64,000 nucleotides of DNA from Octopus sinensis (taxonomy: Eukaryota), in NCBI RefSeq assembly GCF_006345805.1, contig NC_043001.1, forward strand, positions 98,766,001 through 98,830,000, given 5' to 3'. The notes under the pieces are model-generated. The model searched no databases. It worked only from the letters and a program-made list of their open reading frames with translations, and was not told the DNA's origin. The translations under genes were made by a program, and so were the position numbers. Within the stretch, counting starts at the first letter, position 1. The number at the start of each line of letters is the position of its first letter. Positions 1-64,000 of the stretch are shown here, piece after piece.

Positions 1-644
1 CTCAACCAAACACTATTTTCTTTCTTTTTCCATTTCATTTCTTTTTTTTTTACAAAAATGGAGTTTAGTTGGCCAGGAATAAGATTCTGACAAACAGAAA
101 TATTTTTCAATGACAAGTATAGGCAACAACATTATATATACAATGTGTGTGTTATATATATATATATATATATACATATCAGTATGTGCATAAATACATA
201 TGCATATATGTGTATACATATATATAATCATATATATATATATTGAAGTATATAGTACTTTGCATATTTTATATATTTAATACATTGTATACATACAGAA
301 GTAATTTAATGAATACAGGAATTAAACATGAGGTACTTCAAGTTTCATCCTCTGAAAGTGCAATATTCATTAAATAATATTTCACTCTCACTGAATTGAG
401 TGCTGATCCTATCAACAAGTAAACAGTAACCTATATATATATATAAAGGTACGGTGAAATGAACAGAAATAGAACTCAATACATAAGAGGATGCACATGT
501 ATTTTTTAATCAGCTGTAATGTTAAAGACAGAAAGAGTTGAGAATGTCATGCATTGGTCTTATCAATGTGACTCTTCACCCCTCAGTCACTAATGTACCT
601 TTCACAGCCTCTTAAAAATAATATATATATATATATACACACAC

Positions 645-717
<73 letters not shown>

Positions 718-718
718 T

Positions 719-774
<56 letters not shown>

Positions 775-933
775 TACATATTTACATACATTGTTTGAAC
801 TTATTTCCATTTAGCAACACCACTTCTCACAGCCATAGTTCAAAACTTTAGAAAATACAGAGAAACAACTCCAAGAAATATTTGAAAATTAATATATCTT
901 ATATGAAAACAGCTTTATACATTCCTCATTTTT

Positions 934-982
<49 letters not shown>

Positions 983-3049
983 TGCTTCTTGTTTGTTTTT
1001 TTTTAAAGTTTTTAATTATTTTTCTTTGTTTTGTTTTTTTACTTTTAAAAGAAATCTTGAACTGTCTTTCAATCAATTCTATAAAATTGGCTTAGCAAGT
1101 GAAACTGCAAAATATTTATGGAGTGCTTTACAATATAGCAGTGGTGAGAAGGAATTGTTGAACACTGCTTCACTACCACCATCATGGCCATATCAAGGCC
1201 TGTACTGTCCAATTAATTCTCACCTCTTATGACAACACAAGCCAGTCAGTTTAACAGCAGTTTTTGGTTACAATGTCCCTATCCCCCAGCAAAACTCATT
1301 TGATTTGTTACTCAACTGGTCATCAAAAAAAAAAAAAAAAAAAAAAAAGGTTTGAAACTATAAATATGCAGTCATAGCACTGTAAATGGCAAGGTGTTGT
1401 TGCTTGTTATTGAACTATTACCTCTCACCCACCTTTGCTTGATCATACCAATGTCAAAGGGCTAACTGGCAAAGCATGGTGAAAAGAATGAGGGGCAAAT
1501 CTATAGGTCCAGCATTTTGAGCATTGAAAAAAAAAAGAATAATGTGATGTCACATGCAATTATAATTCTTAATTATAGTTAATATACTCAACATCACCCA
1601 CCCCACACCCTTTTACTTCTCTAGGATTTAGGTTTGAAACATGTGATACCTAACATTTAAAGGTGGCAGAGAGTTTATTGAGAAAAATTTGGCATCTGTA
1701 TTATGCAGGTCAAGTGACCTCATATAAATTCCTTTATGGCTGTTGAAAGGTCAAGTGATGTGTATATACGTGTGTATACACATACATGTTTTTGTGTGCA
1801 TGTGTGGCTGGCTAGACAGGTTGATAGATAAATGTGTGTATGAATGTATGAACATATACATGTATAAATATGCATTGGGTGGATAAAATATGAAATAAGT
1901 TTGTGTAGTTATTTGAAAGCAGAACAAAGCGAATTCATTGCCTAAGATTGAATTTTTAGGGATGGGAAGCCTAAAACAAAAAGAAAAAACAAAGAATATT
2001 GTATAATTCTTTCACTTTCTTTGTACTTTTTTGAGTTGTAGATATTATCAGAAAGTTTCATTCTGAACAAACACTGCAAAGTGAAACTTTCAACACAAAA
2101 AAAAAAATAATAATCATAATACTAACAATCGTTTCTATTATAGGCACAAGGCCTGAGATTTTGATTACAGCGATCCCAGAGCTCAACTGATAATTCATTG
2201 ACTCTGAAAGGATGACAGGCAAAGCCAACCTTGGTAGAACATAAAGACAAATGAAGTGCAGCTAAGTATTTTGTCTGACAACTGGCTGCCTTATGATGAT
2301 AATAACAACTAAGACATCTATCACAACTATATATGATACGTTCAATAAAGGGTAAAGCTACTGCTCAGAGTCCAATAGATATCAGTGCAGATAGATTTTG
2401 ATATCAGTGTAATTATTGGTCTTAATATATTCCAGCAAAGGTATAAAAGCTAAACAGATGTCAAGGCATTTGTTGGTCAAATTGCAGTAATTAGTCTAAC
2501 AGATATTAGTAAATCTATTTGTTAAGCAGATATTAGTGTAGCAGTTAGTTTAGTTTATAAAATTGATATTAGTGTAATGGATATTAAATACAGCTATTTG
2601 TCTAACAGATCTCTGTTGAAACACTGCTCTTAATGCATTTTAAAGCTGCTGGTCAGTAGTCATAATATTAGCTATTAAACACACACTTGTAGCCTCCACT
2701 ATTGACCATTGATCTATCTAGAGTTAACATTCACTAGCAAAAATTAATCAGCATCTTTCCCAATCTAATCCTCCTCATCATCACTAACTTTTTAGTGTCT
2801 ATTTTACTATGATATAGGTTGAATAGATTTTCATCAAGCCAAAAATTTGTCTTCAATGAAGTTAACATCCTGAAATCTGAACTCAATATTCTTTGTGCTT
2901 TCTTAGCACTTTCTGTCATGGCAGTGCTCCCACTTAAGTACTGTCTATGATCTTCACTCATAGATAAATGAATGCTCAAAGCCAATTTCTGCCACCAAAC
3001 CAGCTACAATGGCAGCATTCAGTTCTAGCCAGGCTAAATATTCACTGCA

Positions 3050-3440
3050 AAATATTGGTCAAAACACAATTGTGATGTCATTTCACAACCAGTCACTGAT
3101 TAAAACACACTTGTGATGTCATTTTACTGCCAGTCATTGGTCAAAATACAGTGGAGATGCTATATCACTGCCAATCATTGGTCAAAACACAGTGGTGATG
3201 TCATTTCTCTGCCAGTCATTGGTCATATAGTGGTGATTTCATTTCACTGAGTCATTGATCAAAACACAGTGGTGATGTCATTTCACTACCAGTCATTGGT
3301 CATATAGTGGTGATGCCATTTCACTGCCAGTTGTTGGTCAACACATAGAGATGCCATTTCACTGTCAGTCATTGATCAAAACAGTGATGTCATTTCATTG
3401 CCAGTTTCTGGTCAAAACACAGTGAGATGTCATTGGTCCA
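3050..3440. repeat. ~38-40 bp minisatellite, about 10 diverged copies
   Basis: Repeating unit approximately CAGTCATTGGTCAAAACACAGTGGTGATGTCATTTCACTGC. Confidence 0.85.
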
Positions 3441-3679
3441 GTAGACACTATCGCTGTAATTAACACAACTAAATACAGATCACTTATTAAAAGAGATTGA
3501 GTTAATTGACAAAAGAAAATGTAGGATGATGGATACAATAAAAGACTAGGAAAACATTGCATGTAAGGTGCCAAATGTCTTAATCAAACAGCCAGTAAAC
3601 TGCTTTTACTCTACAAAACCTAGAAAGACTTAAAGGAATAACATATTAAACAGTAACAGAGATGATGGTGATGATAATA

Positions 3680-4705
3680 ATTGGTTCTGAATTAAGCATA
3701 AGGCCTGAAATTTGGAGGAAAGGGTTAGTCAAACTGACCCAGTTCTTTACTAATACTTTATCTTAAAGGAATGAAAAGCAAAGCTGAGTTCTAAAGGATT
3801 TGAACTCAGAATGTAAAGAGCCGGAGCAAATATTACATATTTTCTCTGCTACTCTAACAACTCTGCCAATCCACTAATATTATTAATAATAATGGTTCTA
3901 ATTTAGGCATAAGGTTTGATATTTCAAGACAAGGGTGAGTCAATCTATTATTGCCCTTAAAAATAATTCTTTCTACTATAGGCACATGGAGGCCTAATAT
4001 TTTGGGGGAAGGAGTTAGTCAATTACATCAATCCCAATGTGCAACCTGTAATTATTTTATCAACCCTGAAAGAATGAAAGGTAAAGTCAACTTTGTCAGG
4101 ATTTGAACTCAGAACACAGTCAGAAGAAACACCACTAAGCATTGTGCCTGGCCTGCAAATGATTGAGCCAGCCCACTGCCTTTAAAGGATGAAAGGCAAA
4201 TTTGACTGCAATGGAATTTGAACTCAGAACGTAAAACCAGAATAAATGCTGCTATGCATTTTGTCCAACACATTAATGATTCTATCAGCTTGGTGCCACC
4301 TTAATAATAATTATTATTATTTCTAATTTAAGCATAAAACTAGTAGTTTTGAGGAGGAAGATTGGTTGATTATCACTGACTTCATTAAGTGGCTGGTACT
4401 TTATTTTATCGACCCCAAAAGAATGAAAAGTAAAATTGATCTTGGTGAAATCTGAACCTAGAATGTAGAGTTATGCAACTGCAGCAGCAGCAATAATAAT
4501 AATAATCCTTTCTACTGAAGGCACAAAGCCTGAAATTTAGTGGGAGGGGCTAGTTAATTACATTGACCCCAGTACTCAACAGGTACTTATTTCATGGACC
4601 CCAAAAGCATGAAAGGCAGCATTTGAACTCAGAATGTAAAAACAAGAAAATACTGCTAAGAATTTTGCTTGGCATGCTAATGATTCTGCCAGCTCACTAC
4701 CTTAA
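3680..4705 (-). mobile_element. Head-to-tail cluster of ~5 tRNA-derived SINE copies separated by (TAA)n
   Basis: Repeated blocks AGGCCTGAAATTT...GAAAGGATGAAAGGCAAAGTC...TTTGAACTCAGAA (antisense B box)...GATTCTGCCAGCTC. Same family as the clean copy at 28118-28349. Confidence 0.8.
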
Positions 4706-5236
4706 TAATAATAATAATAATAATAACGACAACTAAAACAAACCAACCAAATTAATTTGGGAATCATACAAATAACATACTGAGTGCTAAAATTATCTGA
4801 AAGGTCACTCAAACAAAACATGAAATCATACAAATAAAAAAAAATAATGGAAATGAATGTCTTAAATTTTTTTCCAAAATATATTTTGTTTTTTTTTTCT
4901 TGTTTAATTTCAAATTATTGACACCAACAAACAAAAAATACAAAAATATAAAACATATCACTTACATAAGAAACAAATGTTATTCAAAATGTTGTGTGTG
5001 TGTGTGTGTGTATACATCTATTAAGCTAATACTGAAACTTTTTCATATTGAAAAGAAACTTAACATATATATACATGTACATACACATATATACACATGT
5101 GTGTATGTATGTATATATATATATATACACACACACACAAATACATACATATGTGTTTATGTGTATATATATATGTATATATACATATACACACACATGT
5201 ATATATACACATACAAACATACATCTATATACATAG

Positions 5237-5279
<43 letters not shown>

Positions 5280-6158
5280 TATACATGCTATGTGTATACA
5301 CACACATATAAGCATTCATGTGAGTGTTTACATACAAACATGCACACATACATTCATACATACAAACATATATACACCAGTTGAAGGATTAACAGGTGTA
5401 CTATCTGTGTCCATGGCTATCACAGTTCATCCACATTGTACACTGCTAGCTCTTTACAAGTTACCACTTGGGGTTACTATATACTAGTGCTCAGTGTTAT
5501 TAGCATGTAGTATTCAGCATAGATCTCTGCAAACTAGGTAGGAACAAAGACTTTGTGGTCTATATTGTCATTTGCTCTGCTAGAAATAGCAGCCAAATCT
5601 CTCTTGAATACCCAACTTCAATATGGAAAAAAACCCCACTAAATCTGCATAGTCCTAAAAAAAGACGGTATGGTCACAAGGCATAGGTTAGCTTAGTCAT
5701 AGCAAACCCAGAAAGGCTAAACAACAACAGCCTTTCATAAAATGACTGCTCAGCAAGGAAACAGAAGTGTTTCTCACTCAACTTCTAGGAAAATGATAAG
5801 TCACAGTATATCATGTCCTGATAATTACAAATGGATACACATATTAATAAGATATATATATATATATATATATCTCATCATATATATATATATATATATA
5901 CACACACACTACACAGATTCACACATTGCTTATTAGGTGGGTTAAGTTGGTGTTTTTTTTGTGTACAGTTTTAAACAAGATAAAAAAGTTATCATAAAAT
6001 GAACTAAAAAATATATGCAGTACTTTGGGAAGATTGGGAGAAACAGGATTGAATATTTAAATAAATACATGTACTAAATGGACAAACAAACATACATAGA
6101 TATGTACATACAACAATAAACAGCAAATCAGCAGAAATTTACATACACACACACTCAC

Positions 6159-6189
<31 letters not shown>

Positions 6190-6222
6190 CATGTGGTTGT
6201 ATCTATATACAAAAACTATTAC

Positions 6223-6264
<42 letters not shown>

Positions 6265-6856
6265 AGTATGAACAAAAAGTATTCACACACTAACTAAAGT
6301 ACTCAGTACTTCAATTAGTGGAGTTAAATATATTAGTTTACAGGTTTACAAATCTGTTTCGATTTCTTTGGAATTATTGAGAAAGAAGTTCATGTGTGGG
6401 TCAATGTAATAGTTTAGAAGGAAAGAAATCAAGGATTAAGTGTAAATATATGATGAAGCAGGTGATGATAACTTTCATTGAAGGGAGTAATATAATTTAA
6501 AATTATGGCTGCTAAGTCTTTATGTATTTAGGGGTGGACCTACCATTTAATGTTTAACACTGGAGCTAAGGGATGAGAGAGAATCTGATCAGATCATGCC
6601 TTATGTATCAGATAGAATTCAATTCATCTTAAAGAACGTATTAACAGAAATATATGGAAAAAAATTTTTGACTAAATATTACAGAAAGATTAGAGAAGCA
6701 AAAGTGATCTAAGTTCTATCAAAAATTGTTAAAGTAAAACATTAAACTGTCAATACTTATGCTATGTATGTTAAAGATGTAAGAAGTTTAAAATTGATAA
6801 TACTGATATACAAAGAAAGAATCATAAATGAAAATCTTAAATTTCTATAAAAAGAT

Positions 6857-7058
6857 ATTAACCTTTTTGATACTAACCCATCTCTATAATTCAAACTTTA
6901 TGTTTTAAAGAGAACCTAATTAAAAACTTCTATCAAAGTTTCATGCTAGTTTTTGTTCTAAACACCAGCTTAATAATGAAAATGTTATTTTACTAAATTC
7001 TTCATTATTTAAGTAAAGGCAGTATATTTCAACAAAAATATGGTAACAAAAGGGCTAG
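6857..7058. mobile_element. Putative piggyBac-like MITE (related partial inverted copy at ~19541-19685)
   Basis: Begins TTAACCTTTTTG and ends ACAAAAGGGCTAG. The internal sequence is the reverse complement of 19541-19685, which starts TTAACCCTTTTGTTACCA. Confidence 0.5.
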
Positions 7059-8937
7059 ATAAAAAGATAAAAATAAAATAATAGTCTTAGGTACCATGCT
7101 TAAAGATTACAACTATCGAAATCAGGAAATTCAGGCTTAACTAACTTGGAAGTATCAGGCCTGAAGTAGAGAGTTTGTTTTAAGAAGAGATAAGTACTGT
7201 ACATAAAGACAATATTTTAGCAAAGGAAGAATGTGATGCATTGAGAGCAACAACACATATACAGGTCTAAATAACAAACAAAGCAGGTGGAAATACACAA
7301 GAATAAAACAATGAAAGATGTAAACAAACAAATCTACCAGTTAAATCAGTGATGCTAACAAACTGATCAAAGTACTCAATGTTAAACAACATGAAAACAG
7401 GTCAGCACTTATATACTTCTGTAATGGCACAGAAAATCACTGTGACATACACAAATCATCAGCATTTTAATGTATACTCTTTCATAAATCAGACAGAAAT
7501 ATATTGGGGTAGAGTTGGCTGGAGGTTCTCCCTGTCACCAACCACCACTGGTTTCCAAGCAAAGTAATAATCTCAGTCTATTGAACAACACCATGTGTAT
7601 TGGCCTTTTGTTTACAAAGATCATGCAATGTGTCAAGAAGCCTAGACATGCCTTCACTGTGGACTGCAACTGAGACTGGTAGCAAAGCCATTGTTTACAA
7701 CCAATGAGCAAACACAAATGAAGACGCATACACTCACATTCTAAACATATCAAAATTGTGATATTTGACTGACAACTGATGAGGTGTTGAGCATGTCTGC
7801 ATCCATTGTTTTGTTGTTTCCCTTGTACCACATTATTACTATTATATATCATGCTTTTTCAGTATCATCTCTTCCAGTACACTCCTTCATGTTGCCAATG
7901 GCAGCCCTCCCCCATTATAACTGTTCATCACCCACCATTTCCACCCTCATATATGCGCATTTCTCTCTCTCACACTTCATGTCTTCTTCACTGCTACCGG
8001 TTACCTCTTAAACCCACACCTACTTCCTCCAGCTTTCCTTCCAAATGATATTCACAAATGAGCATGCTTTTACCGCTCATTGCATTCCTCTCTATCCCCA
8101 TATCTGTCCATCTGCCACTCACTTCACACACTATCATGAACTTACTCACCCATACCACTAGGTATGCCCTGACACATCTTCACCACCATCCTCTTTCTTT
8201 TCCAACTGGAGCAACCATGTATCTCCCCTACAGCAAGACACCTGCTTCATGTCCCTCAATTATACTTTAACTTCTTACCCCCTGGCATAAAGCTACCTTC
8301 CGCAATACTGCTCCTTCATTTAGTTAAGGTGTCTTGTGAGTTACTTGATGACCTTACTAATGCTTGGTGCTATTTAAAAACCACCAAATACACTCTGTAA
8401 AGTGGTTGGCATCCAGCCATAGAAACCATAACAAAGTAGACCCTGGAATTGGGTGCAATCCCCTGTTGACTAGCTCCTGCCAAACTGTCCAACCCATGCC
8501 AGCATGAAAAACAAATGCTAAATGACGATAATTTAATATATTATATATATATGCACACACACATACATACATATAACAGGCTTTTTTCAGTTTCCATCTA
8601 TTAAATCCACTTGCAAGGCTTTGATTGGCCTGAGGCTATAGTAGAAGACAGTTGCTCAATGCTTCATGCAATGGGACTGGCCCTGAAACCACATGGTTGG
8701 GAAGCAAACTTTTTTAACCACAGAATTATACTGTTCCTGCATAAATGTACACAGATGCACACAAATGTAAAGAGACGTGTGTGTGTGTGTACATGCATAT
8801 ATATATAGATACAACAAATCAATGAACATGTGCCTGTATGTGTGTGTGTATGTATATATATATACATATATATACACAGAGATTATTCAGATAGCTATAT
8901 GTATGAATATATACACAAACAAAATATAAAAACATAC

Positions 8938-8972
<35 letters not shown>

Positions 8973-9087
8973 CTCAAAGTAACAGGTTTTGTTGAATTTT
9001 CTGCTGCTTTAAATAAAGCATATTACTCGATCACTGGTATTTGAGTACTCTTTCTTCCACCTTGTTTCACATTTATGTGTTTACTCT

Positions 9088-9136
<49 letters not shown>

Positions 9137-9477
9137 CCACACATACACTGTCACAAGAATACATTTAAACAGGCCATATCCAGCCCATATTTTCTATCTG
9201 TTTTATATTCAAACTGGCCAGACCTAGCCTCCACCTACCTTAAAATGCCATTCTATAAATAAACAATCACATCATCATCTCAAAGCAATGAAATAATATA
9301 TGATTAATTCAAAATAACGTGAATAAATATTACATTTGACAGAATAACCTGAAAAGTTAATCAGATTCAGAATCACACATACAGTAATTTTAAACATAAA
9401 CACAGACGTGTGGACATAATATTATTTCACAAACGAAATACTTCAATATAAAGTTTTCCTACAATTTTTTTTCAATA

Positions 9478-9810
9478 GGTATGGCTGTGTTTTAAGGAGT
9501 TTGCTTTCCAACCACATGGTTCTAGGTTTAGTCCCACTGTGTAGCACCTTGGGCAAGTGTCTTGTTAGTGGATTTAGTAGATGGAAACTGAAAGAAGGCC
9601 ATTGTATATGTTTCTGTTTGTTCCCCACTACAACTTGACAACTGGTAACGGTTTGTTTACATCTGCATAACTTAGTGATTCGGGCAAAAGAAACCAATAG
9701 GATAAGTACCAAATTTTTAAAAAAAAAGTATAGGGGTCGACTTCTTTGGCTAAATCCTTCAAAGCAGTGGCCCCGCATGGCCATATAGTCCAATGACAGA
9801 AACAAATAAA
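9478..9810 (+). mobile_element. tRNA-derived SINE (second family; other copies near 23722, 34052, 56146 plus and 8580, 29850, 37750 minus)
   Basis: TGGCTGTGT...TTGCTTTCCAACCACATGGTTC...CCCACTG...CACCTTGGGCAAGTGTCTT head and shared GGAAACTGAAAGAAG body recur many times in the window. Confidence 0.75.
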
Positions 9811-11153
9811 AGCTAGTCATTTAGTATCATTAATTCCCTATAACTTATCTAACATATTTCTTACCTTATCGAATCTAAGTACTTTTTGACATTTTTACTA
9901 TTTTTTTCTCATCAAATTTTAGCAGAATTTTAATCACTTTTGCTACCCTGATTTAAAACATTTGGTCAAAAAACGTTTTAGCAACATATTTCTAGAGTTG
10001 CATTCTTTAAGTTGATTTATCTCATTATGTATTCAATCAGGTTGAAGTCTCTCTTTTGCTTTGACTCATGTATTTCATGATAAACATTAAACAGTGAATC
10101 TACTTCTTAATGTGAACTAAAACAGGCATAATTTTAAATTAAGCCACTCCTTTCAACAGAAGGTATCACCACCACTTCAACCTTACACTTGATTTCTTCA
10201 TGCCTTTCTTCTAAACTATTTCTTCAACTCAGACAGATTTTTTTCCTCAGTTTTGAAGGAATCAGAATGATCAAAATAAATTTGTAAATCCATAAAAATG
10301 ATCACTATATTTGTAAACCTGTAAAAATGATCAAAACAAATTCTTATACCTATGAACTGATGTAGTCATATATACATACACACACACGTGTGTGTGTTAT
10401 CACTAGAAAGCACCAAAATAGAGGACAGGGAGGGAAAAATAGAGATTTTAAATCAGTTCCAATAAATTAAATTAATACTTTGACAGAGCGTGCAAATTGT
10501 GAGATTTGAAGTGATGGTGTATGAATGTTCATTTCAGGCTAAATTTTCTTTTATGATTTGAGCTTGAGTCTTTGATAACGATTGGTGTGCCTGCTTGACA
10601 ATAATAGTGATGCTGCCCAATTTTACTAATCTATCTCCTAAGTGTGACCAGATTGAAGTTTGGGGGCTTGAACCAGCCATTTGTAAACCAATTTTTATCT
10701 CATCCTCTCTTTTATTTCATAATCTGTTTTTCATTTACAATTGACTAATCATGATACAATAATCAAATGCATTTTTAATTTGTAGTTAGTTTAATGCTAG
10801 TTTTTTTCTTTTTAAGAAATAAAAATAGAACAAATAAATAAAGGAGAGACATAGTCTATTTCCTGTATTTGAATATGAAATATTGTTTTAGTTGCTATTT
10901 TATTTTTACCCACCTATTCAGCGTTATCACCAGATAACAAATGATGCTGGTGTCCAGCAATGCCAATTTAAAAACCCATTTCACCATGTCAAATCCATGG
11001 ATTATACATATCAAAATTTAGAGCTAACCCTATGAACATCCAGAGCAGTTATCAGCAACATAAATCTCCTCAAGATGAAATCTTGTTTCCATTATATATA
11101 AACACACACATACATTTGTGTATATGTATACTTATGCATGTGAACATGCATGC

Positions 11154-11189
<36 letters not shown>

Positions 11190-11795
11190 TAAAACACCTC
11201 CTTTGAACCACTGATAATAGATTATGCATTTAGAATAATGTTTTATACAGGGGGGTTATGGATTGAAAGGGTAAATTCAGCTTGAATTTTTCTGTAAAAT
11301 TACAGATAGAAAAACAAAACACTTATCACAAACACAGCTAGTTATCCAGTAATTCATAATATAAGGATATCACTTGAAACTCTCAGTAGAAAACCAAGAA
11401 AAAAAAAAGAGAGAGAAACAAACAGAGAAAATATCAAGATATTATGGACTAGCACCCTTACAACCATGGCAGAATTATTTCACGTGTCCAACACCTTCAA
11501 CCAAATGATTAACTTCTCACTCTTTGTTGGAGGACCAGGTTTTCAAACATAATTACTCTGAGTGAAAACTCATTTTGGCAGAGAATTTTTGTGTAAAAGA
11601 CTGAAACTGTGATATGCAGTTACCTACAGGTTACCAGATTCTTTAAAAAAATTGTTTTCAAGATAAAAATTAAATGCAAGGAAAAAAAATGTCTCTGAAA
11701 TAGAAATATATATGTATATATATATTATATATATGTTTATATTAGCATCTCTTCTATAGCCAATTGGAAAGACTAGTAAGTATCAAGTTTACTTG

Positions 11796-13779
11796 TTACA
11801 AAAGTATACTGTACATTGGCTTACTTTCAGTATTCACTTGTGGGATACCATTCACAACAGCTGCAGCTGGTGCTGCTACTGCTGCTGCTCCCACATCCCT
11901 GCCTTGATCAGAAACTTCAATAACCTCTCCATTGTCACAGTTCACAGCAGCCACTACAACAGCTGGTTCAATGTGATTGTTTTCATTTGGGATTTCTAAA
12001 TTGGGAACAGGTTCAAGACCAGCGTCCTGCTCCTGCTTGTTAAGGACTTTTGATTCAGCCCCTGCAATTTCAATAATGTCTACAGTGGCAGGGATCAAAA
12101 GGGGCTCCAGTGCAACTGGGACCTCTTCAACAGAGTTTGTTCGAGTGTTATGTCTTGAAGGTGACAACAATGGAGGGGGTAGTGTAGGTGAAGGAGTATG
12201 TCTAAATGGAACGTCTTTGCTCCTGATAATATCAGTGTTCACATATTTTGATGCAGAAGAACTAAACAATTCAGGTGAATTTGTATTCTCTTGTAACTGG
12301 ATGGTGTTTTTGGCCACAATAGCTGTTTGTAATGAGCCCAAGGAAGTTCTACTGCTTGGTAACATTCCTTGAGCAACAGTTGATAATGAGGAGGTTCCTG
12401 ATGCAAGGCTACTTGAACTACAAGATTTATTCACAGTCAATGGAGAAATTCTTGCCATTGGCACAACCACAGTGTTGGCCTCAGAGATGTTCATGTAGGC
12501 TTGTTCACTTGACACCAGTTTTCTAGTAACATCAGCAGCAAGAGTAAAGGTAGGTCTTTCTGTTAACTCTCTGCCAGCACAAGACATTGAACTTCCAGAC
12601 GACATCAAAGAAGAAGGTGTTGAACAAGATGACGAGATTTCATTGCTGTATAATGGTTCACTATCATCATGGTCATCACTGTCATTATGCTCCACACTTT
12701 TCCTTGTGCCATTTGACCAGCTGGTAGTTGTTGATACATGGGGTGTAGAAACAGTTGGTACAGCACTTGTACCATTAGTGGTTTGTGAAGAATCCTGGAG
12801 TGAAGCACGTTTCTTTTGTGGTGACTTCTCAAATAGTCTTGGAACATAACGTACTTCAGCAGCAGCACTGGAGGATACAATAAAAGCAGAACCTTCACGA
12901 TCATGATCAGAATTGGCTCGAATTTTTAGAATCTCTTCAGGCGCTACATGAATCTCATCTCTTGGGTTAACACTTTTATTTGTACTCACTCCAATCGAAT
13001 GAACTCCGGTAGATGATGTTCCTGATTTACGATTGGGTGATGGTGAGGCTTTTTTCATGTCATGCATACGCATTAGGTTGCTAGACTGAGATGGTGGACA
13101 CTGAAAAATGGAAGCAGGGGAAAACTCAGCAACAATTTTCTGCTGTGAATGTTCATGTGTGTCCCAATCTCGTACAGAAGATGGCATTTTTTGTTGCAAA
13201 GCAGCACGTTTCTTACTATCTGACCAACGGAAGTGGTGCAGTCTATCAGCTTGAGTTGAATTGGATTTGCGCTGTGATCTGTCTGAGCTGTAACGGATCA
13301 CTCCGGATTTTCCACATTCAAGTCTAGCTTTTGGACGACACACCAACAGAGGGTCTTTAGATTTGTCTTCTTTTGACCTGGAAGACCTTCCTTCAGACTT
13401 ATGAACAAGACACTCAGTGTGTTTACTACGTGAATGACCGTCCCTCAGGTGTTTCTCTGAATTCTCCATCATAGAGAGCTTTTCTGCAGCTTTCATACTC
13501 GCAGCTAGAGGATCAAACTCTTTAGCTGGAAGGATTATTTCTCTTTTGTTCCGGTTATAATGCTTAGAGCGATTGCCAGAAGATAGTGTCTCTTTTGATA
13601 ATGGCACCAACTTGACTCCACTGCAATCTGAATGGGAGCTTACTTGGTTCTGAGAGGAAGTGCCAATCATGTCTTGGCATTCACTTACTAAATTTTTGTC
13701 TGTAACCCTGTGTGAAACTTTTGTAGGCTCACATTTAGCAGACAGTGAAGTTGAAATAGTTTGTTTTTGTGAACGTTGA

Positions 13780-13811
<32 letters not shown>

Positions 13812-15587
13812 ATCTGTATGGTGGGATGAATGAGATGATTTGCTAGGGCGTGTAGGTGAATGCAGTCGGGGAGGGAGAAATGGCAAATTGGGTGACACAG
13901 TAGTCGATGTTTCATGAGTGGATTGATTCTTATTTTTATCACCACTGCAATTTTCGTAAGAGTCTTTAACGATTATATACTCTCTATCTCCAGCACGGAG
14001 AGCTTCATTTGAGTTTTGCAGTTGGCTTTTTGGTCGGGAACTACTAGTCGCTTCAGGAGATTTCAGTTGGTAGTGAGCCCTGTTTATAACAACTCCAGAA
14101 AAATCATGGAAAGTAACTCCCTGTGGATTTGTTTTGCTAGAAGAAACGAGAGAAGATTTTGAATGCTGATTACCATCCTGAGTAGTTGCTTCCGAAGCAA
14201 CAGCATACATTGACTGACTATTTGTGTTCCTCAAATTTAAAGATTTGGAAATATGACAATCAGATGCCGGTCTGGCTGGAATTGATCTAGAATTCTCTCC
14301 ACATACATTTTGCTTATAATGTTTTGAAAGTTGAACATCACTCTTATTATTTCCAGATGAGCTGGAAAGTGGAGGGAGGCTGATACTTGATACAGTAGCT
14401 AGTCTGATGGGTGATGAATTAACAGTTTTTACAGTTGTTGTAGTAGTGTGTGACGTTCCAACCCCACTAGAAATCGGATGTGGATCACCATTTACTACTG
14501 GACAATTGACATACCGCTCTTGTTGAATATCACCATCATTGACTACTACTTCCCCATCACTTGTATCAGTGAGTTCCTGTATAACTTCTTCGTAAGGAGG
14601 AAGTTCATCCTCACCAAACACATTAGGAGTCAAATCATCATACTGTGGAGGGAAGTCAGTGGATGCAGCAGGCATCAGCTCTACAGCAGCTATGTAAGAA
14701 TTCTGAGAGTGGTCACTATATGTTGAAGATGGTGTACCATTATCATTATCGGTTATCCTCCGTGGTAAATCAATGTGCTCACTACGCCGTGTATTATCTT
14801 GGCATGGCTGATCATGTCTTAAATGATCTGATGATAAAAATCTATTTGTCTCATTAGAGTGACGGCTGTTTGAGGTGGCATTGTTGTTATTTCCAGTTTG
14901 AGTATGGCGTGGTGAATGAAAGCGTGCATTATGGGAACTTGTTGATGCCAAAAGTTCACTTTCTCTAAGTGGTGTATGAATTGATGCTGTCTCCCTGGGT
15001 GTATTCGACCTACTGAAAGTTCGTTCTCGAAGAGGAGTACGGGAAGTAGATGCATTATTTATACGGCTTTCGCTAGATGTACACATCAGATTGTCATTTT
15101 CTCGTGAACTCTGGTTTGATGAGCAATTATTGGCTTTTTGAAAAAACAAATACTTGATACAGACCCCAACAGAGGTCAGTGAACTAATAAAACCAAAAAT
15201 TGCTAAACACAGGGAGAAAATATGAATTATGCTAGTTGATTCTTTGGGATATTTCTTATACACGAAGCTATGTTTGTAAAAATTGCTGTTAAAATCTAAT
15301 CCTCCAGCAGATAACACAAGCATGACTGCAGACAAACAAGTTGAGATGACTGAGGTGATCAGATATGTTTTGATGGCACAAGGTCTTCGCAATTGCCCAG
15401 CTACTACACCACTTAGTCCTGACAAAAACATTGAAATGCCACACCATAAACCAGTGCCAAGATAATGGCCCCAGATTTTCTCACTGAAAGCTATTACTGC
15501 TATGATTATACTAGCAATGCCAAATATAGAAAGAATGACACCAAGCACAAATGCAGCTTTTTGCGGAAAGTCAATCCTTAATCTCAT
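11796..15587 (-). CDS. Single-exon CD20/MS4A-like tetraspan membrane protein with PY motifs and long Ser/His-rich disordered tail (ENTREP/FAM189-like)
   Basis: 1263-aa uninterrupted ORF in AT-rich DNA. ATG in AAAATG context with an in-frame TGA three codons upstream. Four hydrophobic segments in aa ~10-148, including the CD20-like 'GTGLWCGISMFLSGLSGVVA'. FPPQY and LPPY motifs, poly-His, C-terminal YSILL. Family assignment is from recalled architecture, not a search. Confidence 0.88.
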
Positions 15588-16254
15588 TTTTTTTCAATAC
15601 TTTTGTGTTGTTGTTGTGAAAGAAATATGGAAAAATGTAATGAATAAACCTCTTTGAATATTGCTTTTCAAAGCATTAGAAGAAAATTCAATCAGTTATA
15701 CTGAAGTGGTTCTACATTTCCATTATTTAGATTCTTATGTTTTCTTTTAGTTTCTTCAAGTTAAAACACATATTATACAAAGAATTCTTCTCTCCTTAAA
15801 ATGATCCATTTGTCCATTAATGTGTCAGTAAAATTCTAAGATATATTTAAAAAATGTTTTCATACCAGATACTACCTACAATTTACAGTAGTATATTTGA
15901 ATCAAACAAGCAAACATAATAAACAGAATAGAAAAAAATTAATAAAAATGAGCACCTGGAGGCATAAAATGCTAAGGTAAAAATTAAGAAATACCAATGT
16001 TTTAAAAATACCAATCAACTGCTGTAGCCATTTTTTCTTGTATATGTAATTTGGTAGTTAGTATATCTTTCGAATTTGTTCTTAGACATCAGCATGGCTT
16101 AAAGCGATTGCTTAATTAGCAATTGCAATAACAAAGTATGTAATTAAAACAAATATGACCGATGTGGTTGACCTCTGGATCCACCTGGCAGCAGTTTGTT
16201 GACAAATACAATAGATCTAACATTGCTAATTTATATACATACATACACACATTA

Positions 16255-16295
<41 letters not shown>

Positions 16296-17429
16296 TAATC
16301 AAGATGCCAATGTTTATTTAAAATTTTTTTACTGTTATTTTCCTTAATTATTTTTGATTGGTTGCTGATGTATGAATTAAAATAAATGTATGTAAATCAA
16401 AGAGGTTCAAAAGGTAATTTAGTGACAGAATACTTTCGAAATGTCATTGGTTATGTTACAAAACTATTTAGATAATTGATAATAGAGATAATGCGGAGTA
16501 ATGTGTGAAAACGATATTCAATATACAAAATGCCGTTTCAACATAAAACGACATTCAACTTATTACAGCAGAATAGGGGAGAATCACTTTATTCCATACT
16601 GTAATAAAGGCTACTGTCTGGTTAATAATATCTATTTCTATTGATGCTTATTGCTCTCTAGTTTTCTTCTTTTTTCTTCTTCTTCTTTACTTGTCTTTAA
16701 ATTATGCTGATATCAACAATATTTCAGACATAAGACCGAATTCTAAATTTGCTAAAACATGGTATACTAAGTTTCAGTTTAAAAACTATTTTGCAAAAAT
16801 AAATTGTAAACATTGGCATAATTTTTCAGAACCGCGGTGAAACATCATTATTGAAGTCATCATCGGTTCGGCAAAACGGAGGGGGAGCAATGTGAAAAAT
16901 TTAAGGTTGAAATAAACGAAGAACGTCGTAGATATTATTTTCAAAAGTGATCCCCTGGTTTCCAGTCAGAAAGCACATAGTAAAATAGAGGTAAGCATCC
17001 AATGATAATAATAGTGCCAAAACTTGACGTAACCAGTAACCGCGGTAAGTCACACATATTTTGGTATGTCCGGGAGGAGTGATGGAATTTCAGAGTTCCG
17101 TTGTCTGCTGGCCAGCTTCCCAAGGAAGTGTGGAAGCAGTGATGACAGTATAGGTGGAGAAAGGCAGTACTAAGAACAACTGCAACACAATATACAGAGA
17201 AGGATATAGAAAAAAGAGAAGAGAATGTGTTTGTGTGTGTGAAGAAAAGAAATAGAGAAAAGTGGATGGATATTTTTACCCTTCTTCAAATGTGAGGAAA
17301 TTCACGGGTACTACCTCCTTGTATTTGATGCTTGCAACACACCCTCCCCAATCAACGACATAGGGAATTTCCAGTAAGTAAGCGTGCAGAGTGTGTGCTG
17401 AGCCATTGTCATACGCAATTAGAAGCTTT

Positions 17430-17620
17430 GTAATCGTGATTAACTACAGCGGCGACGATTCGCTTGAGTGAGAGTGTTCCGAAGTGGCTATAAAGAGAGC
17501 AACAGGAGTTCAATTGGGCGACTACGACGGCCCGCAGCACAATCAGGCGCCATCTTGGTTGTCTCCAGCAGTACTGTCTGACCTGACCTCGCAACAGACG
17601 GAGTGGGAGGTAAAAAAAGG
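17430..17620 (-). promoter_or_regulatory. Probable CpG-rich promoter/TSS region with YY1 motif
   Basis: Local CpG enrichment in a CpG-poor, repeat-free tract. GCGCCATCTT at 17547-17556 (AAGATGGCGC on minus) matches the YY1 consensus typically found just downstream of a TSS. About 2 kb upstream of the long ORF, same orientation. Confidence 0.5.
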
Positions 17621-18924
17621 AAGTTTGGGAAACAGAATTGGTGGGAGGCACTACAAGCAAGCAGGCAGGCAGAGGCAAGGCAACGGCAAGGAAAAGAGAG
17701 AGAGAGAGAGATGATCAGCAAGCACTGTTATGTTATTTTCTCTGAATTTTTGGATTTTTTTCACCTTTTTACATTTTTTTTCCTTCCCTCAGCCAACGAA
17801 CTGACTGCAGGGGTGGGTAGTAAAGAATGTCAGATACAATGGCAGAGGAAGAAGAATTAATATTCACATGTTCAACTGACTACTACAGACAATAAAGCGA
17901 GAAAGCGTATAAAGAGAGAAAGATAACTACAGTAGACAAATTGCTATGTACGTTTTCGCTAAAATGTGGAACTTCAGTGTTTTGCCTCTAAGACAGTGCT
18001 GGTGGGAGGGGGGTAGGAATAACGGAACGAAATAACCAACAGTTAATTATTTCTCGGGAATGGAATTTGGGTAGGTAATATTAAAAAAAGACAACATTGA
18101 TTAAAAGACGAAACGAAGATTTCAAGAAGCTACATTCCCTTTAATATATCTCTTATTTTATATATGTGTGTGTTTACACGCATATAGATGCATGTGTACA
18201 CACACACATACAGGCATGGTTACATGGTTATGAGGTTCGCTTTTCAACCACGTGGGCTGTCTCACTGTGTGGTACTTAGACATGTGTCTTCTACAGTAAC
18301 CTTGCGCCGACCAACGACCAATGAATATGGTAGACCGAAAGAATACGGAAGCCTATCGTGTGTGTGTGTGTTAAGTCATGTGGCCTAGTGGTTAGGGTGT
18401 CGGTCTCACGATCATAAGGTTGTGGGTCTAATTTCTAATCCGGTCAGAGCGTTCTATTCTTGATCAAAGCACTTTATTTCCCTTTGATTCAGTTATAATG
18501 ACTACAAGTGGTTGTTTGTGCAGTCTCTCTCTTTCCAGCTGTCATATCCTGAATATTCCACTGAGTAAAGGGCGATAGAGTTGAGAGGATGTTTGTGTCT
18601 GCTGGTGATTTAAGCACCTAGACCAATTTGCAAAATCGTAGCACATATTACAAAGCCATACTTACTCACAAGAGATGGCTGGTTAAACGTGTATATATGT
18701 GTTTCTGTGTATGTGTGTGAATGTTGAAATTCTGCACTTTGCATGAAAAAAAAAATGCTGAGCTACAAGAGGTGATGTTTGACATTCTCTGTCAACTAAT
18801 GATCTGTCAGCACTTTTGAAGATAAGTGGAATGAAAAATCTCACACTTAGAAAGAAGTAAGGACTAATGGGTGACAAGAAGGGCATCCAGCTGTAAAACA
18901 ATACCTCAATATTATGTATTAATG

Positions 18925-19380
18925 TAAGGTGGCAAGCTGGCAGAATTGTTAGCATACCAGGCAAAATGCTTAGTGGCATTCCATTTGTCTTTATATTCTG
19001 AGTTCAAATTCCACCAAAGTCAACTTTGCCTTTCATCTTTTTGGGGTCATTAAAATAAGTACTAGTTGAACACTGGGGTCAATGTAATCAACTTAACCCC
19101 TCTCCCAGATTTGCTGGCCTTGTGCCAAAACTTGAAAGCAATATGATGTATTCATGTAAGGTTGAAAGCTGGCAGAATTGTTAGTATGCTAGGCAAAATG
19201 CTTAGTGGTATTCTGTTTGATTCTACATTCTGAGCTCAAAGCCCACTGAGGTCAACTTTGCCTTTTATCTTTTTGGGGTCAATAAAATAAGTATCAGTTG
19301 AACACTGGGATTGATGTAATCATCTTCATCCCTCCCCCAAAATTGATGGTTTTTGTGCCAAAATTTAAAACCAGTATTAT
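18925..19380 (+). mobile_element. Tandem pair of tRNA-derived SINEs
   Basis: Two consecutive copies of AAGCTGGCAGAATTGTTAG...TTCTGAG(T/C)TCAAA...TTTGCCTTT(C/T)ATC...AAAATAAGTA. Confidence 0.75.
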
Positions 19381-19689
19381 GTATTCATGTAACCCATGCC
19401 AGGGCCATCTTAACAACATTATAGGCTCCTGAGTAATTGATTCACTGGGCCCTTATTTATTGACAACAAATCCAACATAGATTAGAATTGGACCCCTTGA
19501 CCTGTGAGGCCCTTTGGCAACTGTCCAATGTGCCCAAGCCTTAACCCTTTTGTTACCATGTTTATGTTGAAATATGATGCCTTTGTTTCAATTAAGTTTG
19601 AAAATAATGAAGAATTTAGTAAAATAATTTTGTCATTATTAAGCTTGTGCTTGGAACACAAATTAGCATGAAATTTTGATGGAAGTACA

Positions 19690-21905
19690 TTATTTACATT
19701 ATTTACATTTGACGGATATTTGTCCTCATCTTGTTTGTCGTTAACACATTTCGGCTGATATACCCTCCAGCCTTCATCAGGTGTCTTGGGAAATTTCGAA
19801 CCTGGGTTCTCATTCCTAAGGTATTTTTTGATTTTATTATTATTATTGTTATTCAGGTCACTGCCTGGAATTAAACTCAGAATCTTGGGGTTAGTAGCCC
19901 GCGCTCGGGCTTATAAATCTAATATTCTCCTATCCTTCCTTAATACTGGTTCCCATATGCTATTCAAATCTGCACTTGGTCTGCTTAGGAGGTTGTTGCA
20001 TCCTAGCATATGTGCTGCTTCTTTTAGTTTTCGTATTTTCCAGTGGTGTTCTCTGTCTATTATTTTAACTTCATCCCACAAGGGAAGGTGGTCTCCATTT
20101 TTCCATATATGATCAGCTATATTCAATTTATCAATACCTCCCCATGTCACAGCTTTGCAAGGTTCTTCTACCCTTATTTTGAGGAGACGGCATGTTTTAC
20201 CTTTGTATAACCTACCAGAGCTACATGGAATGGAGTACATGCAGTTCTTGGTCATATTCTCTTCTATTGGTGGTTTTACTCGAAGGAGATATTTGTGAAG
20301 TGTTGTATTGCTTTTGAATACTGTCCTGATGTCATATGGGCCACATATCTTTTGTATCTTTTCAGAGAGGCCTTCCACATAGGGTAGACAGGCTGTGGAC
20401 AGCTTATCGGTTTCATCCTCTCTTTTCTTCATAATTGGAGTGGAGTGTATGCTTTTGAGGTAGTTGTTGCTTAATAGATTGTTATTGAGCTTAATCATTT
20501 CTTCATGGTGAGTATCATGATCACTACTTATATTCATTGCTCGATGTTTTAGGCATTGAGCAATCCCTCTCTTTACACTGTATGGATGGTGGGAGTTGAA
20601 GTCCAGTGAAGGTTGGCTTGCAATATATGGATGTCGTGAATCCATACTTGGTGCATGTTATTAATACATCCAGGAATGCTAACTGATTGTCTTTTTCTTT
20701 TTCCATTGTGAACTGTATAGATGGCTTTATTGAGTTCACATGATCTAACAGCACTTGGACATCTTCCTGGTGGGGCCAGAGTGTGAAGGTGTCATCAACA
20801 TATCGCAGCCATAGGGTTGGTTTTAGTGGTGTTGATCCTAAAGCCAAATTCTCAAAGTATTCCATGTATATATTGGCTATTATCGGTGATAATGGTGAAC
20901 CCATAGCTAAACCCTCTTCTTGTCGATATATATCAGTGTCCATACTGAAGTAGGTAGTTTCTACACAGAAGGTCAACATTTCCATCAAGTTTCTTATTGG
21001 TATACTAGTGCGTTTTTTAGATGTGTGTCTGTCTCTCTAGTTTTTCTTGAATCACTGATAGTGCTTCACCAGTTGGGACTTTAGTGAACAGGCTTATCAC
21101 ATCTAGACTCACCATCTAGTTGGATTCTATGGAGGTATCCTTGATCAATTCTGTGAAGTGGGTAGAATTCTTCACATGCGATGTTGACTTTCCTTCTAAT
21201 GGACTGATATCCACAAGGAAGCGGCTCAGTGGATGACATGCTGAACCTCTACAGCTTGCTATAGGTCTTAATTGAATACCATCCTTGTGAATCTTAGGAA
21301 GACCATACATGTGTGGTAGTTTACTGTAGCGATGAGTCTGTTGTCTGTAATTCATTGGTATAAAGTGATCCTTGTTCTTGATCAAGATCTGTGACAACTT
21401 CTTCTCTGTTTTCAAAGTAGGGTCTTTCTTTACTTTCACTTATAAGACTTGCCAGTTTTTCCGAGTAGTCAGACTTGTTCATCACCACTGTAGCTATTCC
21501 CTTGTCTGCTGGAAGTATTATGATGGAATTGTCACTCAGTAGTCTTTTGATAGTGAACGTTTCTTCCTTAGTGATGTTTGGTTTGGGAAGTTTCATTTTT
21601 TTCTAGTATCTGTTTCATTTTCCACCTTAGTTTATCTCCCTGAGCTTTTGGTGTCTTTATGGCTATCTCTTCAATATTATGTCCAAGTATGGAAAGTACT
21701 TGATGGTTGTTACAAAGTTGAGACCTTTGTTAAGTACTGCTTCTTCAGAGCTTTCTAGATGTCGGCTACTTACATTAATTACTGCTTTCACAGGTGGGTG
21801 ACGGAATGCAGTCTTCATTCTCTGACTTTTGAGTTTCATAAACTTCTTAATCTAGCATGTCTTCACCATTTCAAATTCTTTCATGTACAACTTTTCTAGA
21901 TCTTG
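19690..21905 (-). mobile_element. Penelope-like retroelement (frameshifted RT + GIY-YIG endonuclease)
   Basis: Collinear fragments: KGLNF N-terminal motif, ILPADKG, YGLPKIHK..LRPI, GLAMGSPLSPIIANIYME, LRYVDDTF, LAFLDV, and a C-terminal YSIPCSSGRLYKGKT GIY-YIG-like motif. Confidence 0.92.
19743..19785 (-). ncRNA. Degenerate hammerhead ribozyme in the Penelope 3' terminus
   Basis: Minus strand reads GACAC-CTGATGA-A-GGCTG-GAGGGTATAT-CAGCC-GAAA-T-GTGTT. Stem I, core and stem II are present; stem III/cleavage triplet is apparently deleted. Confidence 0.6.
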
Positions 21906-21934
21906 TTGGATTCTCTTTCTATCATCATCTTATT

Positions 21935-23469
21935 CAAGTACAGTGAAGAATTCTGGGTAGAGGTAGGGGTCCACCAAGGTTCAGTCCTCAGCCCCCTCCT
22001 ATTTATCATAGACCTCCAGGCAATAACAGAGGAATTCAAGACAGGATGCCCCTGGGAGCTCCTCTGTGCTGATGACCTTGCTCTTATTGCTGAGTCACTA
22101 TCAGAACTAGAGGAGAAGTTTCAGATATGGAAGCAAGGATTAGAATCGAAGAACCTTACAGTCAACCTAGTTAAAACCAAAGTCTTAATAAGTAGGATGA
22201 CAGACAAACCACAAATCCCTTCAGAAGGCTAACTGAGAAGATAATTTTTGTATGTGGCAGATGCTCAGGAGCAATAAACTCTGGAAATGTGCAGAGAACA
22301 ACTTCTGTCATATTCCAGGGAGAAAAACTAGAAGTAGTTGACAGCTTCCATTACGTAGGTGACCAAGTCAGTGGCGGGGATGGATGCTCTGAAAGTGTAG
22401 CTGATAGAAAAAGAATAGCCAGGGCAAAGTTCATAGAGCTCCTACCTCTGCTGGTGACAAAGGACCTCCCACTCAGAGTAAAAGGTAGACTGTATGACGC
22501 ATGTGTACAAACAGCCATTCTACATGGCAGTGAAACATGGGCAGTGACTGCTAAAGACATGCATAAACTTGCAAGGAATGAAGCCAGCATGCTCTGCTGG
22601 ATGTGTAATATCAGTGTGCATACTCGACAGAGTGTAAGCTCCTTGAGAGTAAAGCTGGACTTAAGAAGCATCAGATGTGGTGTGCAAGAGAGGTGACTGC
22701 ACTGGTATGGTCATGTTGTGTGAATGGATGAGGACAGCTATGTGAAAAAGTATCCCACCTGAGCAGTTGAGGGAATCTGTAGGAAGAGGGAGACCCAGGA
22801 AGACTTGGGATGAGGTGGTGAAGCATGACCTTCAAACATTGGGCCTTGACGAGGCAATGATTAGTGACCGAGACCTTTGGAAATATGCTGTGCTTGAGAA
22901 GACCCAGTAAGCCAAGTGAGACCATAACCCGTGGCCTATGCCAGCAGTGTAACCAGCCTACTTATGCATACATTTCTTTTGTTGGACACTAATCTTTGCT
23001 TGCAAAGACCTGTTGAGGCAAGTGAAATCAAAATCAAAATCAAATTCACTGACGAGGCTGAAGACAACACCACCTGACTAGCACCTGTGCCAGTGGAACA
23101 TTAAAAGCACCATCCGAGTGTGATCGTTGCCAGGGCCACAGACTAGCTCCTGTGCCGGTGGCACATAAAAAGCACTATTTGAGCATGATCATTACCAGCG
23201 TCACCTCACTGGTACGTGAAAAACAACATTTGAGCAAGATCATTGCCAGTGCTGCTGGACTGGCTCATGTGAAGGTGGCACATAAAAAACACCATTTGAG
23301 CATGGCCATTGCCAGTACTGCCTGACTGGCTCTTGGAGTGGTTGGCGTTAGGAAGGGCATCCAGCTCTGCCAGATCAGATTGGAGCCTGGTGCAGCCATC
23401 TGGCTTGCGAGTCCTCAGTCAAACTGTCCAACCCATGCCAGCTGGAAAGTGGACGTTAAATGATGATGA

Positions 23470-23472
<3 letters not shown>
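21935..23472 (+). mobile_element. 5'-truncated RTE-clade LINE with (GAT)n tail
   Basis: VGVHQGSVLSPLLF, ADDL, EKLEVVDSFHY, LHGSETW motifs with stops/frameshifts. 3' UTR has ~60-bp subrepeats and a GATGATGAT tail. Confidence 0.9.
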
Positions 23473-23507
<35 letters not shown>

Positions 23508-24412
23508 CTCAAACAAGGATGCTGTTGACAGTGATTCGAAGTTTCAGCCAACTAAACCAATGTTGGACTGTTTAGCCAGTTGAACTCTTGAAGTCCCTGT
23601 CAACAACACTTTTGTTTGAGAATAATAAATTTGTACTCTACAAAAGTATAGAATAACCCATCAGATTAATGTAAAATTGTTTTTATAATAATTTAACATC
23701 AGAACAAAATTAATATATATATAGGCACAGGAGTGGCTGTGTGGTAAGAAGCTTGCTTCCCAATCACATGGCTTCAGGTTCAATCCCACTGCATGGCACC
23801 TTGGACAAGTGTCTTCTACTATAGCCTTGGGCTGCCCAAAGTCTTGTGAGTAGATTTGGTAGATGGAAACTGAAAGAAGCCCATCATATATATATAAATC
23901 CATTCTGTCTGTCTGTGTGTCTTCTCGGATCTTGGGCATCCTCCATCCGACTGCACTCAAATTTGATATGTAGATACAAACAGTATCAGGGAGTACATAA
24001 GTCTTGAAAAAATTACAAAAATCGCTAAAGCCGTTTTTGTCCTGCTTTTCTTCCGTCAACCTGTACATAACTGCACCTTCCATTTTTTGTTGTTTTCGTA
24101 CTGCTTAAAGGCACGTTTCTTTCCTCCCAAGCTTACTGTTTAAACCATGTTTGTGCTCTCCCAGTCAACAGCCTTATCATTACTGGTACTTTAAACTCTT
24201 CGGCTGCATATTTGTGTGAATAAAATCGTTTTTCTTTGGAATAGAAAAAAAGCCTATATTTATCTCTTCTTTTGCTGGTGTCTCAAATTTAGATTAAATC
24301 AGTGTTTCTCAAAGGGGAGGCCTATGGGACGGTCAGACAAGTTGTTTTGAGAAAATTTAGTTTAAATGTTTGACAACTCAGCACCGTCCATTGGATGGCG
24401 GGGTGTTTTGCT

Positions 24413-24457
<45 letters not shown>

Positions 24458-24661
24458 GTATGTATTTGTGTGTCTGTATTTCTTCCCTACCATTGCTTTA
24501 CAACCGATGTTGGTGTGTTTATGTTCCAATATCTTAGCGGTTCGGAAAAAGAATCAATAGAAAAAGTACTAGGCTTGCAAAGAATAAGTCCTGGAGTTGA
24601 TTTGTTCAAGTAAATGTAGTGCTCCAGCATGGCTAATCAAATGAATAAAACAAGTAAAAGA

Positions 24662-24747
<86 letters not shown>

Positions 24748-25073
24748 TTGTATGTGTATATGTAGATTACACAAACATTCGCATGCACACCGGGGTAACT
24801 GACTGCAGTTTTGTCAAGTAAAACCCCCTCCTTGTAGTAGAACTGAAACCTAGGGTAATGCTTGTCATAAAGCAGCACAAACCTTCAAGCTAAAGTTTAT
24901 TTATATCTACTGAATTCTTTATGACAAAATACAGATATCGCTCAACCATTAAGTACAGTATGCATTTGTTTTTTTTTAGTTCAGTGAGGGAGGCTGTCAC
25001 TGTTCATATTTTACTCTTAACTCTTTCATAAGTTATAGTCTTTGAATTGTAAGCATGTATGGATTTGTGTGTT

Positions 25074-25127
<54 letters not shown>

Positions 25128-26879
25128 GCTTCAAGATCCCTTAAACAAGAGTAAAAAAATCTAAGGGACATGAGCAGAATGTATTTAAGTAGAAGAAGGG
25201 CTATATATAAATAACCAAGGCAACATTTGGGATACTTGACTGGTCTGTAGAGGAAATAACACTCCATAAACATTAAAACACATAAGATCTTGCCATCAGC
25301 TGAAAATTTCCACAGAAACAGTGATATCAACAGGCTCTGCCTAAGAGAGAGATGAAGAAAATAGAAGTCTGAGATCAATGCAGACAGCCTTCAAATGTCA
25401 TCATAGAGTCTTTTTGAGACAGCATCTGATAAACAACTGCAGCAAAAATAAATACATAAACCTAGGGCTGAAAAGCAAAGAGAACACTATCCTATGTGAG
25501 CTCCTCAGGAAGCATTTTCTTCCTGACAACCTCCCATCATAGAGATCAACTGCCCTTGCAGATGTGAATATTTCTTTGAAAAATCAAAGAGAAAGAGGAC
25601 AACTTTGATGCCTTCAGATTATAAATTTAAAATTATAAATTTGCATTTACACAAATAATAATTATTATTATCATTGGTGCACCTGGTTTTTGTGAGAAAA
25701 TGTCGAAGTGAAATCTGGAGAGTATGACAGAGGAACATGAGCAGACGTCTTGCTTAAGAGGTGAATACATAGCTTCTGGAAAAAGAAAGGGAGATGTGAG
25801 GTCAAGGTAAAAGGTGCATATGAGAGAGAGTATAGGGATAGAGGAACAGGAAAGATAGGTGGGTAGATAAGTGCAGTAGAGTGAAAAGAGTGTGACAGAT
25901 GATAAGAGATGGAGATTGAGGTGGATGTTGTCTTGGTTACCAAAGTCACCTCACAAAGCATTCGAAGACTCTTGCCCAAGATTACGCATTGTGTGACTGA
26001 ACAGAAAAACCACATGGTTTTGAGGCAAACTTCTTAACTGCACATCCCTGCCTAAAGAAATTATCAAGAAAAAAAAATTTTTCTCAAAGCACATAATGAT
26101 GAAAATAACTAAATTAAGCAGAAAATCAGAAAATGTGATACAACAGCAGTGAAAAGTTTCAGAAATTCATAGTTGTGCCCCAGCATGATTGGACTATAAT
26201 GCATGAAATCAAATGAAAAACTATAAAAGTTGCAAGAACTGCTTTACACTAATGTTATTTTCAGAAAGTAATTTTTTAGTTCTCTGTCTAATTTGTTATA
26301 ACCATCATGGCTAAGACCATGTCGGAATAAAGGATCCTCCTTTATGTTTATTATCATTTGGGGTGGCAGCCTAATTATATATATGTAAAAATACTTCAGT
26401 AAATTCTTTACCATTTCATGATATCTTTAATATTCCTATATCTCTTATATTTCTTTTCCTTTTATCATTCTTTCTTTTTTATCAAGAATGTTCTGGAAAA
26501 TAGCTTAGACTAAGAATGTATTTTATATAGTTTTTCTCTATTTTACTGTTTTTGCAATCAGTTTCTTTTTTTTTTCTTTTTTTTCTTAGTTATTTCTGTA
26601 TACTGCTCAGTTATATATACTTTTATATTAAAAGGTTCATATTGTAGTTTATATTACAGGTGTATTAGCTATGTTTTTTTTCAGTACCACACTGTACTAA
26701 AGAATATATCTATAGATTTTTAGCCAACACTGTTTGTAATAGCTGTAAACATCTTGTCAGTAATATATTGCACATAGATATATGGCATTTACATCTAACT
26801 ACATATGGTAGTGACTAAAAATTCTCTACACATAGCTGAAAAATATATATATTTGTATTTGTAATTATATATTTATAAT

Positions 26880-27210
26880 GTTGCCAGCCTCGCCTGGCCT
26901 CCATGCCAGTGGCACGTAGAAAGCACCATCTGATTGTGGCCGTTGCCAGTCTCGCCTGGCCTCCATGCCGGTGGCACATAAAAAGCACCATCTGATTGTG
27001 GCCGTTTGTCAGCCACGTCTGGCACCTGTGCCGGTGGCACGTAAAAAGCACCCACTACACTCATGGAGTGGTTGGCATTAGGAAGCCATAGAAACATTGC
27101 CAGATCAGACTGGGCCTGGTGCAGCCTCCTGGCTTCCCAGACCCCAGTTGAACCATCCAACCCATGCCAGCATGGAAAGGGATGCTAAACAATGATGATG
27201 ATGATGATGA
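26880..27210 (+). mobile_element. RTE 3'-UTR fragment
   Basis: Same ~60-bp subrepeats and GAGTGGTTGGCATTAGGAAG...CCCATGCCAGCATGGAAA...(GAT)n tail as the other RTE copies. Confidence 0.8.
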
Positions 27211-27541
27211 ATGTATCTCTCTATCTATAGATAGATAAGTCTACATATAGATAGATTTCTTTATCTATCAACTTGTCAATTTTGACAAAGGCCAGTAGCT
27301 TTGGGAGAGTCGCCAAGTTGATTAAAGTGACCCCAGTGCTCAACTGGTACTTATTTTATCAACTTCAAAAGGATGAAAGGCAAACTTGCCTTCAGTGGAA
27401 TTTGAACTCAGAACGTAAGGACAGATGAAATGCCACTAAGCATTTTGTTTAGTGTGCTAATGATTCTGGCAATGAGCTGGCAGAATCATTCTGCCAGCTT
27501 GCTGCCTTAATAATAATGATAATAATAATAATAATAATAAC

Positions 27542-27586
<45 letters not shown>

Positions 27587-28515
27587 CAGAAATTACCAAA
27601 AACATATAATGGACAGAAACATAACAAGTAACAGCAGAATATGTGGAGATGGACAAAAAACAAGTCCTGGCTAAGAAGGATTATATTCACAGACATGACA
27701 GAGTTGGGAACTACATATCCTGGAAGCTATGCCAACACTATGGAAAAACAACAGAAAAAGATGGTATAAGCACATGCCAGAAAAGGTCACAGAAAACATG
27801 AAAGCAACCATACTATGGGATATGCCAATACACACAGACAGAGAAATTAAGGCCAATAGGCCAGATATAGTTGTCAGAGATCATGAAGGAAAAAAGGGCT
27901 TTCTAATTGATGTATCAATACCAGCAGATGACGTTTCTCTAAAAGAAATGGAGAAACTTTCAAAATACAGAGACCTGGAAATAGAGGTAACTCGAATGTG
28001 GAATCTAAAAACAGAAACAATTCCTATCATAGTGGGCACATTAGGTAAGATAAAAAAAATATTCAGACAAATACGTAACAAAAACACCAGGACTTACAAA
28101 TATATATAACATACAGACAGGCGGCGAGCTGGCAGAGATGTTAGCACACCGGGTGAAGTGCTTCGCGGTATTTCGCCCGTCGCTACGTTCTGAGTTCAAA
28201 TTTCGCCGAGGTCAACTTTGCCTTTCATCCTTTCGAGGTCGATAAATTAAGTACCAATTACACACTGGGGTCGATGTAATCGACTTAATCCATTTGTCTG
28301 TACTTGTTTGTCTCCTCTATGTTTAGCCGCTTGTGGGTAATAAAGAAACATATATAACATACAGAAAATTGTACTACTGGGCACTGCACACATCCTACGC
28401 AAAACACCTTTAATACAGTAACCATAAGAGCATCATAGCAAACCACAGCACATACCCAAGGTACCCAGAGCTGCACTCTGTAGTGAAGTGAAAGCACATT
28501 ATAAAAATAAAACTA

Positions 28516-28520
<5 letters not shown>
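27587..28520 (+). mobile_element. R4/Dong-like non-LTR retrotransposon 3' fragment (restriction-like endonuclease) in a (TAA)n tract, interrupted by a SINE
   Basis: RHDRV..., WYKHMPEKVTEN, ILWDMPIHTD..IKANRPDIVV...LIDVSIP...K..KY.DL (PD-D/ExK RLE). Flanked on both sides by long (TAA)n runs. Confidence 0.8.
28118..28349 (+). mobile_element. Young tRNA-derived SINE with 16-bp target-site duplication
   Basis: TSD ATATATAACATACAGA at 28102-28117 and 28350-28365. A box (AGCTGGCAGAGATG), B box (GAGTTCAAATTTC), and a GCCTTTCATCCTTTCGAGGTCGATAAA core. CpGs largely retained. Confidence 0.9.
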
Positions 28521-28599
<79 letters not shown>

Positions 28600-29172
28600 T
28601 TGATGTAGTAATAAATGCCTTGATGCAGTACCAGGCAGTGGCTCTCATGGCTTCTGATCTTAACTGATTGGAAGTGTTATCATGTACATTGTTTTGTCTT
28701 GGTATAAAAGATGGGCTACAGCAAATATTCTGCTCAATACCACAGATTTGCTTGTCAGTTGTTTGACCTTAACCAGATGAGCATGTCCCTTAGTGGCTGA
28801 CGATATGTGCATCTCTGATCACGAGCAGAAGTAGTGGGGGAGCATCATAGCCATGTGTTGAGAGGAATTCTTTGGGGTTTGGATGATTCACCTGTGGAAA
28901 CACGGGTGGTTCTTTCAACATCCTTAAACAACCCTTATTCAGGGACCTTTTGAGCGGGATGGGCAACTCAACCTGAAGAAAATTCTAACTGGGCCCCACC
29001 TGCAAGGTCATGTGCTGTTTATCTTGATATGAGATCACCATGTCGCGCACATATGGTTGTGATGCATGTGCCTGGTGTACCTTTATCAGACGGGTAGTCA
29101 TGATGGGTATATTGGGCTTCGTATATTTTACCCCAGTGTCACTTTGATGGCATGCACTGCTCTCTCACTCAA
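28600..29172. mobile_element. Unclassified ~570-bp insertion bounded by (TAA)n runs
   Basis: Higher-GC block with sharp boundaries between TAA repeats and no ORF. Repeat status is inferred. Confidence 0.45.
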
Positions 29173-29189
29173 TAATAATAATAAGGTAT

Positions 29190-29740
29190 TATAAAATCAA
29201 AACTGCTGACAAATGGTATAAACACCATTCTGAAGCTGTGACTGAGGGAGAAAATGTGTCAATTCTATGGGACTTCCCCGTACATACTGACAAAACTATA
29301 AAAGCTAATAAACTGGATATTATTATGAAAGATCAAACAAAAAGGATGTGTTTATTAATTGACATGAGTATTCCTTGTGATCACAATATAGCGGCGAAAG
29401 AATTTGACAAGATCAGTAAATATAAAGACTTGCTAATAGAAATTGAAAAAAATGTGGCATCTCAAGGTGACTATAGTACCAGTGATTGTAGGATCTCTAG
29501 GAATGATAAAAAAAAAGGTACTGAAACCTATTTGAAAATGATACCTGGCTTACCATCCCTACAGGAAGTGCAAAAAATCGTGTTAACTGAAACTGCTCAT
29601 GTACTGAGAAGAGCATTATCACTGTGAAAACAACATCCATTCATGAATTTATTTGTTTATTAATTTTTTAAATACATATTTTACCTGTGAATTTGCGTGT
29701 GTAATCTGGAAATGCATACAACGAGCTTCTCTGCCCTAGG
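29190..29740 (+). mobile_element. Second R4/Dong-like RLE fragment
   Basis: KWYKH, ILWDFPVHTDKTIKANKLDII..KD...CLLIDMSIP...K..KYKDL, VQKIVL..TAHVLRRAL. Confidence 0.8.
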
Positions 29741-30031
29741 TGCTTATATGATGGTGATGCTCATTTACAGCTATCACATGATGTCAAGATAAATAGACAC
29801 AAATACATATAAGTGTACACATATACATGTAGATACATAAATACACAATGGGCTTCTTTCAGTTTCTGTTTTCCAGATCCACTCACAATACTTTGATTGG
29901 CTCAGGGCTAGAGAAGACACTTTTTCAAGGTGTCATGCAGTGGGAGTGAATCTGAAACTATGTGATTGGGAAGCAAACTTCTTAACTATACACCCTTGTC
30001 TGTGTGTGAGTGTGTATACATATATACAAGC

Positions 30032-30065
<34 letters not shown>

Positions 30066-30114
30066 GTGAATTGAAGAAATGGAGCTGAACGCAGATTGAA
30101 CAGAAATCGTTTTA

Positions 30115-30203
30115 TTTCATTCTACACGTGTTTCGAAAGGCACAAATTACCAAAATCCGATTGAATAATGGGACCATATTGTGTCTTTCTCTTCAGGAAG
30201 AAA
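30115..30203 (-). ncRNA. Mirror-copy hammerhead ribozyme in the left palindrome arm
   Basis: Exact reverse complement of 30381-30469. Confidence 0.78.
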
Positions 30204-30380
30204 AAAGGAAATCCGTTAGAGAAACAAAAACAGAACAGAGGCGGAGCAAAAACCAAATCGAACTATGCTCCTAAGAGCCCATGGCGAAACTGGGTTTCGC
30301 CATGGGCTCTTAGGAGCATAGTTCGATTTGGTTTTTGCTCCGCCTCTGTTCTGTTTTTGTTTCTCTAACGGATTTCCTTT

Positions 30381-30469
30381 TTTCTTCCTGAAGAGAAAGA
30401 CACAATATGGTCCCATTATTCAATCGGATTTTGGTAATTTGTGCCTTTCGAAACACGTGTAGAATGAAA
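30381..30469 (+). ncRNA. Minimal type I hammerhead ribozyme, intact core
   Basis: Stem I TTC/GAA, extendable by TTTC/GAAA with one bulge. CTGAAGA at 30388-30394. Stem II GAAAGACACAA...TTGTGCCTTTC closed by G-C. GAAA at 30450-30453. Short palindromic stem III ACACGTGT. GUA cleavage triplet at 30459-30461. Confidence 0.8.
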
Positions 30470-30702
30470 TAAAACGATTTCTGTTCAATCTGCGTTCAGC
30501 TCCATTTCTTCAATTCACCAATAATGTTTTAATTTCAATTATCCGCACCAACGCACGGTTGCAACGCCAGATGGTTGTACCTCCAACCGTGCTGTTTACT
30601 GCTGTGATTTTTGCTACTAAGGTATCGGTTAACTTTTGATTAATCTACAACAAGATTATTCATCTTTCTATTTCACATAATATATATATATATATATATA
30701 TA

Positions 30703-31990
30703 TCAGGCTGAGTAAAAAGTAAGAAACGTTTTCAAACATGAAATTCATTACAATATATTTCAACAAGACAGAAATTTTATTCATCAAAGTAAGTGCCATT
30801 ACAATCAACACATTTTTGCCAGCAAATTACAAGTTTGTTTATTTCCGTAACATAAAAATCTGGCATTCTGGAGCTAATGAACTCTTTGAATGCACTTTCA
30901 GCATTGGTTTGATTTTTGAACTCCTTCTCTCACTGGAAACCATCAAGGTGCTTGAAAAAGCAATAGTCGGTAGGAAAAAGGTCTGGGGAATAAGCTGGGT
31001 GGGTAAGAACTTCGTAGCTAAGTTCCCTCAACTTTTGGAACATCATGAGTGAAACATGTGGTCGAGCATTGTCATGAAGAACGACTGGCCCTCTTCTGTT
31101 GACCAGCCTGGAATGGAGGAGCAACAGTTTTTCATTCATTTTGGCAATTTCATGGAAATATGTTTCTGCCGTAATGGTTTTTCTGGGTTTTAAGAAGTTA
31201 TAGTGGATGAATCCAGCAGTACACCACAAAACAGTCACCATAACCTTCTTTTTGAAGAGCTTGAGTTTAGGGAAGGTTTTCAGTGCTTCATTTTGGTCCA
31301 ACCATTGTGAAGAACATCTTTTATTATTGTACAGAATCCACTTTTCATCGCAAGTTACAATATGGTCAAGAAATGGATCTGTTTGGTTATGGAGAAGAAG
31401 CAACGAGCAAATTTCATATCTGCGCATTTTCTAACTTTCATTCAAATTGTGTGATACCCATTTGTCAAGCTTTTTTGATTTTCCAATCACATGCAAATGG
31501 TTGCAGGCAGTTTTCTGGCTAACTTGAAGTTCTTTTGCCAGTTCTCAAGTGGTTGTTTATGTGGATCTTTCTCAATAACAGTCTTTTATTGACCATCATC
31601 AAATGACAGATGGGCGTCCACTATGCTCATGATCTTTAAGGCTCAGGTCTACACTGCAAAATCGTTTAAATCATTTTTGAGCTGACCACTCACTGGTCAT
31701 TTCCTCACCAAACATTTTGTTGATATTGCGAGCAGTTTCAGGTGCTTTACATCCTTTTCTGAAGTTGAATAGCAAAATTGCTCGAATATCACGCTTTAAT
31801 AGTTCCATTTCAGATGATTGTAACAATGGTGAAAATATATCAATATTAATTTATTGATGCATTTGGGCAAGTTTATGTCTGTATTATCAGACAATTGCAA
31901 AAAAATGTTTAAAAAGAATTCAAAACTCTGCAAAAATTCAGTACAAATTCTTCATGATTCAAAACATTGCTTACTTTTTACTCAACCTGA
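30703..31990 (-). mobile_element. Full-length decayed mariner (DD34D) transposon
   Basis: TIRs TCAGG(C/T)TGAGTAAAAAGTAAG at both ends, TA flanks, length 1288 bp. Transposase motifs IVTCDEKW, HDNARPH, HPAYSPDLFPTDY with stops. Confidence 0.93.
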
Positions 31991-32239
31991 TATATATATA
32001 TATATATATAAGTCCCATTCAGAGCAAAGTCTTATACTCTCAGCCTAAATACCTCAAAAATTCATATGAGCCCCAACCTCATAAGTTTGTATGCTCAAGG
32101 CAGACTTTTTTTGTCTACTTAGGTAATATTTGGTAATGCTTTGACAATTTGTGCAAAAGCTTACTCCATTTACTGATGAATTTTACAAAAAACATGTTGA
32201 AAACTGATTTTCATATTTGTTGATAAAAATAATTTTAGT

Positions 32240-33880
32240 TTTCATGAGTCAACAAGGGTGTGTCTTGACTTTTGTTTTTAATGATTTTGCACTGATGATG
32301 AGGTTGTTTCATATGGCCCTTACAAACCATTTTAAGACTGGGGAGACTGATGCTGTTTATGTTCCTTTTGAGCAGTTGCAAGTTGACAATTACAGGAAAA
32401 ATATAAACAGGAAGAGATTTCCAGGAGATTGGAATTCTGGATCAGAAAGACTAGACAAAAGGGCTTGTGTGAAGCCTAAGTGGTTGAACACAATGTGAAG
32501 GATGAAAAGAGAAGGGAAGGAAGAGAGTCAATAAGAGGTAGCTATACCTGAGAGACAGCTACAACTATTGTAGTAGTGTTAGAAGAGCAAATGAGAGAAG
32601 ATAGTATGTTTGTTGACCAGAGCATAGAATGTATTGATGAGAAATGTTATGCCATTGAGTCAAATGGTTTTTCTCTGATTGCTATCTGGGATGATTGTGT
32701 TTGTAAAATAGCAACACCATCCCAAATAAGGATGTTATTTCCATTATGGGCTTCACTTGTAGGGTTAGTAGTTATAATGAGTTGAAGTATTTTATGGCTC
32801 TGAAGAGAAAAGACAGTCTTGTGATTACCAAAAGACATTATCAGTGATGTTGAGGCCAAACGTTTCTAGTGACCTTGAGGGTTCTTGTAACATGGTGTAT
32901 CTGTTTAGGTTGAGGTGAGGGTATGATAATGCTTTCTTGATCTGTGCAATGATTGTGACTTTGTGCTGGTGAAAGAGACAAGATTGGCATGGAGTTTATG
33001 TAGTGTGTGTCATGGTATTGTAATACTGAGTTGCGTTTATGTAGTATGCTATTGTAGAGTGGTGTTTATATAGACTAAGTACTGTGTAGGTTTTATTAGA
33101 TGGCAACTGTATACACTATTAATTAAGCATGTTTCTAATGTTATAGTGTATTAGTAAAATAAGAGTATGTGCTTTATTTTATTGGGTGATGAGTGTATAA
33201 AATGAAAGCACATAGCCTAATTTTTAGGGTGCTCTGCTTTTGATCATAATGTCCTTGGCTTAATTCTTGGACAGAGCAGCATATTGAGTTCTTCATCAGG
33301 GTACTTCATTTCATGTTACTCCCATCTACTCAGCTGAAAATGAGTACCAGGTGAATGTTGTTGTGGTCCTCTCTTTCACTTTAGCTGTTACACTCTGGAT
33401 GTTCCAATGAGTCAAAGGCTTAGAGAGTCAAGGGAGTGTCTATGTCTGTCCTCAATTTCATTGGTATATAAAACAATTAGTGAACATATGATTCGTGTTA
33501 CCTACCCATACTCATTCATCGATGAGGGTTGGTTTATTTAAGATAGCCTGTGTGATTGATGCTTTTAATATTTTTGTTTACAGATTTGGTATGAATTGTT
33601 TTGGTTGCATGTAGATGATGATTGGGCATAGAAGGTTGGGGAGGAATGAAAGTGGCATCATCTACATAAGTGTGGCTATTGTTGGTGATAAGAAGAAAGT
33701 TTTGATGTACAGGTAATAGAGTGTAGGGTGTAAAACCCAATATTGGGACATATTGAAGCTGATAGAGCTTGAGACAGACAGAGCTCCATTATTGCTAAAT
33801 TCAATAGTGTAATCTGATATGAAGACTCTGATCCAAGAAACAAAAGCTAAATGGAGTCCATAGACAGATAGCTTACCTAG
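32240..33880 (-). mobile_element. Heavily decayed LINE RT fragments (CR1/Jockey-like)
   Basis: Remnants resembling VPQ..VL.PTL and HTYVDDAT near 33650-33750 and PISLT near 32690-32720. Many stops. Confidence 0.45.
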
Positions 33881-34247
33881 AAATAACAGTTAAGTGTCCT
33901 TCATGTCTCATCTTATCATTATAAAAACAGTACACTTTGGATAATGTTATTCTAGATGCCTTATATCTAACATACGATAAATGTAAAAGATATAGTATGA
34001 TATATATATACTAATACATTACAGACATAATAAGATATACTAGATATAATATAGGCACAGGTGTGGCTGTGTGGTAAGAAGTTTGCTTCTCAACCACATG
34101 GTCTCAGATTCAGTCTCACTGCATGACACCTTGGGCAAGTGTCTTCTAATATAGCCACAGGCCAACAAAAGCCATGGAAGTGGATTTGGTAGACAGAACC
34201 TGAAAGAAGCCATCATATATATGGATATGTGTGTGCATGTGTGTATA

Positions 34248-34452
34248 TGATGGAGTGCTGAAAAGTTCCTGACTCTGGGTAAAAGAAAATACAGGAGGAT
34301 CAGTTAATTATGATTTGATTCAACATATTTCCCCCTCACATTCACACAATTATTGCATCAGTCCTTCAGTTTTCCTAAGCCTTGTAAAAGCCATTGCCAC
34401 CAAGGCCTTTCGCAATACCCTTAAAGCCAGGAACTTTTCAGCAACCCCATCA
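34248..34452. mobile_element. Mariner-derived MITE nested in a SINE
   Basis: Inverted termini TGATGGAGTGCTGAAAAGTTCCTG / CAGGAACTTTTCAGCAACCCCATCA around ~150 bp of non-coding sequence. Confidence 0.7.
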
Positions 34453-35706
34453 TCTATGTGTGCATGTGTATTATTGTCTCCTTGCCTTGACCTCATATAA
34501 TACTTGTAAATGAATGTCACTGACACACAAGTGGTGTCCTTTATTTCTAATTTTCTGCAAAAAAATTCCAGATCATAGGGAATATTACCTTACTTAGAAG
34601 CAGATGAGTGTCGGCAACAGGGAAAGCATGCCTCAACAAATGCCATCCAATCTATGCAATCTACCTCAACAAATACCATCCAATCCATGCAAACATGAAA
34701 AATTGGACATTAAATGATGATGATGACGATAGGATATAATAGATGTAATAATACATTGTAGATATAATAATTCAATAGGGTAGGAAATTCATGACAGAAA
34801 TGTCATTGGATCAGAAGTCAGCTAGTTCAGAAGCTATACAACAGCATATTAGTCATTAAATAATATTATTTTCTCTTAATATATTACAGATATAATAATT
34901 TAATAGGATTGGGAAGTCATGGCAGGAATGCCACTGGATCATAACTCAGCTTGTTCAGGAGCTAAACAACAGTATATTAGTCATCAACCAATACTATTTT
35001 CTCTTTGTCTCATACCTGAGTATACTTTAACTGTTAATTTTAGTAATTAAATATGCATTGTCACATGTCTAATTATAGTGCACAGGTTGTCCTACACAAA
35101 TTCAATTAGTCAGCATTTCTCTTGCCTTGTAAATATGCAATTTAATTTGAACATTTTGATTGTTTAATGAGTACACATTCACCTGATCTTTAACCTTATC
35201 TCTAAACATAAATCTATAAAACAAAACTGTAACAATGGCTGGATATATGTATAGATGTGTGTGAAAGAGAGAGAAAGAACTAGAGAGAAAGGGGGAGAGA
35301 GAGAAAGAGCTAGGGAGAAAGGGGGAGAGAGAGAAATAGAGAGAAAGGAGGGAAAGAGAGAAAGTGTGTGTGTTTGTGCATGTGTCCTAGTGTATTTATG
35401 TATGTATATTTAAATACATGTATAATTGTATGTGAATATTTCTTGTAAAAAATGTAATCTGAAGACATTTTGAAGTGTCTGTTGTTCATAATAGTGTTAA
35501 TGTTTTGCAGCTTCAGCCATACACCAATCTCTTTAAACAGTTTTCTTCTTCTTCATGTGTTATACGTACAAAGAATGGTAATCATAAATATTCACCCCCT
35601 CCTTCCTGTCCAACAGACAACTCGGCATGCTATTATGAAAAGGATTATATATATTATATATATATATATATATAATATATATATATGCATACATGTACAT
35701 ACATAC

Positions 35707-35780
<74 letters not shown>

Positions 35781-35918
35781 TATTAGAGACAAAACCACTA
35801 TTTTGCAAAACAAACAAGGAAAGACTTAATTTTATAATATTTTACTATAAAATTGGATTTAATCCTAAATCTGATTTTTTTCCCTGTAAATTTGGATTTA
35901 TTCCCTAATATTTATTAT

Positions 35919-35968
<50 letters not shown>

Positions 35969-36832
35969 GTTATTATTGTTATTATTGCATACATATACAC
36001 ACACACAAACATGCATGCACACATACACACATGCATGCGTGCTCACGCGCACACACACACACACACACATACATACATACATACATACATACATGGTGAT
36101 TGCTCCATCTTCACAGACGATTGCTGTCCCTTTGTGCTTCCGTGTCATTGACATTTTTGACTTTCTGTCCATGACCTCTCAGAGGACTATTCACATGTTG
36201 CATCACATCCATCGCTATAGGACACTCAGTAGATGAAATAACAAATGAAGCCACCATAAAGAGACATCTGTACTTCATTACATTATAATAATAAACTTTC
36301 ACATGACATGAGGACCACTCCCTGAATCTCCACAGTGACCAATAATTTACGTGAAACTGCATGTTTTGCATCAGAGTGTCCCTCTTCTAGAAGGCTGCTA
36401 TGACAACAGCCAGTAGGCCCTCAGTCTTGGTGGGCTGGCTAATTAACCAATTGTCGGGACCCATGTAGGTACTACTACTTCTGGTCAGAATAGACTCAGG
36501 AACAATAATGAAAAAGAAGTGGTTCCACACTTCTCAAAAACCAGGAGCTGAACTAGTGCTCCATTATCATATGTATTCTTTTACTCTTTTATTTGTTTCA
36601 GTCATGAGACTGTGACCATGCTGATGCACCATCCTGAAGGGTTTTAGTCAAAAGAATTGACCCCAGTACTTTTATTGTTTTTTAAAGTCTGGTATTTATT
36701 TTGTTGGTCTTTATTGTTGAACCACTAAGTTACAGGGGCATAAACACACCAACACCGGTTGTCAAGAGATGGTGGGGGACAAACAGAGACACAAATGCAC
36801 ACACATATGCACATATATATATATATATATAT

Positions 36833-37702
36833 ACAGAGTGCAGTGAATAAACTGTCTAAATAATGCAAAAATGAAAATAACACTGGCATCTCATTTTAAC
36901 AAATCTATTTACCAAAATTACATAAAAATATCTTGAAATACTAAAGAGTAAATTTATTCAATAAAATTGCCATCAGCTTCAACCACAGCCTCCAGATGAC
37001 TTTGGAATCTCCTGCAGCTCTTCTGGACAGTTTCCTTGTTTAAGTTGGTGAATGCTGCCATAATCCTTGCCTTCAGCTCATCTTTGGTGTTACAAGGAGT
37101 TTTGTTGGTCTCTCTCTCAACTGCACCCCACACATAATAATCAAGGGGTTGCAGTCTGGGGAGTTAGGTGGCTAGATGTTAGGGGTGGCATAGTTGTAGA
37201 AATTGTCTGACAGCCACAACCGGGTTCTCTTGCTTGTGTAGCATGGTGCAGAATCCTGTTGCCAGACATAGGGTCTTCCAGCAGCTATTCTCTTGACCCA
37301 GGGCAGCACTACCTCCTCCAGGAACTTGATGCAGGCCTCTGTGTTGAGTCTGAGGATGTGTGTGAAGATGAATGAAGGCATAACATCACCATCATTAGCA
37401 ATCACACCAAACACTATGATGTTGACTAGATGCTTGATTTTTATCACTCTCAGTACATGTCCTCAGACTGACACCCAAACACTCTGAAATGTTCATATTG
37501 GAGCTTCTGGTGCAAATGCTAAGCAGTACAGCATATCATTTCCAAATTTCTGGCAGAATGAATTCCATCATTGTGCTGTTTTTCTCACAGACAGTGCCCA
37601 ACTAACCCTACTATACTGTGTAGTTGACAAAATCAAAAACAAACAATACACATGCATGCAATTGAAAATATAAAACGTCGACAATTTACCCATTGCACCC
37701 TA
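36833..37702 (-). mobile_element. Internally deleted maT (DD37D) transposon
   Basis: Imperfect TIRs AGAGTGCAGTGAATAAACTGTC / GACAATTTACCCATTGCACCCT. The sequence WQQDSAP...NI*PPNSPDCNPLDYYVW places exactly 37 residues between the last two Asp. Confidence 0.85.
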
Positions 37703-38827
37703 CAGATAAACACACCAACACTGGTTGTCAAGCAATAGTGGGGAATAAACACAAACACACACATATGACAATCTTCTTTCAGTTTCTGTCTACCAAATCA
37801 GCTCACAAGGTCTTGGTTGGTCTGAGGCTATTGTAGAAGACACTTGCCTGAAGTGCTATGCTGTGGGACTGAACCCAACACCATGTGGTTAAGAAACCAG
37901 CTTCTTACCACACAGCCACTTCATCATAGATAAAGGTACAAGGAAAAGAAAAAAGAGAAAATTATATTTAGATTTGAATGGATCCAACCTGGAGCTAAAC
38001 AATAATAACAAGTACAACAATTGTTTCTGATTTGGGTACAAAGCCCATAATTTTGTTGGAAGGCCTTAGTCAATTTACATTAATTCCATACTAAGTTATT
38101 ACTTTATTTTATCGACCCTGAAAGGATGAACGGGAAAGCTGAACCTCAGTGGGATTTGAACTCAGAACATAAAAAAGTAGAACAAATCCCATAAAGTATT
38201 TTCTTCAACACTCTAATGTTTCTCTCAAGCCACAACTCTAAGCAATAATCCTTTCCACTATGGGTACAAGACCTAAAATTTTAGGGGACGCAGGGGGTGG
38301 GAGTGGGTCTAGTTAATTGCATCAACCTCAGTGCTCAACTAGTGCTTAATTTTATCAACTCTGAAAGGGTGAAATGCAAATTCTACCTCAGCTGAATTTG
38401 AACTCCGATTGTAAAAGTGAACGAAATACCACTAGACATTTTGCTCATCATGTTAATGATTCTTCCAGCTCACCACCTTACCACTCTTAGCAATAATAAT
38501 AGTAACAACCACTATACCAAACTATTTTCATGAAGAACACCAATATTTGAAAAGCCTACTTGTATACATGTGGTTACAATAGGGTAGTCAAAGCAATGGC
38601 TTGAGTGGCTATAAACAGTAGAGTGTGTCTCAAACAATAAATGTAAGAAGACATAGGCAAATCACCCAGCTAATGTTTAGTAGCAAACCTAGACAAAGTA
38701 TTTTCACAAACTTTGTCAACTTCATTCCTTGAATCATTGAATATAAAAGAGAAAAGAGAGAGAGAGAGAGCATATGCCAGCATAGAAAGTGGAGCTTAAA
38801 TGATGACAATGATGAGAACAACATCAT

Positions 38828-39010
38828 AGTTGCTGCTGCTGCTGCTGCTGAAGAAGAAGAAGAAGAAGAAGAAGAAGAGAAGAAGAAGAAGAAGAAGAAG
38901 AAGAAGAAGAAGAAGAAGAAGAAGAAGAAGAAGAGAAGAAGAAGAAGAAGAAGAAGAGCAGCAGCAGCAGAAGCAGCAACAGAAGCAGCAGCAGCAGCAG
39001 CAGCAGCAAC

Positions 39011-39056
<46 letters not shown>

Positions 39057-39078
39057 CTGCCACCGCCACCACCACCTC
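38828..39078. repeat. Compound trinucleotide microsatellite (TGC)n(GAA)n(GCA)n(CAA)n(CCA)n
   Basis: Directly visible. Confidence 0.95.
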
Positions 39079-40145
39079 TACTCAGCAAGTGATCCTCATC
39101 CTTTTCAGAAATAGCATCCAGATCTCTCTAAAATTCAAACTTTTCATCATAAGAAAAAGAAAAACATATTGAAGAATGTAATTCTAGCTTCAGAACATTT
39201 AAGAGGGCTGCAGGACCTATGAGAGTTGGGTGCAAGACTTCGAAGAAGAATGTACAAGACCTTCTGAAAGTAGTTGTAAGATATACATTATACTCAGGAC
39301 TATGAATTAGGATTTTAGAAAATGATTGTACATATTGAAATGGAGAATAGCTTTCACATTTTGAAAAAAAAAAAAGGCTCATGTAAAAAACTTTGTAACC
39401 CCAGATAAAACTTTCTTTTTTAATCATTGCATGTGTCCACTGCATCTGGTGTAAAAAAAAAAAAAACATATAAAGGACAAACAGATCAAGGCTATAACAT
39501 CTTTGATCATAAGTCTGTTCAATCAACTACTGACATGGTGCAACAACAAAAATAAAAATGACAGCTGCACACATTAAAGCAGAGAAGAAGAACCTCTTTT
39601 GTTTGCAATTTTTGTAAGTTAACAATGTAGTAGCCAGCAGATTTTCAGTACCAGAAATATTCCATCAACCACAAATGTTTATCATGTCACTACTTCTCTC
39701 CACTACTTTCTACTACACATCTCATTTACTTAACTACTCATATTTTATTTGTTTTGCTTAACTATGAATAAGTCTCCTGTTATTCTTCTTTTCTATATGC
39801 CACTGTCATACTTTCTTTCTTATAGTTATTTGCAAATTGTTCCGTCCTTGGATGTCGCATCTACTTAATGTCTGTTGAGGATGACATACTTTCTGAACAA
39901 TTATACATCATTCCTGGTTGTAAAAACGTCACACACAGACATATACACATGTATATGTGTATATATGTGTGTGTGTGTCTGTGTGTGTGTGTGTCTGTGT
40001 CTGTGTATGTATGTGTATGTATATATATATTGCATGTATGTGTACATACGTGTATATGTCTCTATATGTTTATGTGTGTATATATATGTATGCATGCATA
40101 TATATGTGTGTGTGCACACGTACGCACACACACACACACACACAT

Positions 40146-40186
<41 letters not shown>

Positions 40187-40244
40187 ACACATATGTATAT
40201 CTTATTGAGAATATTCACTCTTGAGGCTCATCACATAAAGCTAT

Positions 40245-40856
40245 AAATAAAAGTGTGTTGGAAATCCCCTTTGGATAGGAAAAGTTGAGGGCTGCCTATG
40301 GAACTCAAGCCCACATCTATCAATATGATGGGCATTCTACCATGAGACCAATGCAATTCTTTGAATTTCTCAATCTATTTTAGAAACTTTATTCTTACCA
40401 GCCAACATTGTATGTTGTTGATATCTTAAGTGTCCCATGGGCAGCTTTCAAAATTTCTATACAAAAGGGTTTTTCAACCCAGTATTTACATGTTATTACT
40501 TATAGTATTATGTAATGTGCCTCGAGGGCCAATACTCCAAAAAAGAATTATTTCATGTTCTTCCAAAAGTTTATAAATTCTTATGACATCAATACAATTT
40601 TTGTAAACAAGAAAAAAGTTCCTAAAATGAAATAGAAAAATTTGAAAGATTGCTTTGGTCCAATGGTAGAGCACCTCTCATGTCTACAGGGGATGTGGGT
40701 TGGAATTCCAAGGGCAGCCTTTGACTTTTTCTATCCAAAAGGAGTTTTGCAACCCAATATTTATGTGCTATTATTTTATAATTTTATGTGAGAGCCAATA
40801 CTCCTGCCCAAAGAAAAAGAACTATTTCATATTCACTTAAAAGTTTATAAATTCAT
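40245..40856. mobile_element. Old tRNA-headed element with inverted plus partial direct repeat architecture
   Basis: tRNA-like head at 40652-40718 (+) (TGGTCCAATGGTAGAGC...GGTTGGAATTCC). Diverged inverted copy at ~40250-40392. Partial direct repeat ~40433-40582 vs ~40708-40854. Confidence 0.6.
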
Positions 40857-40934
40857 AGGACAGCAGTACCCCAGCATGGCTGCAGCCTCAAGTCTGAAAT
40901 CATCATAAAAAAATTATACATATATATATATATA

Positions 40935-43426
40935 ATAAGTAGGAAGGTAGACAATCCACAAATATCCTCAGGAAGATGGCCCTGCTCGATCTGTAGAAAA
41001 GGTGTAGGTAGAAACTCTATAAGATGTACCCAGTGTAAGCTATGGACACATAAGAGGTGCAGCAATGTCAAAGGTAGGCTAACTGGGAGATAGTTTTTGT
41101 ATGTGGCAGATGCTCGGGAGCATTGACCTCCGAAAATCTGCAGAAAACAACTTCCGTCACTTTCCAGGGGGAAAAACTAGAAGTAGTTGATAGCTTCCGT
41201 TATCTAGGTGACCAAGTCAGTAGTGGGGGTGGGTGCGCTGAAAGTGTAACTGCTAGAATAAGAATAGCCTGGGCAAAGTTTAGGGAGCTCCTACTTCTGC
41301 TGGTAAAAGGCAGACTGTATGATGTAAAAGGCAGACTGTATGATGCATGTGTACAAACAGCCATGCTACATGGCAGTGAAACATGGGCCGTGACTGCTGA
41401 GGACATGCGTAAGCTCGTGAGGAATGATGCCAGTATGCTCCGATGGATGTGTAATGTCAGTGTACTTACTCGACAGAGCGTTAGTACCTTGAGAGAAAAG
41501 TTGAACCTAAGAAGCGTCAGTTGTGGTGTGCAAGAGAGACAGCTGCACTGGTATGGTCATGTGACGAGAATGGCTGAAGATAGTTGTGTGCAAAAGTGCT
41601 ACACCCTAGCAGTTGAGGGAACCTGTGGAAGAGGTAGACCCAGGAAAACCTGGGACGAGGTGGTGAAGCACGACCTTCGAACTTTAGGTCTCACTAAGGA
41701 AATGACTAGAGACCGAGACCTATGGAAGTATGCTGTGCGTGAGAAGACCCGGCAAGACTAGTCAGGCCATAACCCGTGGCCCCTATCTGGGACGTAGTCA
41801 GTCCACCTGTGCATACCTTCCTTCTTGTGACACTTGTGAAGACCTGTTGAGGCAACTGAAAATCAAAATCAAAATCAAAATCAAATCAAATCAAAGCAAA
41901 TCAAAATAGATGAACATCAATGGAATTTGTATCTTTGTGGTACCAGTGCCGGTGGCACACAAGAAAACCATCCGAACGTGGCCGTAGCCCGTACTGCATC
42001 GACTGGCCTCTGTGCTGTGGGCACATAAACACCATCTGATCGTGGCCGTTCGCCAGCCTCATCTGGCACCTGTGTCGGTGGCACATAAAAACACCATCCG
42101 AAGACCCGGCAAGACTAGTCAGGCCATAACTCGTGGCCCCTACCTGGGACGTAGTCAGTCCACCTGTGCATACCATCCTTCTTGTGACACTTGTGAAGAC
42201 CTGTTGAAGCAAGTGAAAATCAAATCAAATCAAATCAAATCAAAACAAATCAAAATAGATGAACATCAATGGAATTTGTATCTTTGTGATACCAGTGCCG
42301 GTGGCACACAAGAATCCATCCGAACGTGGCCGTAGCCAGTACCGCATCGACTGGCCTCCGTGCTGTGGGCACATAACAAACACCATCCGATCGTGGCCGT
42401 TCGCCAGCCTCATCTGGCACCTGTGTCGGCGGCACATAAAAACACCATCCGAAGACCCGGCAAGACTAGTCAGGCCATAACCCGTGGCCCCTACCTGGGA
42501 TGTAGTCAGTCCACCTGTGCATACCTTCCTTCCTTCTTGTGACACTTGTGAAGACCTGTGAAGACCTGTTGAGGCAAGTGAAAATCAAATCAAATCAAAT
42601 CAAAACAAATCAAAATAGATGAACATCAATGGAATTTGTATCTTTGTGGTACCAGTGCCGGTGGCACACAAGAAAACCATCCGAACGTGGCCGTAGCCAG
42701 TACCGCATCGACTGGCCTCCGTGCTGTGGGCACGTAACAAACCCATCCGATCGTGGCCGTTCGCCAGCCTCATCTGGCACCTGTGTCGGTGGCACATAAA
42801 AACACCATCCGAAGACCCGGCAAGACTAGTCAGGCCATAACCCGTGGCCCCTATCTGGGACGTAGTCAGTCCACCTGTGCATACCTTCCTTCTTGTGACA
42901 CTTGTGAAGACCTGTTGAGGCAAGTGAAAATCAAAACAAATCAAAATAGATGAACATCAATGGAATTTGTATCTTTGTGGTACCAGTGCCGGTGGTACAC
43001 AAGAAAACCATCCGAACGTGGCCGTAGCCAGTACCGCATCGACTGGCCTCCGTGCTGTGGGCACGTAACAAACACCATCCGATCGTGGCCGTTCGCCAGC
43101 CTCATCTGGCACCTGTGTCGGTGGCACATAAAAACACCATCCGAGCGTGGCCGTCTGCCAGCCTCGTCTGGCACCTGTGTCGGTGGCACATAAAAACACC
43201 ATCCGAGCGTGGCCGTTCGCCAGCCTCGTCTGGCACCTGTGTCGGTGGCACATAAAATCACCCACTACACTCTCGGAGTGGTTGGCGTTAGGAAGGGCAT
43301 CCAGCTGTAGAAACACTGCCAGATCTGACTGGCCTGGTGCAGCCTTCGGGCTCCCCAGACCCCAGTTGAACCGTCCAACCCATGCTAGCAAGGAAAACGG
43401 ACGCTAAATGATGATGATGATGATGA

Positions 43427-43430
<4 letters not shown>
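40935..43430 (+). mobile_element. 5'-truncated RTE-clade LINE with PHD finger and quadruplicated 3' UTR
   Basis: 212-aa C-terminal RT/thumb ORF (EKLEVVDSFRYLG, LHGSETW, WYGHV, GRGRPRKTW) preceded by a C4HC3 motif, ending in (GAT)n. Confidence 0.92.
41743..43145 (+). repeat. Four tandem ~351-360 bp copies of the RTE stop codon/3' UTR
   Basis: Units start GAAGACCCGGCAAGACTAGTCAGGCC at 41743, 42100, 42451 and 42811, each with an internal variable (ATCAA)n. Confidence 0.95.
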
Positions 43431-43467
<37 letters not shown>

Positions 43468-43563
43468 TTTATATATATATGTGTGTGTGTGTATACATAT
43501 ATTTACATATATATATATATCATCATCATCATCATCATCATCATCGTTTAGCGTCCGTTTTCC

Positions 43564-43681
43564 ATGCTAGCATGGGTTGGACGGTTCTACTGGGGTCTGT
43601 GAAGCCAGAAGGCTTCATCAGGCCCAGTCAAGCCTTCTGGCTTCACAGACCCCAGTAGAACCGTCCAACCCATGCTAGCAT
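43564..43681. repeat. Perfect inverted repeat, 52-bp arms, 14-nt spacer, from an RTE 3' tail
   Basis: 43564-43615 is the reverse complement of 43630-43681. Confidence 0.92.
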
Positions 43682-43721
43682 ATATATATATATGTATATA
43701 TATATGTATGTAGATCCATAC

Positions 43722-43753
<32 letters not shown>

Positions 43754-44003
43754 ACATATATATATATATATAATTGAAAAATAGAATAAAATCTTTATAA
43801 GAATTTATCAAGTAGTTAGCATGAAAAACCTCATAAGGGAAAAATGTATTAATATTTCCTTTTAAATATATCTATTTATATTGAAGGCATTACTATACAT
43901 AAATGCCTCATGCTAGGAGGGACTCTTAAAGTCAAAACTACCATAAATATTTATTATTACATACTTCCAGGTTTGTGTTTGGGCTTCTGTCATGTATGAA
44001 AAG

Positions 44004-44357
44004 ATAACTGAAAAAATTTGGAGTCAACAAGGAGGAGTACAGTTGGACATTTATTTTCTAACACTATAATTGTTTCTATCCAACGTAGTTCTCCAAGCAT
44101 GCAGGTACTTGATTAGTGGATATTACTAAGTTCAGGCCACAACAGACAGAGAGGATGCTCTTGAAGCTAGGAATTTGAACTTACGGAGACAATGCTTGCA
44201 TATCATATGAGGAAACACAACTAGATCTCATAATGCAGGGAAACAGTTGCATAATCAAGTACCTGCATGCCTGAAGATCTACGTTGTGTAGAAACAATTG
44301 TTGTGATTGAAAATAAATGTCCAAACATACTCCTTGTTGACTCCATTTTTTCAATTA
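44004..44357. repeat. Diverged ~110-bp inverted repeat with hammerhead-like motif
   Basis: 44004-44115 vs 44252-44357. Right arm has CTGAAGA (44271)...TAC-loop-GTA-GAAA-CAATTG-TT. Confidence 0.7.
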
Positions 44358-44442
44358 TATATATATATATATATACACACACAAACATACACACAGACAC
44401 ACACACACACACACACATACACACACACACACACACACACAT

Positions 44443-45512
44443 ACAGGGTGAAGAAACAAAATTTGCACAATTGCTGTAATATTTGAAACACTCTCATTAC
44501 TCATCAATAAGTTTAGTAATTTAAAAATAGGTTAAGATTCGCATATAATTACAAAATTAATGACTTGTTCTATGTGGCTTCCATTGTTTGCAATTATGGC
44601 CTCTACTTGGCCCTGGAATCCTACCCAACTCTTTACCATAAAGTCACTGATGTTAGAGTGGGAGGTTTTGTTGGCGGCATACTCCAAAATGCCCAACACA
44701 ACATAGTCCAGAGGGTTGAGATCAGGGCTGGAAGAGGGCCAGAAAGCAGCAAAATTGGATTTACAGAAATTCTGTACCTTCCTGGCAGTTTCCTTTCAGG
44801 TAGTTGACCTGTTCTCATGGCTTGTAGAAGTAGGTGGGCATCTTTCTTCTATAGGAGGCCACAATTCCAAAGACCAAGACCTGGGCTGGATGATTTGTTC
44901 TGAAAGTACCACTGATGTCAGCTGTTGACTCTGTAATGAACTGGTAATTTCTACAGTTCACAGCATCCACTGTGAAGATCTCATCAAAGAAACTTTTCAG
45001 TGGACCCATTCTTCTTGAGGTATGTGAGAACCGTTTTTCACTTCTCCAGTCTCCTGGCAGGTGTGTCTCAGGACATCCAAGTCATCATTTGCAGCTGATT
45101 GTCTTGGGGTCCACTTCAAGTTCAGAAACCAGCTTCCTCATGGATGTGATTGGGCCCATAGAAATTTTGGACTTGAGGGTGTTGATGAAGCTTTAATTCC
45201 ACTCATTGCTGGCCCCACCACTGCTGGAATTCCTCTGAATGCCATTGCCCATGTCCTTTCTCTTCTTGGCGTTATAAACTGTGCATCAGGATATTCCGAT
45301 TATGCTTGAGATCCTCTTTGGATCGACTTGTGCATAGACTAAATCACATACTCTTTGGCATTTGTCTTCCTGTACAGTCATAATCTCCAATATTCCATTA
45401 AAAAAAGACTTTATTATCAGCTGGTAATGTATTCTTTGTTCTGCATTAGGTTTCATATTATTTGGTGTAGTCATTGCTGTGAAGTATTAGTGTAACTTTT
45501 AATGCAAGTTTT
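44443..45512 (-). mobile_element. Decayed Tc1/maT-like DNA transposon
   Basis: TA-CAGGGTG terminus. Fragments FFDEIFTVD, HPAQVLVFGIVAS, SSPDLNPLDY. Confidence 0.7.
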
Positions 45513-45589
45513 GATACATACATATACAAACACACACACATATATGCATATATATGTATGCGTGCATGTATATATATATATATGTATGA

Positions 45590-45722
45590 ATACATATATA
45601 TGTATACATATATATACGTATACATATATATGTATACATATATATACGTATACATATATATGTATACATATATATACGTATACATATATATGTATACATA
45701 TATATACGTATACATATATATG
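45590..45722. repeat. 30-bp minisatellite derived from TA/CA microsatellite
   Basis: TACATATATATGTATACATATATATACGTA repeated about 4.4 times. Confidence 0.9.
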
Positions 45723-45774
45723 TATGCATGTGTGTGTGTTTGTATGTATATATCTATCTATCTATCTATCTATC

Positions 45775-45808
<34 letters not shown>

Positions 45809-45897
45809 CCAAACAAGAAAACACAAAAAAACACAGCAACGCGAGGACGTGGAACAAATAAAGTATTATTGGACGCTCAGGAAAGAAGGGAAGGAGT

Positions 45898-45932
45898 GTT
45901 TAACGTTTCGAGCGGAGCTCTTTGTCAGAAAC
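45898..45932 (-). ncRNA. Minimal hammerhead-like motif with G8>A core mutation, within a ~210-bp insert (45802-46012)
   Basis: Minus strand GTTT-CTGACAA-A-GAGC-TCC-GCTC-GAAACGTT-AAAC: stem I GTTT/AAAC, stem II GAGC/GCTC, palindromic AACGTT. Confidence 0.65.
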
Positions 45933-46068
45933 AAAGGAGAAGGAAAGATCCCAAGAAGGGAAGACAGAGGAAAAAAAATTGCTGGCGGTGCTCACGAGGT
46001 CACATGTTGAAAGAACGACACACACACACACACACATATATATGTATGTAAGTATGTATGTATGCATG

Positions 46069-46106
<38 letters not shown>

Positions 46107-46199
46107 TTTCTTCCTTTAAAAATTACAACAAAGCTACTGTTATTTACTTGGCCGAAAAGGTGTGGCATCATAAGAAAGGCATTGCCATAATCAAATACC

Positions 46200-46945
46200 G
46201 GACATGGCTGTACTCTTTGTTATGCAGAATTGCACAGGGGCTTTTTTACTCCAGACACAGATGTCTTGTGTCTGCAGGCATCACTTCAATTAAACTAATG
46301 ATTCTGAAAAATCAAATGAGATGGTCTGGCCATATTGTTTGAATGGCAGATGAACACACACCCATACAGTTGTTTTATGGTGAGCTTGCTGAGGGGAAAT
46401 GCAATTAGTATAGACCTAAAAAGTGAATTAAGGATGGCATAAGGATTACCATGCAGTCTCTTGGAATGGATCCAAAGGCCATAGAAACCCTTGCTTCATA
46501 TCAAGCTGGATAACAAACAAAAGTGTGGAATGGAGTGAAAGCTTTTGAGGAGCCCAGGATGACACATGGAAGACTCAAGAGAGATTTAAAAAAGAATGTT
46601 GTGATCAAGAAGGTGAACCTCAGTGACCTTTTTGTGTGGACAGTTTGTGACAGACCATGCCTTTCTTTTGCTGGGCTCAAATCTCATTTGTGGACCCATG
46701 GGAAATGAACCTCCACTAACTACTCTACCTGTATATATGTGCATGCCTTTCAATGCCATGTATGCCATAAGGTCTGCAAATCTAACAGAGGCTTCAAAAG
46801 ACATTTTAAGATCTACAAAGATCAGAACTTAACTGCAGCTCTTGGTGGTTCAAAATAGATATGCAACCTATGTGGGTGCCTTTTCGATACAATGTCTGGT
46901 TTAAAAATCCACGTCAGATGCCATGATGAATCTAAAGTGTAAATA
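46200..46945 (+). mobile_element. Decayed RTE/BovB-like LINE C-terminus with three C2H2 zinc-finger remnants
   Basis: RWSGHIV*M...P.QLFYGEL..G, followed by VCDRPCLSFAGLKSHLWTH, CHVCHKVCKSNRGFKRHFKIY and CNLCGCLFDTMSGLKIHVRCH. Confidence 0.65.
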
Positions 46946-47080
46946 GAAGAGGTGGTAGACTCATGTGTGTGTATATATATATATAAGTTCAGCAAAATTT
47001 AGATTCAGATGAATATGGTACTTGAGTTAAAGGCACCAGAATTTTGTATGGTATTATCCATATAAATCAAATGGGGTGAT

Positions 47081-47222
47081 TATAATCAAAATAAGCAACA
47101 AGGATATCCAAGGTAGTGTAGTACAATTGTTTCATGCTATTTCATGAAGTAGCTAAAATGAAGTAGCATGAAACAATTGTACTACAATACCTTGGATATC
47201 CTTGTTGCTTATTTTGATTATA
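47081..47222. repeat. Inverted repeat, 65-bp arms (2 mismatches), 12-nt spacer, with hammerhead remnant
   Basis: 47081-47145 vs 47158-47222. 47149-47185 reads GTAG-CTAAA-ATG-AAGTAG-CAT-GAAA-CAATTG-TA-CTAC. Confidence 0.85.
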
Positions 47223-47239
47223 TATATATATATATATAT

Positions 47240-47645
47240 CATCATCATCATCGTCATCATTGTTCGACCGTGGTCGAGACAATGGAATTTACTATGTTAC
47301 GCCAGACTTCATGGTTCATCATAGCATTACGGAGGTCCTGTTGCTGGATGCCTATATCCCTGGAGATTACATCAGGGCAGGAGAGTGTGCACCCTCTGGT
47401 ATCATGAGCAGATGGCTTCCAGAGGAGAAGAGTAGAAATTACCTCGTTTTCAGCTCTGCAACAATGTCCAGCAAACTGGACTCTTCTATCTTTCACAAGA
47501 GATGATACAGGTGGTAGTTTCCCATATATTTGTACTTTGGTTGGATGATGCTTCCACGAGAGATTTTGAGCTCTCATAAGAAGGCAAGTGTAAGTTCCAT
47601 CCAACCACCTCTCAAGCTTCTTTGATAACGTCCAGGTTTCTGAGC
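47240..47645 (-). mobile_element. RTE-like LINE 3' end with (GAT)n tail
   Basis: GSETWTL...LDGTYT.LL...NLSWK.H...RRVQFAGHC.R followed by GATGAT. Confidence 0.8.
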
Positions 47646-50410
47646 CAAAATGCATGGTGGTACACTTGTCCACAGCCAGTTTCAATTGCCAGTCTGTGAT
47701 CCATTGTTGCATTGTGTCCAGGTCTGATTGCAGGAAAGAGCTGTAGACAACAGGATCTGTTCTCTTGATTTCAAGGTGCAGCTTGATGTCGTCTGCATAT
47801 TTCAATACTGCAGCATTCTTTAAATTGGCATCTATGTCATTAATGTATGCCACAAACAAGAGGGGACCAAGAACAGATCCCTGTGGTACACCCGATGACA
47901 TCTCATATGGTGTAGAATGCTGTCCTAGAACTGTGACTACTTCCTTTCGGCTGAGAATGAAGGATTTCAACCAGTTAAAAAGATCATCCCTCACATCCAT
48001 TGCAGAGAGTTTCACCATAAGCCTTTTGTGTGGCACAGAGTTAAAAGCCTTAGCAAAGTCAAGGTAGACAACATCCACCCATGAGCCACTGTCAGTGATC
48101 TGAGTATTGTCCTCAAGGAACTCGACAAGCTGATCACTGCAGCTGGAGTTAGGGACAAATCCATATTGTGAGGGTCGGATGAGACTGTGAGAGCTCTAGA
48201 AGTTCCAGAGTGTTTCTCTGACACACGATTCCATCAGTTTTGCAATACAGCCAGTGAGACTGACTGGGCGATAGTTGACAGGTGATGTGCGGTCACCCTT
48301 TTTGAACAGAGGAATGACACTGGCAGTTTTCCACTGCTCCGGAGTAGCACCATTGTTGAGACAGTACTGGAAAAAAATAGAAAGCTGGTGTAAAAGGAAG
48401 TACCTGCCACGTTTGAGAAGCAGGTATGTAACACCATCAAGACCAGGAGAGGCATAGTTGCGCTTATTTTGAAGGTGACGTCGCCGCATTGCAGGTGTAA
48501 ATTCCATAGTTGTTACGGAATTTGCTGTTAGAGATGGTGAAGATGGTACATTTTGATTTTCAACAGTGAATACGTTTGCATAGCACTCGGCAATGAGTTC
48601 TGCGCATTCCTTGGGATTGTCAGTGATCTGGCTTGTGTGAGGGTTGCAAAGAGGGCCCACTGCTTCGAATGCACATATTTCCAGAAAACCTTGCTTTCAG
48701 GATTGGCTGCTATGCACTGTTCAAATTCAAGCACTGCTTTTTTTGTCACTTGCTTGAGATGGTTGGAAGATTTATTCTACTTTTTCCTGTTGGTGTCTGA
48801 TTTATGCAACTTGTACTCCTGTTCAGCAGTCCGACGTTCCTTCCTGGCAAGTCGGACCGCTGAAGTTTCCCAAATTGCACTTTTGGGGCGGTTCTTATTT
48901 TTCTGTTTACGTGGCACTGATGCTGCACATGCTGCCCATATTGAGTCCAGGATACCCTGGAGTATAGTATTCACATCTCCAGAGTTGTAGAATTCACGCC
49001 AGTTTGGGTGCTGTAATTCAGTGTGGTACAGGTTCCAATCTGCTCTCTTCCAGTCGAAGGAAGCAGATTGGAGATGGTTCAGGTTTTTGTTGTTGCCCGC
49101 AAGAGCCAGATTGGCGATGATCATAGCATGATCAGAGTCACCAAGAGGTTCCTCCGCTTCAGGAGTTGTGGTGAAGAGCAGGTCCAAGGTGTTGTCACCT
49201 CTTGTTGGAGAGGTGACTACTTGTGACCAGTTTGAATCCAGTACAAGCTCAATGAAATCGTTTGCACTCTGTGGCCAATGGAAGGTTTCCCAATTGATCT
49301 CAGGATGATTGAAGTCGCCTGCAATAAAAACATAAGCGGCTGTTTTCCTGGCAGCAGCTCGGAGGATATCGCAAAGCTGTGTGTCTTGATGGTAATTTGG
49401 GTGACGATAAACAACGCCAAGCAGGAGTGTTGACATGGTCATACGTATGTCACAGAAAAAAACTTCTTCTTGTGATTCGTTCAAATCAGCACAAGGAATT
49501 ACCGAAAAATTTGAACGAACGTAGACCATCACACCACCACCACGGCGGTTAATGTGGTCCTTGTGGAAAAGGTTGTACCCAGTAATGTTGAAAACCCCAT
49601 CACAGAGTAAGGAATGTGCCCATGTTTCCGTGACTGTGATGAAGTCAGGGTCAATACTTCTGACATAGGAGTTGAACAGATGTATCTTGTTGCATAAACT
49701 GCGAGCATTTAAGGACAACAATTTGTACCCTGCTTGCAATTTATGATGGTGTGTAGAGGATGGCAGGCTGTTCTGGTTTAGTTTCCCAGAGTTGCTGTAG
49801 TTTTTTTTCCATTTTCAGTTATTGTGGGTAGAGAGCACTCAGACCAGCTGGTATCTCTCTTCCACGTTTCACCAGTCTTAACAAATCTCCAGATTTGTCC
49901 ATCCTCACGAAGACGGAAACTTTCTTGCAGAGCTGGGTTCCAGTTCAGGGAAGCCGCTACACGTAGCTTCGGACGTACATCAGGTGGTAAGCCTGGGTGT
50001 GTTCAGAAGGTAGTTGGATTTTCACGCCCAGCTTTAACTGAGGCCAGATGGTATGAGGTTGCCTCAGCATGGTCTGAAAAAGACAGCTTGATGAGCCTGG
50101 GTTTTGGGCCAGGTCGTCCAAGGTGGAGAGCACCCGTTGGGGGAATGCAGCCTAGGCCTTTGGCTGAGTTGGCAGCAAATGCCTGAAGATCAGCCATGTC
50201 TTCTGGTACCCCAATGGCAATAACTTTGTGGGTAGCAGAATCTGCAGTCTTAGATGCGGCAAGAGGTACAGGGAGGTTCTTTAGCAGAGCATTCCGATAA
50301 GACCCCTCATTGTGGGGTCCTACTTGAATGCTTGCTTTTATTCCTGCTACTTCCCCTCTTAAAGCACAAATCGATTGTTGCAGTTCTGCAAGAACCGCAC
50401 TGGTCAATTG
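47646..50410 (-). mobile_element. CR1/L2-like LINE (ORF1 remnant, APE endonuclease, RT), 3'-truncated
   Basis: LNARSL.NK, VTETW, GGGV, AGDFN, TRGDNTLDL, SDH (APE). PGLDG, IPLFKKGDR, NYRPVSL, YLDFAKAF, GVPQGSVLGP, YADD (RT). Upstream coiled-coil ORF1. Confidence 0.92.
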
Positions 50411-52374
50411 GTGTTGTTGGTGTTGTTGTTGTTGCTGCTGCTGCTCTAGTTGTGGTTGATTTTGTTGTTGCTGCTGTTGTTGTTGATGTTGTTGATGTTA
50501 TATATATATATACATACGCACATATACATACATACTTACATGCATACATACATACATACATACAAACAAACATACATACATACATACGTATGCATGCACG
50601 CACAAACACACACACACACAGTGAAGCCTGGTGCAGTCTTCTTCCCACCCAGTCCCTATCAAACTGTCCAACCCTTGCCAGCATGAAAAACAGACATTAA
50701 ATGATGATAATAATAATAATGACGATGATGAAGATTTTAAAGATGCCATTAAACTTAGTGACATCACTTGTAAAACTTGGTACTTGCAAAACAGGCTCAC
50801 ATACTAGCAGATAGCATTTGCCAAACATGACTTTTGACCTTACCAAAACTTTATTGAAGACTGCTGCCAATGTTGTTCTAAAAAAAAAAAATTAACTTTG
50901 TTACAGTGTTCAGTACATCAAAGGAGTGATATGTTTAATAAATTCCAGTGTTACTTCGTTATTTACTTAATTCCTCTTGATTAAAGTGTTCCAATTGATT
51001 ATTGCAGAACTAATAGAATATTAGCTTTAATTAATGGAGATCAAGCTAATTACTATTCAGGGAAAATAACTTAAGGAAAAATTATGCAGAGAAAAGCAAA
51101 GGTCTCTGTGAAATTTCAGAGGAGATAGAGAGGAAAAGAAGGAAAGAAAAGAAAAAAGAAAAGAATCAATATATAGAAATAACCAATAGATACTTAAATA
51201 GAAACAAAATATGATAGATCTAACAGAGAAAGTGGACAATATGTTAATTAATCCATAGCTGGGGCCTCAACAGATGCCAGTCCAGATCAGAGTAGGAAAG
51301 GGAGCAATAGTGGCTAAAATGTGGTTCCACACTTCTCAAAAAATTCAGGAACTCCTAAACCAGGGCTCCATTACTGGATGCATACCCAGGAGAAATACAC
51401 ACATATAAATACGTCTGCTTTCAAATTTGGTTTTTTATACCTTTTGAAAGAAAAAGAATACCAGCTTTAACAGTCAGGAGCAGATTTATCATTTGGCTCA
51501 TTCCTTTTTCCCCTACCTACTTAAGAGCTAGCTGAGAACTTAGACTAATGTAGAAATAGAGGGTATGTTGTGACATATAATAATGATATAGATTAGGGAA
51601 AATACCTTAGGGCAGCACACAGCACACTAAATACACATATGATAAGGTCTCATATATGTAAAATAGTGAGATGTAAAACTGTGGTTGACTATTGTTCTTG
51701 TTTTAGACTTTTAAACCCTGGTAGAGGAAATTTTTGTCTACATATTACTTGGGTAATCTCAACCTGCCTCACTGATCCTGTTGATGCCCATTGCCATCTC
51801 AATTGTGTCATATCAGACTCCTTGCAGCCACTTGATGTTGTGACGAAATAAGATGCAGACACTGGAGCAGAATGAGAAATGTTCAAAAACAAGATTGCGA
51901 AAATGATTGTATCATGACACTAAAGTGACAGCTTGAGGGGAAAAGAGCAGTAGGGCACCTAAAAAATACACGATGAAGGACAATTGACAAGGAAAGAAGA
52001 TGAAAAGGGTGGAGAAGGTGAAATGAGACCAGAACAGTGGCAGAAAACAGAGCTGGTGGGAGAGATCATGCTACAGCCTTATGTGACTAATAGCATGGAG
52101 AGAACTAACTAACTAACTCACCTCATCCTTTCTTCTATAAATGTATGATTTTGTCTTTCAGTTTTCTGAAGTCAATAAAAATAACTACTCTTTAAATAAT
52201 GGGGGTGGGGGACAGTTAAACTGATTGAATCTTGCTACAAAATAATGTAGTCTTGTGTTGTCAAATTTAGAAATCATTAAGGTAGGAAAGTAGAAGAAAA
52301 TGTACTAACTTAGAGTATCAGGCTATACATCTTTGTACTAATGTAGAATATCAGACTATAGATCTTTGTACCAG

Positions 52375-54330
52375 TGTTAGTTAGTCAACATTACTCTGTA
52401 AGGAGCTTAGGGCCATGACCATTTCATACTATTGAATGCGATCTTGGGCTACCTCCTTGATTTCAAACCAAGAGAGACTGATTGCTTTCCATTCATCCTC
52501 CACACATCCTTCTCAGGTCTTCTTCAGTTATCCAACTTCCCTTTTTCCTTCAGGTTTTCAGTCGAACACTTATCTTGCAATGTTGCTTGGAGGTCTCCTT
52601 AGATGTAACTGATCCAGACCCATTTCCTTTTCAGAATTTCTTGATTAATGGGAATTTGGTTTGTTCTGTCCCATAGACTTCTGTTTGAAATTTTATCTGA
52701 CCACCAGATCTTGATGTAACACAGACATTTGTTGATGAAGGTCTGTAGCTTAATTTTCATGGCTTTGGTAACCCTCCAAGTTTCTAACCTGTAAAAGAAG
52801 ATTGGACTTGACATTGGAATTGAAGATGCAGACTTTCCTTGCTAATTGTTGCAGATGGTCAAATCACCTTTCTTATGTAACTTAAACAAATAGCCCCTGT
52901 TCCATGCTGAGGTTATTTGTTCTTGATGCCAAACTTTTTGTAGCATATCAGCAGTTGTTCCTCCAATGACTCTGAGCACCTCTGCTGAGATAGCATCTGA
53001 ACCTGGAGCTTTATCGTTCTTGAGAGATGCGATGGCCTTGATGATCATAGCTTTTGTCGGTGGACTCGTCTTTACTGGTAACAACTCTTCAGCTGGAGAG
53101 ATATGTAGAGTATTGTCTGGAAGCATTCTATCCAAGACACCATGAAAGTGCTCCATTCAACACTTCCTCTGTTCGATTGCTCTTTCATTTGTTTCACATT
53201 CCTGATCTTTCAAAGGCTTGCACATGGTGCCATTCTTTCCTGAAAGAACTCTGGTAATAGTTTAGTGAGTCTTCATGTCTTGTTTATTGACTACTATCTC
53301 TGCTTCTGTTGCTAAGTCCTGTGTGAACTATCTCTCCTCCCTGAAAGCACTCTTCTTCACTTTTTCATGTGTAAATCAACTTTCTAGTTGTCTTTTTCTT
53401 GCTGTTCTTTAAACTGTCCAATTAAACCCTTTAGCTCCTTCTTCTTGTCTATTAGTTTCCAAGAAGTCAGTGTTAACCACTCTTTCTGTTCCCCCTTTCT
53501 TCTACCAAGTACTTTGGTGCATGATGCCATCCACATTCCCTAAAGCCTCATCCAACGTGTATCAATATCTTCTTCAATGAGGCCCGATAAAGCATTAAAG
53601 TGATTCCTTTGCTCACAAACTCATGAACCATCCCTTCAGAGTCGAAACTTCAGGTGTTGAAGTGAGGATGCAACTTGCTAAACAAATCTTGGTAGACTTT
53701 TAGTTTCATTCTCAGGATTCCAAGGATAAGTTGGTGGTTGAATGTCACATCTGCTTACCTATTTCTTGCTGACATCAAGAAAGCTCTACCTCAGTTTCTG
53801 CTCAAAGGTGAAGTGGTCTGTTAGGTTTTTAATTCAGCCATCTGGTAATATTCAGGTAGGCTTATGAATGCGTTTATGTGGGAAGAAAGTCTCTCCAATA
53901 ACTAAGCCATTCAGAGTGCCAAAGTGTGCAAACAGCTCCCCAGTCTCATTGATGGCTGAATCATCGGAGGTATTTGTGGGTGCATATTATTGGATAATGG
54001 TAGTCTTCCTCCCCATGAAGTTGATTCTTGCTATTATTCTCAAAGACATTGGATTACACAAGATTAACGTTTGCAGAGCTTCTGACGAGATCAGGAAAGC
54101 AACACCTTGACTGTGTTCCTAATTGTCTTCCTGGTGGTCAGAATAGATGATGGACTTGCCAAATACCAGCCTGGCATATCCTGCACAGTTCCATCTGGTT
54201 TCCCAGAGATCGAGCACCTTGATATTGTGCGTTCTCATTTTCTTTGCTACCTGTGCTACCTTTGCCATTTCATATAGGGTTCTGATGTTCCAGGTCCTTA
54301 TCTTGGTGTTTACCTTCCAGGTCCTTATCT
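52375..54330 (-). mobile_element. Decayed RTE/BovB-like LINE
   Basis: KAPGSDAISAEVL, KKGDL..C.N, ETWRVTK..LQTFINKCL fragments. Endonuclease remnants near 53700-54300 and a (TAAC)n-like tail. Confidence 0.75.
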
Positions 54331-54767
54331 AGACATGTACCAATGTCATTATCAGTGAACTGGCAGTTATTAGAATGTAGAACAAAATGCCTAAGATATT
54401 TGTTTCAATTCCCTCCGCTCTGCATTCAACCCTTGCTGAAATCACCTTTAGTTTTTCATTCTTTTAGGGTTAATAATAAAGTACCAGTCAAGAGCAATAG
54501 ATTGGAGGAAATGTTTAAGCATCAGGCAAAATACCTTCTAGTATTTGCCTTAATTCATTGAGTACAGTGTTCTTGGATGGTAGATTTAACCCATTGCTTG
54601 TTTTCTTCCCCCACCACAACCTGGTCTTTGAGTATCTTTAGTTGAGTTCTCTCAGTTGTAAGCATTCAAGTCAGGTCTCTTGATTGAGGATAAACGTTCA
54701 ACGTTGACTTTAAGCATTAACGAAATAAATTGACAACAAATGCCTTATCACTAATATTTATTCATGT

Positions 54768-54818
<51 letters not shown>

Positions 54819-57800
54819 TGTATGCATGTGTGTGTATGTCTGTATGTGTGTGTGTGTGGACGCTAATAGGGATAAATGGAAGAGTACTCAATATCGGACG
54901 GTAAGGTATAAATCATTATTTATTATGTAAATCACAATCAGAAAAAAATCTTGCTGATATCTCAGTTTGCAGCTAATAGAGTGAGTGTGTAAATATTCAT
55001 TCAGCCTGTAAACTGAATAGGTCGTAGGTTAATATGTCTGACGGAACCTCAGATGTCAAGCAGGTTGCGATGTTAAATTTTAGTCTCATTGCTATTCAAA
55101 ACAAGGTTTAAATAGCTCTAAGGGAAGCAACTCGTGGTGGGAGTATTTTCCTTATTTCTTTTTAAACAAATTTCAAACATCTTTAAAGGCAATGTGAAAA
55201 CACGTGGTCCAGTGGTTAATGTGTTGCACTCACGATCGCAAGATCGTGGTTTCGGTTTCCGGACTTGGCGAGGCATTGTGTTCATGTTACTCTGGTTCAC
55301 TTAGATATAAATGAGTAACTCCATAGTGGACTGACATCTCGTTTAGGGGGAATGTTGAGATCTCAGTCACTTATTACATTATAAAAATTTAATAACCGAC
55401 CCTATGAATCCTAGCAATGTCCGGGAGACTTACTTACTTAAAAGTAACATTAGAATCCCATGCACTGCAAGCTTACAATTGATAAAGTGAGAGAGACATG
55501 GTTGGATAAAATATTGGAGAAATAGATGAATGGATAAAGTAAGACAGGAATGGCTGGATAAATGCAATGAGTGAAAAATAGATAGATGCAATGAGGGAGG
55601 AGTACTTGGAGGGGCAGGTAGAAAGATATCTCATTCAACTGTTTAAAACTTACATTACAAAATTAGATATTACATTCAGGGGCTGAATCAAGAAAGCTTT
55701 CAAAAGGTTCACCGTTGTGCATAAACAACAAGGTATCATTCTTAGACTTAATGGTCTTTTAGAATATCCCTGTCCCCAAAGAAATAAAGAATGAAAGATT
55801 AAAACCTTATTGGTCAGTGTGGCATATAAAACATTTGTAATATTTTATATTTCCTGACTTAATAAGATTTACTTTTTATATACGTTTTTGACTGTGTTGC
55901 TTGCATGTAAAGGATGTTTCTTTTTATAATTACTGACCTATTTAGTTTTTCTTTTTTGACCCCCTACCAACTTGCCCAAATTAGCCAAGCTGCCAAAGGG
56001 CTTAAACTGAGTTTTTATGCAATTTCTGAAAAAAAAAATTTTTTTGTAATTTTTACTTATTGTAAAAGATTTTAAAATATTTGATGTAAATTTATTTACT
56101 TATTTATTTATTAAATCAATCACTCGATCAATCGATATTTTGTAGCTGTGTGGTAAGAAGTTTGATTCCCAACCACATGGTTCTGGGTTCAGTCTTACTC
56201 CTTGGCTCTTTGGGTAAGTGTATTTTACTATAGCCTTGGCTTGACCAAAGCCTTGTGAGTGGATTTGGTAGAAGGAAACTGAAAGCAGCCTGTCATTTAT
56301 GTGTGTGTGTCATTGTTTGTCCTACACTGCTGCTTGACAACTGGTGTTGGTGTGTTTATGTTCTGATAACTTAGCAGTTTGGCAAAAGATATCAAAAGAA
56401 TAAGTACCAGGCTTAAAAAAAGTACTGGGGTTGATTCATTCAAATGAAAATTCCTCAAGATGGTGCCCCAGCATGGCTTCAGTCTAAGACTGAAACAAGT
56501 AAAAGATAAAAGATAGAATTAATAAAGTGACAGACAAAAATGCCTTGCAGTATTTAGTTCTGTACCTTTATATTCTGAGTTCAAGTCTTGCTGAGGTTCC
56601 CTTCCATCCTTCTAGGAACACTAAAATGAATAACAACTGAGTAGTGGAATCAATTTAATCAACTATACTTTCTTCCAAAATCTATTACCTAGTGTTTATG
56701 TCAGAAATTAATATTTTAGCTACAGAAAATGTAGCTAAAATAATAAAGTGCCAAGCTAAATATATTGAAGTATTTAGTTTTCTACCAGTAGATCATTTGT
56801 GGTGGGGTTCACTTTACCTATTCATCCCTCAAGTGTTAGAAATATATTTACCAATAATATACTTGAAGATGAATCAAATAGATATAATATTTCTGCAAAA
56901 AGATTTGGCTTTGTACCTAAATAAGAAAGCAAATTATTTTAATTTACCTGAAGTGGCTAGCAATATAATACATATTTCAACTGTAAAACAAACTTTCAGG
57001 CTTCAGCAGGCTCAAATGGATTCATTGAAAAATTGTGAAAAGATTGGTTTGACATAAACAACAAGTTGGTAACCTCCCTTTCATCTTTAATCAACTTCAT
57101 TCTCTCTATGTTCAATGTTCAAATGATAAGAAATCACAACCAAAGAAAAACTCCTGCAATAGGACAAAGTAAATAATACAAAATAAACCCTACAAGATGC
57201 AGAACATTTGGTAGATGGAAAGGATGGGAAAACTGATTACTGCCAATGCAAAGGATGGGGAAATATTCTTCTGTTAATTTAAAGTAATGTTTGGACCACT
57301 GTTTATATGAAATACAGATGGAAGATTTTTTAGTCTGGATCGCTTTAAAACAGGAAGTTTTTATCACAGAACCAAGATCAGAATCAAACAGGCTAATATC
57401 AAAAGGATTAATTACCAGTTAATAACCTCTGATGATACCATGAATAAAAGACTCTATGACTTAATGATTGTGGAACTTGATATTACTCCAAAAATTACAG
57501 AAACAACTAATGCAATCAACCAACTTTCTAGCAGGAAATGTGCCTGAAGATGAAAAGTGTACAAATATGATAGAGATACACTTGTGGTGGAACTTACTCA
57601 AACCATCAGATGGCTGTGGTTAGAGGAAGTGGTCACACAAGATTCTGATAGCATACTGGTCATTCATCTGTACAAATGCAAAGGTAATAGATAGGAGGGT
57701 GACAATCATTGAGGCATGTCTCTTGCTAATACTCTTGATACAATTATGAACCTCATTTAAGATGAAGTACAATTTGTGAGTGATTTGGCTGTTATTTCTT

Positions 57801-58534
57801 GTATGTAGTGTCTCCTACAATGGCTTCACTTCAGTCAAGAGTTGTGGAATGAAGCACCATGTTCCCACCACTGGTTACTGAAATCATTTTATGGAATTTG
57901 GTATTTTTACATATTCCATTTTGATAACTTTGTCAGCATGAGTTGTTTCTTTCTTATCACCACTTGCAGTTATGTGTGTGTGTGTGTAATAGAGGTCCTT
58001 TCAATTAGATGTCAATAAGCATTGTACGTAGCCAAGTACAGGGTTTTTCAAAATGAATTCTAAGGAGCCCTAAGGCTCTGTGAAAAAAATTTAGGTTCTA
58101 CAAGATGTCTTTTAATAAAATTTACAAAAATCATTTTTATCAAAAAATGTTGTTCTTTATTTTCAAAGTAAATTATTTTATATTTCTTTTTATATGAATA
58201 AAATCTCTCTATAAAATAATTTTTATTGTTTCTTTTAGTGTTTTATGAAAATTAGGGCAGAGAGGGTTGTCTGTAAAATATAGGCATAGTCTTTTCAATT
58301 TATGATTTTAAAATTGCATAAGGGTTTTACAATAAAATAAGTTTCTGAATTAATGGTCATATGGTTAGGCTGTTTGAATCGCGATTGCAAAGCCGTGGGA
58401 TTAATTCCTTGACCAAGTGATGGGTCATGTCCCTGGGCATGGCACATCACTTGACATTACTCCTATTCACTCACTTGAAAATGAGTTGCGTCAGCTACAG
58501 TATAGCAGCATGCAAACCATTAACAACAAATCTT

Positions 58535-58954
58535 GGATCTTTTCGGTTTGAACAGCAGTTTTTTTCTAGCGGTGTCATATGAAATTGTCACCCATAATTA
58601 TGACCCTAGTATCGATCTATTGCATTTCAATCTGTTTTAGGGTTAGGGTTAGGGGTGGGGAGGAAGGGTATCTTTTTTTCTTCGGAAATGTAAATAAACC
58701 CAATCTATTTCTTAAACGAGGGGCCTATTCATACGGCACAGAATGTTTTCACCTCAATAGACGTCGTTGATTGGTTGAAATTGCAGAAATTGAAGAAAAA
58801 AAAACAACAAATATCTTACAAACTATAGAATTTTCTCAATAAAGCCAAGAGAAAAAGATGTTTTATAAACACATTCTACCAGTATACGAAGTTTAAAAGT
58901 GTTTAGTTACATTGAAATTATTTTAAAAAGCTTCCGTTCAACCCGAAAAGATCC
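58535..58954. mobile_element. MITE with ~30-bp TIRs and internal (TTAGGG)3
   Basis: GGATCTTTTCGGTTTGAACAGCAGTTTTT / AAAAAGCTTCCGTTCAACCCGAAAAGATCC. TTAGGG x3 at 58637-58654. Confidence 0.8.
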
Positions 58955-60756
58955 GTATAATCTATTAAGTTCCTATAAGTTATTTAATATTCTTGACTGT
59001 GAAGATTCTGAAGTTGTTTCTATCCTTATCAAATTTATTTCTTTTTACAAAAAAATGTATGTATTGAAATACATGACTGAATGCAGTTAGCTCCCTTGCA
59101 TTTCTTTTTTAACCTTCTAAATTCTGGAACCCCGTCGATCTTTCAGAATAGGGTATTAAACGAGGTTATCTCCCTTACTATTCCTTTTGGTAAATGTAAA
59201 TTTAAGTTTCGATACTTGCGTGCGTACGTGCATGGGTGCGTGTGTACGTGCGTGCGTAACTGCGTGCATAAGTGCGTAAGTATGCGTGCAGGAGCGAGCG
59301 AGAGAGAGAGAGAGAGAGAGATATACAGCAGACAGAGTTTGGCTGTATATGCATGTCTGTGTGTGTGCACGCGTATTTATTTACAAAAAGGGGATAAAAA
59401 AGAAAACAATGAAGGAAAATGAACATTTATGTACGTGCCCGTACATACACAAATTTTCCCTCTTACTCTCATACACAGACGCATATGCATATACACACGC
59501 AAGCCAATATATACATACAAGCATAGCTATAAATTTATGTCTAACAAACAAGGATCGCATCCCCAAACTGTCGTTCTGCCGACTGACCATCCCTGAGGTG
59601 GGGGGAAGTTGAAGGTACTAAGTTGACTATAGGTAGTGTCGTCGGCATAGATATCTATCACGTATCACATTTTTTAAATTACTAGAAAGAATTTGAGCAT
59701 GGGACGTCAAATTAACATACATACATATGCACACACACAAACACACACACACAGACGTACATACATTTAAACAGAAAAAATCCCACTTCTTCCCTAATAA
59801 AACATTCTCGAAGAAATTAGTGATACTCAATCCCAAAGCTAAGCTATAATTAACTCTAATTTCATGTCACCCAATCAAAATTCATATACTTGTTTAATTT
59901 AGATGTTTGGGGTGTCAATAGTCATCAATGTACCATATAAGGTGGTAATGATAATAATGCGTTAGGCTGCATATAATTGAGGCAACAGCATTCCAACAAC
60001 TAACTTTGATTTTATTTGTGCTGCACAAGTCATATTGAGGTTGGTCATGAATTACAACGATCTTCACATAGAGTCAACATGACTATAAGAAACAGATTGC
60101 AACTTGCATGGTTAGCTGGATACAAGAGCTTACTACTGGAGCTGGATTAAACTCAGGAATATATATACGCATATATACATCATAGCATGCAGTTGTTAGA
60201 ACAGCTTTGTAAGCTGGGAAGGAGTGAGTGAATTGGACAATAACTTGGCAGACACTGAGATTTTGCACTCAAAACAGACTGAATTCATAAGCTATCTAGA
60301 AGGGTAAAAAAAAATAGTCTATCACATGAAAACCAGCTGCTGATTGGTTGATAACTGAACTTCACACAAGAACAGGGTTGAGCAATGTTGTGGCTTGAAG
60401 TGTATAACATGATGACTTGAAATCAAGTCTTGCTACACACTAATGAGGTCATATGCAAGCGACACAGCCTGTTCTCTTTCTTTCTGAGTTACCAATCAAA
60501 CACAAGTTCTTCTACCATCTTTGTCTCAAGCCATTACTTGATGTTGCTCAACCACCCATTCTGTGATCTTCCTATATCACTTTCACTTGAGGTTTTTCCA
60601 TATATAACCATCCATACACATTGAAATAGAAATGCCATGGTATTTGTGACATGACTAAGCCATTTTATTTTTGTTTTTTTTACTATAAAGTTTCTTGGTT
60701 AACAGTTTTCTCAGCAGTTTCTTTCATAACAGTCTCATTACATCAATTCTCAATGT

Positions 60757-62650
60757 CATCATCATCATCATCATCATTTAATGTCCGTTTTTCATGATGG
60801 CATGGGTTGAATGGCTTGACTGCACCAGGCTCCAATCTGATCTGGCAATGTTTCTACAGCTTGATGCTCTTCCTAACGCCAACCACTCCGAGAATGTAGT
60901 AGCTGCTTTTTATGTGCCACTGGTGCAGGAGCCAGTCAGGTGGGCCTGGCATCGATCACGTTTGAATAGTGCATCGGCCATGTTCAGATGTTGCCTTTTA
61001 TGTGCCACTGGCACAGAAGCCAGTCGAGGCGGCGCTGGCATCGGCCACGTTCGGATGGTGCTTTTTATGTGCCACTGGCACAGGTATCACAACTACTATT
61101 TCCATTGATATTTATTTCGATGTTCATGTACTTGACTCAATAGGTCTCCTCAAGCACAGCGGGATGTTCTGGTATCCAAGGTACTTTGAATGGGCAGGGG
61201 CTATGCGGAACTGGTGCAGGAAGCAGCCCGGGTCTTTGCAGTCACAGCATATCTCCAGAGATCTCGGTCCTTCGTCATTGCCTCTGTGAAGCCCAACCAT
61301 CTGAGGTCATTCTTGACTACCTCATCCCATGTCTTCCTGGGTCTTCCTCTCCACCTGATACCTTCAACTGTTTGGGAGCGGCACTTCTTCACACATCTCT
61401 CTTCATTCATCCGCAGTACATGACCATACCATCGCAAGTGTTGCTCTTGCACACCACATCTGATGCTTCGTATGTCCAGCATTTCTCTCAGGGTGCTTAC
61501 TCTCTGTCATGCGCGCACACTGACATTACACATCCAGCGGATCATGCTAGCTTCATTCCTTTCAAGTCTACGCATGTCCTCTGCAGTCACAGCCCATGTT
61601 TCACTACCGTGAAGCATGGCAGTTCGCACACATGCATCATACAATCTACCTTTCACTCTGAGTGAGAGACCCTTTGTCGCCAGTAGAGGTAGGAGCTTTC
61701 TAAACTTTGCCCAGGCTATTCGTATTCTAGTGGTGACACTCTCTGAGCATCCACCTCCACTACTAACTTGGTCACCCAGGTAGCGAAAACTATCAACTAC
61801 TTCTAGTTTCTCCCCCTGGAGTGTGATGGAATCTGTTTTCTGAGTATCTGTGGTGTCTATTGTCCCTGTGCATCTGCCGCACATGAAAGCTATCTTATCA
61901 GTTAATTTCCCTTTGATGTTGCGGCACCTCTTATGCATACACTGGGTACATCTTATGGAGTTTCTACATACACCTTTCCTACAGATCGAGCAGGGCCACT
62001 TGCCCGAGAGTGTGTGTGTGTGCTGAGTTCGCCTTTCTGCTTACTATAACTTTGGTCTTTGCTACGTTTACTCTAAGGCCCTTTGATTCTAACTCTTGCT
62101 TCCACACCCAAAATTTCTTTTCTAGTGCCGGTGGTGATTCTGCTATGAGAGCCAGGTCATCAGCATAGAGAAACTCCCAGGGGCAACCTGTTTTGAATTC
62201 CTCTGTTATTGCCTGGAGGACTACGATGAATAAAAGGGGACTGAGGGCTGAGCCTTGGTGTACACCTACTTCTACCCGGAATTCTTCACTATATTCGTTG
62301 CCAATTCTAACCTTGCTGACAGCCTCTCTGTATAGGGCCTGTACAGTCCTTATTAGCCATTCGTCAATCTCCAGTTTCCACATCGACCACCAGATAAGGG
62401 ATCGGGGAACCCTGTCAAAGGCTTTCTCTAAGTCCACAAAAGCTATGTAGAGGGGTTTATCTTTAGCTAGGTACTTCTCCTGCAGTTGTCAGAGCAGGAA
62501 TATAGCATCAGTGGTGCTTCTACCTGGCACAAAACCGAACTGCATCTCATCTAAGCAAATCCTCTCCCTAATGAGATGGGCTATGACCCTCTCTGAGACC
62601 TTCATCACCTGATCCAACAGTTTAATAACCCTGTAGTTATTTCTATCTAG
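60757..62650 (-). mobile_element. 5'-truncated RTE-clade LINE (same family as 21935 and 40935 copies)
   Basis: DLEKAFDRV, GVHQGSALSP, YADDL, PHD remnant, EKLEVVDSFRYLG, LHGSETW, and a (GAT)n tail on the minus strand. Confidence 0.92.
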
Positions 62651-63489
62651 TAGCTTATCTATTGACCTTGAAAGAATTTGACTTCAGCTGGATTTGATCT
62701 CAGAACATAGAGAACCGCAACAATTACTGCAAAGCTGTCAATTGGCTATCGTGAAGACCCGATAGAAAAAGCAGCTAAACCTCACTCAGCTCATGCCCTA
62801 CTGTTATAAGAAAGAAAGGCTATTGTAGATAATATAATTTCAACATTCCTCATAGCCAAAAGACAGGATGGTCATGGATAAAACGTCTTTAAGCAAATGA
62901 TTTCTGGATTAGAGATGATCTGGGAGCTGGACAACAACATCTAAAATTAGAACTCACTAGAATTAAATGTTCACTAGAGATAGCACAAGAGGTAGACGTG
63001 GCCGCATTTCCCGCGACACACATCGAACCCGTGCTCTATGGTGTCAGCTTGATGCAGTCATATGTATATCAGGGACAATATATGTGTGGCTGCAATTCAG
63101 CCATTTGATCAGGTAACTGGAAGAGAGAGCAACAACAATAATAGTACCAACAATATCAGATACACACACACACACAAACACAAAACACCACCACCACCAG
63201 CAACAAGATAATCATCGTTAATTTTAGAGAGGATCACTTTTTTTAAATTAACGAGAATAATGAACACACCTGGCGTAATTTCATATCGTCAACCAATAGT
63301 GCCACACCTGAGATGTTAGTCACGTTGTGATTGAGAAATCGGTCAACATAAATATTACTTTACATACTCTGCTATCCTGTTTCATTTTTTTGAGTTCGTT
63401 TCAAATATTAAAAAAAATTTTTATCCTGATTTCAAATGTCAGACAAAACACTGAATTGGAAAACTGATACGTCTGAAACTGGTGGTGCA

Positions 63490-63910
63490 TATGTATGTGT
63501 GTATATATGTGTATGTATGTATGTTTGCATGCATGTATGAATCTGCATGTATGTGCATATGTATTTATGTATGCATGTATATATGTATGTGTGTGTGTAT
63601 GTTTGTATGTATGTGTTTGTAAGCATGCAAATATATATGCATGTATGTATGTATGGATGTATGCATGCATGCATGTATGTATGTATGCATGCATGCATGC
63701 ATGTATGTATGCATGCATGTATGTATGTACGTATGTATGTATGCATGCATGTATGTGTGTATGCATGTATGTGTGTATGCATGTATGTATGTAAATATGT
63801 ATGTATGTCTGTATGTATGCATGTATGTATGTCTGTATGTATGTGTTTGTAAGTATGCAAATATATATGTATGTATGTATGTATGTATCTATGTATGTCT
63901 GTCTGTATGT
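63490..63910. repeat. Degenerate (TATG/TGCA)n microsatellite
   Basis: Directly visible. Confidence 0.9.
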
Positions 63911-64000
63911 CAGGTCACTTACAAGGCTTTCATAATTGTGGCTGGTAACATGGAATCCAGTACAACCAGTTGCATGGTTGGGTTGTCAGCAACTAAACTG

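Follow-up and report, generated by a model that had tools for sequence, protein, structure and literature searches.

Insertions of Penelope-like elements (PLEs) have been described in a form that, in the parts of the published accounts available to us, combines an inverted 5′-truncated copy, a tail of 30–40 bp and a bias towards (TA)n (PMC8557442), together with a 15-bp overlap between the inverted and the direct pLTR and a proposal of self-priming (PMC3846280). Dual minimal hammerhead ribozymes on opposite strands, 100–700 bp apart, are likewise on record, with no activity of minimal hammerheads as monomers and low activity as dimers (accessible portions of PMC4209133), and Penelope-13_HM carries a hammerhead on each strand and lies in (TA)n (PMC8557442). 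The accessible sections of a biochemical study (PMC11167929) describe a PLE protein that cuts AT-rich DNA and extends both target strands, reverse transcription that starts at two internal sites by which the tail is delimited, and a hammerhead that depends on protein and without which insertion still proceeds in vitro. The head-to-head architecture that concerns us here is thus already published (PMC8557442, PMC3846280 and PMC4209133).

We analysed such a structure within a 64-kb window of octopus DNA (the window being the whole stretch analysed, at its full length), and consider it very probable that it represents a recent 5′-truncated insertion of an endonuclease-bearing PLE into (TA)n. Two arms (30065–30290 and 30294–30519), each of 226 nt, are exact reverse complements with zero mismatches and enclose a 3-nt loop, TGG (30291–30293), so that the perfect 455-bp palindrome reported by the first-pass annotation could be re-derived to exact coordinates, as could its (TA)n borders: a (TA)14 target microsatellite on the left (30037–30064) and a (TA)11 target microsatellite on the right (30681–30702), the latter adjoining a mariner end. 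We read the right arm (+ strand) as a direct 5′-truncated copy of the element's 3′ end (part of the pLTR), the left arm (− strand) as an inverted 5′-truncated copy of the same 3′ end, with its outer end at direct-copy position 30519, and the loop as an inversion joint, which differs in other copies. A tail of 159 nt (30520 to approximately 30678, + strand) follows the direct copy only, leaving the element's ends asymmetric; this agrees in length with the roughly 160 nt annotated earlier, although the uniqueness supposed there does not hold genome-wide, the tail belonging to the same repeat family as the rest of the element. Mirror symmetry ends at the element's own terminus, the two flanks being unrelated repeats that do not mirror each other. 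Three-frame translation of the direct copy gave no evident open reading frame (ORF), and the 64-kb window holds no second copy of the element. Abutting the right (TA)n is a Tc1/mariner element with terminal inverted repeats (30704–31990; transposase fragment, E = 1 × 10−21).

Set against EN+ PLE insertion units (PMC3846280; PMC8557442, Fig. 2; parts available), the locus has in common with them the head-to-head inverted copy, the small joint offset, the one-sided tail, the microsatellite target and a hammerhead near the 3′ end, whereas their tails measure 30–40 nt against 159 nt here, and the present copy has no ORF. The tail contains a predicted stem-loop (30553–30592, + strand; RNA folding) and what, by eye, could be a splice donor (AAG/GT, position 30622) with a pyrimidine tract ending in TTTCA (30619–30676, + strand). 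In Penelope an intron of 75 bp lies 46 bp downstream of the element's start (PMC2377424), and speculatively the intron of a Penelope pLTR may sit in the 159-nt tail; no spliced reads over the tail occurred among the contig pieces listed. A sigma-70 promoter scan re-found only part of the tail hairpin and was set aside as irrelevant to an animal.

Each arm carries a minimal type I hammerhead motif (30385–30464 on the + strand; its mirror at 30120–30199 on the − strand, with C3 at 30196). All core positions could be located on both strands, in line with the two divergently oriented cores, one per arm, noted at first pass; since each motif is simply the mirror of the other, together they amount to a single observation. 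On the + strand the core is complete, with C3–A9 at 30388–30394, the G10.1–C11.1 pair at 30395/30449, G12–A15.1 (GAAA) at 30450–30453, U16.1 at 30460 and A17 at 30461, the last closing a GUA triplet with predicted cleavage after 30461; judged by its sequence, the hammerhead is intact. Stem I has 3 bp (30385–87/30462–64), stem III is the self-complementary 8-mer ACACGUGU, and stem II spans 55 nt (30395–30449), closed by G10.1–C11.1. Features shared with metazoan PLE hammerheads of the minimal type I (PMC4209133, accessible portions) are the core, G10.1–C11.1, the short stem I, the palindromic stem III, flanks that are U-rich on the 5′ side and AU-rich on the 3′ side, and the arrangement of dual motifs on opposite strands. 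Its stem II is unusually long, as had been remarked earlier: the 55 nt exceed every one of the published metazoan rows compared. In Fig. S3 of PMC4209133 (56 rows) and among the 26 Hydra entries in File S2 of PMC8557442, loop II is never longer than 9–10 nt, although the descriptors behind both sets limited this length; two plant rows have loops of 29 and 35 nt.

The search with hammerhead models proposed in the first-pass annotation gave a divided answer. A hammerhead descriptor run over the 64 kb matched only at the two mirrored places, one per strand, while a single match arose in 60 Markov-simulated 64-kb sequences (0.017 per window), and no simulated match had a stem III that was palindromic. 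Rfam models, in contrast, returned no hammerhead family for 2 kb at E values up to 5 or for 319 nt at E values up to 10, the best matches being generic hairpin models of microRNAs and snoRNAs with scores under their gathering thresholds. Folding calculations found a stable stem II (z = −2.1; 5 of 200 shuffles equally good) and a whole motif that was not stable (z = −0.5), and stem I was absent from the predicted minimum-energy folds of monomer and dimer alike. When two copies were cofolded, an 8-bp intermolecular stem III formed (−10.3 kcal/mol for the 8-mer pair); because the two ribozymes occupy opposite strands, a single transcript never contains both, and dimerisation in cis does not arise. 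In the full transcript, which includes the antisense arm, the pairing probability of the ribozyme helices was 0.0 and the hairpin reached approximately −453 kcal/mol. Because the antisense arm is transcribed first in either direction, a read-through RNA cannot fold the ribozymes, and the competition between ribozyme and hairpin envisaged earlier would not be an even one. Among the copies, all 12 variable sites (at least 8% in runs X1, X6 or X2) lie outside the 35 positions of core and helices, where 1.1 would have been expected (P = 0.32), nor did we observe covariation, so that selection on the ribozyme core has no significant support.

The element belongs to an abundant repeat family: of the 22 sequencing runs listed, 20 contained 50% or more of the words sampled, covering 7 organisms and 8 studies, and some of these runs have only 5–6 Mb of contigs. 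None of the listed runs is recorded as RNA, which is uninformative about expression. Four runs (X1, X6, X2 and X8) were aligned to 29900–30800 at 85% likeness. In X1 the summed contig depth over the element was 1 × 10⁵ to 1 × 10⁶ and that of individual joints 18–477; depth of this kind is no copy number, and the thousands of copies that we consider likely are deduced from it. Comparable joints at 18–477 in these short-read contigs are too deep for single chimeric molecules, and at the locus itself the mirror symmetry reaches only as far as the element does, between unrelated flanks; a fold-back artefact of sequencing or assembly, to which arms free of mismatches and the absence, among the pieces listed, of any contig spanning the palindrome's own centre or the whole stretch might point, is therefore a very improbable source of the palindrome.

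Depth summed over both mirror halves dropped towards the centre from 1.31M to 0.20M in X1, from 445k to 72k in X6 and from 7187 to 787 in X2, a 6- to 9-fold fall in three of the four runs, with X8 flat and showing no 5′ gradient (contig depth being a rough measure); in X1, X6 and X2 this decay matches a family with a high degree of 5′ truncation. One X8 contig continues for 29 letters beyond 30291 on the upstream side, which makes the family longer than the copy in the window. Other copies enter (TA)n at 30528 (X6 and X2) and 30531 (X6), 9–12 nt past 30519, and the family thus has two end regions approximately 150 nt apart.

The joints themselves varied from copy to copy. Left-arm-to-right-arm joints numbered 35, and the 23 listed were all different. 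Among the 18 of these lying within the arms, the inner ends were no more than 25 nt apart in 14 (permutation P = 3 × 10−5) and 92–146 nt apart in the remaining 4, and the other five of the 23 connect the inverted arm to 30592–30607, in the tail, and are not closely coupled. Three of these five start at 30592–30593, the 3′ foot of the predicted tail hairpin, a cluster that may reflect stalling of the reverse transcriptase or the 5′ end of a transcript. The depth maximum of X1 also lies within 30582–30612. Four of the 23 listed joints fall near the predicted cut site (30460–30466), which we rejected as a signal of cleavage because joints can slide and only 23 of the 35 are listed. Only approximately 2–3% of X1 depth shares the window's letters at positions 30363 and 30366, and approximately 13% that at 30331, yet both arms carry all three; sharing of minority alleles in this way means that the arms were copied from one template. 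The mirror half was thus built during insertion from a single template, and the structure is neither a palindromic unit nor a retrozyme.

This bears on a rival account in which a non-autonomous palindromic MITE-like unit or retrozyme moves whole, with ribozymes used on both strands. It would accord with the lack of an ORF, the great abundance and the perfect arms, and non-LTR retrozymes have been reported as derivatives of PLE pLTRs (bioRxiv 10.64898/2026.07.22.740005, available part), being, like the element here, non-coding, PLE-related and equipped with a type I hammerhead. Those retrozymes, however, are head-to-tail tandems with same-strand ribozymes, whereas the present element is head-to-head with variable centres and has one hammerhead per strand, each buried by its antisense; a MITE-like unit would be expected to have a fixed structure with inverted repeats at both ends, in place of asymmetric ends; and a unit moving whole fits poorly with 23 different joints among those listed and with depth that decays towards the centre. 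We regard this account as quite improbable, and the description 'retrozyme-like' offered at first pass has to be dropped, there being no tandem same-strand hammerheads and no constant centre. The other half of that description, a young Penelope-like terminus that is non-coding and bears a ribozyme, is supported.

Under the PLE insertion that we prefer, the PLE protein would nick the TA run, reverse transcription would start inside the element RNA at 30678, and cDNA synthesis would halt approximately 385 nt in, near 30294. The mirror half would arise in the same event and on the same template, either as the cDNA end snaps back on itself or, alternatively, as the second target strand primes on that template within the proximal start region (30519–30531); snap-back and double priming would both give this head-to-head order and leave the same joint. 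The product would be a head-to-head unit of inverted truncated copy, direct copy and tail, in which the hammerhead, as the normal pLTR ribozyme, would travel as a passenger whose putative activity would need a dimer or help from protein, and a read-through RNA would lock it in a 226-bp duplex that ADAR could hyper-edit. Against a PLE insertion stand the 159-nt tail, the 55-nt stem II, the lack of an Rfam hammerhead match, the flat depth in X8 and the loose coupling of 4 of the 18 in-arm joints and of the 5 tail joints, among those listed.

The PLE identity is itself deduced from sequence features, and pattern scans for a link to a PLE RT/GIY-YIG ORF gave 0 in viral contigs and 0 in metagenome contigs (two scans). 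The parent might instead be an ORF-less, SINE-like or other non-autonomous retroelement with a borrowed PLE 3′ end that followed the same fold-back route. Such a parent would explain the missing ORF linkage and the failure of short probes to match any of the 4 octopus PLE consensus sequences in the available part of the PMC8557442 supplement; fold-back is, moreover, not confined to PLEs, as an RTE-like fold-back of 52 bp in the window indicates. The kind of hammerhead, the target in (TA)n, the tail and the coupling of the joints are each in keeping with PLE insertions, however, and the X8 contig that reaches 29 letters further upstream shows the family to be longer than this copy, so that we hold a borrowed 3′ end to be quite improbable. 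The fold-back in question, perfect over its 52 bp and ending in (TA)n, belongs to a 3′ end at 43546–43681 beside (CAT)n, which we take to be RTE-like, and is apparently a second fold-back in a non-PLE element; six other matches of the same family in the window have no such perfect palindrome. A further perfect palindrome, of 42 bp, lies at 5238–5279.

Among named PLE clades, the Hydra clade (Penelope-13_HM, Penelope-1_SK and Hydra-1_Obim; available parts of PMC8557442 File S1/S2) shares with the element the (TA)n target, a near-palindromic stem III of 3–4 bp with an AC start and a GU end, and, in 11 of the 25 families listed, an A at the cut site; its rows have a loop II of 3–10 nt against the 55-nt stem II here, and the hammerhead sequence of Hydra-1_Obim is different. 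Stem III, the GUA triplet and (TA)n thus resemble the Hydra clade, although the Neptune and Naiad clades favour microsatellites too and a clade assignment needs an ORF. The 3′ ends of Naiad_Ovul ('HHR_half_core') and Hydra-1_Obim were considered as the source and rejected, since four probes gave 0 matches in the available consensus sequences and the Hydra-1_Obim hammerhead differs. The probe GAAACACG occurs at six places in the accessible part of the supplement, five of which were listed, and the matches listed for those probes that matched lie in other elements; in such a search of consensus sequences, line breaks every 70 letters can hide single probes. In the openly accessible literature searched, we found no account of the family or of editing of a hammerhead core. 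The feature is real, its architecture is known, and the family is probably undescribed, although Repbase or Dfam may already list it.

A possible host response came from run X8, which is only guessed to be RNA. One of its contigs (record 30) covers 30381–30522 at depth 7.8 with 19 differences and no gaps; differences were assigned to it by matching depth, and those outside 30381–30464 fell under the listing threshold. Within 30381–30464, the 9 listed differences comprise one A-to-C, one T-to-C and 7 A-to-G changes (30418, 30436, 30437, 30452, 30453, 30461 and 30464), a share of A-to-G that has a chance of 3 × 10−6 to 1 × 10−3, depending on the transition share assumed. In the other three runs the A-to-G letters had zero depth at six of the seven positions and 10 of 590,000 at the seventh, in X1. 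All seven changed adenosines follow U or A (7 of 13 such adenosines, against 0 of 7 after G and 0 of 5 after C; P = 0.004), a neighbour bias in line with that of ADAR, and three of them, A14, A15.1 and A17, are in the catalytic core. A G-like base at position 17 blocks hammerhead cleavage. A second X8 contig has two T-to-C changes that are absent from the other runs, as editing of the antisense arm would give. Letters at 30422 and 30447 of the contig in record 30 are missing from the locus, so that contig derives from another copy. The A-to-G cluster is consistent with ADAR hyper-editing of that other copy, a hint drawn from one contig; to this extent, the first-pass suggestion of an ideal ADAR/Dicer substrate holds for ADAR.

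Strong hyper-editing in octopus and heavy editing of a lizard Penelope have been reported (PMC5625713, in part available to us), and the ADAR-edited self-folding repeat RNAs of Xenopus Harbinger and lizard Penelope in that study show, as here, depletion of G 5′ of the edited A; the putative edits here differ from them in falling on a ribozyme core and in coming from a single contig. Such editing, together with the perfect 226-bp duplex, might suggest a hairpin locus retained by the host as a small-RNA source or as an ADAR substrate that restrains the family. Perfect arms, however, speak for youth and not for conservation, many such joints exist, and the edited contig has letters at 30422 and 30447 that this locus lacks; we consider host retention extremely improbable.

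As a by-product of PLE insertion the structure is known and, by itself, ordinary. What makes the locus worth attention is an abundant young octopod family unmatched in the octopus PLE consensus set searched (accessible part of the PMC8557442 supplement), a hammerhead with a long stem II that Rfam does not see, an extensive natural collection of joints that bears on how PLE inverted ends form, and the hint that host ADAR edits a ribozyme core. A rather doubtful extension would have these belong together, as a new abundant octopod PLE family with a 55-nt-stem-II hammerhead missed by Rfam, whose fold-backs are a large source of perfect double-stranded RNA and whose ribozyme is disabled by editing at A14, A15.1 and A17. 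If that were true, published descriptors may miss hammerheads with a long stem II, and a ribozyme could be present in some PLEs taken to lack one; octopus hyper-editing would be tied to retroelement control; and the wealth of joints, those beside the tail hairpin's foot among them, could separate snap-back from double priming.

Other retroelement remnants lie in the same window. A decayed Poseidon-like PLE occupies 19700–21600 on the − strand (RVT_1 match, E = 2.5 × 10−9; GIY-YIG-like words by eye), with a decayed minimal hammerhead core of short stem II at 19780–19752, approximately 130 nt past the stop; between the stop and this core is a stretch that we take to be tRNA-like. A relationship between this remnant (19.7–21.6 kb) and the palindromic element was rejected (best blastn E = 1.1, no DNA similarity). 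On the + strand, 27699–28109 and 29148–29627, near (AAT)n, hold C-terminal fragments that presumably resemble R4/Dong-type LINE endonuclease ends; the one of the two tested against Pfam gave no match. Finally, an uninterrupted frame of 1265 codons with a long low-complexity tail (11796–15593, − strand) has relatives at 78–91% identity; its N-terminus has a weak CD20-like match below cut-off (E = 6 × 10−4), and the ORF at 11799–15587 marks the host as an octopod, its first 200 residues being 91% identical to an NCBI protein labelled Argonauta hians (4 matches among 613 candidates).
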